Below, in pieces: positions 1-64,000 of a stretch of DNA of 64,000 bases. Origin of the DNA: Trichosphaerium sp. ATCC 40318. Taxonomy: Eukaryota; Protista; Tubulinea. How positions within the stretch are numbered: position 1 is the first letter of the stretch; each line of letters begins with the position of its first letter. The notes under the pieces are model-generated. The model did not search any database and was not told the DNA's origin. It worked only from the letters and a program-made list of their open reading frames with translations. Made by a program: the position numbers and the translations under genes. The stretch is taken from positions 248,001 through 312,000 of the forward strand of contig JALMLS010000376.1 of the NCBI GenBank assembly GCA_038496445.1. The letters run 5' to 3'.

Positions 1-844
1 AACAATCCTTCCAGGTGGACTTATTTCTATTATACCAATCGCCCCTTCTTGTTTTATCCATTGTATGTATTCGTCACGCTTAGCAGGAAAGCGGTTTGTT
101 ATTACAAGGCGAGAAGTTTTATTTCCGTTCAACCACCATACTGCTTCTGTATTTTCATTGTTCATGCTTACAAACCTTAAACCAGTGCCAAATACCATAC
201 TTATTGCTTCTGACTCGAACGTCGTTTCGTTGTCAACCTTAAAATACAATTGGGATGCCACGCACGCAAACCAGATCGTAAATATGACCACGTGATGCAG
301 TGCTACCATTTTCATACGTTATGCAAAAGAAGTCGGATTTTCTAAACAAGCGTTCACGTGGAATAGTCAGAAAGCGCTAGTGACGTCATGTGTAAGGTCC
401 TCATCACTACAGCAGAGAGTGTTAATACGTTTTTGGCTAGTTGTTTATAGATGCCGCAATGTGTCTTCACCGGTGCAAAAATGAGTCCGCCAGTATTTTT
501 CAAGCGCACTTTTTATTTCCCCGCTCTTTGTTGGAGTTTTGTGCCCTTAAAAGGAAGTTTTGCTCAAAAATGAGCCCTAAAAGGCAGTTGACATAATTGG
601 CTGTACCCACATGGAGTTTTCGGCACTAAAAAAAGTGGGTTGGTCACAAAGAAAACTGTCGCATTGTTTGTATTTACACGTGTTTTATTTTATTTTTTTA
701 CGAAAGCTGAGGCCTATTTATCTTCATTTTTACTCTCCCAACTCCATCATCGCTTTGGGGTGACATCATCCTCATTCTTTGTGAACTCTGCCTCGCTAGA
801 ACGGAGTGTTAGACGAAGGGATAAATGCTTGATTCAGGCGACAA

Positions 845-3214
845 CTAACCTTGCTGCAGAGCATCAACTACCCTAGGAGTAATATCACCAAGTGGCCTAA
901 CATTTGTTGCAACATGGAGATCTATTTCAGGTATACGTTGTTTAATAGTTGCTGCTAGAGACTGATAATCTCCTCTCCACCTAAATGCATGGTTAGCCTA
1001 TGCTGATAGAGCTTTTGGTTCATCTACGTACCAGAAGGGAATAGTAATTAATCTAATACCGAGCTCCTCACATTGATGTGCTTTTTCGGAGTCTCTTAAT
1101 TGGAATAAACCCACTGGAGAGCTGTTTGGGAGCACATCAAAGTAGTGGTGTTCGCCTTGTATTTAAAATTATTGTACCGATAAGAAAGTAAAGGCAGTTG
1201 ATTTGTACCTTGATACTCAAGTGCGAAATTATACTGTGGTACATAAATATCCACAACCAATGTATGGCCTGTAAATCCTCTTACTCCAATGCAATGCTCT
1301 TCTAGTATCTCTATTTTAGGTAATAGATACTTCAACATATCCTTAAGCCATCTACAATACTATTAGGAGCTCAAACAATAGAGAAACCAAAAAAGCTGTC
1401 TCGATAAAAAAAACCGAAAAGATGTAGGCAATACTCACCTTTGAGTTGACTTTTTGTTGGAAGTAAAGAACTTTTTAGGTTCCCATAACACTTCTGGATG
1501 TATAGCAGAAAGGATGCCAGGAAAGTAGTGCAACAAACCAGACCCACCAATCTTCTTTATTTGTGGTTGTGATATTCTATACCTAAATAAAGAAACCATC
1601 CATTTGTTTCGGTTTTTTTTTCACTGCTTTGTTTTAGAATTGTAGCACATACCATTGTTCAGCTGATGTTATACGAAGTGCTTTTTCTGCAAAACGAAGA
1701 AAAGTCTTAACGTTTCTTATATCCTTCCAAAAATACGGCGTTCGGATGGTTTGTATTAGCTTTATCTCAGTAGATTCTTCAGGTATATTTATATGTGGAT
1801 ATATAGACTCTATAGCACGCCCAACTGATCCACGATACCTTGAGAGGTTTGATCAGCTTTGGTTTTAAAACAGGCCCAACAAAAAGTGACAATAATTTCA
1901 GTGAAAACAGTACATACTTGTTTATGATACTTTGAGCACCAAACTTTTCGAAAGATTCCTTCTTTAGTTTCAGCCAGTCGCCTAATACTTTGACACCAGC
2001 AACTTCACTCATAGAATCAAACTTTGCTCGGTGAGCTAATAAAACATCTTTACGGATCTTGGCTCTAATAAACTGTCAAACAAAAACATTCTCACCATAT
2101 CAATAACAACACGTGCCTAAATCTCTTTCTGTTCCACATTACTTCAGGAAAGATATACTCTAGTGTGTTGTATAAAGAACCACCGTACCTAGGTATGACT
2201 AGTTAGTCAAGAAGAAGTGTACACACTTGTAGTTGATAGTACATCTTAAGCACAGAACCAGCACCAAGAGCATATGCGTCTTCTTGTGTTATACGATACC
2301 AATCGGAGAACTTGCGCACGTTCAACTCGAGTGCTATTTCGCGTATCTTATTTTTTTGGTGTTCCAATTCAATCCAATAACCTTGAGTAGTATTTCTAAC
2401 TTGGTAAGCATAGTGTCAACTTTATTATTTTCAAAAAAAAAACTTGACATACCTGAAACCTTCTTTATCCCATTTCACATGTGGGTAAACAGACTCTAAG
2501 GCTCTCAATAAGGAATTGCCATATCTAATGTATTACTATTTATAACAATTTTTAAGTATTTTAACGTACTGTAGCATAGCGCTTATTCCACCACAATCAA
2601 CAATGTCAGTGTAAGCAACATTGTACCAATCTGATACCACCTTAACACCCAAGCTACTTCCAATAGCGTTAAAAATCTCCATACGATTTAAAATACTCTG
2701 CCAATGACCTTGAGGTACTTGTCTACATAAGTATTGTTAATCTCATCATCTGTTACACAAGGGGAAGACTTACGAAAAATTCCATAATCTCCACTCATGT
2801 TCTGGGTACAATTCTCTTAATACCTCATGCACAGATCCGTATCTGGTAATACTTGAGTCTTTGCACAGTAGTTTAACATTGTAGGAACTTACCTCTTTAA
2901 TAGAGGGGATGTTGAAGCCGGAAAGTCCTCTCTTGAGATTTGATACCAATCGTCAATTGTTTTCACCCTTAGTCGCTTCCCAATGTCTGTGTCAAGTAAG
3001 TGCCTTGCTTGCTTCTTGCGTGCTTTATCTTGAGCCAGTAACTTGTCTTGTAAATTGATCAGCGCTTGTCAAATAATACAATACGCTCAAAATCGCCGCT
3101 GTATGGCTCTACTATAGCGTTTACCTTGTCGAAGCTTTTTCTGAATTATCTTAGCGTTAATTGATTTTTGCCTACTTTTACGCCTTCTAATAGCTGCTCG
3201 CATGCGTAGAGCAT
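845..3214 (-). CDS. Multi-exon protein with about five ~70-aa tandem repeats and a C-terminal PD-(D/E)XK/Vsr-like nuclease domain
   Basis: Spliced exons give recurring units (LRVKTIDDWYQISRED; LGVKVVSDWYNVAYTDIVDCGGISAML; AGVKVLGDWLKLKKESFEKFGAQSIINKY; LRITSAEQW..RISQPQIRKIGGSGLL), followed by LVVDIYVPQYNFALEYQGEHHY...RDSEKAHQCEELGIRLITIPFW. Both ends are approximate. Confidence 0.75.
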
Positions 3215-3354
3215 ATACAAACAAGGTTTAACGTGTCAAATTTGTCATTTTACACTATATTCATAGCCAATACGCCAGTCGCTCATTGCCCACTGAACCC
3301 ATCGATTTGTAAAGAAAACAAACATTTAATGTCAATGACAGTCTTTTTGCCTGA

Positions 3355-4535
3355 ATGTTACTTAGCCGCGGAGGACTTCGCTCTGTTAATCGAAAGGCGT
3401 GCTTTACTGTACAAAGAACTTATGCAAAACCTATTAACAAATGTAACACGCTGTCAACTTCAAAAAGCACTGGAGCGTTGATCCTGCGCATTTCAAACCA
3501 TCAGAGAAGCAATAGACATAATTTTACACGCCACAGCATTGTACGCTACTTTTCTACGACCAGATCGAGCAGAAATGGCTTTAGCTTTCGTGATATCACT
3601 AGTAAAATACCAGGCAAGCATAATTCAAGCTTCATGCTCCTAACATCCACTTAACAGACCTTGAAACTATACCATTCTTTCAATCAATGTCAAATGTAAT
3701 GTGGACAGTGATTGGCGTAAACGTAGTCATTTTCATTTTGTGGAATGTCGTTGGAGTAACCCCAAAAGCCCAAGAAATCTTGTATGAACAGCTATCGACT
3801 AGGCCAAAAGATATTGAAGAAGGACGCGTGCACACTGTCATTACACACGCATTCAGGTAAGTACACAAAATGTGGTTCCATTTTTGTTGACACTTCCTTT
3901 GTTGATAGTCACAATACATTGCTTCATCTCGCTGCAAATATGCTTGGTATTTTCTTCTTTGGTAAAGAAGTCTTGCTGACGATAGGCGCAAACCGTTTTA
4001 TTGGCTTATACCTTGGTACATCCTTACATGCTAAAACTTGATGGTTATTAATGATCTTTTAGCTTGTGCTACTACTGGTGCACTTGCTCACTACATGACA
4101 ATGTACAGCATGTATGGCAGACAAGGACGCGGTGTGCCTCTACTAGTACGCAGCTATATTAGAATGCAACGCTAATACTTCTCTTAAGGGAGCGTCAAGC
4201 GCTGTGTATGGCATAAGTGTACTTTCTGCTGTAAGTTTCGAGAAAAACCTGCAAGTTAAAGTGACCACTGACACGTGTTCTAGGCTATTGCTCCACATAG
4301 AATTATGTTATTGTACTTGGTTATACCTGTACCAGTATGGTTGCTTGTATGTGGGTTCATAGGCATAGATATATTAAGCGCCAACAGAAATACTGGTTAC
4401 TCACACTCAGCTCACATCGCAGGTATTGCACACGTTTTTATTCATTTCTTTCTTGTTGTAACACCTCTTTTTTTTGTAGGCGCTGCTACAGGCTTGCTAT
4501 ACTATATGCTTCTCAGAAGAGCAAGAATAGTATAG
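3355..4535 (+). CDS. Rhomboid intramembrane serine protease, PARL/Pcp1-like, with probable mitochondrial presequence
   Basis: Arg/Ser-rich N-terminus; spliced motifs HAFSHNTLLHLAANM, GASSAVYG (catalytic Ser) and HSAHIA-G (catalytic His). Confidence 0.9.
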
Positions 4536-4674
4536 AATTAGGAAACGATCATCAGTAAAAATCCGAAAATGTAAATTAAAAGTGTCACAAACAAACTTGG
4601 ACGTTTACATTTTATTGTGACTCGAAGAGGAAAATCAATAGCGAAGCAAAACAGTTATTACCTAGTTTTCGTTA

Positions 4675-5839
4675 ATGGTTAAACAAACCTACTGGACTTT
4701 AAGCGAACCCGATTATCAAATAGTGCACACCAAAATGGAGGCAGTTCCCGAAAGTATCAGCTCTAAGCTGAAGTTATGCAGGTACACCATTAGCGGTGTG
4801 AAAGTATTTTTACGTGCAGGAGACCCAAGCCAGTACCAGAAAGTAGTAAACGGCTTGCTACGCTCGCCAAACGATGAAGGTTAGCTTTACGTACCAAACA
4901 AAGGTATTTACACGCATAGATCTAAAAAAATGGAGTAAAGAAGGTCTACTGCCTTACTGGTGCGTAGTGTGGGATAGAACACTTGCGTTTTGCGACCTCA
5001 TAACAAAGCTACCTTTGCAGAACAAAAAAGTACGTTTAAACCGTCTATAAATGCAACTCACAGGCAAAGGTGCTCGAACTGGGGAGTGGTATCGGTACTA
5101 GCACATTTTTCCAACCGACTTTTTGACGCTAGCAAAGGGTTGGTTGGAATGTACTAAAAATGTAGAATTAAATTGTTTAAATGCAGGTATGGGCGGAGTA
5201 GTAGCTGCAAAGGTGCGTTACACATCATGCTTTAGTTTCTATCTTATATAATCAAGAGAGGTGCAAAAGTCACGTGCACTGATTATGAGACCGTTAGTCT
5301 TCAAGTACTCAAGCAAAACGCGCATATGAATGTTGTTGACATAGCAACACACTGTCTCAATTGGTAAGCTATAGCTAGAGCAATTGAGAGTCTAATTTAA
5401 ACCCTTATTAACTTACTCATTAGGAAAGATGAAAGCACTTGGTTAGATGATGACTTTGATGTTGTATTAGCGCTAGAGTGCTTGTACGTTTTAGAGGTAA
5501 GTCGTAGTTCATTTGCATGTATTCTTAATAATGTCACAGGACTCTATGGCTTGCCTTAAGGTATTGACAAAGTACATACGAGGAGGTGCTATCGCTATTG
5601 TTGTTTCTGATCCTTCTCGCCTTCCTGTTGAGCCGTTTACTAAAGAAGGTACAGATAGTTTTCTCCCCAACAAAGTTTATACTTACAAAGCATTTGAACA
5701 AGTTGAACGGTTAAACTTTAACTTGAGTGAGAGATATGACATTATATACGAAGGAGAAAAAAAGTATCGTATTTTTGCGTGTAGCAATGATCCACTAAAA
5801 CATAGGGAATATGTGGATATAATAAATAATTGTAGGTGA
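4675..5839 (+). CDS. Class I SAM-dependent methyltransferase, Methyltransf_16 (METTL21-like protein lysine MTase)
   Basis: Spliced motifs YWCVVW, VLELGSG, GAKVTCTDY, LNW and FDVVLALECLY. Confidence 0.85.
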
Positions 5840-6072
5840 ATAGTTAACTATTAAATTCACAACTTTTATTCACACGTGATGTGAAACCACGTAAGCAAGT
5901 CAAGTTAAAAACAATATACAAATACCCGCCCGTTAAAAATAGAGAAGACAAGACTGCAATCATAATCTCACACAAGTACTGCAAACAAACCAAAATATTC
6001 AAAAATAGAAAGAGCGCTCGGGTCAAATTGAGTCGTTGACACTTTTGTAAATAATTTGCATTAACCTTGTGT

Positions 6073-7830
6073 ATGTCACCTGTAAAAACTCTTATTTGCC
6101 TTGCTGCGATATTCATTACCAGCTGGGCATACAAAGTTAATTATGTAGATGGTTTAAAGATAACTTCGTTCGATGGCACTATTATAAGCGCAGATGCGGC
6201 TATCCCTATACCAGAAAAAGCGAATGAAACATTCCCTGTACTTATATTCGCTAACAGTTGGGGTATTCCTCAATTTGAGTACATCCAAAAAGGTACGACG
6301 CTGAGTGCGGTATAAATTTATAGTTGGCCAACTCAATGTTTTTCAAAAATTTACGGATAATTAGTTCTCGCGTGGGGCGAACAAGGATACATTATGCTTG
6401 AGTACGTGAAGTCTTTGAAGTCCTCCACATTTGTTTTAAAAGCCCACAAAGCACCCAAAAGGAGCAAACCTTTCAACACGTTTTTTTTAATTTCATAAAA
6501 CAGGTACGAGACACGTGGTTGGTATGATGAACAAGGCGATATTGATGTAGCAGGACCGAAGGACCAAAGAGATTTTAGCGCTGTTGTTGACTTCATTGTT
6601 AACCAAACGTCTTGGTATCCAGATACGAAGAACATAGCTGCGTGTGGTATCTCATACGGCGCTGGTATTTCTCTACTTGGCAGCGCACGTGACACACGCA
6701 TTAAAACAGCTGTCGCTATGAGTGGATGGGGTAATATGTACGACGCTCTAAACGGAGGAAACTCTCCTTCTTTAATTTGGGGTGATCTATTGGTTCTATT
6801 GGGGAAGATTGTTGGGAAAGTTCCTCAATCATTACTCACCCTACAAAAACAATTATTAGCAGGAAAGAACTTTACAGGCATAGAAGCATTCGCTAAAGTA
6901 CGTTCACCAATAGATGTTGTACAAAACATGAACGAAAGAAATCTTCCTGTTTTCGTTTCAAACAACTTTGAAGATCGTCTTTTTAAGCCCAACTATGCCC
7001 TTGATTTTTGGCAAGCAATAAAGGGCGAGAAGATGCTCTTACTAAATCAAGGGATCCACGCTACAGCAGAGTTAGGTGGGCTATTTGGGATTAAGGACAA
7101 CTACGTTTGGGAAAAGGTTAAACTTTGGGTTGATTACTGGCTTAAAGGCGAACAAAACGGCATACTCGATGAACCAAAGCTTCAATTTCAGCTAAGAAAT
7201 GACTTTAGTAAGCGTAGCTTTTTTAAAGAATGGCCACCTTCAAGTGCAATCAAAACTGAGTTTTACTTTTCTCCACGTGGGTACGACTTATTTGGTAAAC
7301 TATCAACATCAAAAACAATCTCAAAGACAGTTGATACTATCGGCAAGAGTGATCTTTCTGGTCTGAATGCTGGTGTACCAGTTATCGGCGAGATCTTTTC
7401 GGTATACGTCGATGTACCTATCCTCGCGGACTTGCCTCTCGTCTCACGTGAAGACGCTATTGTTTTTGCTAGCGAGACAATCAAATCGAGCGCAAGGATT
7501 TGCGGCACTCCAAACGTCACTATCTCTGTGAGCAGCAACCAAGACAAATATCAAGTTGTGGCTTACCTCTATAAAGTCGATTTTCTTGGTGTTGGTACGC
7601 TAATAGCACACGGTCCTTGGACACAGTGGAAAGGTCAAGTTGGTCGCGTTGATACAACTACAATCAGTATGAATGCAGTATGCGTTGATGCCGATGCTGG
7701 TGAATATTTCGCCGTTGGCATATCGTTGTTTGACGTTCTGTACCAACCAGCGAACTCTAACAGTGATCTTAAAGTATCTATTCATTATGATAACCCTCCA
7801 ATAGTACAAATACCTATTGTATCTACTTAA
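6073..7830 (+). CDS. Secreted CocE/NonD-family (peptidase S15) alpha/beta hydrolase
   Basis: Signal peptide MSPVKTLICLAAIFITSWA; motifs FANSWG, YETRGW, nucleophile elbow GISYGAG, NNFED and GIHATAE; C-terminal PepX_C-like beta domain; two introns near the 5' end. Confidence 0.9.
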
Positions 7831-7997
7831 TAAATATACAACATTTATACCTAATCACTGTTGGATTTTTAACCAAAGTACTTTTACCAAACCACCGCAG
7901 CTCTAGTATATAGTCCATGAGTTGGGTGTCAAACTAGCAATTTTGCCGAAAAAACAAAGTACAAACACGTGATTGATAATAGATAACCCGGGCAGCT

Positions 7998-8637
7998 TTA
8001 TTTGGTCTTTTCTGTCTTAACTTTAGCAGCAAAGGCATTAACGTAATTCACTTGATCGTCATTCTCTACTGAGCCCGGAACAAAGCTTCGTATTTTTTCT
8101 ATTGCCTCTTCGCCACTCATACTATGATAGCGAACAAAATAGCAAGATAACACCAATCCCGTGCGACCTACAGAACAACTGAATAAAAAAAAATGAAAAC
8201 CAAAATCAAGAACCTCTTCCTGCTTGACAGTGAACCAACACATTCTTACCATTCATCAAACGCCTTTAGAACCAAACAGTGAGCAACACGCACATCAAAT
8301 ATAAACGTGACGTACTCGTGCATGATAGACAAGGTACTGTCCAAATCAGAAGTTGGCGTTGAGAAATCTTGCATAGGAAAGTGAACAGCTTCATAACCAT
8401 CATCTTTGTATTTCTGAACAAGGTCTAGGTTCAAGAAAGATTTGTATTCAGAGCTTTTTTAAACAACAATAAGCCAAACACTTTAAAAAAAGGGCGATCA
8501 TACGCTGGTAATAAGCATACTACGGTATTAACTTCATATTCGGCTAAATTATCGTATGGACTCAAATAAATCGGTATAGGAGAACGAAATAGTGATCCAG
8601 GCACTCCAGGTGCGTCTATTTTAGTCCACAGGGACAT
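7998..8637 (-). CDS. Small dual-specificity/tyrosine phosphatase (CDKN3/Cdc14-like)
   Basis: Acid loop HFPMQDFSTP; spliced CX5R motif VLVHCQAGRGRTG; C-terminal PGSVENDDQ. Confidence 0.9.
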
Positions 8638-8711
8638 TATGAGAATTGACTCAAGTAAGACTTTGGCTTAATCTATTTTTGATAAGTGATTTTTTTTTAC
8701 ACTTCTACTCC

Positions 8712-8727
8712 AACTCCACGTGGAGTT
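8712..8727. promoter_or_regulatory. Perfect 16-bp palindrome AACTCCACGTGGAGTT (CACGTG core) upstream of the phosphatase gene
   Basis: The sequence is self-complementary and lies about 75 nt upstream of the ATG at 8637. A regulatory role is inferred only. Confidence 0.3.
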
Positions 8728-8769
8728 TACTATTTACAATCTTACTAAAACCTTTAGTTTTAGAGCAAA

Positions 8770-10369
8770 TCATCGGAACAGCAGTTCAATGCAAATCATG
8801 AAGCTCCAACTAGCCAACAAATCCTAAAACAAATGGTTTGTTAAATACTGAAACGACACTTCCAAACAAAGTTAACATCAATATGATGTTGTACCATTAT
8901 TGCTGTTACAACTGGAACGCCTACATTATCTGGGTTCATTTTAAACATAATACCAATCATAGTAACATAATAAGCAACAGCAGATGCGCTTGCAACAACT
9001 AATGTCATTATAACAAGCATGCAAGCTATTTCAAAAACTTTGCTAGGGAGAACAACAGATAGACCAATACCCACAATACACTTAATAGTAGCTACTGCCA
9101 TACCGAGAACCTAGTATCAAGTAAGTAAGTATCCTTCATATGAACGGCCTTACAATAGCTTCGTTTAGAATCGTCCGTGGTGGCATAGACGGTAGCTGCA
9201 TTAGTTCACGTTTTGCCTATTGAGCGTTATAAGCAAAAACGGATAGTTAAATCGATACTCACGTGTTGCAAGGAATACCACGTGCCCACACGTGATGCGA
9301 ATACAGAGCCTACACACCCAGCCATTGCATTGAACAAGGGAGCTATTGACATGAGTATAACCAAACTGTCATCTAAACAAGTGAGCGTTAGGTGTAAATG
9401 TAATGTAGAGGTTGATGTACCATCCTGTTTTTCATTTTCCTCAAGTACAATCTCCAAAGCAACACCAGCAAGAAAACTTACTGTCATACAACCACATAAA
9501 ACTAAACCACGTTGCCTAATAATGTATCAACATTAAAATATTTGCAAAAAAATCTCAAACGCACTTAATGGAATTTGTCAACCACTTCGCTCCAACACGC
9601 CTCACTATATGATAAGCCAAGTAAGGTACAGTACAGAATGCTATGACAACAACAGTTACTTGCATCCAATAAACAAAGTACCTAATCAATAGGATGAGAA
9701 CAAAAGCTGTTTGAAGTTCTATTTATGACAAGTCTCACCTAACAAGCATCAAGCTTACTAGAACAATTGGAAGTGTTATAAGGTCTCCAATAGTTGTAAT
9801 AAGTGGTGGAGCAATATTATCGGGGTTGTAGCCTCTCTTTATACTACCATAAACAAGCAACGATACCATCTCTAGCATTATGACAGATGACGATACAGCA
9901 GCCAGTATACATATAGATTGAAGAACCATGATTGGTGCTTGTGTCAAACCAAACATTGGGGATAGTACCATAGATAGAATGACCAAAAAGCATGAAAACG
10001 TTATAACCTCTCCTAAGCTAAGCAAGAACGAAGCGTCAATTTCATTTTTCTCCGTTAGATCAGTTGGCAATTGATTTTCTACTGTGTTCTTTTCTTTTAG
10101 ACTTCGAAGAGATACTATTGTACTAAGTTTAGAGCAAAGAGAGCCATAAACTTGACCACGTAAGCCAATCAATCCTAACTAATATTAGCGCTCCTTCTTG
10201 TGCGTAGTAATGTACCAGGTATGAGCGTTAACAGTCCGGGAACAGCTACAAAAGTTTTACTAAAGCGCGAAATTACAAAGCCTGGTATAAAGCTTATTCC
10301 TGCGCTTACAATAAACGAAGCTGTAGACTCAGCGTAAAGAGACACCAACGCCTTCATTTTAACTGACAT
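8770..10369 (-). CDS. SLC41/MgtE-type divalent cation (Mg2+) transporter with two MgtE membrane domains
   Basis: First domain: IGLRGQVYGSLCSKLST and NPDNIAPPLITTIGD. Second domain: AGCVGSVFASRV and NPDNVGVPVVTAIMD. Confidence 0.9.
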
Positions 10370-10492
10370 AAAACAAAAAACCAAAACATGAGACTTAAAA
10401 AATACTTTATTCTAGCTTAACTACATTTTAACAATCGTTTCTTATTCACTCACATCACTACAACAATCAGTTAGATTATACAGCATTAACAA

Positions 10493-11975
10493 CTAAAGAA
10501 CCTGTGGGTATCCTGGCTGCCCTGGATATAGCTGTTGTGGTGGCGCTTGTCCTGGATAAGCCTGACCAGGTTGTCCTGGGTATGCTACTCCAGGCTGCCC
10601 TGGGTAAGGTTGTTGTGGAGGCGCTTGTCCTGGATATGGTTGCGAAGGATATTGTCCATATTGTACAGGAGGTGCACCAGGTTGGCTTAAACCTTTGGAA
10701 AAATTATGAGAATGTTTAAACCAATAAATACTCACTCCCTGGATATTGCTGTAATGTGTGACCACCAGGTACAACTCGCTGACCAGATGGTGGAGCTGGA
10801 GGGAGTGGTTGTGATAAAGGAATAGGGAACGGTTGAGCAAATGGTACATGATAGCAAGCACGCCAAGCGTGATCTTAATAAAGGTGTTAGAACAGTCCAC
10901 TCTAGCGATTAACTGTGTACCAAGTACATTTCGGCATTTATCGTAGCTATAGAATGAGTAGAATTGATGTATCTAAGAAAACTAAATAAAAACTGCTCGG
11001 TAACACGTGGTTAATTTTAACGTACTGTGCCATCACGTGTGTAAACAAAAATTGCATTAGGTTTAGCTTGAGGAGTTGGCAATTGAATGATTGGTGGTTT
11101 AGTTGAGTCACTGGCACTTAAAGATACTGCAGGTTGGATTGTTACAATATTTTTAAGAGGAATCATCATCTAAAAATCAGAGTTAACAAAATGGTTCTTC
11201 TCCTCACTTTTTGTACGTACAGATAGACGACCAACGTTTGATTTGAGACCAGAATAGCAGAGGTAGTTGTCTGATACAAAGAGGTATCCTACAACAAACA
11301 TTGAAGGACCATTTACTATTTTGCATGTAAACTCTCCCCACAAGTTTTCTAGCTAAATACCAGTTAGTATCACAGCGACGATAAAATTGTTTTGTACCCA
11401 TGGAAGTCTAAAGAATCGTCTGAAGCGACTACAAGTCACAGTAAGTACTCAAATTTGATGAGGACCAACGTACTCGCTTGCTTGATTTGCTAGTTCTCTT
11501 CTGGTTGCATTTTCAGTTGCCATAGCAGCGCTGTCAACCTGTAACATTTTAGAAAACAAATATTTGACAGCACTGGTCGTACGGTTTTGACTACTTCATG
11601 CGTAACTTGCTCGAGTGTGTTTGATAGTGACGCAAAGAAGCCACCCCGGCTCTTTTTCTTTTTGTTTTGTATTTCGGATCCTTTTTGATTATAATGGGCT
11701 TTTTTTTCCGCCTGGCGCTGTCCACGCGCTAGTGCTGGTATTGGTTCGGTAATCTACAAATAAAAATCATTAACATGGGTTCCACCCGAAAAAAATCACT
11801 TTACTTACCACTGGAGGATGTGGGGGAATTGGTCCTTGGTTCGCCATTGGCGTATAACCGATTGCGTTAACATTAGGTTCAACAGCTTGTAAACGTTAGT
11901 AATAGTTGTCGATACTACCGTACGTGGTGCTGGAATTGGTGAGGGTTGTACAAAAGGTGGCCAAGTTGCTTGCAT
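10493..11975 (-). CDS. GRAM-domain (GEM-like) protein with Pro/Gln/Tyr-rich termini
   Basis: Spliced [47 protein letters not shown]; C-terminal YPGQ repeats. Confidence 0.75.
10500..10660 (-). repeat. Coding low-complexity tandem repeat (YPGQP/APPQQ)
   Basis: Translation [47 protein letters not shown]. Confidence 0.85.
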
Positions 11976-12198
11976 TGCGTTATTCGTGTTTTTTCAATTT
12001 GTAGAATGTCCGGTTTTCCGAACAATATAAGAAAAAAAACACGTGGGTGGTAAATCAGCGTCTGTACATAAAGTGTTAACAAAGAAAATGGTGTACAAAA
12101 TAGCTACAGACAAAAACGGTAGTCAACGTGATTACCTTCGCAAAAGGCAACGTTACAAGATTGTTTAGCGTCAACTTGAGTGTGGTTTACTCTTTGCA

Positions 12199-13772
12199 AT
12201 GGATTGCGGCAATGAGCACCCTCTAAAAGGTTTATGGCTTGTATATTTTTATAAAACGCTTATACGTATTCAGGAGTGGAGCAGATACATGGTGGCGGCG
12301 TCTTTCAGGCAAATAATACATTTGGGGCTTACGAACCCGTACATTCCTCTCACACACCCCACAAGGTGGTACACAATGTATATAGCCTTATTGCAAAAAT
12401 TGCTGGCCTAGCAAGTCTGTGGTTCATTTGCTCAGCACTAACGAACGGAACGAACAAAGTACGCGAATTGAAACCCATACAGCATCATTCTACGTATTAC
12501 AAAAAATAGTACAAACGCAACGTGGTAATACTGACACATGCAAGGTTATTCTTACCACAGCACCTTACCCAATTACACTAACGATGATTCAATTCATTAC
12601 CATCATAATATACTGTCTCATACTCATTAAATTTAATTTAACGAGAGTACGTACACGAATTGCATGCGAACAAAACAAAAACGCCACACAAAGTGACATT
12701 TTACTAATAAAAATATGAACTCTCAGGTGACAACTCTAAAAATGACAAATGCAACAATCCTACGAAAAGTCATCCCTCTATCAATCGGTCATATTGGAAC
12801 ACGCCTATTTCATCAATTTGCACTAGAGTTTGTTCCAGTATCATTTGTACATACAGTAAAGGTATGACTCACTTGTTAAAGAACAAATGACGCTAAAAAA
12901 ACTCATTCTACAAAATCCCATGTTCTATGTCATTGCTAGAAAAAAACTAATTAATAACCTATTAAACAGGCCACAGCACCAATTTTCGCTATTATACTAT
13001 CTCGGGTTATAATGAATGAACGACATTCATTTAAAATTATAATGACTATTTTCCCTATCATTAGTGGCGTAGCTATAGCTGCAACAAACGAATTAAACTT
13101 TCATTATATCGGATTCGTATCAGCTCTTTGTGGAACTTGTTCAATAACTCTATTGAACGTATTTACAAAACGTATTCTAGTAGAGAAACAGATCACTGAA
13201 ATACAACTATTACTTATGACTGATATTCTTGGTATATGCTTACTTACACCTTTTTGGGTATTACTAGAAGGACTAGGATTATTTCAACATCTTTCAGAAA
13301 ATGGAACGCATTTGATAACTCTTGTTTTTCTTAACGGATTTTGCTACTTTGGTCAAGTTATACTCGCTTTTGCTCTTATTAATACAGTATCTAACTTGAC
13401 TTACTCTGTTTGCTCTGTAAGCAAACGTGTTTTCGTCATTCTTATGGCTGTAATGTACTTTGGTAATGAGGTACTTCTTCACTTTTCGTTCGTTTTTTTT
13501 TTCTTTTTTTTGTACTTTAGAATCCAAACAATTCTTTGTCCGTTATTCACCTTTTTTTAAAGATTAAGCCTCTGAATGCGTTTGGAATAGCTTTGGCTAT
13601 TGTAGGCACGTGTAACTAGTTAGCCCATTATACTAAACGTCAATCACAATGTGAACTAATCTCTGGTATTGTAGGTACCCTACTTTACTCAAAACTGAAC
13701 TATGACGAACTTGCTAAGCATAAAAAGAGTACACGAGCAACCTATGAAAATATATTGAAAATATCAAAATAA
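12199..13772 (+). CDS. Triose-phosphate transporter family / SLC35E1-like nucleotide-sugar transporter
   Basis: Motifs PYPITLTMIQF, VPVSFVHTVKATAPIF, ELNFHYIGFVSAL and LTYSVCSVSKRVFVI. Confidence 0.9.
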
Positions 13773-13926
13773 TTCGTTTTAACAACATAATTGACATTGT
13801 AAACAAAAAAGACACCAAAAAAGGATAAACATCGAAAATGAAAAGCGTGAAACAAACAAAAAAAAAAAGACAGATTACGTGTAACGCAAGTTTTATTTGT
13901 ATTTCGTTATTAAAAGCAAGCTTGAT

Positions 13927-15003
13927 TTAACTTCTTGAAGGAAAAACCCCCTGTAGGGCGATAATATAATTCATTACCAGTGTTGGATGGACATTATCTC
14001 CACCTGCTGGTCGTGTAGCGGCAAAAGCGGAACCAGAAACAGTAGTAGTTGTTTCCTCACCTTTTTTTTTGGATTAGTACAAACCCATATTACGAAAAAA
14101 ACACTTACTGATAGTGAAAGTAGCTGCACTTGAATCAACAGTCATACCACTAAGATCGAGATTTGCAGTCGTTGTACCAATACTCTGGTTTTCATCTACA
14201 GATATAGGACAATCTGTACTGGTTTCTTGGCATGACTTTACAACACGAACAAGGTTTTGTTCTTCTCCTGCGGAGGAGCATGGAGGAGTAGAGGAGGAAC
14301 CACCAGTTGAAGTTGTTGCCTTAGTATTAAGATCTAAAGTAACGTCCTGTTCTGTTTGACCTGTAAGGGTTGCAGTTCCTGATACACTTACAGCTTGAAC
14401 AGTAATATCCTGCACTTTTTGGGCTGCGTAAGTGTGCATATGTGCTGCAGCGTTCGTTTCTGATCCTTTTTCATCCCCGAGTCTAAAGGAAACAGAGGTA
14501 TCTAGGGCCATAGTTAATCTCGATTATAGTTGTAGATGTTAGACTTTACCTGGATGTGTTGCTGCGCGACCTCGCAAGTCTGGCAGTCTATTGTAATGTA
14601 AGTTTGGGCCTGAACTAAATCGCGTACGCAAAAGTTGTACGACCATCACCACCATATATAGTACCAAGGAGTGAGAATAGAGCCGAATTTTGGCTGATAG
14701 CTTGTAAAGAATATCAATATTTGTTTTTGCAACTAGAACTGGAAATAAAGGCTTGTTGGTGCGTACGTAGTATTTGTCCCTCACAAAAAGCCCATCCGCG
14801 TGGTGCGAAATTGCCTGCAAACATCTTTATTTCCCCAATAAACGGCTCTGTACACAACACAGCCGTAAAGAATAGCGCAGCTAGTACGATTTGCTAACCT
14901 TATGTTAGAAGCTAAAATAACCAAATGCTCTTGTAGAGGCTAAAACGCGGCTGGAAATAATATAAAATAAAAAAGACAAAGATAAGCTTACGAGTTTGTT
15001 CAT
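13927..15003 (-). CDS. Secreted phage tail-collar domain / MdpB-like fibre protein, copy 1 (5 introns)
   Basis: Spliced product MNKLQIVLAALFFTAVLCTEPFIGEIKMFAGNFAPRGWAFCEGQILPISQNSALFSLLGTIYGGDGRTTFALPDLRGRAATHP...AHMH...DNVHPTLVMNYIIALQGVFPSRS. Confidence 0.92.
14618..14897 (-). repeat. 280-nt dispersed repeat, inverted relative to 40016-40295 (5 mismatches)
   Basis: Manual alignment of the reverse complement against 40016-40295. Confidence 0.95.
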
Positions 15004-15415
15004 TGTGAATGTGTTGATAAAATGCGAAATTGTGCAACTTTATTTTCTGTAGATAACAAAAGTACTTATTTCAATACATCCATTCTCTTTAGCTTTGGCA
15101 TTAGTACGACTACTGAGTGGAATTATAATAGAGTTATCGCAAGGATTCACTATTTATGGATTCAAGAAGAAGAATTGCTACACAAAAATACCACTGAAAT
15201 GTTCACCAAAGAGCTCACACAAACAAACAAAACAACAAGTTGCCGAAAAAATAAATAAAAATAATCCCACCTGTGCTTTTTTGTATATTCAGCAGAAATT
15301 ACATAGGAAACCACTCTGTTGATTCTATTGTTTTTGGCGCAGTATTCAAACAATTTATAATTTGCCTCAGATGCAGCAAAGCAATGTTACGGTAATTTTT
15401 TTTTTTTTGTTTGAA

Positions 15416-16930
15416 TTACTTATTTACAAATTTACAAAAAAATGGTTTGGCTATTTCATCTGATAGTTCGTTTTCCAGAAACAACAATACTAAAGTTTTA
15501 ATTTCTTTTCTTCCCAATTCCTCTGTACTTTCTCCATAAGCACGAGCAGTAGCATTATCCCATGTTTTCTGATGAAAGTGTCAATCTACAAAGCCTCTAA
15601 AAGCCTCAAAGGTTTTCTTTTGAACTTCAATGTACTCGCGTAAAGGAAAAAAAAAATGGCGCAGTGTCAGCTCTACGACATTATCGTGAAGAGGATAGTA
15701 GGACCTTGGGTCAAAAAAAAAAAAAAAAACAGAAAAACACAGAAAATAATTTCATCTTGACATGCCTTTATGTATTTTTTAGCCACCCACGCTATTACAC
15801 GTTAGTATTTATCGAATAAGAGTACTTGCGCGGGTTTTTAAATAAAACAAAAAATCATAAGTCCGCGTACGCACCTTGCCAGCCATGCAAGTGCTTGTAT
15901 TTCTCTACAAATGTGTCTTTGGATATTATTCCATCACCTCTACGAAGCGTCAGAGAGTCTACAAAAATTTTTTGGGCTTTTTTGGTTTTTTTTTTGAGTG
16001 GCGTGCCTGCTATAATTGTTTATAAAGTAATCAAGCCAAGAATTGAGTAATTTCTACAATTCGCGAGTTAGCAAAAAAAAGATTGTCGCGCAATTTTTGT
16101 CGGAGTAACGTTGGTCGGAAATAAGTACCTCAAACGTTTCCTTGTCCATGAAAGAGGCCTCTTTAAAAATTTTGTGCTTGAATACAAAGTCATACACCAA
16201 CTACGCTGAGAGTTAGACAGCCACTTTTAAAATCGCCTCGTGTACGTTCTGGACTTCCTTAGACGAGCTGACCAAGCCTAATACGCAAAAAGAAATTAAA
16301 AAATTAGAAACATAATTTTTGTACAAAACCTGATGGAAGTAATACCAGCTCCAACGCAGATACAATTTCGTCTTGGTTAAAGGTGTTAACGTTAACAGGA
16401 TAATTGGTTTTTTGTTACAAACAAAATTAATGCTATTTACCAATTGAGATCTCTTCTTGTGAAATTGGCTCCTGTATCGTGCTGCGACGCTTGATAGAGC
16501 AAAATATAGCTTCCGAGGTTGCTTCTAGCTTTTAGCAATTTGAAACAATTTTTTTTTTTCTAACTTACAAACGTTCGAAGTAACTGGTTCCATTATCGCT
16601 ATACCCTACTTAATTCTTCCCGTTTTCGTTAGTCTAAAGAGCCTGAACACACTTTCCAGGCTGGGACGTCTGAAACGGCGGCCACGCCCTTTATTTTGAT
16701 GTTGCAGTCGCTTGTACAAACGCTATTAACTGTTAATACGCATATTGACCGTCTCAACCAAAAAAAAAATACGAAACGAAGTAAGGCTTATGCTCGCTAT
16801 ATTACAGTCTTGTACAGAATTTTCGGTTACTTTCACGCCTGGAAGGGTTGAAAGTTGTTGCAACAAAGTAGGAAAAAAGCTTATTAAGTTTCGCCGTTTG
16901 ACTTTCTATCTTTGTCGTTGCGCTCTCCAT
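15416..16930 (-). CDS. Multi-exon hypothetical protein (possibly degenerate EF-hand-like)
   Basis: Chain of short open exons with GT-AG boundaries (e.g. RRGDGIISKDTFVEKYKHLHGWQ, LGRKEIKTLVLLFLENEL). Exon phasing is not fully resolved. Confidence 0.45.
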
Positions 16931-17037
16931 CCAATTAGAGAGTTACCACCACTCCCAGCTATTGTTTTTTTATATTTTTGGTGCAAACGGAGATTTTTGA
17001 TTGAAGTATTGATAGACAGGCGCAAACAGTGATACCA

Positions 17038-20000
17038 CTATTCATCAGAGCTCTCTAGTAATGCGTCAACGTCCTCCTTATCTGGTTCGTCTTTTTCCCC
17101 TTTTAGAGAGTTTTTAATAATATCCTCACTAATTGAGCTTTTAGCGCCTTCCAACGCGCTTTCATTATCTCTGGTGGTATTATCTAGCGAGTTATTTGAC
17201 TCTGGGACATCGGTAACCCCGGTATCCCGATCATCAATTACTCCTACAATCGATATCAGTACGCGTATTAATAACGTATAGGGTCTTTACAGTACCTTTT
17301 TCAGAGTCATCAATACCTATTTTCTCTTTTTGGGAAGAAGCATCAGTGACGCCAGTATCGCGTGAACCCTCGTCGTCTTTAGCATCACCATTGTTCGACA
17401 CGGAATCTTCATAGCTTGATTCAAGCTCCGCACCATCTTTAGCAGTTGTACTCGTTGTTTGTTTGGTTCTAGGTAGAAAAGTAAGACAAAGATAGATAAA
17501 AATCCTTGGAGATACGCACTTGTCCTCCTCTCCTTTTAGGTCTGTGGAGCTGTTTTGGGATTCCTCTAGTGTTGAAGAAGAAACCAAGTAGTATAAGTTA
17601 TCATTGGACGTTGATTTATAAGGTTTCAAGTCCTTCTCATCTAGCTCCGCAATAGCAGCTTTGTTATCACTGATTTCTTTTTCAGAACCTTCTGGTTTCG
17701 TAACTTCTATCTTTGTATCTTTTACTGCTGCCTCACTTGATGTAGGGCTAGATATAAAACTACGTTTTCGTTTCACTTTAGCACCAGTTAATCTTTCACG
17801 TCTAGCGCTTCTCCTTCTTTAAATAAAGTTAAATCAATGTCCAGTCAAAAACAAAATGATAAAATATTGATATTCACCTTTGTTGTGGTGATGCTCCCGC
17901 TCCTAGTATTGTTCATAAGTAATCACTTGGTTGATAATTATTTAGAATTGCGTACCTGATTTAAATTGTAGTCTTGTTATTTTCGCATCAGTAACAGCTG
18001 ACTTTCGGGATTGTACACCCATTGACCGTCTGCGATTTTTTTTACTCATTTTTGTAGCTTCTGTTTCAACTGACAGTTTTACTCCACCTCCACTCTTTCT
18101 GGATCTACCTTCACTTGATACTGCACTACATGCTGCCAAAAGAGCATCTACAAGAGCGTCTGGGCGTTGCTTAAGCAAGTAGGCTTTAAAGTCATCGTCT
18201 AGGAGCCATTAATCATCAGCTTGAGGCAACACGTTACCAACCTGATTTTGCCTGTTTATGTATTTTTCTGGCGCTCTTCGTCTTTTCTTTTGCTGTGCCG
18301 AAGCGCAATGAGTATAATGTTGTTTGATATGACTTCTCATCAACAGCAGTTCTCTCTTAAAGCGTAGGTGAGATGAAGAATTGTTTGCATGGATCCTAAA
18401 AAAAGACGTACTCTTTGTGACCTTTGGCGGTGAAGGAGCAACAAAACTTTTAAGTATTGTTCTTGACGATTTACTTCTACCTCGCACTTTTAAGTGCGCC
18501 AAGCCTCTAGGACGTGGACGCTCTGGTGTGATGCTGCGTTTTGGAGGATCAACAGCTTCTATACTCACCTTAAGTGGCGATTTAACAACATTTGCATAAG
18601 CATTAGCGTATTGATCATGTTTGGCCTCCGCTGGCTAGAAGAGGAAAAAAATTAATTCATAGAAAAAGTGTCAAAGAAGAAGCTATTAAAAAAACGTACA
18701 CGTAGTTTATCGTAGTGCTCAACTAACAAACTAACTACGTCTGACTGAAATTGTAGTTCAGTTATAGGATCTAATGTTGAGGTGCCATTGCCCTTTAATA
18801 TAGTAGGTCCGAAAACAATACCCAAGTTATTAGAAGTCATCATATTAATCTCTGACTTTTGGGTGATGGCATGTAAAAGGTCAAGTAATGCGTGTAGAAT
18901 ATCTCTGTTAGTCTCAGTTAGACTAGGAATACACCTAAAATTCATTTAGTACCCTTGAAGTCTATTTAATTAAAAAAATAAATTCCTACTTACTCATCCT
19001 TGAGGTTTGCAATTCTGTCTTCTATGCTATCAATCTCTACAACAAAAGTCATTTATTTGTTGTAAAAAATAAATAAGCTCTATCGTACTTAAAGCGTCCA
19101 TAAACTTATCATGACATGTATCACATAGTAGAGGGTTTTCTCGAAGCCATAACTTCAATGCACTAGCAATACTATTATGGTTTTCTCCAATAGGAGTTTC
19201 TATAATGTTGTTACTATCAAAAGACGCCCAAACTAAAAACGTACCACCATTACCCATGCTGACGTGTATCCTATCTATATCCTCTTTAACACCAGGTACA
19301 CGGAAAATACCTTGTATCTCGAGTGCTTCTGCTTTTAAGAGAGCACAAACTTTAGCAAATGTTGGGAACGTGAGTTTAGGTTCCATTGAAGATGTTGAGG
19401 CGCGACTATTTGAAAGGCTACCTCTAAAAACAAATTATCAGTGGAATGATTTTCTTTTTGGTAACAAGATTGCTAAGCTATGTTCAACGTACGCTTTTTT
19501 CCTACTTTTTGCTGCTTCTTTGATCTCTTTCTTGCGATGTCTTTCTTTTTTACTCCTGTGTAGTAAAACATTAGCACTAGTTTAGGAAATTCCAACAAAT
19601 AATAGTAGTTCGACGTACTTCTTTAACTTTTTCTTCTTTTTTTCACTTTCACCCTGGAATACTGTTTTTAGCAACTTAATGTAACGTTATTATTTGTACC
19701 TCTGGGAAGAGTTCCATTGGATCAATCTCTGGTGGAATAAGAGCAGCATTGGCGTCAATAACTAAACAAGCATAAATATCAAAATAACATCATTTCAGCG
19801 TTGTAAAAACGTACTATCTTGAGGATCTGAATCGCTCAATTTTTTGTAGACAAGCACCTAAAATTTTCTTAACTATGTCTGTATAAGAATAGAAAAATGT
19901 ACGTCGTTAGGAACAGACTCTCCATATGGTAAAAGTTCTCCTTGTGGCGTATATAATCCATAAATCTTTAGTTCTCTCCTGACTTTTTGTACAATTTGTT

Positions 20001-21176
20001 GTAACACTCCAAAAACAGTTGTATCCTAAAAAGAAACTATCACGTGAATGCCACTCTTCTTGTGAAAAAACGTACCTCCCAAGTTTCGATCTTTTCTATC
20101 TCTCCTCCAAGTACTGTAACTGTAATTGTAGAACTCTCAGCGACAGTTGAACGTAGTTGCACAAGATCCTATCAATAAATAAATTTCTCAAGGTTAATTA
20201 CGGCAATCTCTTCTCCCGTACTCCGTCTGAGAGTAAGTAGCTTCCTAGCACGCGCGTTGGGTACAAAAAAATACCAGATGTTGGTAAGTAGGCTGAGAAT
20301 TGTTGGTCTTTGTTTTTTTCCTTCTTATTCAAAAATGGCATTGATATTACCTCTGCCACCTGTACAGATTTGTCAGAAAAACAAATTTGTTGTGATACTG
20401 TTGGGGTCAACTGACAAAAAATATGTACCGTTAACGACTCTCTGAGCGCCATTTGGGTGTATTCGCCTTGATGTTCGATGTTCACAGATACTGACGGCCT
20501 GTCGTGTCCATCGAATTTCTTGTTGTTTTTTTTCTTTATACGGTATGGTAGCTTCGTACTGCGTCTTCTTTTCTTTTTTTCGTCGTGTAGTAGCATGGAT
20601 TGAACGCTAACCGAAAACGACCTGCCTCTACTGTCTGTAGCCGCATTTGGATCAAATCCCATGGTACTAAGAGCTTTGCGTGCTGAATTCGGCTGCCCAG
20701 TTGAGGGTCCAGTTGTTCTGTTTGCGCTTAGTGGCAAGTAACCGACACCTACAAGGCGCGTTAGAACAATTTTGCTTTGATTATTCAATTTGGTGATAAT
20801 AATGTAAAAGAGTGTTGTTTACGCCATACCTTCTGAGGCTAGCTTGCTTCTACCATTTCGTTCCGTTCTGGAGGACGATACTCCACTAAGTCGACTGGGC
20901 CTCTTAGAAGAGCTACGTTTAGCTATTGGAGTTAGAAGTTGGCGTGATACAGCATTTACAGCGTACAGGATTGATGTTCTGTTTTTAACATCTTAGGCTA
21001 TGAGCACTGTATGCGCAACAGGCAATTTTCAGGCGTAGAAGAACTCTAGAATAAACAAACAGAATTGTTAAGACACAAAGGGGCTAAGTTTGCTATAATT
21101 ACTCAATGTACACTAAAAACTTGTACTGAGCTACCTTACGAGCACCAGCAACCTCAACATACGGACTTTGGAACAT
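17038..21176 (-). CDS. RhoGAP protein with N-terminal ubiquitin-like (talin F0/F1- or RA-like) domains and a long disordered C-terminus
   Basis: Arginine finger IQGIFRVPG, plus IASALKLWLRE and NMMTSNNLGIVFGPTIL. Stop after DALLESSDE at 17038. The 5' exons are approximate. Confidence 0.88.
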
Positions 21177-21361
21177 TTTGTACTTAATCATTGATTAATA
21201 ATGCAGTTTTCTGGAGGAACTCTCGGTCGACTGACAAAGCCGATAGTAACTTTAAAGTCATCTTATTATCCTTTTGTTCTAATTTTACTTGCTGTTTAGT
21301 CTAGTGTACACTAGCCCTTTCGCTAGGTTGTTGCTTTTTTTCTTTTCTACGTCCCGTTTTT

Positions 21362-24185
21362 TCACACTTGTTGTTGGTATGGGTGTTTCTGTATTAGGAA
21401 TACGTTGACAAATTGAAATAAGCGTTTCTTTTGTTTTGCTATACGTATAGCAATAATCAGCCTAGGTATTTGATAAACTAGGAACGCAATGCTTGCTACA
21501 CCTAAAAAAGAAGTTGCATTAGTTCTTTGTAAAATTTTTTTCAAGTTTCTTTTTTTGAGATGATCATTGAGGGTTTAGTTACTCATTCACTTACTAATAC
21601 TGATCATTGTTGAAAATAACCACAAGAACATATCATCGTCAGTGTCTAGATTATGTGTCCATAAGTCGTACATGGCAAAGATAGATCCACCAAAAATAAA
21701 TAGCCCTAAGAAAGAAATTACAACCGTTGCAAATAATTAAGGCTGCTTCTATCTCACCAACAAATATCTGAAGTCCAAGAATACGCAAAATAGCATACGG
21801 TCCAGAATATAATGTACGATTAAGTTCCCAATCAGCGAAATGCTCAAGTGCTGTGTGAACATCTCGAGGTATTGTACCAGCACTCATTGGTGGCTAAATG
21901 CACTCAGGAAAACATGGTAAGTAAGTTCAACGCACCTTTATAAATGCGTTACTCATGGGATCTAAAACTTCAACATCCTGGCATTACGTTAACTGAAAGT
22001 TTGTGATAAAAAAGTTTATCTTGACGGACCTGATGATGCTTCTTAATACCAGAAATGATCAGTTCGTGTTTGTTGCGTGTCAATCTATACAAAAATGCCA
22101 TGAATACTTGAACTAATTTAATAACACCACCAAGCACGTGAATGAGTCGTATAGCTAAGATCACTTTACTGGGCACATCTTGTAGTACTGAAGTCTTTAA
22201 AAAAAATAAGAAATAAGCACGTTTGCAATAACGTACTCCTGGTGTGCCCATAGAATTCTCATAGCCCAAGAACAGTACAATACCAAGACTAATTAGACCA
22301 ATGGCATCCGCAATCGTCCAGCATAAACGCTTAGTTGCCTCAAATTGTGCTTCCCTTTAGTAGATAGGTTAGCATTCTTTCACGTGGTATAATGGTTACC
22401 GTCTTGCTCCAGAACGTAGTTGATCAAGCTCTATTGCATCTGCCTGCATACCAAACGCAAATATATCGTGTCCGGCCTGACCAATGCCATCCAAAGCGCC
22501 ATAGATACATGCAACGACAAACGGAGCCTACCAGTTTGGTTTAACAAGAGGAAATAATAATGAAGTTGTATTACTGGTGACGATGTATGAGAAGGTAGTG
22601 ATGCAACAATTATATGAGCTACGATGCGGAAGAGTAAAGCCATTTGTAGGCCAGTTTTATTTTCCATGTAGACACCTATCTCATGGTTAATAAGTGAGGT
22701 AATATGCTAATAAAGCAGTACCAATCTTAGCCCAAACCCCAGAAGAAATTGTTGAAGTGGCAGCAGTTATACATATAACTATTCCTGTATGTAACCAGTC
22801 AAGTTGAAAATAGACTGTATGGGTGAATATATTTGGTAAGTAGATGAGTCTACATTCGAAATGTCAGTGACATTGAATAAATTAAAATGAATGAATGTAC
22901 CTGGGCAAAGTTGTAATAAGTACAAGAATCAAAAATGGAGTATTTTGAAACATGCTTATCAACCCAGGTATAGGACTACGTCGGTACTAGAACAAGTTTG
23001 AGAAACATAACATATTACATCAGCGTACTGCAATAATAGCTCCAATATCTCGTCGCTCTCTCACAAAAATACATAGAAGTCCAAACATAAAAACCAGAGC
23101 TAAAAATTCTTAGATTATTCTTCTTACAAACTAGTTTTTGTTTTACCTGCACCAAGTACTATACCAATCAATTCTATCCGGTCGAGTTTTAATTCACCGT
23201 AATGATAAATTAGGAATGGGATAGCTCCCGCAAAAGAACCTATGCCCGAAAAGACTGAGCGCCAACTGCAATCAAATAAGCTTTAATAGTTCTTGGGAAA
23301 AGACTGTTACCCGTATAACATAATTCTAGAGTCTGAACGAAGCTCCAATTGTATACCCCACGCGTTATAGAAAATATCATGCAACACCTAAGCAAAGTGT
23401 GAAAAAACTTTTCTCATTTAACAAATTATAATTGATGCTAACTGACACGTGACACTTGTAGTGCGTCACTGCGAAGCAGCAAAAATATGGGAAAGTATTT
23501 CAGTTGAGCAGCAGTACCAAACATGGAAGTAATACACCACCCGTAGCGAATAAAATATCTTTAGCGTTTGTACTTGTGACACGCGCTTGAGTTATAAATA
23601 ATAGAATTATCCCAGCTGCACCTAACATTGTACATGGAATCATGTATTTTGCCCTTCTGTATTTTGCGCCATCATCAGCCACCCATGTTATCAGTGGCGA
23701 TATGCATACTATGAGTAATGTTAGAACCACTAAGCGTATTGTAGAGTTTTTTTTCTTTGACACTTTGTCATAAACATGAATTCGTACCTAAAAATGTTCC
23801 AGACGTTATAAAAGCAAATACAAACGGTTTAGGGTCTGCCTGCCCTTTAATATCTGTAAACAGATACATTTGAATAAACGCTGCCGTGCACGCTACAGCA
23901 GCGCGTAGAGCAAGTGCTGGGAATGCGTATGCAACTTTTCTCAACAGACCCTTTGCATTTTTGTTAATAATAACGCCACGACTATTATAGTCTGCAAATA
24001 CGTACAGGCTTCTCTTTTTGAAATAAGTCTGGGTCAAAACTGTTGTTATCGTGAAGAAAATCAGTTTCACCAATGGAAGATTGAAGGTAGACATTTCTCA
24101 AATGTTCTGCCCTCATTGGGTGCCAGTAACGTGAGAAAACAAGAAATTGCTTGAATACTTGGGAATTTTCTTTATTTTCTGACAT
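21362..24185 (-). CDS. MFS_2 (glycoside-pentoside-hexuronide / MFSD2-like) transporter with C-terminal extra TM segments
   Basis: Motifs SPLITWVADDGAKYRR, WRSVFSGIGSFAGAIP and the spliced MQADAIELDQLRSGARREAQF. Confidence 0.82.
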
Positions 24186-24319
24186 GATTAAACCCCTTCT
24201 TGGGTTAAAGTAGTGTTTTTGTACAATTTCGAACGCGACAACGCCTTTCTACGCTATACATCTGCCGTGGGATGGTCCAACGGTTTTTTTATCGGTTTTT
24301 GCATTTGCGTAGTGCTACA

Positions 24320-26358
24320 TCATACTTGGCTTGTTGGTCTACAAAATATGTTAATAAATCGCGGCATCATTTCAGCATGTATATTAGTCCAATCCGTCCT
24401 AATAGCTGTGAGTACTTTAATTTTTTTTTTTCTTTAAAACTCACTTTTCGCCATCTATGCCAATGATAGAAGTTACTTTTTGCTTATTAGCTCTTAGCCT
24501 TACAGCTTTGCAACTAAACGATTGATGTTCTGGACTCAATGGCTCTGGATCTTCTTTAAAGCTTCGACTCAATAATTTAAACATACTCCCTCTGGTACTC
24601 GTCTTTTTGGTAACCATAAGGTTCATTAAACCTAACAACTTCATTAACTCATCTTCCAAAACTTATTATCACTCACCATCATCCATTTTACTGCTTTCTG
24701 AAAAGCCATTATCAACAGACAAGTAACGTACATTGGAAACTAAAAAAAATCTTGAAAAATAGTTAGTAAACACTTATTGATTTCCTAAGCCTCCTCTTTA
24801 CCTTATCTGTCCAGATATAGTTTGCCAGTTGTATTTGTCAGCATTATCGTAAATCTCCATAGGTATGCTTGTGTCTTCTTCCTCTTCTTTGTCTTCATCT
24901 TCTTTTTCTTCATCTTCTTTATCATCATCTTTACCGTCTTCTTCGGTTTCGTCTTCTTTGGCTTCGTCTTCATCTTTTTCTTCCTTTTCCTCTTTGGAAT
25001 CCTTCTTTTCTCCAATTACTTCTATTTCTTGGTTTGTATCCTTTCCTGCCTTCCAATCATCTTCTGTTAGATATTCAATACTACCATCATAAGTTCTATG
25101 TGTTATCCACCTTAAAGCGCCCCATGCTAGGAATCTAGCACCAGCCATCCACCTAGATTGCGTGTTAACCCAGCGATCTTTACAATGAAAGTTCAAACAC
25201 ACCTGGCTTTTTCTGATTCAAAATCTAAATCCGACAAGAAAGCCCATTCAACGCTAAGAAACCCATAGCGCCGAGCTTCTGTATCCATATTTCTAAATAA
25301 CATAATATCCAAGTCCTGCTTGAAACCTAGACAGAGCAAGATAAGAAAAAAAGAAGTTGAGATAAAAAATTAAAGGTACCATTTAGAATGGCCCAGGCCG
25401 ATGATAGGGTATCAGGTATCAACAAGTTGCGCGCTAATCCATTACCACTTCCAGCAGGTATTAGACCTATTGATATTAATTACGTAGCGCGACTTTACTC
25501 TACAAAATCTTACCGACAGGAACATTAGCTGCAGTTTTCCACTCCTTGCGCTTTAGCAAACCATTTACAATCTCGTTTAAGATGCCATCACCTCCAACAG
25601 CGACAATACCTCCCCAACTTTGAAGTTCATCGTCTGGCATTGCTGCCACTAGGTCTTCAGCCTCTCCTGGGGCTTTTGTAACTGACATGTATTAACTACT
25701 GTATACTCAAGCGGAGATTCTTCTATTGCTTACTGTACGCTTTAGTTTCAACACCACCCAGTACAAGATTGTACCGGGCGTCTTTCCATTTATCAACTGC
25801 CTTTCCGTTGCCGCTGGTAGGGTTGATGAACGCCAGAATTTTACGGGGTTGATTTACTACATGAGGTTGGAATTTGTAGAATTTTTTTATAAGGTTAACG
25901 TACCTCTTTGTTGGCGTATCACGGCGTTAATTTTAGTGATCCATAGGTCTGTTTTTTCTACATCGTCTTTTTCGGCTCTAAAAGCGCAATACTGTCTAGT
26001 CAAGCGTTTCAATGGGTCGTTGGCCTTTCAAGTATTAGGAGGTGCTATTAGAGCCATTCTCACTTACCTTTGCCGGTTTGACATAAAATACAACAAACAT
26101 TTCTTTTACTCCCTTGTGCCTTTTTGCGCCCAGCATACTCGATATTTGTACGCGATGAACGCGACCGGCTAATAAATTAGTTTTAAATACATAATTGTTG
26201 TACATGCCTTTGCCTGATATACGAGCCCATATTAACTCCGCATCAGTGAGTTCTACGGCGTATGAAACATTTTCAAACCAAAAAGTGTCCTGGAACGTGT
26301 CCATCTCTTCACTGGTTTCAGACGCAACCAAGCTGCAAACAGAACCCGCTTTCTCCAT
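24320..26358 (-). CDS. Sphingosine/ceramide kinase (DAGK catalytic domain with N-terminal PH-like region)
   Basis: Motifs VFINPTSGNGK, VGGDGILNEIVNGLL, LIPAGSGNGLA and GIDGE; acidic insert at about 24870-25010. Confidence 0.92.
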
Positions 26359-26700
26359 TGCCTTATTCAGAATAACTACGGTAAAATGAAAATTACGTAA
26401 AATTTCAGCTGTCAACATCTTGACACATTGCCTCAACCTAAAACTGTAAATTATCGTCTAGAGACGTAATAAATGCACCTGAATGCATCAGCTACAAAAC
26501 GGTGTCCGTTTAAACACACTACAGGTAAGTTTACAACGGCACAGGTGTTGGTACAACGTTTAATTCGGTTTGTTCTTAATATTTATTTACTGTTACACGC
26601 TGTACTGCAGTGCAAAGATAACATACGCAGCGTCGCGACATTGATGCTGTTCATTGTTCAAAGATATATCGAGGTAGAGTAATGTACAGACTGCATTTGT

Positions 26701-27209
26701 TTAAGGTTGATATTCAACAGCGTCACCACCTTCATCCCATGTGTATGAATACACTTCAAAACTCAAACCTGCCAATGGGCCTTCGTGTAGCTTATTTCTT
26801 CGTTAACACAGTAAAATAGCGAATTATAGGTACCTCAATTGGTGTAGGGTCATCTCTGGCGTAGCAACAACCTCCTGGAGCGTGTGGAACAACTCTATTA
26901 AATATTAGACTGCGGTAATTATCGTTTAGAGTGCCTTGGTATTGGGTGAGCGCAAGCACTGATCCAATCTTCGCCCTCTTGATAATATTTTGCTATTATC
27001 TTTGGGTTAACTTCACGAGCTCGCTGGCGGAATACTGATTGCGCTTCTCTGAGTTTGAAAAATACATTGTGGTTAAAGACGTAGTGACTACGAATCTCAC
27101 GTAATATACGTCTATATTGTCTTGTTACTTTGTTTTTGTGCGTTAGACGCTTTGTTTCCTTTGGATAATTCCAAAGCATTCTGCGCAAACCAGCGTTACT
27201 TGTCCACAT
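26701..27209 (-). CDS. NDUFB9: NADH dehydrogenase (complex I) subunit B22/NDUFB9, LYR family
   Basis: HKNKVTRQYRRILRE (LYR-like), F-R motif, and spliced AHPIP..VVPHAPGGCCYAR matching the HPxP..PGGxxYxR signature. Confidence 0.8.
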
Positions 27210-27578
27210 AGTGCTTTCTCCCAATAACTACTGTGGTTGGATGATGTTGTCAAGGGTATTCCAGGCAGAAAATTGTTCGGAAGAAAAACAGTTTTATTTT
27301 CAGCAAAAGTTGTTTCAAATTATTGTTCTGTGGCTAATTAAGAAATCAACCACGTGCTTAGGCACTGTGATGTTCATCTGTTGTTAACAACGCGTCAGTT
27401 GATAGAATAGTACGTGAACAAGTGTGTTGCACAGTGGAAATACTAACAAATTTCTGTTCCCAACTGAAATCACTGAAATCTATTGCAAAAATATGGTCTT
27501 TTTGTCATTGAACCAACAAAGAAAGGCACGTCTCCATTATGAACATTTTATGTTTTGTCTAACTCGACAATAGGATCA

Positions 27579-29581
27579 ATGGCCGTCAATAACAATTCTT
27601 CACCATCAAACTGTACAAACTTGCATATTTTGCTTCTCGGTACGTTGTACATATCAAATGTCACTTCTAAATCACCTTTAAGGGCCTCCTGGGGTTGGAA
27701 AAGGCACTCAAGCAAAGAATTTTCAAGATTCTCTTAACGCCACCGTAATTTCAGTGGGAGAACTCCTTCGCGCTGAAAGAGCAAAAAAAACGCTACTAGG
27801 ACAATACATAAACAAAAACTTTACGTTGTCCAAGCTGAGAAAAATAGCTAGTGAGCTGCTGTATCGGGAAATGTCTAAGGCACCTCGAGACAAGCCAATA
27901 ATAGTCGAAAGTGGTGTGAAGACACTTCAAAACGCAAAACGAGTAAGCCTTTTTTTTCGTATTTCTTTCTTATGAATAAGTCTAACTGAGAATTTAGCTC
28001 GATATGGTGTTGGAGAGTTGTGGCTATGCTCTCGATCTTGTGTTCCACCTGAATACTTCAGAAGATCAAGTATTAGAACGATTAAAATCACGTGGACGGG
28101 AAGATAAAGTTTCACAAATCGGAGCGCGTTTGAGTTCGTATCACAAAAACAAAGAGCCTATCATATCATTTTACGAAGAAAAAGGAATACTTCATAACAT
28201 TGATGCGTCAGGATCTGTTGAGGAAGTTTTTAAAGCAATCACAACAAAGTGCAACGAACAAATGCCAAGTATCTTGAAAAGAAGATCTGAAGCTATCCCT
28301 CCCGCCAATCTACCTAAATTCTCGACTTGTGAACCTCTTGAAATGGATTACTTGAATTCATTTGCAGAGAGCGTAAATGGGTGTAAAGAAGCGGAGATTG
28401 TTGCTCAAGTTTGGCAACTATGTCAATGGAACAAGACTACTTTTCCTGGTACAAAGATTGTTCATCTACACCATGGAAATTCTAGAAGTATTAGCAACCC
28501 AAGATATACGTATATGGCAGCATTGAAACTGGATGGCGTGAGACACTTACTACTCATATCGCAAGGTACTTGAAAACAAAAGTTTTTTCTGTTTTTTTTT
28601 TTTTTTGCTGATGTTGTCTTACACTTTGACCTGCTTGATTTTCATAATGCTTACAGCCGTTTAGGTAATGTGTACCTTATCTCACGCAAATTATCAGTAA
28701 TGAAACTCAAGCTGGGACGTAAACTGGATAGTAGATACAACAATACACTTCTCGATGGAGAATTGATAAAAAATAGTGATGGTAGCGGTACATACATTGC
28801 ATTTGATGCCTTGTTTACGTATGGACGTTCTATAATGCGTAAAAACTTAAAAGATCGTATTTACGAAGCACAAGGGATCTTGCATGCGCTGAACCACCAC
28901 CAAAACACTTTGCCTTTATTCTTCGATTCACAGCGCTATGAACTTCTTACAAGTGTTCAAAATGTTCTGGAAGCAAGGACTAAGGCTAATTTGCCTACAG
29001 ATGGTATTGTGATAACGCCACGTGATACACAATATAGATGTGGGTTGAACCGTTATTCGTATAAATGGAAACCATTAATTGAATCAACTGTTGACTTTAA
29101 ACTCATGGCATGTGCTACTGGTGATGTCGAGCGATTTCGTTTATATACTGTGCATTATTCCAAAGGCTCTCATGAGTATTTACCTATTGAATGGATCACT
29201 GATGATGGGAGAGGACTAGAAACGCTCAAAGACAAAATCGTAGAGTGTTATTGGGATGAACAGTTCGAGGCTGAATATCCTCATGAACAAGGTGGTTGGG
29301 AGTTCCCAGTTAAGCGCAAAGGCGGTTGGAGGTACGTGGGTTATTTTATAAGGATTATTAAGTGTTAACGTCGGTATTTTAGGGTATCTCGAGTCCGTAT
29401 TGATAAAGAACAACCTAATGTAGATTGGGTAGTCAAGGATATGATGGTGTTACTTGACAAACCAATGACAGCAGCACAATTGATTGATGTAGCAAATTCC
29501 CTGAGAAGTGGAAGAAATGCAAGGAATACAAGACCACCTCCTAGAAGTAACAATAGAAGGCGTAATGGTAACTATAGATGA
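27579..29581 (+). CDS. Adenylate-kinase-like P-loop kinase fused to mRNA guanylyltransferase (TbCe1-like RNA kinase/capping enzyme)
   Basis: Spliced HILLLGPPGVGKGTQA...ISVGELLRAE. GTase motifs: I KLDGVR, III LLDGEL, IIIa FDAL, IV TDGIVITP, V KWKP, OB-fold IVECYW, VI RIDKEQPN. The kinase C-half and GTase motif I lie in one uninterrupted ORF (28004-28573). Confidence 0.92.
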
Positions 29582-29678
29582 TAATAAAAACTTTGCATCT
29601 TTTTTTCCATGTTGGTCTTATTTACAACAATTTTTCTTGAGAATGAGGTAAAGTGGTTTCATTTTACATTACAAATAT

Positions 29679-30916
29679 CTACTTTTTCTCAATAGACATA
29701 TCATCACGCCTCATTGCAACAGCTTTATCATGATCAAAATCACAAGTTTCAAGGTAATAAACTGCTTCTCCCTCTCCAACTAAAAAGACAATCAATAAAC
29801 AGTCGTACCAAACCTACAAGCCAATAAAAACACTAACCTTTCTCTGAACGCTGGAAATGAATTATCATCTTTTTCCGAAGCTTGAGTCTTTGTTCATCTA
29901 ACATTGACGAACCTATTACAGCAATTAACAGATTGAAAACGTGACCTGTTGTTGGTTACACATACTTGTCATTCCTTTTGGTATCTTCAACTCTATTAAC
30001 CCTCTTAAATCATGAGGAATCACTGTTGGTTTATTTGCATCTCTAATCCTAGCAACCTATTCACAAGTTAGACTACACATTGTAACGAAATCCATTAGCA
30101 TACAGAAACGTTATAACGCAACGAAAGTATAGACAGCGTTTCTGATAAAGCTACAGAATGAGTAATAAATCCCTGCTTCTCGTTGAACATTGGTAACTTT
30201 GTCTTAGACTTTTCCTAAAACTCAAGTATTACTTTCCTACCAACTGGAGATTACCTACCCGCTTTCCAAGTATGTCATCATTGGATAAGAGCTCTGGTGG
30301 TATTTCGAAGGAAGACACACCTGGCAATACTGTAGAGATATCTCCTGGGGTCCTACTCGAGGTATTGGGCTTGGGCGTTGCCGTCCGACCTTAAACGAAT
30401 ATCAGACAACTTGTAGTTATACTCGGTTATTATTTAATACCATGGGCTGCAACAAGTTGATCAAATACATGTAAGGCATCTTCTGTACTCTTGGAAGGCA
30501 CGTGACCGTTTGCAAACTTGCATCCTAGAACAGAGTCAAACCATTAAAAGTGAAAAGGACTTGTTTACCTTTTTCTTCTAGTGCCGCTTTACAACAAGTC
30601 CATGATGAGACCCTATCACCACCTCCAAGCTTTGTGGCGTAAGTCTAAAAACAAGTAAGGAATAAAACACCGAATTCCGTTTGGCTGTTGACATAAACGT
30701 GCCGAAATTGCATAGCGTCCTAGAAGTATTGTTAGGTAAGCTATCGTTGTACTGTGGTTAGTGTATACCTGGGTGATAATTACAACGCTCATTCGCCTCA
30801 AGTTTTGAATTGTAGAACTTATTACAGTTTTTACATTGCTTGGTATCGCTGATTGGAACGTTTGGTAGAATTTGCTTCAATTCTAGGCTATTTGGATCAA
30901 CAATAAGTCTAGCCAT
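29679..30916 (-). CDS. Cys/His zinc-binding domain + LysM + UBA-like protein
   Basis: Zinc module CKNC..CNYHPG..WTCC..GC..H; spliced LysM HSVALSETLSILSLRYNVSVARIRDAN..LIELKIP; C-terminal EAVYYLETCDFDHDKAV. Confidence 0.72.
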
Positions 30917-31168
30917 CGCAGGTTGCTCAATAGGTTTTCGCTTACAGCACAGCATGTTTAATCAAGTGCCTTAATAGTGATTTATGGTGGCTTTCCTACT
31001 GCCAAGACTTTCAACCCCAAGTCCCCATTTTTATGCAATGTCATATTTATCGCTCAAAGTAAACTTATTGGATCAACATATATTACTGTCTACTACAAGC
31101 TTTGTACAGATAACTTTTTTTTTTTCCTTTTCTTTACAAAATTGTTTTTCTTACTTGCGGAAAAATCC

Positions 31169-33903
31169 TCAGGAATCTTCCTCAAAGGAGCTCACAGAAT
31201 TTTCAGAGTCATCATCAGCGCGCTGTTTCTCCATTGTTGCAATCCTTGGATCCATAGTCTGTATAGTAATAGCAGACTTTAATTCATCCTCCGTTAGAGG
31301 TAAAACCTTTTCTTCAACATCACTTTGAGTAGCATCTGTACTGTCATCTTGAGCAAGCACTTTATCAATAAGAAACGTTTGGAAACGAGAAGCGTAGAAC
31401 GATGGTTCTACAACAGAAATTTGTTCCTATCAAAAACGTTAGTACAAACAATTGTTTACTATTTAAGCTTTGAAATGGCGAGATTTACCTCGTTTGAACT
31501 TATAGACCGCATAAAATGTTCCAACTTTTTCCGCTTGTTGTACTTTTGTAGAATATCGATAATACCCAAGTAATAATACCTACACAAAAAAGCCATTAAG
31601 ACAACAGTGTATTAAATAACCCAAAAAAGATCGAACTATTTTCACCGTTGGGTTAACATGTCAACCAAACGTACTCGTCTTCACCAGTATCTTTGTTGTG
31701 ACCATGTATACCACCCTCAGAAAAGTTAAAGGCTGTACTAGCAAATCTAAAAAACAAAGGTAAGCAAGAGTGTCATGTATTAAAGTTGGAAGCAAAAACT
31801 CACGTGTTCTTTCTCTCGTTTTCTGGAAGCTGATTATTCTTTGCTATCCGTTGTGCAATCTCAACCATATTGTCCTCTCCAACACGCTTGATTCCAACCA
31901 AAAAACTATAATCCATAATCCTATACAAGTTTTCAGTACTCAACAAACCAAGAAAATGAATCAAACCTGTGTTTAGCCAAAAACGCCGAATCAACGACAA
32001 TTTGTTTCTTTAACATCTCGAATAAATTAGGTGGTATGCATAGCTTCCTGCCACTTTGTTCTATATCCAAATCTTTAAGCGTAGACACCTTACCACGCTT
32101 CTCAAGTGGCACTATATTAAACAAAAAAAATGAGAGCTAATTCCTTGGATTGTTATCATGGTGTACCAAATCGTCCCACTGTTGATCCCTATTTTATGAT
32201 ATAAGTGGTTTGTAAATCACGTAGAATGCGTACCTTTAAATCATACATTTCATCAAGGTCATAATTCACGTTTGAGTTAAAGATATTATTCATTATTAAA
32301 AATCGCTCTACACCACCAGGACCTTCGTGCTTCATAGAATATACACCATACAACCGAGGAAGTAATGTATTTGGGTTCTAAAGGAGGGTGTAAACAGTCG
32401 TTGAATGACACATACTACTTATTATTTCACTTACCTTTTTAATGTGCTAATAAAAAATGTCAGAAAAAACCCGAAAATTATCTATAGCGTACTTTTAAAT
32501 AATAAGGCAAGAAACCCCATAAGAAATCACGTTCTTCTTTGTTGGCCGTTTTTAGAATGAATCTATGATCTAATACAAGCATTAATAACCACAGAACTAC
32601 AGTAAAACAGCAAAAAAGTCTGTCAAAAGCAAATATTTTTTACCTTTTGTAAACATCATCAAAGCGCCACTCTTTCCTTCTCCTTTTTGCCATTTAAGGT
32701 TTTCAACTGTAAAAGAAGCCTAGTCGCAAGTTACTCCGAATAAATTATACTAGAGGTAACACATACCAAAATATCTGCTTCCGACACTCCAAAGTGCTTA
32801 CGAATCCTGTGAAATACTTTAGGCGCAAAATCTTTGAATTTAAGCAACTGATCCCCACGTCTATGCATTTTAAACTGAAATAAAGAAGAGTTAGAAAACA
32901 ATTGTCAGAAAAATGAAAAACTTTTTGCTTTTTTGTATTTTGTACCTGATAAGAGTAACTAAAATCACTCGGTAGAAGTAGTGCTTGTTCATCATCATCC
33001 ACAAATCGTTGACGAGAACACTTTGAAAGAAGAATAGTTAGTACGTGATAGTATTTTTGGAAGCATGAAAAAAACTAAAAAGCAAAAAGTTTTTCATTTT
33101 TTCGGACTAACTGATTTTATATAATTAAACCTTTATCACCATTGTTAACGTACTGTTATACCAAGCCCACAAATTATATCTAGTAACATACCACCACTAA
33201 ATAGAGCATCGGCTATTTTGAGGTTAGTACTTTGAAAGACAAGAAGTATACAATTAAAACGTCTTTTTGAAATATATGTGCACCTTTAGATTGCCCGGAC
33301 CTGACCTTTTTAGGCACTGTTGCTGATTGCGCTCGAACAGGTACTTGTACAACCTTGGCTGGCGCACTGTCTTGTGACGTGTCGCTACGAGGAGATAGTG
33401 TCGGAGACGCTGAGGGTGACCGTCTAGGTTTCTTGCTAGATTTTCTTCTTGAATTTGAAGTGCGTATCGAACCATTACTACTTCGCACATTCTTGTTTGA
33501 TGGCGCTGATTTGGTACGTTTATGCGATTTAGATTGCTGTTGTATAGCTTCTTTTATGCCAATGGATGGCACGGAAGTGGTCTTTCGTACTGTATCACCA
33601 GTAGGTATTTCTTCAGCGTCATGGTCGAATTGCTCATCTTGATCATCAAAACTTCGCTGGCGCTCGTCTTCTTGCTTGTTGTATACTGCAATAACGCCAT
33701 TTAGCGTTTCGAGTTCTTCCTTTACAAAATTAACTAAATTAAATAAAACATTTTACACGCACTCGCAACTCGTTGTTTTGAAGCTTCAAAGACTCAATGA
33801 GTGCCTTTAACTTTCTATTTTCCCTCTTCATTCGTCGATTCTGTTTCTTGTATGCATCTATGGGTTCTGAAGATGACATTCTCTTCTTAGGTTTTGTTGC
33901 CAT
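31169..33903 (-). CDS. Phosphatidylinositol phosphate kinase (PIP5K/PIP4K family)
   Basis: Motifs FKDFAPKVF, GKSGA, FILKT, TLLPR, YDLKGS, LKDLD, IMDYSFLVGI and GIIDILQKY; N-terminal coiled coil. Confidence 0.95.
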
Positions 33904-34002
33904 TGCTGCAATAAAGCCAGCAGCTGTGGTACCAAAACTTGAAACTTTAAGTCAATGCTACGCTAAATTTTTTAAATCAAAGAAACATTCTGTTGCTTCA
34001 AG

Positions 34003-34588
34003 ATGAGCACAATTCATAGAGCCATTCCATACGCGAACCCAAATGAAGCTTGGATACACAACCCTGCCGCAGCTCAAGTTTATCTTGGTATTATTTTCGC
34101 TGGGCGAATTGCGTTGTGGGTTTTCTTCCAAGACGTCATTCCGTCGTCTCATTGGACAATGACAAGTCTAATTCATGCAATGGCACGTATTACAGCGAAA
34201 GATAATTGTATAATTGACTGTAGATTACTTGGGTAGCGTTCCACTGGGTGCTTGGCACTCCTTTCCCTCAACTGTCTTTTGAAAAAAATCTAAGCCACAA
34301 AACATTTTGGGAGCAAATAGACAACGGAGAGCAATTCACGCCTACAAAGAAGTTTTTGATGGTGGTTCCAGTCGTTTTGTACGTTAATTTTTAATTAAGT
34401 TAAAATTATCGTTGTGCTGACTCATTTAACGCAGGCTACTCCTTGCGTTGAGTCTGGACAAACCAAACCACGTTCTGTACATACTCAACGTGTTTTTCGC
34501 AACCGTTGTTATTTGCTCTAAACTGCCATTTGCTCACGGACTGCGATTATTTGGCATTGACGCTGATAGCTTGACAAGGCGCTCATGA
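34003..34588 (+). CDS. ORMDL: ORMDL/ORM1 serine palmitoyltransferase regulator
   Basis: Spliced NPNEAW...WTMTSLIHAMITWVAFHWVLGTPF...TFWEQIDNGEQFTPTKKFLMVVPVVL...KLPFAHGLRLFGI. Confidence 0.93.
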
Positions 34589-34831
34589 TTCGAGCAAACC
34601 CAGAACATTTAAACACGTACTGTAAATAAATAGGAAACAAAAGTAAACACGAGCAAACGATCACAACACGAGGAAAAAACTCATCAATCAAAATATTTTA
34701 CTTTTTTGTTTATTTTTTTCAACTCAAAGCGCCACAACGTTTTGCGGCGTGAAGGGCAGTAATACACTATCACAAAAAAAACAAGGGCAAGGTTGGTTAC
34801 CTGCACCTTTTGTGCCATCACATCGTACACC

Positions 34832-36049
34832 TTAAACAAAGAATCCACGTGTTGAATGCTCTGGAGCCTTCTCCTTTGTAATGATTTCTTCTGTAGCTCC
34901 AATAATCTTTACACCGACACTTTGTGCAACCTTTGTTTTCAACAATTACTAATCAAAGTGACACTTGCTAACTTACTTGTAATACTTCCTTCAATTGAAC
35001 CAATGACAAGGATCCATACCCTTTCTCTATACCACAAATATCTCCAGCTTTATTTACAGTCACCGAAACGCGAGCAGTCATACACGCCTTCATAGAAAAA
35101 AGGTTATCGAAATTATAATTTAACAATGTGAAGCGTACCTCTTCTTCGGGTGTTGTGTCAACCACGTGAAAATTACCAATGCGTGTAAATGTTACCGCTA
35201 TAGGGACTTTAGATACATCTATGTTTATAATATCTTCAGGATCATCACTTGGTTGAAGATCATAATCATCAGGTTTATCTCCTGCAATTACTGTCACCTA
35301 TTAAAAAAAACAATTTAAGAAATAATACATTAATTAATTAGATTACCTCAGGGATCGTTGTTGTAGCCAATGCTGCTCGTGTAGCTATACCAACAGCATC
35401 TGTAAGATTACCAGCTTCGTTTAAAACGATAATATCTACGTATAGCGCCCAACAAAACAAGCCTTTAATTTTTGTTATTGTTAAATGACATTTTGTGCTT
35501 GTCACGCACCTTCTCTCAAGCACAACGACTTTGTATCAACGTAAGATACTACATTTTGCATGGCCTATTACGTCAGGGATTGTTGCAGTGTAAATACGGT
35601 GAACGTACACGAGTAACATACATTCGCGTCTGATCTTTGTCATCTTCGCTTCCCCACCTGTCTATGTGAACCTTGTTGGCTTTAGTAGTGAAATGTATTA
35701 TTTTATGTAAATACCTTCACAATGCCCTCACTAGGCCTCGTTGGATCTGGTGCCTCTACTTCTGCTTTGATTCCTACTAGTACAGATGTTGCGTCCAGAA
35801 CTACTCTAAAAAGCATTAACGTTACTCGCATTATACTAAATACGCGATTTCTACCTTGCTGAACCATTTGCTTGAGAAATAATTCCAGTTTCGAGAGTAA
35901 AGGGCCTATAATCGATACGACTACGCCCGTCGTTTCTAATATCCTCAGCTACGCCCTCTTGAATGAATCTATGGCATAAATTGAATTTTAGAGATTAACT
36001 GTCGCTCTTACTGCTTTTCTATGCTTGAAAGTAGCGTTGTGGCTAGCAT
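34832..36049 (-). CDS. RRP42: Exosome complex component RRP42 (RNase PH family)
   Basis: FIQEGVAEDIRNDGRSRIDYR, QANGSA, SVLVGIKAEV, CWALYVDIIVLNEAGNLTDA and VVDTTPEEE. Confidence 0.88.
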
Positions 36050-36279
36050 TGAGTAACAATAAGATGCCACTCAGGGCGTTGGCGAAAAAGATGACATTTT
36101 GAACATTTGACAAGCAAATTCTGGTTGAACTTCTTACAAGTAGCTCTAAAATATAGCAATCTCACATGTACTTTGTGACAGTCTGTTTAGCCGCCATTTG
36201 TTGAATGTGGTTAAGTGCTTTCACGTCGCAAATTTTGGTTATTTTAAGGTTGCTCTTTCAGTACAGCATTTTATATAAA

Positions 36280-39200
36280 ATGTCGTACGACGATCTTGAT
36301 GAAGATGAATTACGAGAAGAACTAGAGGAGCTAGAACGAAAGTTCGAAGACGCACAACGCAAGCTAAAGGCAGAAAAAGCCAAAACAACTGCAGCAGAAA
36401 CGAAATACAACAAAGTAAGGCTAATTATGTTACAAGTAAAGTAAAACCGTTGTAAGGCAGTGTCAAAATCGCGAAGGAGTGGTAAATCATCCAGTCAAAT
36501 AGAAAAAGCCAAAAATGCAGCTATACGAAAATTACGCAACTGCGAAACAGATCTAGCAAACGCGGAAGATAAGATCACTGAGTTAAAAACCCAAAACACG
36601 GATTTAGAAGCTCAAGTGGAAACAGCGGAGCGCAAATTACGTAACATAAGGGTACAGACTTTAAAGCGACAGCAACGCTTTGTTTCTCCATTCTGAAGCG
36701 TCAATCGTTGCTGTTATGTTTCAATGGCGTTAACGGGTTAATAGAATCAAGAAAACAATGACAGTGGTGACCTGGAAGCTGCTCTGGAAAAGATAACTAT
36801 TCTACAGCAAGAGTACGTAATGTCTAACTCGTTTTTTATTCATGATACTGTAGGAAAGACAGAGCAACTGAACTTGCTCTTCAAAAAGGCAGACAGTTGA
36901 ACAGTCGAGTAGGAGAGATTGATTCAGCTCAAGACAAGCTCGATGAAATCACCAATAGAGCTACTGAAGCTGAACAAGATGCCACACAACTAAGAACAAA
37001 GTAGGATTTAATTTTCTAACTTTCTTTTTTGTTAACTGGTGTTTTAGAATGTCTAGTTTACGTGCGAAGCTAGCTGAAGCTGACGACAAGGCTTCCATCT
37101 TCTTGGAACGCTTAAATGAGGCCCAGGAAAGAGCGAATGGCGCAGAAGCGAGGACAGAGCACCTACAACGCCAGTTGAGTGGTCAAGTAGGAGAAATTGA
37201 TTCAGCTCAAGGCAAGCTCGATGAAATCGCCAACAGAGCTGCTGTAGCTGAACAAGATGCCACCCAACTCAGAACAAAGTATGGTTTGATTTTTTTGCCT
37301 CGCTTTTTTGTTAACTGGTGTTGTAGAATGTCTAGTTTACGTGCGAAGCTAGCTGAAGCCGATGACAAAGCTTCCATCTTCTTGAACCGCTTAAATGAGG
37401 CCCAGGAAAGAGCGAATGGAGCAGAGACAAGGGTAGAGCAACTACATCGCCAATTACAACTAGAGCGTAGCGCTAGTAATAATGCTACTGAACAACAAGA
37501 AGTACACTTACACCTTTTTTTTTTGAAGTACTCAGTGTTTCTAGGATATTGTTGCTTCTCTTGCAGAAAAACAAGAAGACTTAGCACGTCTTGAAAACAC
37601 AAATGCAAGTCTCCGTGCAAGTTTACGTGCAGCGGATGATAAGGAGAAAATCCTAGAAGAGCAGATTGAAAATTTGAAGCAAGCTTCTGCTAGTGGAGGC
37701 TCTGCAGAAGAGACTTATCGTATTGAAGTTAACTCACTGCGCAGTCAGATTCATACCCTTGAAGATAGGTATCAGCTAGCACTTTGTACCTCTAGTTCTG
37801 ACTGTTTTTGATTAGAGTGGAGACACAACAAAGCGATTTAACTGAATCTCGTACTGAAAATACTCGTTTGGAGGCTTTGCTCAAGAAGACAAGAGTACGC
37901 TGTTGCTTATCACAGTCTATGTTTAATCATCAAGTAGGCGTCTAATGCAGCAGAGTTACAGTCAAATAAAGTTGACACTGCACTTGGAAACAAACTAGCT
38001 GAAGAATTAGCTTATGCTGAAGAGTTATCTGAAAAGTATCGCATACAGGTCAATTCAAAAGTGCGTAATATTATCTTGAGGTTTATTCATTACTTACTCT
38101 ACCAAAAAACAGGATCAAGTGATCAACACGCTAGAAGAGGAGATTTCATCTTTACGACAAAGGTACTCTTTTGATTTTTTTCCAATAGACACGTGACGTT
38201 GTATCTTAGAATCAAGTCCAAAGAAGACTATGTACATCAACTAGAATGCAACGAACAAAGATTAAAGAGCCGTGTTGCAGAAGTTGAATCAAGTATAGAA
38301 ATACTTGAGGATAGCGCAAATGCTAGTGATGCAATGAGGCGTATGCAAGACCGTATTGATGAGCTTGTGGCTAGATTAAATAAAGAAATACTCCGCGCTG
38401 ATACAGCGCAAGAAAAACTTGATAAACAAGAAGATACATTATCAGTATTAAGTACTGATAGAGCTACCTTCCATTCTCAAGTTGAGGAATTGAAACGCAA
38501 ATTACAAATTGCTCGCCTCGAGATAGGTACATTAGTCTTCTCTTTCTAGTGTGTTAACTTTATATGATAGACAATAAAGAAGGTTCTGTAGGTGGTACAC
38601 TTACACAGCTAACAGAGGCCGAGCACAAGCTTATGCGAAATGAAACCCTTATCAATAGTTTAAGGTGCGAGCGTCCATTGTTTACGCACAGGCTTATTTG
38701 AGATTGTAGAGCACAACTTAGAGGTGCTCAAGACAAACAAGAAGAGAGTGAAAGACTGCTAAGACAAAACCAAGATGAACCAACAACATCTCTTGAGTCA
38801 GAAAACCTAAAACGACGCATACAAGTTAGTACAAGCCAACGTGCTCTAGTGCATACTTACTGATCTTTAAGCTCTTACAATCTCAAATGCGTGAAGCCGA
38901 TGATAAAGTACAGACTCTTACTGATACGTACGTGCAGTAGTAAGAGTAAATAAGGATGTTTACTTTAAATAGTGTTGAAGAAATGCATGGAGAAAAGGAT
39001 AACCTTGAAAATAATGTGTCCAAGCTTAAAGCTCGTTTGGATGAAGCAAACAATCAAATTTCTATCTTAGAGACAAGCACTGTACGTTAATTGATAAATA
39101 TGTATTTGCACGTGCTTATAGTGTTGTAGGACTCGAGAGAGATTATCAGCCGTCAACAAGATAGAAATGATGAGCTACAACAAGAATTGACTCTGTTAAA

Positions 39201-39552
39201 GCTACAAGTTCGCAATTTGAAACTTTGTTGGTGTGTTGACTGAATTGTTAGGCAAGACAGGCAGAAGATAAAATTTATGAGCTTGAAGAAAAATCTACAG
39301 CTGATGCTGATACACTTAAACAGATGGAGCATGAGTATGATGCGCAGCGTAGCAGATTAACAAAGGTTAGACAAGTACGTCGCGCAGAAAAACATGGAAA
39401 TAAGAAACGCAGTTCTAATTTTTTTTTTCTCCTTTCAGGATTTAGATAAAGAACAAGATATTGTACGCGCAAGGGACTCACGTATACAAGACCTAGAAGA
39501 TGATGTATACCAGCTCAAATCCCAGCTAGCTTCAAAAACAACTATGCACTAA
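36280..39552 (+). CDS. Long multi-exon coiled-coil protein
   Basis: Continuous E/K/R/L/Q heptad-like exons from MSYDDLDEDELREELEELERK to LASKTTMH*; no globular domain recognised. Confidence 0.85.
36909..37433 (+). repeat. Tandem duplication (period about 279 nt) of an exon-intron-exon unit
   Basis: Both copies read GEIDSAQ.KLDEI.NRA..AEQDATQLRTK-intron-MSSLRAKLAEADDKASIFL.RLNEAQERANGAE. Confidence 0.92.
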
Positions 39553-39926
39553 AGAAAAAATGGTTGTATGAAAAAAGAAAATTCTATTTCTGTTTTTTTG
39601 GGTTTGTTTTTATTTCGATTACTATTAGGAATAAACGCAAATATGTTCAAAGTTTAAATGTATTACGTACGAAAACAAAAAATACAAAACAATGGATTAT
39701 CCTAGAAAATAAAGTTATTTCTCTTCATTTTGGCGAACTCTAAGTCGATTAGACTCTTATAATATGGTTAGGCTTTACGGGCTGTGAAGTAAACCTCCAT
39801 AAATAGTATCTTGTTTTCTAGTACACAGCTATTAGTATGTGCAAGGTGCACACTAGCAAAGAAAGGAAACGAGTTTAAGTTGTCCGAAAATGGTTTTCTT
39901 TTTTTTTCAATTTTATCTACCACAAT

Positions 39927-41045
39927 ATGCGCAACCACGTACGCGAAAAAGACATTGGTTTGTCATCAACTCATTAAATTGTGTATAACTTGCAATGCCT
40001 AACACACAATTCTGTTTAGCAAATCATACTAGCTGCGCTATTCTTTACGACTGTGTTGTGTACAGAGCCGTTTATTGGGGAAATAAAGATGTTTGCAGGC
40101 AATTTCGCACCACGCGGATGGGCTTTTTGTGAGGGACAACTACTACGTACGCACCAACAAGCCTTTATTTCCAGTTCTAGTTGCAAAAACAAATATTGAT
40201 ATTCTTTACAAGCTATCAGCCAAAATACGGCTCTATTCTCACTCATTGGTACTATATATGGTGGTGATGGTCGTACAACTTTTGCGTACGCGATTAAAAC
40301 TGTTTGTTAAATTTCAGCTTATGAGATCACAAGCCTTCCGAACCTCAAACATCGTTCTCCTGTAGGATTTGGCCATGGTCCAGGTACATAAAGTAAAGTT
40401 TGTGAATCAGCGTTAACATTATCAAAAACAGGCCTATCGAACTACAATATTGGTCAACAACGGGGACAGGTAGTTAGCAGTATCGCTGCCCATACCCATG
40501 GGTTTACCGGTAATACCGCTACAGTAAATACCACGACAACAGTAGTGGCGAATGGCACTGCTGGTGTTACACTCTCAGGTTCAACTACGCATACTGTTAG
40601 TGCCACAGTTACCCGCGAAACAACAGTTTCTACAAAAGCGCCTGAAAGTACCCCTCCATGCGTATCTGGCTCAGAATTTAACTTGGTGCGGACCCTTGAT
40701 ACTTGTCAGAGCGGTGCATGCCCAACGCCTATTATAACCGACCATACCCTTTCAACAGCAAATGTTACCTATGATTTGCAAGGCGCAGTCAACCTGACAA
40801 CTGTTGCTGCAACAGCAGGTTAGTGATAATGTTTCATTTTTTTTTTTGTCTTTTTTTTGTGTTTTGTGAATGCTTTGTCGCTTTTTCTTAATGTTGTTTG
40901 TGATTTAGGTACCCTTACTGGTAATACTACTGTTACGGTTACTGGTACAACAGAGCAAACTACTGCTAGCGGTGATAATTTTCACCCAATTCTTGGTATT
41001 AACTACATTATTTCTCTGTTTGGAATCTTTCCATCAAGAAGTTGA
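39927..41045 (+). CDS. Secreted phage tail-collar domain / MdpB-like fibre protein, copy 2 (5 introns)
   Basis: Spliced product MRNHQIILAALFFTTVLCTEPFIGEIKMFAGNFAPRGWAFCEGQLLPISQNTALFSLIGTIYGGDGRTTFALPNLKHRSPVGFGHGPGLSNYNIGQQRG..AHTH...DNFHPILGINYIISLFGIFPSRS. Confidence 0.92.
40016..40295 (+). repeat. 280-nt dispersed repeat, partner of 14618-14897
   Basis: Manual alignment; mismatches at 40026, 40050, 40140, 40227 and 40245. Confidence 0.95.
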
Positions 41046-41518
41046 GTACATTTCATGCATTTTGTTTTTTAGAAAGTACTCAAACAATAAACCGTTACGT
41101 TTTCAACTTGTTGTTGGTGACACTTATTCTTTTTTCATTTTTATGTGTTATGCTCATATAGTTTGGCATGTCTTAACTACGTTGCATTTTGGCACTTATT
41201 GCGCTGTTTGGTAGACTAAACACTAGCCGGTTTAGTTTGAGGGTTGAATTCACAATTTTTGTTGACAGTTACCTTTCACGCATCCAGTTAGACCTATTAC
41301 ATTATATTTACTGTTGCTGGTGTTGTTTAGAAAGGTGTCTTTTAGAAGATGTATTTAAAGTCCATGCAAAGTGACAAACAGATTTTTATCACGTAGTAAA
41401 ACAGTACATAGTTTTATTATGGTTACACGAAGTTCAATGGATCGAGTTTGAAGAAAAGAAATTCAAATGTTAACAGTAAACCTTTCACCACTAAAGATTT
41501 TTTGTTGACTATCTAACA

Positions 41519-42406
41519 TTAAGGGACATAATCTCCGTCTTCCTCATCTGCTGTTTTCTTTTTTCTTCTTTTTTTGGAACGCATCTTCTTTGGCTTGCCT
41601 GTGACACCACAACTGCTCATATGTGGTGGATAGCAACAGAACTCTGCTATCATCAACTTTAATTCCGGAGGCAAAATATCTGGTAGAGACACAAGGCAGA
41701 TAGCATTCGATATACGCTTCATGTACTCATTTCTAATCTGCCAGCGCTTGATCCAACATTTTGTGTATTTAGGCGTTATGTGGTCTTGCGTATAGAACTG
41801 GTTTGCTGTCAGCCACCCTCTAGATCCTTCAAGGTTATCTTCAAGCCAGAAATAGCCATCTGGAAATTGCTTCAAATCAGCATGTGTATGCTCGCAAGGC
41901 CAAGAACAGTTCGTGCTAATTATCTTTGGATCAATTAGACGCTGTGAAATCTCAGTTCGAAGGAAGTGGTCACTTGGCAACATTTGGGAGTGGCGCCAAA
42001 CGTAGTATCCGTCTGAATTGGAGTAGTACCCCTCGGGTGCGTCACCAAATAATGGAGGAATACCGTAACCCATCTCTTCTATTGTTTTCCAAATGTAAAA
42101 TTCGTTTGCTGTCGAAGAGATCATTTCTAGCACGTAGAACCCACATCCACGGTAATTTGCGCCTGTTTCGACGATATCGCCGTGTCTCATTTCTTTTCGT
42201 ACTGAGTCAGGTAGCGTAGGCGCAATATCTGTCAGTGTAGTGTACGGAGCGAGTAAAGGCTCCTCTCTAATACCATCACCGCAGTGTTCGCTAATGTCAA
42301 AAACAGACGCATGCTTCGATCTGTAGCCCCAAGGCCAGGTGGCTAGCCGTAGAGTGGAAGTAACACATGTAGACTTATCGATGGAATCGCCTCTACGCCG
42401 TTTCAT
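41519..42406 (-). CDS. Intronless hypothetical protein (about 295 aa) with basic NLS-like ends
   Basis: Single uninterrupted ORF in an otherwise intron-dense window; aromatic-rich globular core (RHGDIVETGANYRGCGFYVL..MGYGIPPLFGDAPEGYY); C-terminal LPDILPPELKLMIAEFC and KKRRKKK. Confidence 0.8.
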   Translation of the reverse strand: MKRRRGDSIDKSTCVTSTLRLATWPWGYRSKHASVFDISEHCGDGIREEPLLAPYTTLTDIAPTLPDSVRKEMRHGDIVETGANYRGCGFYVLEMISSTANEFYIWKTIEEMGYGIPPLFGDAPEGYYSNSDGYYVWRHSQMLPSDHFLRTEISQRLIDPKIISTNCSWPCEHTHADLKQFPDGYFWLEDNLEGSRGWLTANQFYTQDHITPKYTKCWIKRWQIRNEYMKRISNAICLVSLPDILPPELKLMIAEFCCYPPHMSSCGVTGKPKKMRSKKRRKKKTADEEDGDYVP

Positions 42407-42619
42407 AGTGAATGGATGAGTAAAAATCAACTTTTTTGGATTATGTTCCACATATTTTCCTTTTCCAGGAAGAGCGCAAACAAAAAACTATTTGGCGAGT
42501 AAGTTACTGTTTAACTGTATACATTACTCTTATGTATTGCGAAAAAGTTGATGTGATAGAAACATCTACTGTACAAAGTATGTTTATTTTTTTCAAAAAA
42601 TTCTTTAGACTTGCTTATC

Positions 42620-45600
42620 TCAATGGGATTTCCGTGTCTTCTAATATTGATTTAGTTTGTTGGCCGTATTACGTTTATGGTATTGCTTTCACGAACCCAT
42701 TTTTGGCCCAGCGCATATAGCTTCCCACTTCCACACGAGGATGGAGAACACAATGATAACTTTTAATAAAAGTAAGTACTCAAAACTCAAAACAAAGAAG
42801 TGTTTCTAAAAACATTCATACCAAGTACAATGGCAACTACGAGTCCTACTATTAGTCCAGTATTTGTACCACTTCCTTCACGTTCTTGTGCTAAAAATAA
42901 AAGCGTTAGTACTTCGTACACAGTCAGTAAATGATCTTACAAATAGGACCCATTGTAACTGCAGGAACGGTGAATACAGGGGAAAGTGTTGGTTCAACTG
43001 TTTCTGTAGGTGTTACTGTTACGGGTGCCACAGGCATTTCAGTTGGTGTCACAGGAATAGATGGATCCATAGTTGGCATTGTTGTAGGATGAGGTGTTGC
43101 TAAAGGATCAAACAACGGAACTACCAATATTAGTGCACCAATACATATAAGTACGTGGTTGCTTTTTACCTCCAATTACTGCAGCATTACTGAGCAGCGT
43201 TTTGGTGCCTTCAGATGCAGCAGAAAGGCCATTGGACCAAGGGAATCCTAAAAGTATAACACCAGGACCTACAAGTATAACTGGTTCTCCTGTAGGTGCG
43301 GCATTGCCTAAACATAAAGTAAAGAAATGGCATAACAAGCTTTAAAAAACTACCAACAAAGCTTGACGTACCAACTTCAATGAGATCAGATCTGTCTTCT
43401 CTTTTTTGCGTTGAGATGTCAAATGCAATCAAACTACTTGTGCGCAATCTAGATGGTAACTAACATTAAGAAACGATCAAATATTCTTTCATGAAGAAAA
43501 CTTACCCGTCTTCTAGGACGGAAGGCACGTTCGCAGTGAGTGTAGGGAATACTGTTGTTTGTAGACTTATCCCAGTTGTTCCTTTTAAAAGTCAAAATAA
43601 TCATTCTTGCACGTGTTATAACACGTGATGGTTGACATATCAAATATTTATTTAATGCACCTGTGATACGCTTTGCAGTTACACCGAATAAGTTTTGAGC
43701 AGCCCATATATTTCCATCGCCTTCAGTTACTAGTTTTCCACCAGCAATCACCCTACAGTTAAAACTCGTGTTTAGCTACAAGTTAAGTTCTAAAGTTTTT
43801 ATTTGTTCTGTACCATTTGAGTAAGGCTTCAGAACCAGCCTCGGTCAAGAGGATTGCTACATCAACGTTTGTAAAGTCAGTAGGATTACGAAGGATCGTA
43901 TGACCGCTTTGGTTATACAATGCTTCTAAATCGCTGCTTTCACCAAACATAGCAATATTTTGTCGCAAATCAGGTGCTATACCAAAGTAGTTAGAAGACG
44001 AACAAAACAAGAAAAAGCCGAAACTTTCGGCTGGGAGCTTACCAAGGGTTGGTTCACTAAAATAACAGTTAGACAGCTTTTACAGGTTTTAAATAGGTTA
44101 CTTACTTTGTTGGGGCCATCGGTACACCTGGTACTGTTGGTGTGAGTGTGGTTGGAGGCCTTGTTGTGGGTGGTTGAGTTGTTGGCGGCAAGGTAGGTGG
44201 TGCTGTCGGTGCAATGGTTGTTGGTGTTACTGGAGCCACTGTGCTTGGTGGAGGAGGCACGTATGCATTTATGGTCAAACTAGGTTTGACATGCGATTGA
44301 AGAGATACACTTCTATTCACAGTATTAACAACATAGTTGCAAATAGTAATAGAAAATTACCTCCTGCCAAGTATGCCTAAAGAATTGTCAATGTTAACGA
44401 ATAGATAGTATACTTACCTTGGAATACAAGTACTATAGGATCGCCAGGTAGCCTGCATTGAAAATTTAGAAGACAAACCTGTTAGAGTATGTTTATTATT
44501 GTACCATCCGTCTACTTCATTTATGACTTCTTGGATGACTGATCCAATATTCGGCGTATCATACTCTCTACCTGCTGTCCATGTCGATCTTGTATCCCAT
44601 ACGACTCGCGCGTCGGTCAATGGAGAAAGAGATGATACAGCAGCCGAGCTCTAGATACTGATGTCACGTTTTTATCACTGATAATTTTATGGGAAAGACA
44701 CGTACGCCACATATTTTGTTAGGAGAATTAAAAGTCTACAAAGAAATAAGGTTTAGGAGATTTTTGGAGTTTCTTGTTCTTACCTTGTGTGCTCTTATCA
44801 ATATACTCATACCACCCGTAAGATCTTGACTTGCAACAAAAGTTACGAAAGCATCTCCAATATTGATACCTGTTGACAAGTTACAATTCGTTTTATGTTG
44901 AAAAATAAATAACACAAAAAAAATATAGAGCGAGATATTGTTCTTACCATCTTCAGCATCAATACCAAAGAACGTAATCGAAACAAGTTGTAAATCATTA
45001 CTACCATCATCTAAAGTACCAATAGAAACTTCACTTGCTGGGCAAGTAGATGCCAATTCAAGAGATTAGTCGAATGTACAAAAAATAAAATAAAATGTGC
45101 AAATAAAATTGGAACGTACTGTTGTACGCCTATTTTCCGAAATGATATTATTTCCCTCCGTAATGAACGCAGTGACGGTAAACCAGATACTAATATCTCC
45201 ATTAAAGAATATTTCATTTCAAAAAAGGGATGTACACGTACAATATTTCTGTCCCTTTAACGCCCTCCGCATCTGGCTCACTAAAAGGAGTGACTCTCAT
45301 CGTATGATGCCCTTTGTTAGTAAAGATTAATCACGTGATTGAGATTTTTCCGTTGCTTACCAACAGTTGGCGTCCATGACTCTATTTCGCCATTCGGAAA
45401 GTCACCACGTATGTAATATGGAGCAGTATTCTCTAGCCTGTACACCAGAAGTTCAAAAAGAATCCTTTGAAGTGTTTATATTTACGTACTTGAAAAATTG
45501 ATCTCTATCTATACCAAACAGTACACTTACGCCTGGGTCATCGTTTACCAAGTTTGCGCGCACGCTTAGGTCTAATCCTGTGATACGAAGGTTTATGACA

Positions 45601-45818
45601 GAGTTACGCTCCAGGGGCACTACACAGCAAGTTTAGTGACTGATATACGTCTGAAGCATACTTATGACCTCTCCTGTTTGCGCATTAATAAGATCAAGAG
45701 ATCTTATGCCGGGCACTTGGCAATTAGCGAACTAACACGTGTTTAGATGGTATATTATAAGAACACGTACTTGTGCTATTAAAACTAACGTTACGCATAT
45801 AAAATGCAATCTCGGCAT
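42620..45818 (-). CDS. Type I membrane cell-surface protein with several beta-rich domains and Pro/Thr linkers
   Basis: Signal peptide MPRLHFICVTLVLIA; domain with SVLFGID..ENTAPYYIRGD..WTPTVG; domain with ARVVW..WTAGREYDTPNIGSVIQEVI..W; PT-rich linkers; TM segment GLIVGLVVAIVLVIIVFSILVW. The 3' end is approximate. Confidence 0.8.
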
Positions 45819-45997
45819 GACAAGGGTTACGCTTTTAAAGAATTCGGAGCGAGATCCGTGTTTTATCTGCTTCCAAAGCGTTGACACATTGACTTAAAAC
45901 CGATAAGGAAGGGTTCGGTACGTTTTTTTTTTATTTGTCGGAGGATTGTGGGGTTGCTTGAATGTACAATAGTTAGGTGAGGGTAATCTTTTTAGAG

Positions 45998-47396
45998 TCA
46001 GCTCGGTTTTAATGTTCCAATCTTTGTCATGTCCTCAGGTGATAGTTTAAAATCAAAAATGTCCAAGTTTGATGCTATGTGGTGTTCAGAGTTAGAACGC
46101 GGAATAACTGCGATCCCGCGTTGTACAAGCCACCTAAATACGTCAGTTAGGTGAAGTATAGACACTTACAAGTTGTACCGTAGGACTACTTGAGCTACTT
46201 GTTTATTGTATTTAATAGCAAGTTGTTGCAGCAGTGGATTTGTAAGTACAGGATTTTCTTTCTTTCCACGAGCAAGCCATTGTGTTCCAAGGCTAGAGTA
46301 GGCTTGTAATACTATATTATTCTCCTTGCATATATTATGCAAGTCTTTGGCTTGGTTAAGTGGATCTATCCAGGTCTACAATAAGATATTACAAAGTAAA
46401 GACATCTGGTTTATATCTTTACCTGAAATACATGTGGCTTTATCTTTGCAAAACTGATTAACTCACGTAATTGACTAGGCGAAAAATTTGATACTCCTGT
46501 AAGCAATCAACGTGTAAGGTTCATAGAGCACTTGTTTCTTCAACACAAAGAAAAGGGTTAAAAACTTCATCTGACGTACCGATAGCTCTTACTTTTTTCT
46601 GCTTGTAGAGATCCTCCATGACACGCCAGCTGTCTTTCCAGGTGCCTAAAGAACCATCGTCAATTTATAGCATAAATTATTTCCAATGATACCTTGTGGT
46701 TTCCCTTTACATCCGGATAACCAATCTCCACATTCTGGAAAATGTATCAAGTATAAATCTATGTAATCTGTTTGGAGGTTTTCTAAAGATGTCTCAAAGC
46801 TCTTTTTAGCTGCAGTGCTACCATGGTCAGCCGGGTGAAGCTTTAAAACGGTTAGCAAAAACCATTAGTTGCATTGCAAACAAAACGTGCCTTTGTAGTA
46901 ATGAACAGCTTTCTTCTCGCGTTGGCGTCTTGTAAGATAGCGCCTAACGGTTTTTCACTCCGATACCATGGTCCGGTATAACTTGCAGAATCAAATAGCT
47001 TGTAGCCTGTCCTTGGGCGTTAACAACGTTTTGAGTAAGTTTGTACCTTTGTCAAGTGCCATCCTTAACGCTCCTAGTCAAAATTAACTGTGAGTGTGCC
47101 AGACGCGCGTACCAGCTGGATCTCGTAGAGCAGCCGTGCCAAAGCCAACTAATGGCACTAACATTGTTATTTATTTGTGTGAATGAGTCTATTGTACTCT
47201 TAACGTGATTGTGTAGGACAACAGAGCGTTTGACACCAGAATGAGCGTTAATGACGATGCTTGGTTTTTGGCTCAGCGTAAAAGTAAGCAAGCCAATTAA
47301 CCATACGGAAATCAGTATCTACTACGTTAGTACAGTAAACAAATTGTAAAAAAAACGTACAATGCCAAACAGCATACAAACCGATTCAGTTTTCAT
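45998..47396 (-). CDS. Aldo-keto reductase with N-terminal signal/TM segment
   Basis: PLVGFGT, GYKLFDSA, FITTKLHP, SLENLQTDYIDLYLIHFP, GVSNFS and VIPRS. Confidence 0.95.
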
Positions 47397-47497
47397 TGTT
47401 CTAGCACTGTTGTAATATCATTCAAATAGTGCATAAACGTGTTAGGAAGCATTACGACTTAAACCAGATTTAAATAATTTTCAAAAAAACGGCGGCA

Positions 47498-48903
47498 ATG
47501 GCAAATAAACGAAAGAGAAAACTTGACGCGATACTGGTATGATAATACGTTGAGGTTAAATGATTTTCGGTTAGGAAGAAACAAAATGTGACGCAGACGG
47601 TGGAAATGCAGATAGTAATGCGTACCAGGGCAATTTACTGACAGACGACGATTTTGCGCGGCCAGCCAAACGCAAACGGGTAATTACATTTTTTTTGACA
47701 CATCATACGGTTTATCTACGCGTGTACTGACTGTAGAGTAGGCTATACTACCACTGATCGCTGAAAATTTTACACCTGACCCAAAGGAAGAGTACATGCT
47801 TGGTATTGACGAAGCTGGTAGAGGCCCAGTATTAGGTAGTATTTAGCAATAACCCAGACGTCATGACGTATTTAGTAATCATGTTTGTAGGTGACATGGT
47901 CTACGGTGCAGCGTGGTGCCCTGTGCGATTCTTGAAACCTTTAAAAGCGCTTGGTGTTGTTGGTAAGTCATTATTGCAGGCTGGAATTCGTGTAAAAATT
48001 AATCAAAAAAATCTGTTAGACTCGAAACAACTCAAGACTGAAGCATCAAGAGAAAGAATTTTTGAAAGAATTCGTATTGCTGATAATATCAACTTGGGAT
48101 GGAAGGTTACACTTATCACACCAGAAGAAATATCAGCAAATATGTTACGGCTGTACGAGACACTTGTATCTTTTTTTTTTTCATGTTAACTTTTTTTTCA
48201 AGGAGTAAAGTTAACCTTAACGTAATGTCTCATAATGCTGCTATTGATCTTATACAATATGCCTTAGACCAAGGTGTTAATGTTAAGCATGTTTATGTCG
48301 ATACTGTAGGAAAACCATCAAAGTATCAAGCGAAGTTAAAGAGGATATTTCCAAAGATAAATATCACTGTTGAAAAAAAAGCAGATGACACTTACCCTAT
48401 AGTTTCTGCTGCGAGTATATGTGCAAAAGTACTAAAAACTAAGTAATAACGAACTATTTCAACGTGTTATATTAGGTTATAAGAGATCACTCTCTAGCTG
48501 ATTGGGTCTTTAAAGAAAACAAGATAACAGCAACAAGACACTTTGGATCAGGATATACTTCTGGTTTGTTTTTTTGTTTTTTGAGCTCGTGATTGTTTAC
48601 CTTGGTTTTGACTTGCTCTCATAGACCCTAACACAAAATTGTGGCTACAGAATAATATTGATAAGGTATTCGGGTTCCCTTCCGTCATGCGGTTTGGGTG
48701 GAGCACTTGTAAAAAAATTCTTGCAAAAAGTTGTATCAAAGCTGAATGGTTAGTGTAGTTCGTAAGTTATACATTCGTGTATTAACATTTTTGCCAGGCC
48801 AGATGAGGATGCGGTTGGCGGAGGACAAACTAAACTTGAATTTGGCGCTAAGCGTTACCGCTATTTTGAAGGAGCGAAATTGCAAATCGTAAAGGATTTC
48901 TGA
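47498..48903 (+). CDS. RNASEH2A: Ribonuclease H2 catalytic subunit A
   Basis: [43 protein letters not shown] and GSGYTSDP. Confidence 0.95.
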
Positions 48904-49132
48904 ATTTTGTAACTTTTCGTTTTTGTTTACGAAATAAAATTGTATCTTGGTTCGAAGCCACGTGGTCACTTAATTGTTTTTTTATTTTTTTCGCATTTAA
49001 GTACTTGTATTACTCATTGATAGCTTCGTATTTAGAAACGTATAAAGTGATGTGGTTAAGTGTCTTTGTTATTAAGCTAGATCATTACACACGTCACATA
49101 TATTACAATACCACGTGAAGGACGTCATTAAA

Positions 49133-50340
49133 TGGTCGTATACACGCGTATGCATTAAAAATTGTATAAAAGATTCTTAATCTCCGTTCAGGGTTTTTTT
49201 TTCTGTGCCTGTGCGCTATACTGTCGACGAATGCGGCAATGGTAACGAAATAGTTAACTTTTAAGTTGCTTATTCTCACTAGACGATTAAATTACACCAA
49301 GGTGCTCAGGAGTGTTACTACGAGGATGTTAAGCGAGGAGCAGCTATTGAATTTGGATGGTACGAAGCAAGTCACGTGTCACCAAGATTTACCTTTTTTT
49401 TTCTTTTAAGGTCTATTATATCTGGCGGCGCCAGAACTATTGTTGTTAGGGTTAGAATACCATTGTTCTTCGAGGTTGTGATTGACGAAGATTAGATTAT
49501 GAAAGGAAGGGAAGTTATACAGAATCAGCAGTACCTTGAAGGAAGGTAAAGTATTGGAGTAGTTGTAAAGTTGGTTTTCTGATTGGTCTTAGAGACAAGT
49601 CTTTTTATAGCACTGTTGCTGATAAAGATGTCTCGTACGCTTTCTGTTTTGATAATCGTCGAGGAGGGTATAGTACTTGATTGCAAGGAATGTATCTAAG
49701 AGCGTATAGAGCTACACCAAAGAAGCTACTGGTTAATTTAGAAACAACACATCCTTTCAAAAGAGACAAGCTGCTACCTGGTAAGTCGAAGTTATATTTT
49801 TTGAACCTAACAATGGTGATCAGAGGATATTGATATGCTACAGAAAACGATAATACATGTTGAAAGGTATGTATATTAGTTGACGAGTTACAACACGTGA
49901 TAAACATTTGTTACAAAAAGGGACATTCATAACCTCCAGAACTTAATAGCACATCACTCTGCACGGTTTCAACGTCATGATATTGGTACGAATAAGTCCT
50001 TTATACGGTTATACAATATTAACTCTTTGGATAGAAGCCAAGAATACAAATGGACAGGTTCGCATTTTTTTTCAAGAATATCTTGAATTGCAATATTGTA
50101 TGATACTTACATTGGATTTATTAGATTCTATTTTGGTCTCTGGCAGAATTTTTTACTTTAGTTTTTATTACTGCTGCTCAGGTATATTTTTTGCGTTGTA
50201 CAATATAAAATCAATGGATGCAACGACGGTTGTTTTTTTGTTATTGGTATTTCAAACTTTCACAAACAAAGATGGTTGTAAAAAACAAGTTTTTGATTGT
50301 TTCGATTTATAGTATTTGTGCTGGACTTTTGAAGAAAAAA
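49133..50340 (+). CDS. p24/emp24/gp25L (TMED) cargo receptor
   Basis: Signal-like FFFLCLCAILSTNA; GOLD-domain motifs ECYYEDV and YAFCFDN; coiled coil; TM FWSLAEFFTLVFITAAQVYFLR. Both ends are approximate. Confidence 0.85.
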
Positions 50341-50578
50341 GATATTGTAGACGGTACTGTTGTGTTGCACCACAGTGGGGGCAGTATATAACTCTACTGC
50401 CGTCAACAATACAGTCTATGAAAAAATGCATTTATTGGATACTGAGAAGTGTTACAACATCTATTTTTCTTTGAATAAGATTTAGAATCTCAAAAGATTG
50501 TCTGGTGGCCCTTAAGCAATCAATGAACAAATAAACGCTCAAATAAGTCTAAAAGTACAATTTATTTACAATGATATT

Positions 50579-53500
50579 TCATTGTGATTTCAAGAAATCT
50601 TCCAGAACGAAATTACCACTCCGTATTTGCTTCATTGTGCTAGTAGTATATTTAGACGGAAAAAAGGCCTGGCATAATTAAGAAAAAAACAAGAATCGTA
50701 TACCTGACTACCAGGAAATAAAGATTGCTGCCAAACTTCCATATTGTCTATTCCAGATTCTAAAGGAACAGTATCAAATCCTAGATCCTCTCTCATATTC
50801 AAGTCAACAGCTCCCAACTCGGGGAAAGAGTATTCATCTTGATGGGAAGAAAAACTGCTTAGCGAATTACTATGCGAGAAAACCATATCAGAGAGTGGTG
50901 TTTGAGGTTGAGGCTGTGATGTTTGTTGTAAAACTACAGGAGATGCGCTAGTTTGAGGTTGCTGTAAAGGTGAAAAGTTACCTTGTACAGAAACGGGCAG
51001 GTTCTGAGATGCCATAAACCCAGGTGACGCCATATAGCTTGGTGAAGGCATAGGTGCTTGTATTCGAATTCCGGTAGGTAACATAGGTTGAGGTGTGTTC
51101 GAAGGAGATGATGATGGAGATTGAGATGAAGTCGTTGATTGCACAGTGACGTTGTGTGGTATTGGTGATTGTGCTGCAGTTGTAGATGCCTTTGTCCGTT
51201 CAGCAGCTTCATCTTCTTCAATTTGCTTTTTCAATAGTTTCATAACATTTTCTATTCCTCCCATGGCCGCTAGTTTCTTCTTTTGATCAGCAGTGAGTAT
51301 AAACTTAGCCAAGGTTGGATTACTCGCTACTAAAGCACTTAAAATTGGAAGCCTTTCTCTTTGTTCCGGTGAAAACCGGTATCCTGGAGGCAGCTGAGGA
51401 GCTTGGTTTTGTGCTTCTGGAGTAACATTTTGAGCTACAATTTGAGTTGTTTTTGGTTTTTTAGCAGGAGGTTGTTGTGTTGTCCCGCTATCAACGATTG
51501 GTTCTTGTGGGTCTGATCCAAGGGTATCATCTTCATCATTTGAAGACGAAAGTTCGTGTATAGATACATCGTAACCTTGCAAACTAAGGTTCTTGAGCAT
51601 TTTACCTATCTTATCAATATCCAAAAGAATCATTTTTTTTTGAGGTATTAATGTTGGTACAACTGGAGCAGGCAAAGGATCGGAATCCTGCTTAGTACTA
51701 AGAGTTGCGATTATCTAAAAAGAGAATAAGCATGTTGTGTATGTACCTTATGTATTTCTTGAAACGTACATTGAGTATCAAACCACCAATTCTCCACCTA
51801 AACAAGTCAGAAGAAATTAAAACAACAGCTTTCTATTTTCTGTGTTGCTTATGCTTACTTCTTTGAGAGTGTTTTGATCATATTTAGACAATGAATAAAC
51901 TCATTAGGGGCATCAATGCAAGCAAAAACCTAAACAAAATTCGCGTGAATTCGCTGGAAAAACTCAAAAAAATCACGTGGTTTGTTATAGGGTTAGTTAA
52001 TATTACCTCAAATAAACGAATACTAAGGAGCACTCTAACAAATGCTTCATTAGGAAGTGCATTCAGATAATTAAGAGCAACACATGCAGTCTTTAAGAGT
52101 TAGCGACAAACGAAAAAAGTTGGCACAAACCTTGTGAGCTTTGCCACGGTTTCCATCCATTAATTGATATTTACATCTCGCTACTAGTACGAGGACTCTA
52201 AGATGTAAATAAACTGAATCTATTCGAAGGGTCTCAGCCTGCATTATCCGAAGCTTTCATAATTAGTAGTAGGAGAAGTAAAGAATCGTACCAAACAGTT
52301 AGTTTTTTCTGAGGCTGTCATAGATTTTCCCAAAAGAGTTGATAACGTAACCTGGTATTGAGTTAGGTAAAGACTTGTTACCAGTTCATTGGGTACCTTA
52401 TGCATAACTTGTGAGGTAAGACATAAAGCAAGCAATGCTTGGTCTTTATGACATAAACTAGACGGTTGTCCTATGAAAAGACCATAAGTGTTAGTCTCGA
52501 GAAAGCGAGTATTTTGCCATTTGGTTTTACCTTCACAAAACGTCAATAATTCTGTGCAAATTTCGTCTGTTGCATTAAATCGAAGCAACCCACGCATAAA
52601 TTTTGTCTCATGCCATGTTATTGTATGTATAAGACTTCGTTCCTTTCTTGTTATGCGTGCTACACGAACCAATTGTTAAGCGCTAAAACAATGACATACT
52701 AAATTGTTCATTACTTGAGTTAGAAGTAGCCCACAAGGTAATATGTTTTTTGGCTCTCTTGATAAGCTCCATTGCTATCCCCATCTGGCCATCCATGAAA
52801 TACGCACTACCTCTAACTACGTTTGCGGCTAAACTAGTTAGAAAAAGACCCAACAATGTCGACATTCATACCGGCTACTTTTGGATGAAGTTGATGTCCT
52901 ACCTGCGTTTCAATCGATTTTGCGATGGTATCTAGTTGCAAGAACTGTGTTCGGTGACCACAAACAAACGCGCCAAGTGCAGCAACAGCATAAATATGAT
53001 ACGAGTCAGGACTAACTAAAAAGCATAAAAAAATCAGAAACAAACTAACAAACAACTAATTGCACGTGCTTTGCGCGTGAGATACTCTGTTAATATCCAT
53101 GGGTACCACGTGACCAGCATCAAAGGTGTTTAACGCATCAACATAAGTAAGCACAATATTAGCATTAACCTTAACAGTAGGGGTAAGACAATCATCTTGT
53201 ATTTTTGGGTACCAGCTTAACACCAACATTTGAAGGCGATAAAGTGTAGTTTACTACTTGCGTAGGTGAAGGTGTCAACCCACAGCGGTACTGTTTTAGT
53301 TCTTCTTGTTGTTGTTTTACGATTGATTCAAGCTCAGCAATCCTGTTTGAGTACTTTTTTCTGTACCCTGATGAAGCAATACATTAATTGGACTTTGTTT
53401 ACATTGTCTTCTTGCCTGGGCGTGGACCACGCCTCTTCGGTGCTATGTATATACACTCAGAGTCTGTTTTTAAACAAAATCCGCATGGGTTACCTTAAAA

Positions 53501-53634
53501 AGCGTCTAAGACTAATTGGTATAAATGTACATACCGCCATCGCATTTTTCATGGCGCTGACGGCAGCGTAAACATGTTTTGGTATTGTTTTTACTAGCAC
53601 GCTTTCTCTTCTTCGAGCGAGTTTCCGAAGCCAT
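50579..53634 (-). CDS. Zn(II)2Cys6 (GAL4-type) binuclear-cluster transcription factor
   Basis: Spliced CLRCRQRHEKCDGGNPCGFCLKTDSECIYIAPKRRGP; helical middle region; Q/S/P-rich and acidic C-terminus. Confidence 0.9.
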
Positions 53635-54260
53635 GTCACTCGCTTTGTGCTGCTGTTATAAGATAATTGATGGCTTTATAAGACTTAACGCCTTTTCTGG
53701 CAAAGTGCGAATTTTATATTTTTTATTTTACGGATTATCTTTGCTTTCTCACTTGCTTCTAAACGTTCTTCAGTTTCGGGTACAAAAACTGCCAACACGC
53801 TAGCGTCATGTGGAACTCATCACCAATAATTGTAGTTTAGTCCGGAGGCAAGCTAAAAACCAAAAACGCGCACGTGAGCTATACCACGCCCTTAATACAG
53901 TTTTCAAGACCTTACATAGGGTACATTTTGCGAGTAGTACTACCATTCCACGTACCTATTGATGTTGCCTTCGTTGCCAAAGTGCTTAAAACGCTATGGT
54001 AGTTAATGTCAATCCGTTTTTTAGTTTTTTTGAAGATTGGCAATGATGTCATCGGACAAATTATTTTTAAGTACAACTTGCTGTAGTTTTTTATCATGAC
54101 ACAAGGGAAGTATACTTTTTTTTCTTACGTCAATACAGTTAAGTGTTTATTTAATACAAGGATAATCATTAAATAATATCCAAGGTTCGCTTGGCAATAG
54201 AGTCAAATAGTAAAAGCTTTTTTGGGCAGTTTTTTCTCTTGTTTTTTGTGAAATTTCTAT

Positions 54261-55695
54261 CTACGCGGCGGGTTCTTCCTCTACCTTCTTTTCTGGTTCA
54301 GGTTTTTTGTCTTCAACTGGTTTTTCCTTTGTCTCGTTATTTGTCGTCTTGATGGATACATCAGCTTTAGGTTCTAGAATAACTGGTTCACCATTCGCTT
54401 TGAATGTAACAAGCCCTTTAGCAGGTTGTGATGGTCCTTGTGAAGCTCCTGAAGGTCTTCTCTTTGCATTGCTATTACTTCTACTAGCAGAGCTATTTCC
54501 ACGGCTTCTTGAAACACTATTACTCCTGTTTGATTTATTCTGTGACATTGACCATCTGTTTGTCTTGTAATCAATAATAGTATCCTGACTAACATCTAAA
54601 ATGGCTTTGAACTCACGTCTAGAAATAGAATAAGCAAGATAAAATGACTCTACAAAACAACAAAAGTTGGCCAAAAAACTTCGCCAAAAACTTAATTGTC
54701 AAATGGTTTTTTTTGTTTATGCGTACTCCAAGCGCGCTTTACGCGCGTGTTGCTTTGTTTTACCACTGCGATACCAAACGTTCAATCCATTTTGTTTTGC
54801 ACGCACATTCAAAGCTACGCCAATAACGCTAGGATCAGCAAAGTTTTCACCAATGGCGCCCAAAAGCTATTCCACAAAAATTAAAACAACAAAAAAATGT
54901 ACAAATAACAAAATGATTACCAGCTTCTCCCACATTGATGCAAGGTATGCGCTACCCTTCTTTAGTCTTATGGAAAGACATCCTCCGTTTGGATACATCT
55001 ATTTGATGAGTTATGAGGCTGCTTGGATTAAAGAATCCACTTTTGTGAAGAACACAATAACTGATAGTGTAGTATGATTCCTACGCTTATCTATGGATGT
55101 TACGTACCTCCCACATTGGTTTAAAGCGTTCTCTAAAGCAATAAAGAGTCCAGTTATTTTTAAGCTCGGAAGGACGCTTTAAATGAGCGTAGTAACTGGA
55201 AGTCAATTAGTATTTAGCACAGAGTGCGAATTTAAGCAATAAAACATTAAATTACCGCATAAACCCTTCAATTGTGTTGAAAGTGCCAAGTTTCGATAGC
55301 TGCGACTCGTATGAGTTCTTAGTTTGTGATGCCTTAGGTTTAACATAAAACCAGAAAGTCCATGATGTTTGTAACGCGTGTTCATTTGGGTCAGGAGGGT
55401 TTGGACGAGGCGAGCTTTGAGTTTTCCTGTTTTTTGTCGATTTGCTTCTCATTCGGCGTTGTCTGGACGAACTTCCCTTTGTTTGAGCTGATTTGGAACT
55501 GCCTCGCCCTTTTGAAGAGTAACTGCGTGGTTTACGCGCATTTGAGCGCCCCGAGCTGCTCTTATTATTGTTTGAGGCGCGTTTAGTGTCTGTGGATGCA
55601 TGGCGTGTTGCGCCTTTTTTCTCTGTTACAGCAGGTTGTTCCGCCTGTACTACAACTACCGGTATCTCAACTGGCGCGGTTGCTTCTTCTGCCAT
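54261..55695 (-). CDS. eIF4E-family cap-binding protein (class III-like) with long disordered extensions
   Basis: EHALQTSWTFWF, LGTFNTIEGF, FKPMWE, NGG, WEKL..GAIGENF and LNVWYR. Confidence 0.9.
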
Positions 55696-55935
55696 GTTGT
55701 AGTGGTTATATTTTCAATCGTGAAAAGAAAACTCAAACTTTTTCAAGTTTTTGTAGCAACAAAAGTTTTCATTTGTTACGAGCAGCAGTCAGAATAGTTC
55801 CTTCAGCTCTCCACTACTGCAAGGTACTTGCCGGTAGCGTCACGAGGTTAAGTTTTGCCAGTAAACACCAAAATACAACTTTTTTTTGGCTTGTAGACGT
55901 AATAGAGCGTGTAGTGCGTGTAGCGAGTGGATAAA

Positions 55936-58900
55936 ATGGTACAAGTTGCTTTTTTATGCGTTTTAACACTTTGAGATAGGCTTCACGTAAGGTACCTGCT
56001 ATACCTTCAGCAAAGAGGTACGAATAATCTAAAAAAAGTTATACTTACCGTGTCTTATTTACAGAAGAAAACCACTGCCACAGCCCAAAATACCACACAG
56101 GGTCAATAGAAAGCCTCTTTTAAAGAACTCAACGTCTGCGCGTCGAATGCCACCAAAAGCTCCTCAAAAGCCTGGAAAATCATTGCCTGGCATACCCAAG
56201 AAGCCAAAAAGCTTAGCACAGTGCGTTTGCGTAACGTTTTCCGAATTGACATTTTTTACAGGCTGAGGAGGAAACTACCTCCCAAGCGCCCAAGTGCCTT
56301 GAAACGTAGCGTGTCTGTCGCTCCCAAACGGGTACAATAAATACTGAAGTGTTCAGTCATAATGTTCTTTCAGGCGGTTCTATCTGCAGTGGTAAATAGG
56401 CGTAAATCGTTGGAAGATGTCTCGCCAAGAGGAGAAGGGCAAGAAGGCGTCGCTGTGACACCTCTTAATCTCTCACCACCCGGAACAATGTCACCAGCTG
56501 AAGATGAACCACCAATGATACCGTCAAAGCCGTCACCTAGAACTCTAAGTCAAAAGTCTCAAGCGACGTCTCCTGGAGCATCACCAAAGCTACCATCAAA
56601 GCCATCAGCAAGAACTCTTAGTCAAAAGTCTCAAGCGACATCTCCTGGAGCATCACCAAAGCTACCGTCAAAGCCATCAGCAAGGACTTTAAGTCAAAAA
56701 TCTCAAGCGACATCACCAAAGATACCCTCAAAACCATCACCAAGAACTCTAAGTCAAAAATCTCTGGCAACATCTCCTGGATCGTCACCGAAGGTAGCTA
56801 AAACGCCACCAAAAGTGCCGTTTAAGGCGGTTGCAGACTTGCCTAAGAAGTCTGCAACAGTGCCCAAGTTGTCTGTTAAGTTGTCACCAAGTACAACACC
56901 TAAGATCTCACCAAGAGCCAATTCCTCGCCTGGATTTTCACCAAACTTATCGCCTCGAAAAGGACCTGCAAAGTACCCAAGACCTGGTAAGAAGTCACCA
57001 AAGCGTGGTTTCAAACAAGGCCCAAAAAAGAGGCCTCCTAAGCGACGCCCGGGTAAAAAGGCACCTCCAAAAAAGAGAGGTTTCGCACCAAAGAAAGGCA
57101 AGAAAATGATGCCAAAAGCTTCGCTTGGCAAGAAAATACCCCTTAAAGCTTCTCTTGGTAAGAGAATATCGCCTGCAGTTTCACCAAGGAAGATAATGCT
57201 CCCAAAAGTTTCTCCAGCGAAGAAAAAGGCTCCAGGACCAGCTAAAACAAAGCCGACGCCAAATCCGAAACCATTTCCTGTGCCACCACCAAAGCCTAAA
57301 GGTAGGAAGGTTGTAGCATTACGAAAACGTAGGCCAGCTCCAAAGAAGTCTAGAGTGGGTGGTAAGAAGCAAGGTGCAACTGCAGCTCCAGCAAAGGTTT
57401 TGAAAGGTCTGCCTCCAAAGAAGAAAGGAAGACCTCCACGAAAAAGAGGCTTGCCTAAACGTGCCCCTGGATCTCTTAGAAGCACTAACTCTGCACAAGT
57501 TGAAACATCAGATGCACCAGTTCAGCGTTCAGCGTCTATGGGTCTTGAGACTATTGACCTTACTAAGAATGACCCTAGACCTACTCCAACTCTCAAGCAA
57601 GTTTCCGCACCAGTGGTGTCTTCAAAACAATTAGTGAGCGCTCAGCCATTGAATGCTGAAGGCATTGAAGAACGAACATTTGCTCTAAGGACTGATGCAT
57701 CTGATAGAATTGATCGAAAACGTTCTCAGCAATTTGTATGGGTACATATTGTAGAAGGACGGAATTTTGGTATTGGTAGAGTTGCTGTTGTGATAAAGAC
57801 AAAGAACGTTGTTAACAACATTGAGAAGAAGAAATTCAGCACCGACAAGCAAAAAGATCCAAGCTGGAATACGCGGTTTAAAATGTATGTAGCTTTTGTT
57901 GCTTTCTTAGGATTAAACTTATGTATTGTTATTGTAGATCAATAGCTGATCCAGATGTCGAAGTATTGATGATATATGCAACAAGAGACAGACGTGAAAT
58001 TGGACATAAGAAGATTCACCTACGAGAAAGTTCAAGAAGTTTTGATACACCCAACAAGTACATGTTTTTTTTACACATTTTTTTGAGCTAATTGCTATTT
58101 CAATAGACTTGATAAATGGTATACACTTGGACAAACGAAAGTTAGGGTTATTTTAGAGTACTTTGATTTACGTAAGTGCAACTATAATTCTTTTTCAATG
58201 CAAATTTGTTTTCTTGCACGTGTTTATTTCCAAGTGCATGTGCAATGGTTTTTTGTTTATTTGTGATGTAGGTTCCAAGATTACATTACCATCTAATGTA
58301 CAACACGTTGCTCATGGTGGATCTGACGGATTTGATATTAATTCAGTACCAAATGAATGGAAAGTTTTATTCAAGCAAGCTGGTATTCGTAAAAAGGTGC
58401 GTACCTCATTGTTGCATCTTAAGTCTATTACAAATAGTGAAATATTTTGTTTATGTTTATGCGTAGGATCTACAGAATGCGGATGTCGCTAAGAATTTGT
58501 TTAACTTGATTGAAGAACATGGCGGTGTTGTATGTCTTTTTAGTTCAACGCGTGTGTTCTTGTTATAACAATAATTTAGCAAAACGCTCAAGATACTGCT
58601 GGTGATTCAGAGCTTGATTCAAGCGGTATGAGCCAAGCTGCTACAGCAGCTGAAGATACAGTGAGTCTTTATTGTTTGTTATCCGTGTAACCTAACGAAT
58701 ATCCTTAGCCTCTACCGCCTGGTGGTCGTCTGTACAAAGCCATGACCAAGCATCCTTATACAGGGGTAATATTTATTTGTTTAATTTGTTTTGGTTGTTT
58801 GTACTGATAGATGTTTTAGCAATACCATGATGAACTCTCGTTTCCAGAAGATGTTGAACTTGATGTTATTCGTGAAGAGACAGATGATTGGTGGATATGT

Positions 58901-61505
58901 CGCTATGAGGAGGAAACAGGACTTGTTCCTACAGCTTATATTGATAAAATTGAAGGGTCTGAACCTACTCCAGCAGAAACTAAAAAAGTTCTAAAGCCTC
59001 CACCTGCACGCAAACCTAAAAAAACACCTGTTGACGTCAAGTTGCGAGAAGTAATTACACCACAGTCATATCTCAATATACTTATTCTTTTGATTAGGGT
59101 TGTATCTTTGGAGCAAGAGCCATCAGCAAATATGATGCGCAAGAGGCTGAGGAGCTTGGATTTGATGTGGATGATATTGTACACGTTGAGCGAGAGAAAA
59201 AGGGTAATTGGTGGGAAGGTTACATTGACGGAAAGAGGGTATTGTATAAACATGTCATGATATGTTCTTACTTTTGTTGTACTAGGGATGGGTACCGTCA
59301 ACTTTCTTTAAGAAAATTGATATGGAACGTGTAGCGCCTCTTGAGCAAGTTCTTGGTTTGTTTGATTTTGCAGCAGTTAAAGATACTATGATTTCTTTCT
59401 CTACTGTATGATATCTATTTCTTGTCTTATGAAACGATAAAAACTTACACAACTGCTTTAGGGTGATGTACTGTTCGTTATTAGTAAAAAGGGTAATTGG
59501 TGGCGCGCTCAGAATAAAAGTGGCAAGTCAGGTTTGATTCCTGCTAATTATGTCAAGCTACTTCCACTTGGAGAGGTACGATCGTTGTAGTGTATAAACA
59601 AAGTATGTAAGCTAACTTTTATGTAACAGGAAGAAGCCGCTATAGCCGAATGGAAAGCGGAAGAAAAGAAGTTTGTAGATGAGAGCAAGGCTGAGAAGAA
59701 AAAAGAAAAGAAAACAAAGAAACCAGAAAAAAGTGATAAACCCGAGAAAGAGAAGAAAGACAAACCTGAAAAGGAGAAGAACAAGCCTGAGAAGATAGAA
59801 AAGCCCGAGAAAGATAAGAAGGACAAACCTGAAAAGGAGAAGAAGGATAAACCCGACAAAGAAAAGAAAGCTGAAAAAGATAAGAAAGAGAAGACAGAAA
59901 AGCCCGAGAAAGAGAAGAAGGATAAGCCAGAGAAGACTGAGAAAGAAAAGAAAGAAAAGCCTGAGAAGGTAAAGAAAGATAAACCAGAGAAGGAGAAGAA
60001 GGATAAACCAGAGAAGACCAAAAAGGAAAAGAAGAAGGATGCTGATGAAGAAGCACCAAAGTCAGTAAAGAAGCTTAGTTCAAGAAAATCAAAGAGAGAC
60101 GTTAAAAGATCTGAGTCTACTTCATCATCGAGCTTCTTTAAGATTTCAAAGAAGCGTGGCGCAAGTGTTAGTACCATAAAGAAGCAGAAGGCTACCGGTA
60201 CACCAAGGGAGGTTGATGATGAAGAATCTTCATCATCAAGCAGCTCTAAGAAGTCCTCCAGGAAACTCAAGAGCTCTGGCGCACCAAAGAAGCATAAGAG
60301 ATCTGTTAGTACTAGTAGTACTACTAAGGATATATCAAAATCGAAGTCAAAGAAATCAGTAAAGAAAAAGTCTCCAAGAAAGCCAACTGGGTCTAAGACT
60401 GAAAGTGAACCTGAACCTGATACTAAACCGAAAAGTAAAGCTACACAAGCTAAAGAAGAAGAAGAAGCTATCGTGTGGCCTATTAGCGAGAAATGGGAGG
60501 CGGAATTTGATTTTAATGGTGAAGTAGGCGAACTAAGTTTCGCTGAAGGTGACATTATCACTATTCTTCACATGTACGATGGAGATGATTGGTGGCAAGG
60601 TAACCTTTCTGTTAAAACAAAACTTTGTTATTTTAACGAAACAAAAAGGTCGTAGTTCAGATGGCACGGAAGGATTAGTACCAAAGAACTATTTCAAAGC
60701 CGTACGGACAAAAAGAAAACAGAACTTTGTTTGAGAAAAAAAAAGTCAAACACTTTCTCTTTTGTTTGAATTCAATTCTTTTTATTAACCCTTTTGTACA
60801 AGTGTGCATCACCTGAAGTACCCTTACCCACTGTGTACGTCTATTTACGTAATTTCTAGCCACTTACCTTGTTTTAGGCCGATCCCAAAGCCTATTGTAG
60901 CTGCGCCTATCCCACCACCTTTGGTTATTCCAGAGACGATTCCTGTGCCTCCACCGATTTCCCCTACAGCTCCTAGTAAAGTAAGTTTGTTGTGTACGTG
61001 CATTGTTTTATTGCTAACAAACTCATTTAAGGCACCTCCTTTAAGTCCAATGAGCCCTAAAATCCCGGATATGCCAGATCCAGGTGCCGATGAACATGAG
61101 CCTATAAAGAGTGCACCTACGTTACCTAATCCCCCTGATGTTCCAACATCACCTACACCAACAGCATCAGCGCCTAAGCCAAGTACGTTCTAAGAACATA
61201 GATTTTATTAGGAATAGTTTTTCATGTTTCTCTTTTTTTTGTAGAGAACGCGCAACCTCCTGGTCGTATGTCTATGTTAGAGCAGATTAAATCTGCAAAA
61301 AAGGGACAACTCAAGAGTGCTAAAGCACGTGAGACAGGTCCTGCATTGAAAGATACAACTGGTTTGGCCGGTTTACTGAAGACTGCTATGGAGCAAATGA
61401 GGTAAGATTTTTTTAGTTAGCAGGTGAGGTTAAGTACTTATTACTCACAGGGACGCTATTGATAATGAAGAAGATCTAGAAGATGATGAAGACTGGAGTG
61501 TATAG
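55936..61505 (+). CDS. Large WASP-like actin regulator: Pro/Lys-rich - C2 - CRIB/GBD - 3xSH3 - KE repeat - SH3 - polyPro - WH2/C/A
   Basis: C2 (VHIVEGRN..DPSWNTRF); GBD (ITLPSNVQHVAH..VPNEWKVLFKQAGIRKKDL); four SH3 domains with WW..GLVP..Y signatures; C-terminus GRMSMLEQIKS..LKS..LAGLLKTAMEQMRDAI..EDDEDWSV. Confidence 0.88.
56518..56790 (+). repeat. Coding tandem repeat of about 72 nt (PSKPSARTLSQKSQATSPGASPKL), about 4 copies
   Basis: Visible in both DNA and translation; the third copy is shortened. Confidence 0.9.
59690..60040 (+). repeat. Coding low-complexity repeat (EKKDKPEK)n
   Basis: Purine-rich repeated codons in the linker between SH3 domains 3 and 4. Confidence 0.9.
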
Positions 61506-61768
61506 ATACACTTTTCTTTTTTTTTTTTGGTTGAGAAGAAAGAAACACACTTGTAAGATAGTTCAAAAAAAAAGTTTAAAAAATTCACAAAAAAAAAGTA
61601 GTCTTGATTCGGTTAGAACCACTAACACATTAAACCTTGTGGAAAATTCCAGTACTGGTAAAGACCAGGTGAAAGTCGACTTTGAGTCAGTATTGTATCT
61701 TACAATAACAGTGAATTGAATTATCAATTTATTTTTTTACAAAGAGCATGGTGCCTTACACCTAATGA

Positions 61769-64000
61769 TTAAATATTCTCTCTGAAATTAATCGAAGACA
61801 TAGGTACGAAGCTTGGAGGATCTCTTAAGCTTGAGTCGCGTGGTTTTGAAGGCTATTGAAAAAATATGAGCTTAGACTGTGGTAAGCGAAAAAGAAATGG
61901 TACCTTTCCAGGAGGGTCTCTTCCTTTGTATTTCAAACCAGTTCTTCCGCATGGATGACAGTCTTGTTTACCACTTCCATGACAACTCTTGCAAGAACGT
62001 CTTTTAGACGCACCGCCACCGCTGCAACCACCGCATCTATACAATAGGTTAATTTCATTTTAAGTTGAGTTTTTTTACTTACTTCTTCAAACGAGTTCCT
62101 TTACACCATGTACATGGGTCTTGCTTTTTATCTCTCCATTTGTCCATGTTGTCTGCGTATCTATCACGAGCTTTTTGGTTATTCTCTCTTATTCTTTCAT
62201 TATCTCTTTGATGGTCATCACGTGCTTGTTGACGACGATCAAGCTCTTCATTCCTGTATTTTTCAGCTAAACGAACAATAAGTTTCTCAACATCCACGTG
62301 ACTAACTGAAAAAAACAATGTAGAAATATAGTAATCTTACCAAGTCTTGCTATCTCTGATTCTTCATCTGCAGTTGCAGTAGCCGGAGTGAGGAGGAACT
62401 GGATTGCTCTAGCTGCTGAACAAGGATCTGTTCTGATGTCTGCGTTTACCTCACAAATAATCTCATTTGACTTTGTGGACAACTTAAAGTCCATTGGAAC
62501 TAGGGTTTTGGAGTTACCAAGATCTACAAAAGTTCTATTGTCTGGATCTAGTTTCAAGGTGAACTTCTTTATTTTAGCCCACGCTGACTTCAAATCACTT
62601 TTTCTACTCATCAATACCTCGAAACTATACAAAAAAACAAAGTGAGTATGAATTAAGAAAAGGTTTGGGAATGTACTTAGTTCCTGTCCAGTTATTCAAA
62701 CCACGTGTTAACATGTCGGCAGGAGCATCACCAACATTTTTACAATATTTAACATAGCTCTTTGCTGTGAATCCGGGAGCTGCTTTAAACTCGGCAGAGT
62801 TGATGCAACTGCTCCAATCGATAACAAGTTCAACGCCAAGCTTAGTTCCAATCTTACCAGCAACACCTGATGCGAGATCAATTGCCTCAGCTAGTGCCCA
62901 TGTTAATACGATATTTTTCTAAGAAGAAGAAAGAGATAGATAGGACTTACATTGCTTGAGTGGTCTAAGTTTGAGGAGGTCTTCAATACATTGACCAATA
63001 GGTTCATGTGTAGAAGATGGCTTCAACAAGTCCATAGCCATAGAAACAACAAGAGTTGTTCCTGACATTGCTGCACTGTATGGCTTCTTTGTGCCGTTCT
63101 TAGGGTCAATGACTAGTTTAATAGCAGTAACACGCTTCTCAACGTCTGCTTTTGTCTTTGGAAACTGTTTGAGATCCTTAAAGCTACAAAACAAGATGTT
63201 AGACTAACTCATAGCGGAAATAGTTGAAGGTTCATTGAACAACGGTTTAACGTACCCATAGGTTGAAAGCAAGGTTTCTCTGTACACAGCAGTATTGGCA
63301 TGCTTGATCATCGCATCCTGGGTAAAAGGTGTGATTGATCTGAAGTCCTCGGTATTGATAAATGACGCCCAATCAATTGAGAGTGCAATGCGTGTACTGA
63401 ATGACTTGTTCAACTCAGTTTGAATGGTGTCAAATGCCTTTTGAGATTCACTTCTTGCAATTGGTACAACAACATCGTAAAGGAAGGCAATGCGTTCTTT
63501 AACATCCTTAATCTTAGTGCATACGTCCAATATACCATTTAAATTCAAGGTGATAACAAGAGTCTTGCCTGAAATCAAACAGTAAGTAAAGGTTAAGTTT
63601 TTGGGGATTTTTTTATCTCATACCAGACTTTGTTGCGAAACTCGTCAGACGGCTATTATTGGTGACATCAACCTTGATCATAATATCATCGGTACTACTG
63701 CTGACAGTCTTTTTACCAATATCATGGTTTAAAACACCAACAAGACCCTAAAAAAAAGAATTAGAATCCGTCCGAGATTTTACCATCTATCGGTTGCATA
63801 CTCTGTCTGAAGCAACGGCATATTCGATAAATGTAGCCCAAACCATTGTGATAATATCTGCTTGAACTGCTGGCTTTAAGCCTCTGAATTCAGGCTTCAT
63901 AGTAAAGCCATCAAAATCAACGTCTGCATTGAGTGTTAGTGAATGCAAACGAGTTTTTGGTTCGTACCGATCTTCATCTTCTTTCCAATCTTGGCAGCAA
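61769..64000 (-). CDS. 3' part of a repeat-domain protein ending in a coiled coil and DnaJ-like CxxCxGxG zinc-finger repeats (runs off the window)
   Basis: Repeated unit (ITMVWATFI; LSIDWASFINTEDF; LVIDWSSCINSAEF, each followed by I.L..D...LVI); then CTWCKGT, CGGCSGGG, CKSCHGSG and CHPCGRTG. Confidence 0.7.

Follow-up and report, generated by a model that had tools for sequence, protein, structure and literature searches.

Few modules for recognising bacterial surfaces are as well known as the tips of phage tail fibres. The tips of gp12 and gp37 are intertwined trimers with a histidine-bound metal on the axis, and in the solved examples (T4 gp12, represented by 1ocy, 1pdi and 5iv5; the long tail fibre 8kec; the tail fibre 9qgo) a collar domain is followed by a head region. 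Collar domains also occur in viruses linked to eukaryotes: virophages encode tripartite tail proteins from three consecutive collar-domain genes, for which heterotrimers have been proposed (PMC12724248), and the virophage genes OLV18/19 are likewise of the collar-domain type (PMC3671162).

In bacterial chromosomes the collar is found without a fibre. A profile search of a 5.8-billion-cluster protein collection returned at least 8000 relatives at E 1e-5, bearing names such as "microcystin-dependent protein", "phage tail protein" and "tail fiber protein". NCBIfam holds no model for this stand-alone bacterial collar family, which we take to be COG4675 (MdpB), and to our knowledge it has no established function. 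Its members are ~160-210 aa long and carry the Pfam domains Collar and Gp10_C, the latter (PF21939) reaching 24-25 bits only, against a cut-off of 27. In bacterial and archaeal genomes, a scan seeded with a motif gave 270 relatives, from which 80 loci, with proteins of 160-206 aa, were kept; the bacterial sample was picked partly by likeness to the N-terminal motif of the query described below. Bacterial collar genes occur in runs of two to four, in keeping with an earlier statement that such homologues often occur as tandem paralogues. At the four loci examined the neighbours are housekeeping genes (for example IF-2, ATP synthase, cytochromes and a sulfotransferase), and at two loci the collar gene adjoins one encoding a protein with a T9SS sorting domain.

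Tail-fibre families of PHROG align with the whole length of the bacterial relatives, as a module within proteins of 455-1024 aa, with E values of 1e-24 to 1e-32 as against ~1e-70 inside the bacterial family. Because of these weaker scores, and because of the housekeeping context, we regard the bacterial family as a cellular offshoot of the fibre tip that stands alone, and not as a phage fibre gene.

Among the papers searched, none describes collar-domain genes from the nuclear genome of a eukaryote. Here we describe two, termed g1 and g2, in a 64-kb stretch of DNA from Trichosphaerium sp. ATCC 40318 (henceforth the window, meaning the whole stretch analysed). They are the only collar loci in the window: dispersed, inverted and 25 kb apart.

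Structure of the two collar genes

Gene models were rebuilt from the sequence. On the minus strand, g1 (13927-15003) starts with an ATG at 15003, ends with TAA and consists of six exons (15003-14992, 14893-14767, 14700-14628, 14587-14550, 14501-14109 and 14060-13927) that encode 258 aa. On the plus strand, g2 (39927-41045) starts with an ATG at 39927, ends with TGA and likewise consists of six exons (39927-39938, 40020-40146, 40213-40285, 40334-40383, 40432-40818 and 40909-41045), encoding 261 aa. A preliminary description of this DNA had reported two genes obscured by introns, each interrupted five times with matching phases. The rebuilt models agree with it in gene ends and intron count: all ten introns are of the GT..AG type, 40-98 nt long and with in-frame stops inside, and the phases run 0,1,2,1,1 in the same order in both genes. 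Introns 1-3 interrupt the same codons, intron 4 lies in a shared context (CCA G|GT), and the positions of intron 5 fall within two codons of each other in a low-complexity stretch. An AATAAA can be read 30-45 nt beyond each stop codon (13892-13897, minus strand, at 30-35 nt, for g1; 41086-41091, plus strand, for g2). It fits a eukaryotic poly(A) signal, although in DNA this AT-rich it could be a chance occurrence. We infer from the sequence that g1 and g2 are probably spliced and expressed nuclear genes.

The spliced products contain all three of the elements previously quoted for them: the collar signature, an HxH motif and the family C-terminus. The collar domain (Pfam PF07484) spans aa 21-78 in both proteins and is encoded by exons 2-4, at 14566-14845 (minus strand) in g1 and 40068-40355 (plus strand) in g2. 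In scans of the single exons, for which the gathering score is 24 bits, exon 2 matched profile positions 1-23 (35.5 and 35.8 bits) and exon 3 positions 25-47 (36.1 and 37.2 bits). These matches abut, so intron 2 splits PF07484 exactly; the one profile position missing between them is the split codon. Matches of this kind go far beyond chance. Exon 2 alone also finds the tail fibre 9qgo (E 0.006). The HxH motif, HMH in g1 (aa 104-106; 14434-14442, minus strand) and HTH in g2 (aa 108-110; 40491-40499, plus strand), aligns with the invariant H95/H97 of 92 bacterial relatives. Alignment and profile place the C-terminal family motif at aa 237-258 of g1 (13930-13995, minus strand) and aa 240-261 of g2 (40977-41042, plus strand). 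Exons 5 and 6, scanned as separate pieces, gave no match to Gp10_C (PF21939).

At the N-terminus each protein has a signal-peptide-like leader of 18 residues (aa 1-18; 14852-15003, minus strand, in g1 and 39927-40061, plus strand, in g2), which is cut after codon 4 by the phase 0 intron 1 (14991-14894, minus strand; 39939-40019, plus strand). A rule-of-thumb check finds one or two basic residues, a hydrophobic core of ~12 residues with an 11-residue Kyte-Doolittle mean of up to 2.7, and V-L-C at -3 to -1, in line with the -3/-1 rule, followed by TEPF; hydropathy revealed no further hydrophobic segments in either protein. The leader would direct the protein into the secretory pathway, with cleavage before TEPF, and the predicted mature proteins begin 2-3 residues ahead of the collar. 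Among the 92 bacterial relatives, 22 likewise carry more than 25 residues N-terminal to the collar motif; where such members were aligned, this extension looks like a signal peptide that agrees with the g1 and g2 leaders in length and position. The export signal may thus have arrived with the gene. What had been called a eukaryotic signal peptide is indeed present as a signal-peptide-like leader, but it need not be a eukaryotic invention.

The match to the bacterial family profile is interrupted in both proteins by ~60-70 unmatched residues. In g1 the insert lies at about aa 153-215, in the gap between two profile matches (14059-14295, minus strand, intron 5 included); in g2 it lies at about aa 141-208, in a gap of the profile match (40590-40793, plus strand). 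As a result ~130 residues separate the HxH from the C-terminal motif, versus ~65 in bacterial relatives. The ~65-aa insert follows the pattern STPPC..(E/S)..NLVR....C......C in both genes, with three cysteines that are absent from the bacterial relatives, and serine and threonine make up 36-37% of the middle region versus 17% of whole bacterial relatives. Across its full length g2 has five N-x-S/T sequons. Relatives of the insert were sought in three ways: an exhaustive search of 1.84 billion representative proteins with an exon-5 profile gave 0 matches, a scan of JGI metagenome contigs gave none, and the g1 exon-5 frame found none by word-based searching. The ESM Atlas returns weak look-alikes (0.81-0.83) of phage-fibre-like character, which we note as leads only.

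The surroundings of the genes are eukaryotic. The 3′ end of g1 is 367 nt away from the end of a eukaryotic TPT-family transporter gene, whose introns begin GTACGC, GTACGT and GTATGA; four of the ten collar-gene introns also begin GTACGC, a hexamer that occurs in the window at twice the chance rate (32 seen versus 15 ± 4). GC3 is 0.27 in g1 and 0.32 in g2, against 0.24-0.35 in neighbouring host ORFs, but base composition and GC3 cannot tell host from donor, since Flavobacteria are likewise AT-rich. With their introns, donor sites of the types seen in the host neighbour, a TPT gene 367 nt away and a single contig carrying them all, g1 and g2 bear out the earlier view that they are integrated nuclear genes and not contamination.

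Origin of the genes

The bacterial relatives align with spliced g1 and g2 from first to last residue. In blastp, g1 matches Bacteroidota proteins with E values of 1e-47 to 5e-48 and the best match to g2 has an E of 2e-49; the full-length bacterial matches are 170-206 aa long. Overall identity is ~40%, rising to 60-74% across the first 75-100 residues. A profile of 92 bacterial proteins scores 176 bits against spliced g1 and 191 bits against spliced g2, covering positions 2-175 of 175 in each case. Eukaryotic fragments of the size of exon 2 were also looked for: a search with the 42-aa exon 2 returned 15 short proteins, all of them bacterial pieces; P0121, the one whose leader matches, turned out to be a Bacteroidota gene with a frameshift, next to IF-2.

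The MdpB-type architecture is held in common: an N-terminal PF(I/L)GEI..FAGNFAPRGWAFC collar, LPDLRGR, HxH and a C-terminal NYIIAL.G.FPSR, together with multiple paralogues per genome and, in a subset of the bacterial proteins, a signal peptide at the matching place. In the bacterial set 63 columns show at least 90% conservation; of these, 53 are retained in g1 and 57 in g2 (84-90%). There are also differences. Unlike the bacterial genes, which are often tandem, g1 and g2 are dispersed and inverted; they reside in a eukaryote with five introns each; they have the ~65 extra residues of the Ser/Thr-rich, three-cysteine insert in the head; each is short of ~6 residues ahead of the HxH; and g1 is without the conserved G.GPGL loop. 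At 258 and 261 aa both exceed the ~160-210 aa of the bacterial family, and because of this size and of the altered interval between HxH and C-terminus we consider them a variant rather than plain MdpB-type members. Four departures are common to g1 and g2 (L87 deleted, P93A, G157 to S/T, Q165H), which argues for one acquisition, before the duplication.

Phage fibres are more distant. The family profile finds the solved tips at E 2e-7 (8kec, in which HxH and a C-terminal QPYL motif are aligned) and 3e-5 (T4 gp12 1ocy, in which the collar motifs are aligned). The order of collar domain and head region is the same, but g1 and g2 have no shaft or virion-attachment part of the T4 gp12 type, they carry a signal-peptide-like leader, and their neighbours are eukaryotic, with no phage gene context. 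The genes had been described as a domesticated phage tail-collar/fibre family; their nearest relatives are instead the shaftless chromosomal bacterial proteins. With the virophage tripartite tail proteins and OLV18/19 the two genes have in common a collar domain, several paralogues, possible co-assembly and a link to eukaryotes. The virophage proteins, however, are virion components encoded in viral genomes, whereas g1 and g2 are spliced cellular genes.

Two trees were built. In a quick tree of 155 rows g1 and g2 are monophyletic (SH-aLRT 98) and all named neighbours up to 33 rows out are Bacteroidota, with supports of 60-79. In a more careful tree of 105 rows, which included viral-collection sequences, g1 and g2 are sisters (100/98) and the row closest to them is P0061 (91/72), a protein with a leader, encoded on a metagenome contig where the next gene has a Por_Secre_tail (T9SS sorting) domain, pointing to Bacteroidota. 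The nearest row differs between the trees (P0082, then P0061), backbone support is 60-91, and Bacteroidota rows do not form a single clade in these paralogue-rich trees. Because of the change in nearest row we describe the donor only as probably Bacteroidota-like.

Judged by these comparisons, the foreign, prokaryote-type origin of g1 and g2 is clear, and with it gene transfer. The preliminary description had proposed a horizontally acquired fibre scaffold: the acquisition stands, as a transfer of prokaryote type, but the source family is not that of a phage fibre gene. Our main reading, to which we assign a probability of roughly 0.8, is that an ancestor of this amoeba-like protist acquired a member of the stand-alone collar family from a bacterium, most likely a Bacteroidota-like one, and that g1 and g2 are old paralogues derived from it. 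Gene transfer from bacteria to amoebae is common.

Three other accounts of how the genes came to be in this DNA need to be weighed against this reading. Bacterial contamination or a chimeric assembly would explain the strong similarity to bacterial proteins, but not five spliceosomal-type introns in each gene, nor the position of both between eukaryotic genes on one 64-kb stretch, nor a GC3 inside the host range; the intron structure by itself already refutes it and its probability is practically nil. An ancient family inherited vertically in eukaryotes, with no transfer, would be in keeping with the introns and with the saturated divergence of the paralogues (see below), both signs of long residence in the genome. 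Such a family would not be expected to show full colinearity with bacterial proteins and 60-74% identity to them over the first 75-100 residues, or to fall within the bacterial sequences of the trees by a short stem. Eukaryotic names are absent from the 120 best database relatives, the search for exon-sized fragments gave bacterial pieces only, and no paper among those searched describes collar genes in the nucleus of a eukaryote; we consider vertical descent extremely improbable. Entry by way of a eukaryotic virus (a virophage, a giant virus or an integrated viral element), and not directly from a bacterium, is suggested by the collar-domain genes of virophages, often three in a row (PMC3671162, PMC12724248), and by IMG/VR contigs of 275-436 kb that bear collar ORFs. 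The large viral contigs, however, match at the collar only (aa 20-80), without the head or C-terminus, and no close relative turned up when viral contigs were scanned for the motif. The sole full-length relatives from the viral collection (L081 and L082) are contigs of 4.5-5 kb with three tandem genes; their leaders, like those of the Bacteroidota relatives, have AQ or SQ as last residues, and they score no better than bacterial genomes. In the contig scans, and in the tree with viral-collection rows, g1 and g2 are not closer to viral than to bacterial sequences, and no viral genes were found beside them among the ten largest ORFs of the window that were scanned. A viral route is accordingly highly improbable.

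Gene conversion, constraint and possible role

The coding sequences of g1 and g2 have diverged very unevenly. Over the proteins as a whole, identity is 52% (133/255 aligned positions), falling to 35% in exon 5. Yet a 280-nt segment of g1 (14618-14897) matches its inverted counterpart in g2 (40016-40295) at 98%. The segment begins 4 nt short of exon 2, takes in exon 2, intron 2 and exon 3, and extends over the first 10 nt of intron 3; inside it dS is 0.02, whereas outside it synonymous sites are saturated (pS 0.76, pN 0.48). This repeat is a gene-conversion tract, spanning the leader and most of the collar. Since synonymous sites are saturated outside the tract, the duplication and the introns must be old.

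Viewed as products of a bacterial acquisition, the two proteins suggest a simple structural model. A member of the donor family is the receptor-binding tip of a fibre only: collar and Gp10_C-like head, with the HxH, a C-terminal strand running back to the collar, and no shaft. By homology to solved fibre tips, the mature protein would be an intertwined trimer that has the collar as its base and, on the three-fold axis, a metal ion bound by the histidines of the HxH. The enlarged distal region, probably glycosylated and disulphide-linked, would form the binding surface. Gene conversion would keep the collar, the N-terminal module, nearly identical in g1 and g2; given this near-identity, mixed trimers would be possible.

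The role that we tentatively prefer is that of a secreted or phagosomal lectin-like binder of glycans on bacterial or other cell surfaces, a possibility and not an expectation. The same identity could accommodate a different role: the proteins might be structural, heavily glycosylated components of a cell coat or cyst wall that bind no foreign surface. The signal-peptide-like leader would suit this, as would the additional cysteines, the five N-glycosylation sequons of g2 and the serine and threonine content of the middle region (36-37%, against 17% in whole bacterial relatives). But wall-protein-type repeats are absent, the C-terminus consists of the conserved family strand, with neither a membrane anchor nor a GPI-like tail, and the homologous domains of solved structure are receptor-binding tips, all of which makes the coat or wall role unlikely. 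A further reading is that the genes are silent or decaying relics without present function, and here the loss of the conserved G.GPGL loop from g1 and of ~6 residues before the HxH from both genes could be taken as decay. Against this, both frames and all 20 splice sites are intact despite saturated synonymous sites, 84-90% of family-conserved columns are kept, pN is well under pS in the C-terminal exon (0.27 versus 0.71) and the three cysteines of the insert are conserved between g1 and g2. We regard the relic reading as highly improbable.

The preferred role of a secreted or phagosomal binder can be extended, as a long shot, to a multigene repertoire. The fibre-tip module would then have become a set of secreted trimeric recognition proteins, in which a leader and collar homogenised by conversion permit heterotrimers, and tips enlarged by the insert diverge according to the bacterial glycan bound. 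If true, this would amount to a combinatorial system of prey or pathogen recognition built from a phage receptor-binding domain.

We judge the biological weight of the transfer to be moderate. It offers a clean example of a transferred gene that has been rebuilt: introns were gained, an insert was gained, and one part has been kept uniform by conversion while the rest diverged. A eukaryote that has kept, duplicated and enlarged the module, with predicted export, also provides a tractable place in which to ask what the module binds. As a minor observation on the bacterial side, monomer AlphaFold2 models were poor, with a pLDDT of 52 for P0082, from a 92-row alignment, and 38 for P0001, a natural fusion of two modules, from 20 rows.

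Gene conversion and splice sites in the amoeba

The two amoeba collar genes share an inverted repeat of 280 nt (window 14618–14897 against 40016–40295, 98% match), which in both genes is limited to exons 2 and 3 and the intron between them (intron 2). Outside this block synonymous sites are saturated. The block marks a sharply bounded tract of gene conversion between the two paralogues, which lie in opposite orientation with 25 kb between them.

The introns of the adjoining TPT-family transporter gene, a eukaryotic host gene, also open with GTACGC or GTACGT (at 12459, 12647 and other sites in the window). Across the window GTACGC occurs 32 times where 15 occurrences are expected, which suggests that Trichosphaerium prefers an unusual 5′ splice-site motif.

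Relatives of the collar genes

One exon-like fragment returned by the searches proved to be a mimic only: it is a frameshift-broken collar gene from Bacteroidota (locus L099, 1114–1590) that adjoins IF-2. The frameshift falls immediately after CEGQL, near the position occupied by intron 2 in the amoeba genes. At two other Bacteroidota loci (L049, 3556–4503; L100, 2307–4259) the protein encoded next after the collar gene bears a T9SS C-terminal sorting domain, and such a neighbor may represent a functional link for the bacterial collar family.

Among the matches listed from the family profile search, the best (P0001–P0025) are single proteins of 315–358 aa, each a natural fusion of two complete collar and head modules. 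These fusions are consistent with collar and head modules that assemble with one another. Collar proteins of only 78–84 aa are encoded on two IMG/VR contigs, one of 275 kb (L090, 3992–4225) and one of 14 kb (L092, 1328–1579); these are without a head, and the C-terminal strand (..IIA.EG.YPSRS) follows almost directly after the collar.

Repeats elsewhere in the window

A tandem duplication of ∼279 nt (36894–37455, 84–87% identity) overlaps a coiled-coil-like ORF at 37049–37594. Four copies of a 60–72-nt repeat, 70–91% alike and encoding a Ser/Pro/Lys-rich peptide, are found at 56510–56811 within a 527-aa ORF (56362–57945); the GC content of the window reaches its maximum, a local value of 0.446, at these repeats. 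Overlapping periodic repeats of 9, 15 and 24 nt, rich in AAG, GAG and CCx, are densely arrayed at 59711–60048, a region that reads as a repetitive coding stretch rich in Lys, Glu and Pro.

What the first reader, a model, noticed from the sequence alone, without database searches (positions are those of the whole stretch)
27579..29581. Adenylate-kinase-like domain fused to a capping guanylyltransferase: candidate cytoplasmic mRNA recapping enzyme outside kinetoplastids
Seen in the sequence: an intact Walker A (GPPGVGKGT) NMP-kinase fold joined to a GTase with all six nucleotidyltransferase motifs plus the OB fold. The junction lies within one exon, so it is not a gene-model artefact. The AMP-binding signatures of true adenylate kinases are degenerate (IIVESGVKT where DGFPR is expected, and no G.LVP motif), which suggests a different phosphate acceptor. 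Established: nuclear capping GTases are standalone or fused to a triphosphatase or methyltransferase, whereas Trypanosoma TbCe1 is a P-loop kinase-GTase fusion that converts 5'-monophosphate RNA to ppRNA and recaps it. Inference: this non-kinetoplastid protist has a single-polypeptide recapping pathway for decapped or cleaved RNAs, by shared ancestry, transfer or convergent fusion.
Basis: partly seen in the sequence, partly recalled or inferred. Interest (0 to 1): 0.85.

Follow-up and report, generated by a model that had tools for sequence, protein, structure and literature searches.

The report
Adenylate-kinase-like domain fused to capping enzyme
An amoeba-like protist expresses one spliced gene that joins a remodelled adenylate-kinase domain to an intact mRNA-capping guanylyltransferase; it belongs to an undescribed family shared by Amoebozoa and giant viruses and has the layout of the trypanosome enzyme that re-caps decapped mRNAs, although that activity is untested here.

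Summary
A five-exon gene (27579-29581, +; 584 aa) encodes an N-terminal adenylate-kinase (ADK)-fold domain and a C-terminal capping guanylyltransferase (GTase) with OB domain. Public transcript contigs show all four introns spliced out. The domain junction lies inside exon 3.

- **GTase:** all catalytic motifs are present.
- **Kinase:** the P-loop, catalytic acid and LID arginines are kept. The AMP-acceptor lobe is remodelled.
- **Not a one-off:** about 28 of the 150 closest GTase clusters are the same kind of fusion. Their GTases form one clade (SH-aLRT 97).
- **Two branches (100/100):** a cellular branch holds the window's protein plus three amoebozoan transcriptomes and an intron-split copy in an AT-rich eukaryotic genome. 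A second branch lies on giant-virus contigs.
- **Literature:** the held papers mention kinase-GTase fusions only in kinetoplastids (TbCe1).

The best-supported mechanism is ATP-dependent conversion of 5'-monophosphate RNA to diphosphate RNA, followed by GMP transfer. This is inferred from architecture and residue pattern, not shown. I could not obtain the TbCe1 sequence, so homology of the two kinase domains is untested.

An unchecked scan note reports a separate triphosphatase-GTase gene elsewhere in this genome. If true, this is not the only GTase. I rate it a new variant of a known kind, interest 0.65.

The parts
27579..27639 (+). Exon 1: start codon and N-terminal 20 residues up to the first strand of the kinase fold
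   Evidence: Frame and GT donor. Junction 27638/27682 seen in contigs of X1 and X2.
27683..27942 (+). Exon 2: Walker A P-loop (27685-27708), remodelled NMP-acceptor lobe (about 27796-27846) and IIVESGVKT in place of DGFPRT (27898-27924)
   Evidence: Pfam ADK 4e-10 and AAA_17 7e-10. The PDB ADK alignment stops after about 45 residues of this exon. Residue table.
27998..28565 (+). Exon 3: kinase C-terminal half with short LID arginines (28079-28129), linker with the IPP motif, and GTase N-terminus with motif I KLDGVR (28526-28543, K284)
   Evidence: Pfam ADK 1e-7 on residues 1-63 of the exon. AK1 match 1.7e-9 and a weak Mce1 match at the exon's end. One exon spans the domain junction. Contigs overlap across it.
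28665..29331 (+). Exon 4: GTase nucleotidyltransferase core with motifs III (28748-28762), IIIa, IV (29000-29020) and V (29060-29074), plus the first part of the OB domain
   Evidence: Pfam mRNA_cap_enzyme 1.6e-8. Candida Cgt1 1p16 4e-9. 443 library hits.
29383..29581 (+). Exon 5: end of the OB domain with motif VI RVRIDK (29390-29407), arginine-rich C-terminal tail (about 29504-29578) and stop codon
   Evidence: Frame. Junction 29329/29381 seen in four runs. Weak mRNA_cap_C hit on profile positions 83-115.
27640..27682 (+). Intron 1 (43 nt, GT..AG)
   Evidence: Skipped in contigs of X1 and X2.
27943..27997 (+). Intron 2 (55 nt, GT..AG)
   Evidence: Skipped in contigs of X1 and X2.
28566..28664 (+). 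Intron 3 (99 nt, GT..AG)
   Evidence: Skipped in contigs of X1 and X2.
29332..29382 (+). Intron 4 (51 nt, GT..AG)
   Evidence: Skipped in contigs of X1, X2, X3 and X8.

Best explanation
The gene encodes a bifunctional RNA 5'-end enzyme.

- **Kinase step (inferred):** the N-terminal domain is an adenylate-kinase fold whose ATP site and phosphoryl-transfer residues are kept. Its nucleotide-acceptor lobe has been rebuilt. The proposal is that it uses ATP to phosphorylate a 5'-monophosphate RNA end to a 5'-diphosphate.
- **GTase step (inferred from intact motifs):** the C-terminal guanylyltransferase forms a covalent K284-GMP intermediate. It then transfers GMP to that diphosphate end to give GpppRNA.
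- **Role:** one polypeptide could therefore cap, or re-cap, RNAs that lack a triphosphate end, such as decapped or cleaved RNAs. This is what trypanosome TbCe1 has been shown to do.

Shown here: the gene structure, its expression as one spliced message, the domain identities, the residue pattern, and membership of a fusion family shared by Amoebozoa and giant viruses.

Inferred: both enzymatic activities, the RNA acceptor, and the cellular role.
For: - **Single expressed frame:** gene model and spliced contigs.
- **GTase:** every catalytic residue is present. These residues are nearly invariant across 25 fusions: K284, D286, G287, R289, D327-G-E329, D344, D409-G410, K430, K432, R524, D526, K527.
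- **Kinase, donor side kept:** P-loop K27, R50 (E. coli R36), E96 (D84), R135, R139, R141, E142/D143 and R151.
- **Kinase, acceptor side changed:** the ADK Gln that reads the AMP adenine (Q92) is N104 here and is never Gln in the 10 cellular fusions. R88 is Lys here and in 6 of those 10. The G-x-LVPD lobe is replaced by a family signature, [YF]xxxN[WF]. Keeping the donor side while rebuilding the acceptor side is what a change of phosphate acceptor predicts.
- **Long-lived fusion:** about 28 of the 150 nearest GTase clusters carry the same N-terminal domain. Their GTases form one clade (SH-aLRT 97). This points to selection on the combination.
- **Match to TbCe1:** TbCe1 has the same order of domains and was shown to convert pRNA to ppRNA to GpppRNA. 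Its GTase lysine is K288 (PMC11417388).
- **Lead to kinetoplastids:** the nearest named ESM-Atlas cluster of family member P0004 is a Euglenozoan 'RNA guanylyltransferase' cluster. It carries PF01331 plus AAA_17, with score 0.93 and 178 of 256 shared features.
- **Model of P0004:** the AlphaFold2 model has both domains well folded, with pLDDT 84.5 and pTM 0.79. The kinase part superposes on ADKs (TM about 0.8) and the GTase part on Pce1, Cgt1, human and PBCV-1 GTases.
Against: - No activity was measured.
- The window's kinase departs from its own family at three otherwise conserved positions: S97 for Gly, V99 for Pro and K100 for Arg. It could be weak or inactive.
- Some relatives in the same GTase clade have long N-terminal regions with no detectable kinase or Walker A (P0008, P0029). 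The kinase is therefore dispensable in some lineages.
- In giant viruses the fusion may simply be the virus's capping GTase, with the kinase serving another purpose.
- Only five polymorphisms were seen, 2 synonymous and 3 not. That is too few to show constraint.
- Localisation is unknown. The arginine-rich tail could even be a nuclear signal.
Confidence: 0.5

Rival explanations
1. It is a conventional capping GTase acting on diphosphate ends made by a separate triphosphatase. The attached ADK-like domain is a true nucleotide kinase or a nucleotide-sensing module, for example local NMP/NDP turnover or ATP-dependent regulation, and is not an RNA kinase.
For: - The domain scores as ADK in Pfam and PDB searches.
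- The viral branch largely keeps DGFPRT, and about half of its members keep the Gln equivalent to Q92.
- On giant-virus contigs the fusion is the gene that Pfam marks as the capping enzyme.
Against: - In the window's protein and its cellular relatives, the AMP-recognition elements are lost while the catalytic residues stay. The lost elements are Q92, the G-x-LVPD lobe and DGFPR.
- The only biochemically studied kinase-GTase fusion is an RNA kinase (PMC11417388).
- An unchecked note reports a separate triphosphatase-GTase gene in this genome. That would leave the primary capping role already filled.
Confidence: 0.25
2. The kinase domain of this particular protein is a catalytically dead remnant. 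Only the GTase works, and the N-terminal domain serves as a scaffold or RNA- or protein-binding module.
For: - S97, V99 and K100 replace Gly, Pro and Arg, which are conserved in most relatives and in all ADKs.
- The window's protein also lacks the long LID that its nearest amoebozoan relatives have.
- Some clade members lack a recognisable kinase altogether.
Against: - P-loop Lys, R50, the acidic residue at D84, all four LID or core arginines and the ED pair are retained.
- Lys at the R88 position is shared by 6 of 10 cellular members, so it is a lineage trait and not random decay.
- The short LID is the normal state of AK1-type kinases and of the viral branch.
Confidence: 0.15
3. The gene is a recently integrated giant-virus gene, part of an endogenous viral element, with no host function.
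For: - A sister branch of the family sits on giant-virus contigs with NCLDV capsid and PolB genes, and in a GVMAG.
Against: - The gene has four spliceosomal introns and is expressed in four studies.
- Its GC content matches its surroundings.
- The identifiable neighbours look cellular: a weak LYR-family match and an RNase PH domain.
- The full-length tree puts it with amoebozoan transcripts, apart from the viral branch, at 100/100.
Confidence: 0.05
4. The fusion is a gene-model or assembly artefact, and two adjacent genes were read as one.
For: None found.
Against: - One exon (27998-28565) encodes the end of the kinase, the linker and GTase motif I in one open frame.
- Overlapping transcript contigs cross it.
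- The same architecture occurs in uninterrupted ORFs of many unrelated contigs and transcriptomes.
Confidence: 0.01

Closest known systems
Trypanosoma brucei TbCe1, the cytoplasmic bifunctional RNA 5'-kinase / guanylyltransferase (recapping enzyme)
   Same: - N-terminal Walker A P-loop domain followed by a capping GTase in one polypeptide.
- The GTase lysine is at almost the same distance from the N-terminus: K284 here, K288 in TbCe1 (PMC11417388).
- A Euglenozoan GTase cluster with an AAA_17 P-loop domain is the nearest named Atlas cluster of family member P0004.
   Different: - The host lineage is amoeba-like, with cis-spliced introns.
- The kinase here is clearly ADK-derived, and whether TbCe1's is could not be tested.
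- TbCe1 is tuned to hypermethylated cap-4 ends, which are not known outside kinetoplastids.
- Activity and localisation are unknown here.
Short-type adenylate kinases / UMP-CMP kinases (AK1, Pfam PF00406)
   Same: - Fold, P-loop, catalytic Arg and Asp set, and short LID.
- Best PDB matches are AK1 at 1.7e-9 for the C-terminal half and yeast Adk1 at 3.7e-6 for the N-terminal part.
   Different: - The acceptor lobe is rebuilt: no G-x-LVPD, ESGVK for DGFPR, and Asn for the adenine-reading Gln.
- The domain is fused to a GTase.
Fungal-type and Chlorella-virus-type capping guanylyltransferases (Cgt1/Ceg1/Pce1, PBCV-1 A103R; PF01331 + PF03919)
   Same: - All six nucleotidyltransferase motifs and the OB domain.
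- Best solved relatives are 1p16, 3kyh, 4pz6 and 1ckm.
   Different: - Those enzymes are standalone or partner with a triphosphatase.
- Here the GTase belongs to a separate clade in which an ADK-like domain is attached.
Uncharacterised ADK-GTase fusions in Amoebozoa (Cavostelium, Soliformovum, Dracoamoeba) and in giant-virus metagenome contigs
   Same: - Same two domains in the same order.
- Shared [YF]xxxN[WF] kinase signature and shared GTase clade.
   Different: - At most about 29-37% identical.
- The amoebozoan relatives carry the long ADK LID, which the window's protein lacks.
- The viral branch keeps DGFPRT.
- Databases call them only 'adenylate kinase (family enzyme)' or leave them unnamed.

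Membership tests
mRNA capping guanylyltransferase (covalent nucleotidyltransferase superfamily) | Motif I KxDGxR with the nucleophilic lysine | tested here: met
   KLDGVR at 284-289. The column is invariant or nearly so in 25 fusions.
mRNA capping guanylyltransferase (covalent nucleotidyltransferase superfamily) | Motifs III, IIIa, IV, V and VI | tested here: met
   LLDGE 325, YIAFD 340, DGIVITP 409, YKWKP 429, RVRIDK 522. Pfam PF01331 1.6e-8.
mRNA capping guanylyltransferase (covalent nucleotidyltransferase superfamily) | C-terminal OB-fold domain | tested here: met
   The exon pieces give only weak PF03919 hits (0.016 and 0.15). The family GTase+OB profile covers residues 240-580, and relatives score PF03919 down to 1e-13.
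mRNA capping guanylyltransferase (covalent nucleotidyltransferase superfamily) | Formation of a covalent enzyme-GMP intermediate | not testable with these tools
   Needs a [alpha-32P]GTP labelling assay.
Adenylate kinase (PF00406) as an AMP kinase | P-loop, catalytic arginines and the Asp pair of the ATP/LID side | tested here: met
   K27, R50, R135, R139, R141, E142/D143 and R151. Pfam ADK is above its cut-off on both exon pieces.
Adenylate kinase (PF00406) as an AMP kinase | AMP-binding signatures: G-x-LVPD lobe, DGFPR(T), and the adenine-reading Gln (E. coli Q92) | tested here: not met
   There is no LVPD lobe. ESGVKT stands for DGFPRT, and N104 stands for Gln. It is therefore an ADK-fold domain but should not be filed as an adenylate kinase.
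TbCe1-type bifunctional RNA kinase / GTase | Walker A P-loop domain N-terminal to a capping GTase in one polypeptide, with similar spacing | tested here: met
   Gene model and transcripts. K284 here against K288 in TbCe1 (PMC11417388).
TbCe1-type bifunctional RNA kinase / GTase | Sequence homology of the kinase domain and GTase to TbCe1 and its kinetoplastid orthologues | not testable with these tools
   No TbCe1 sequence could be fetched and none was named among the hits. The only evidence is a lead: a Euglenozoan PF01331 + AAA_17 cluster is the nearest named Atlas cluster of P0004.
TbCe1-type bifunctional RNA kinase / GTase | ATP-dependent pRNA to ppRNA kinase activity that depends on Walker A | not testable with these tools
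   Needs biochemistry.
TbCe1-type bifunctional RNA kinase / GTase | Cytoplasmic location and coexistence with a separate nuclear capping enzyme | not tested
   Only the window is readable. An unchecked first-reader note (s1-393575) reports a TTM triphosphatase-GTase gene elsewhere in this genome.
ADK-GTase fusion family of Amoebozoa and giant viruses (unnamed) | GTase falls in the fusion clade and the whole protein falls in its cellular branch | tested here: met
   A clade of 42 rows with all 28 fusions has SH-aLRT 97. The cellular and viral branches split at 100/100, with the window on the cellular side.
ADK-GTase fusion family of Amoebozoa and giant viruses (unnamed) | Kinase domain homologous to that of the other fusions, with the [YF]xxxN[WF] signature | tested here: met
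   phmmer of the window's residues 1-200 gives 1.8e-22 to P0004 and 4.7e-21 to P0018. Y62, N66 and F67 are present.

The most novel reading that the evidence does not exclude
ADK-derived RNA 5'-monophosphate kinase-GTase fusions are an old, widespread class of single-polypeptide (re)capping enzymes. They would be shared by Amoebozoa, giant viruses and, as TbCe1, Euglenozoa.

- Giant viruses would use them to cap or re-cap RNAs that lack a triphosphate end.
- The remodelled ADK fold would identify the kind of protein to look for as the unidentified 5'-monophosphate RNA kinase of the mammalian cytoplasmic capping complex.
Probability: 0.35. Interest if true: 0.8.

Novelty: new variant of a known kind. 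Interest (0 to 1): 0.65.

Why it matters
Cytoplasmic recapping is biochemically defined as a single polypeptide only in trypanosomes. In mammals the 5'-monophosphate RNA kinase of the capping complex is described only as an activity (PMC4138027 and PMC5737702 abstracts). That no protein has been assigned to it is my own recollection, not checked here.

A well-sampled family of kinase-GTase fusions in free-living amoebae and giant viruses would matter in three ways:
- It would show that one-protein capping of monophosphate RNA ends is not a kinetoplastid oddity.
- It would give many natural sequence variants for biochemistry. The donor site is kept and the acceptor lobe is rebuilt.
- It would raise the question of why giant viruses carry such an enzyme. 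Possibilities are capping of processed transcripts or reversal of decapping.

It also corrects database names, since these proteins are currently labelled adenylate kinases.

Tried and rejected
- **Word-indexed homologue search with exon 3:** it found nothing in its length range.
- **Searches with P0004 and with the 22-member alignment:** they returned few members and no kinetoplastid protein. TbCe1 could not be compared.
- **Papers not held:** the two papers most likely to describe the TbCe1 N-terminal domain (PMC4460440, PMC109047) and a recapping review (PMC6294674) are not in the library.
- **Viral-contig scans:** scans with exon 4 and with P0055 alone found nothing, and the 22-member alignment was too diverse to seed a scan. 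An 11-member viral alignment then found six loci.
- **Atlas feature searches with the window's exons:** they gave nothing (exon 3) or only generic GTase clusters (exon 4).
- **Atlas shape search with the P0004 model:** it did not list the Euglenozoan cluster.
- **Kinase-domain tree:** it did not resolve whether all fusions share one kinase origin.
- **Intron positions:** they are not shared with the intron-split copy in L005, so they give no evidence of common descent.
- **Whole spliced protein:** it has no reference form, so it was not sent to the fold, homologue or cluster tools. It was used only in local scripts.
- **Rejected readings:** gene-model artefact and recent viral insertion.
Full report
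**1. What is in the sequence**

The region 27579-29581 on the + strand holds a five-exon gene.
- The exons are 27579-27639, 27683-27942, 27998-28565, 28665-29331 and 29383-29581.
- The introns are 43, 55, 99 and 51 nt long, and all are GT..AG.
- Spliced, they give an uninterrupted 584-residue frame.

Domain hits on the separate exons:
- Pfam ADK (PF00406) matches exon 2 at 4e-10 and the first 63 residues of exon 3 at 1e-7.
- mRNA_cap_enzyme (PF01331) matches exon 4 at 1.6e-8.
- The two halves of mRNA_cap_C match weakly on exons 4 and 5.

Against solved structures:
- The GTase core is closest to Candida Cgt1 (1p16, 4e-9), then to yeast Ceg1, S. pombe Pce1 and Chlorella virus A103R.
- The kinase C-terminal half is closest to short-type AK1 (3adk, 1.7e-9).
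- The kinase N-terminal part matches yeast Adk1, but the alignment stops after about 45 residues, where the AMP-binding lobe begins.

Motif positions are given: Walker A at 21-29; GTase motifs I (K284), III, IIIa, IV, V and VI.

Exon 3 alone carries the end of the kinase, the linker and GTase motif I. The fusion therefore does not depend on any splice prediction.

**2. Expression**

Contigs from four public runs belonging to four studies were laid on 27200-29900.
- All four introns are precisely removed in X1 and X2. Intron 4 is also removed in X3 and X8.
- Overlapping contigs run from 27572 to about 29533.
- The only break, at 28267-28296, coincides with two polymorphisms that split the assembly graph into two 90-nt alleles. 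Both alleles overlap both flanks. X2 record 7 (28174-28326) also bridges the kinase end and the linker.
- The downstream convergent gene is spliced too (29780-29837).

The runs are not recorded as RNA. However, intron-less junctions in two neighbouring genes show that they are transcript-derived. The "two separate transcripts" outcome that would have refuted the finding is not seen.

**3. It is one member of a family**

A full HMMER search with exon 4 against 1.84 billion cluster representatives gave 443 hits at E <= 1e-3. The best is only 37% identical.

About 28 of the 150 listed hits carry an N-terminal domain homologous to the window's kinase.
- Local phmmer and HMM searches show this, for example P0004 at 1.8e-22 and P0018 at 4.7e-21.
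- Pfam confirms ADK + mRNA_cap_enzyme + mRNA_cap_C on those tested.

Named members are all Amoebozoa from EukProt:
- Cavostelium apophysatum (P0004).
- Soliformovum irregulare (P0006).
- Dracoamoeba jomungandri (P0151, the MMETSP "Stereomyxa" sample).

A further copy, split by an intron, lies on a 2.66-Mb contig of 27.5% GC. Its neighbours are RasGEF, LRR and protein-kinase genes.

A second group lies on metagenome contigs that are clearly giant-virus:
- P0102 sits on a 91-kb contig with NCLDV major capsid protein, family-B DNA polymerase and YqaJ.
- P0055 sits on a 56-kb contig of densely packed genes.
- A full-length copy occurs in the IMG/VR giant-virus bin GVMAG-M-3300024510-1.

**4. Trees**

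*GTase tree.* In a tree of 149 GTase domains, all fusions plus the window's protein fall in one clade of 42 rows (SH-aLRT 97). This clade is apart from two other groups. One is the long GTases, several of which carry the cap-methyltransferase domain PF03291 in precomputed Pfam hits. The other is the short standalone GTases.

*Full-length tree.* A careful tree of 25 fusions splits them 100/100.
- The cellular branch has 10 rows: the window, the three amoebozoan species and metatranscriptome sequences.
- The viral branch has 15 rows.

*What follows.*
- The window's gene is a cellular member and not a recent viral insert. This agrees with its introns, its GC content and its neighbours. Those neighbours are a divergent ORF with a weak LYR-family match and an RNase PH domain further on.
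- In the rooted-by-outgroup GTase tree the viral branch appears nested among cellular rows, but support there is weak. The direction of transfer is open.
- The kinase-only tree leaves the cellular fusions unresolved between the viral fusions (99/99) and canonical ADKs (98/94). A single origin of the kinase is neither shown nor excluded.

**5. Residue pattern of the kinase**

*Kept in the window's protein and almost throughout the family:*
- P-loop Lys (K27).
- The Arg that binds the acceptor phosphate (R50; E. coli R36).
- The acidic residue at D84 (E96).
- R135, R139, R141, the E142/D143 pair and R151. These correspond to E. coli R119, R123, R156, D158/D159 and R167.

*Changed:*
- The G-x-LVPD lobe is replaced by a family-specific [YF]xxxN[WF] stretch (Y62, N66, F67 here).
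- The Gln that reads the adenine of AMP is Gln in every ADK in the alignment. It is N104 here and is never Gln in the 10 cellular fusions.
- R88 is Lys here and in 6 of those 10.

*Odd even within the family:*
- S97 stands for Gly and V99 for Pro.
- The protein lacks the long LID insert that its amoebozoan relatives have. In this it resembles AK1 and the viral branch.

The simplest reading is a phosphotransferase that still uses ATP but no longer recognises AMP. An impaired kinase cannot be excluded for this particular protein.

**6. Structure of a relative**

The whole spliced protein has no reference form, so it could not be submitted.
- The closest full-length relative, P0004, was folded from the 22-member alignment. 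The model has mean pLDDT 84.5 and pTM 0.79.
- Foldseek matched its C-terminal part to Pce1, Cgt1, human and PBCV-1 GTases at E about 1e-25.
- Foldseek matched its N-terminal part to adenylate kinases at target TM about 0.8.

**7. Relation to what is known**

TbCe1 of Trypanosoma brucei is a cytoplasmic enzyme. Its RNA kinase activity converts pRNA to ppRNA, and its GTase (K288) then forms GpppRNA (PMC11417388).

Kinetoplastids also have a second protein of similar build, G5-IP (PMC5750579, PMC10810786).

Full-text searches found no paper that links a capping enzyme with an adenylate kinase domain. None places recapping in Amoebozoa or giant viruses either. A 2025 paper states that no TbCe1 homologue could be identified in Toxoplasma.

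The nearest named ESM-Atlas cluster of P0004 is a Euglenozoan "RNA guanylyltransferase" cluster. It carries PF01331 plus the P-loop model AAA_17, with score 0.93 and 178 of 256 shared features. This is a lead that TbCe1-type proteins are kin of this family.

No TbCe1 sequence could be obtained, so that homology was not tested.

**8. Is it the only GTase?**

Only the window can be read. A first-reader note of this scan (s1-393575, unchecked) reports a TTM (Cet1-type) triphosphatase fused to a GTase in a spliced gene on another piece of the same genome. If that note is right, the primary capping role is already filled. The kinase-GTase would then be an additional enzyme, as in trypanosomes. This was not verified here.

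**9. Verdict**

- The new information is that this is a widespread, unnamed family of Amoebozoa and giant viruses. Databases label its members as adenylate kinases.
- I rate it a new variant of a known kind, with moderate to high interest.

Noticed in passing
L001 (NCBI GCA_022599615.1 contig, 91 kb), L004, L008, L010 (IMG/VR GVMAG-M-3300024510-1): Giant-virus contigs carry an uninterrupted ADK-like-GTase fusion gene next to NCLDV capsid, PolB and YqaJ genes. This capping-enzyme type appears undescribed in giant viruses in the papers searched.
   Followed up: partly
L009 (ENA contig of 46.7 kb) and proteins P0157/P0161: A more divergent P-loop-GTase fusion has Walker A GPAGCGKT, KADGVR at about 260 and only a marginal Pfam ADK hit. 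It lies outside the main fusion clade, on contigs with sparse genes all on one strand. Its organism is unknown.
   Followed up: partly
proteins P0008 and P0029 (metatranscriptome contigs): These members of the fusion GTase clade have N-terminal regions of 270-330 residues with no Walker A and no detectable kinase similarity. The kinase may have decayed or been replaced.
   Followed up: no
window 27514-27578: One X2 contig carries nine letters before 27572 that match 27514-27522. This hints at a 5'-UTR intron of about 49 nt with a non-GT donor. The evidence is a single short loose end.
   Followed up: no
window 29646-29900 (- strand): A convergent downstream gene has an intron at 29780-29837 (CT..AC on the + strand) that is removed in three runs. 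Its transcript contig ends about 65 nt from the stop codon of the fusion gene.
   Followed up: no
window 26919-27224 (- strand): A divergently oriented ORF 355 nt upstream has a weak Complex1_LYR match (E 0.006).
   Followed up: no
window 34968-35297 (- strand) and 6718-7830 (+): One ORF has an RNase PH C-terminal domain (8e-9), probably an exosome subunit exon. Another has X-Pro dipeptidyl-peptidase domains (PepX_C 5e-12).
   Followed up: no
runs X1, X2/X3 and X8: Transcript contigs 99% or more identical to this gene are filed under three different coded organism names in four studies, and a marine metagenome holds part of it. The labels may be synonyms, or the organism may travel with others.
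   Followed up: no
window 28267, 28296, 29146, 29474, 29487: Five differences between the runs and the window: 2 synonymous and 3 not (I207T in the linker IPP motif, A550S and D554G in the tail). The last two lie near a contig end and may be errors.
   Followed up: partly
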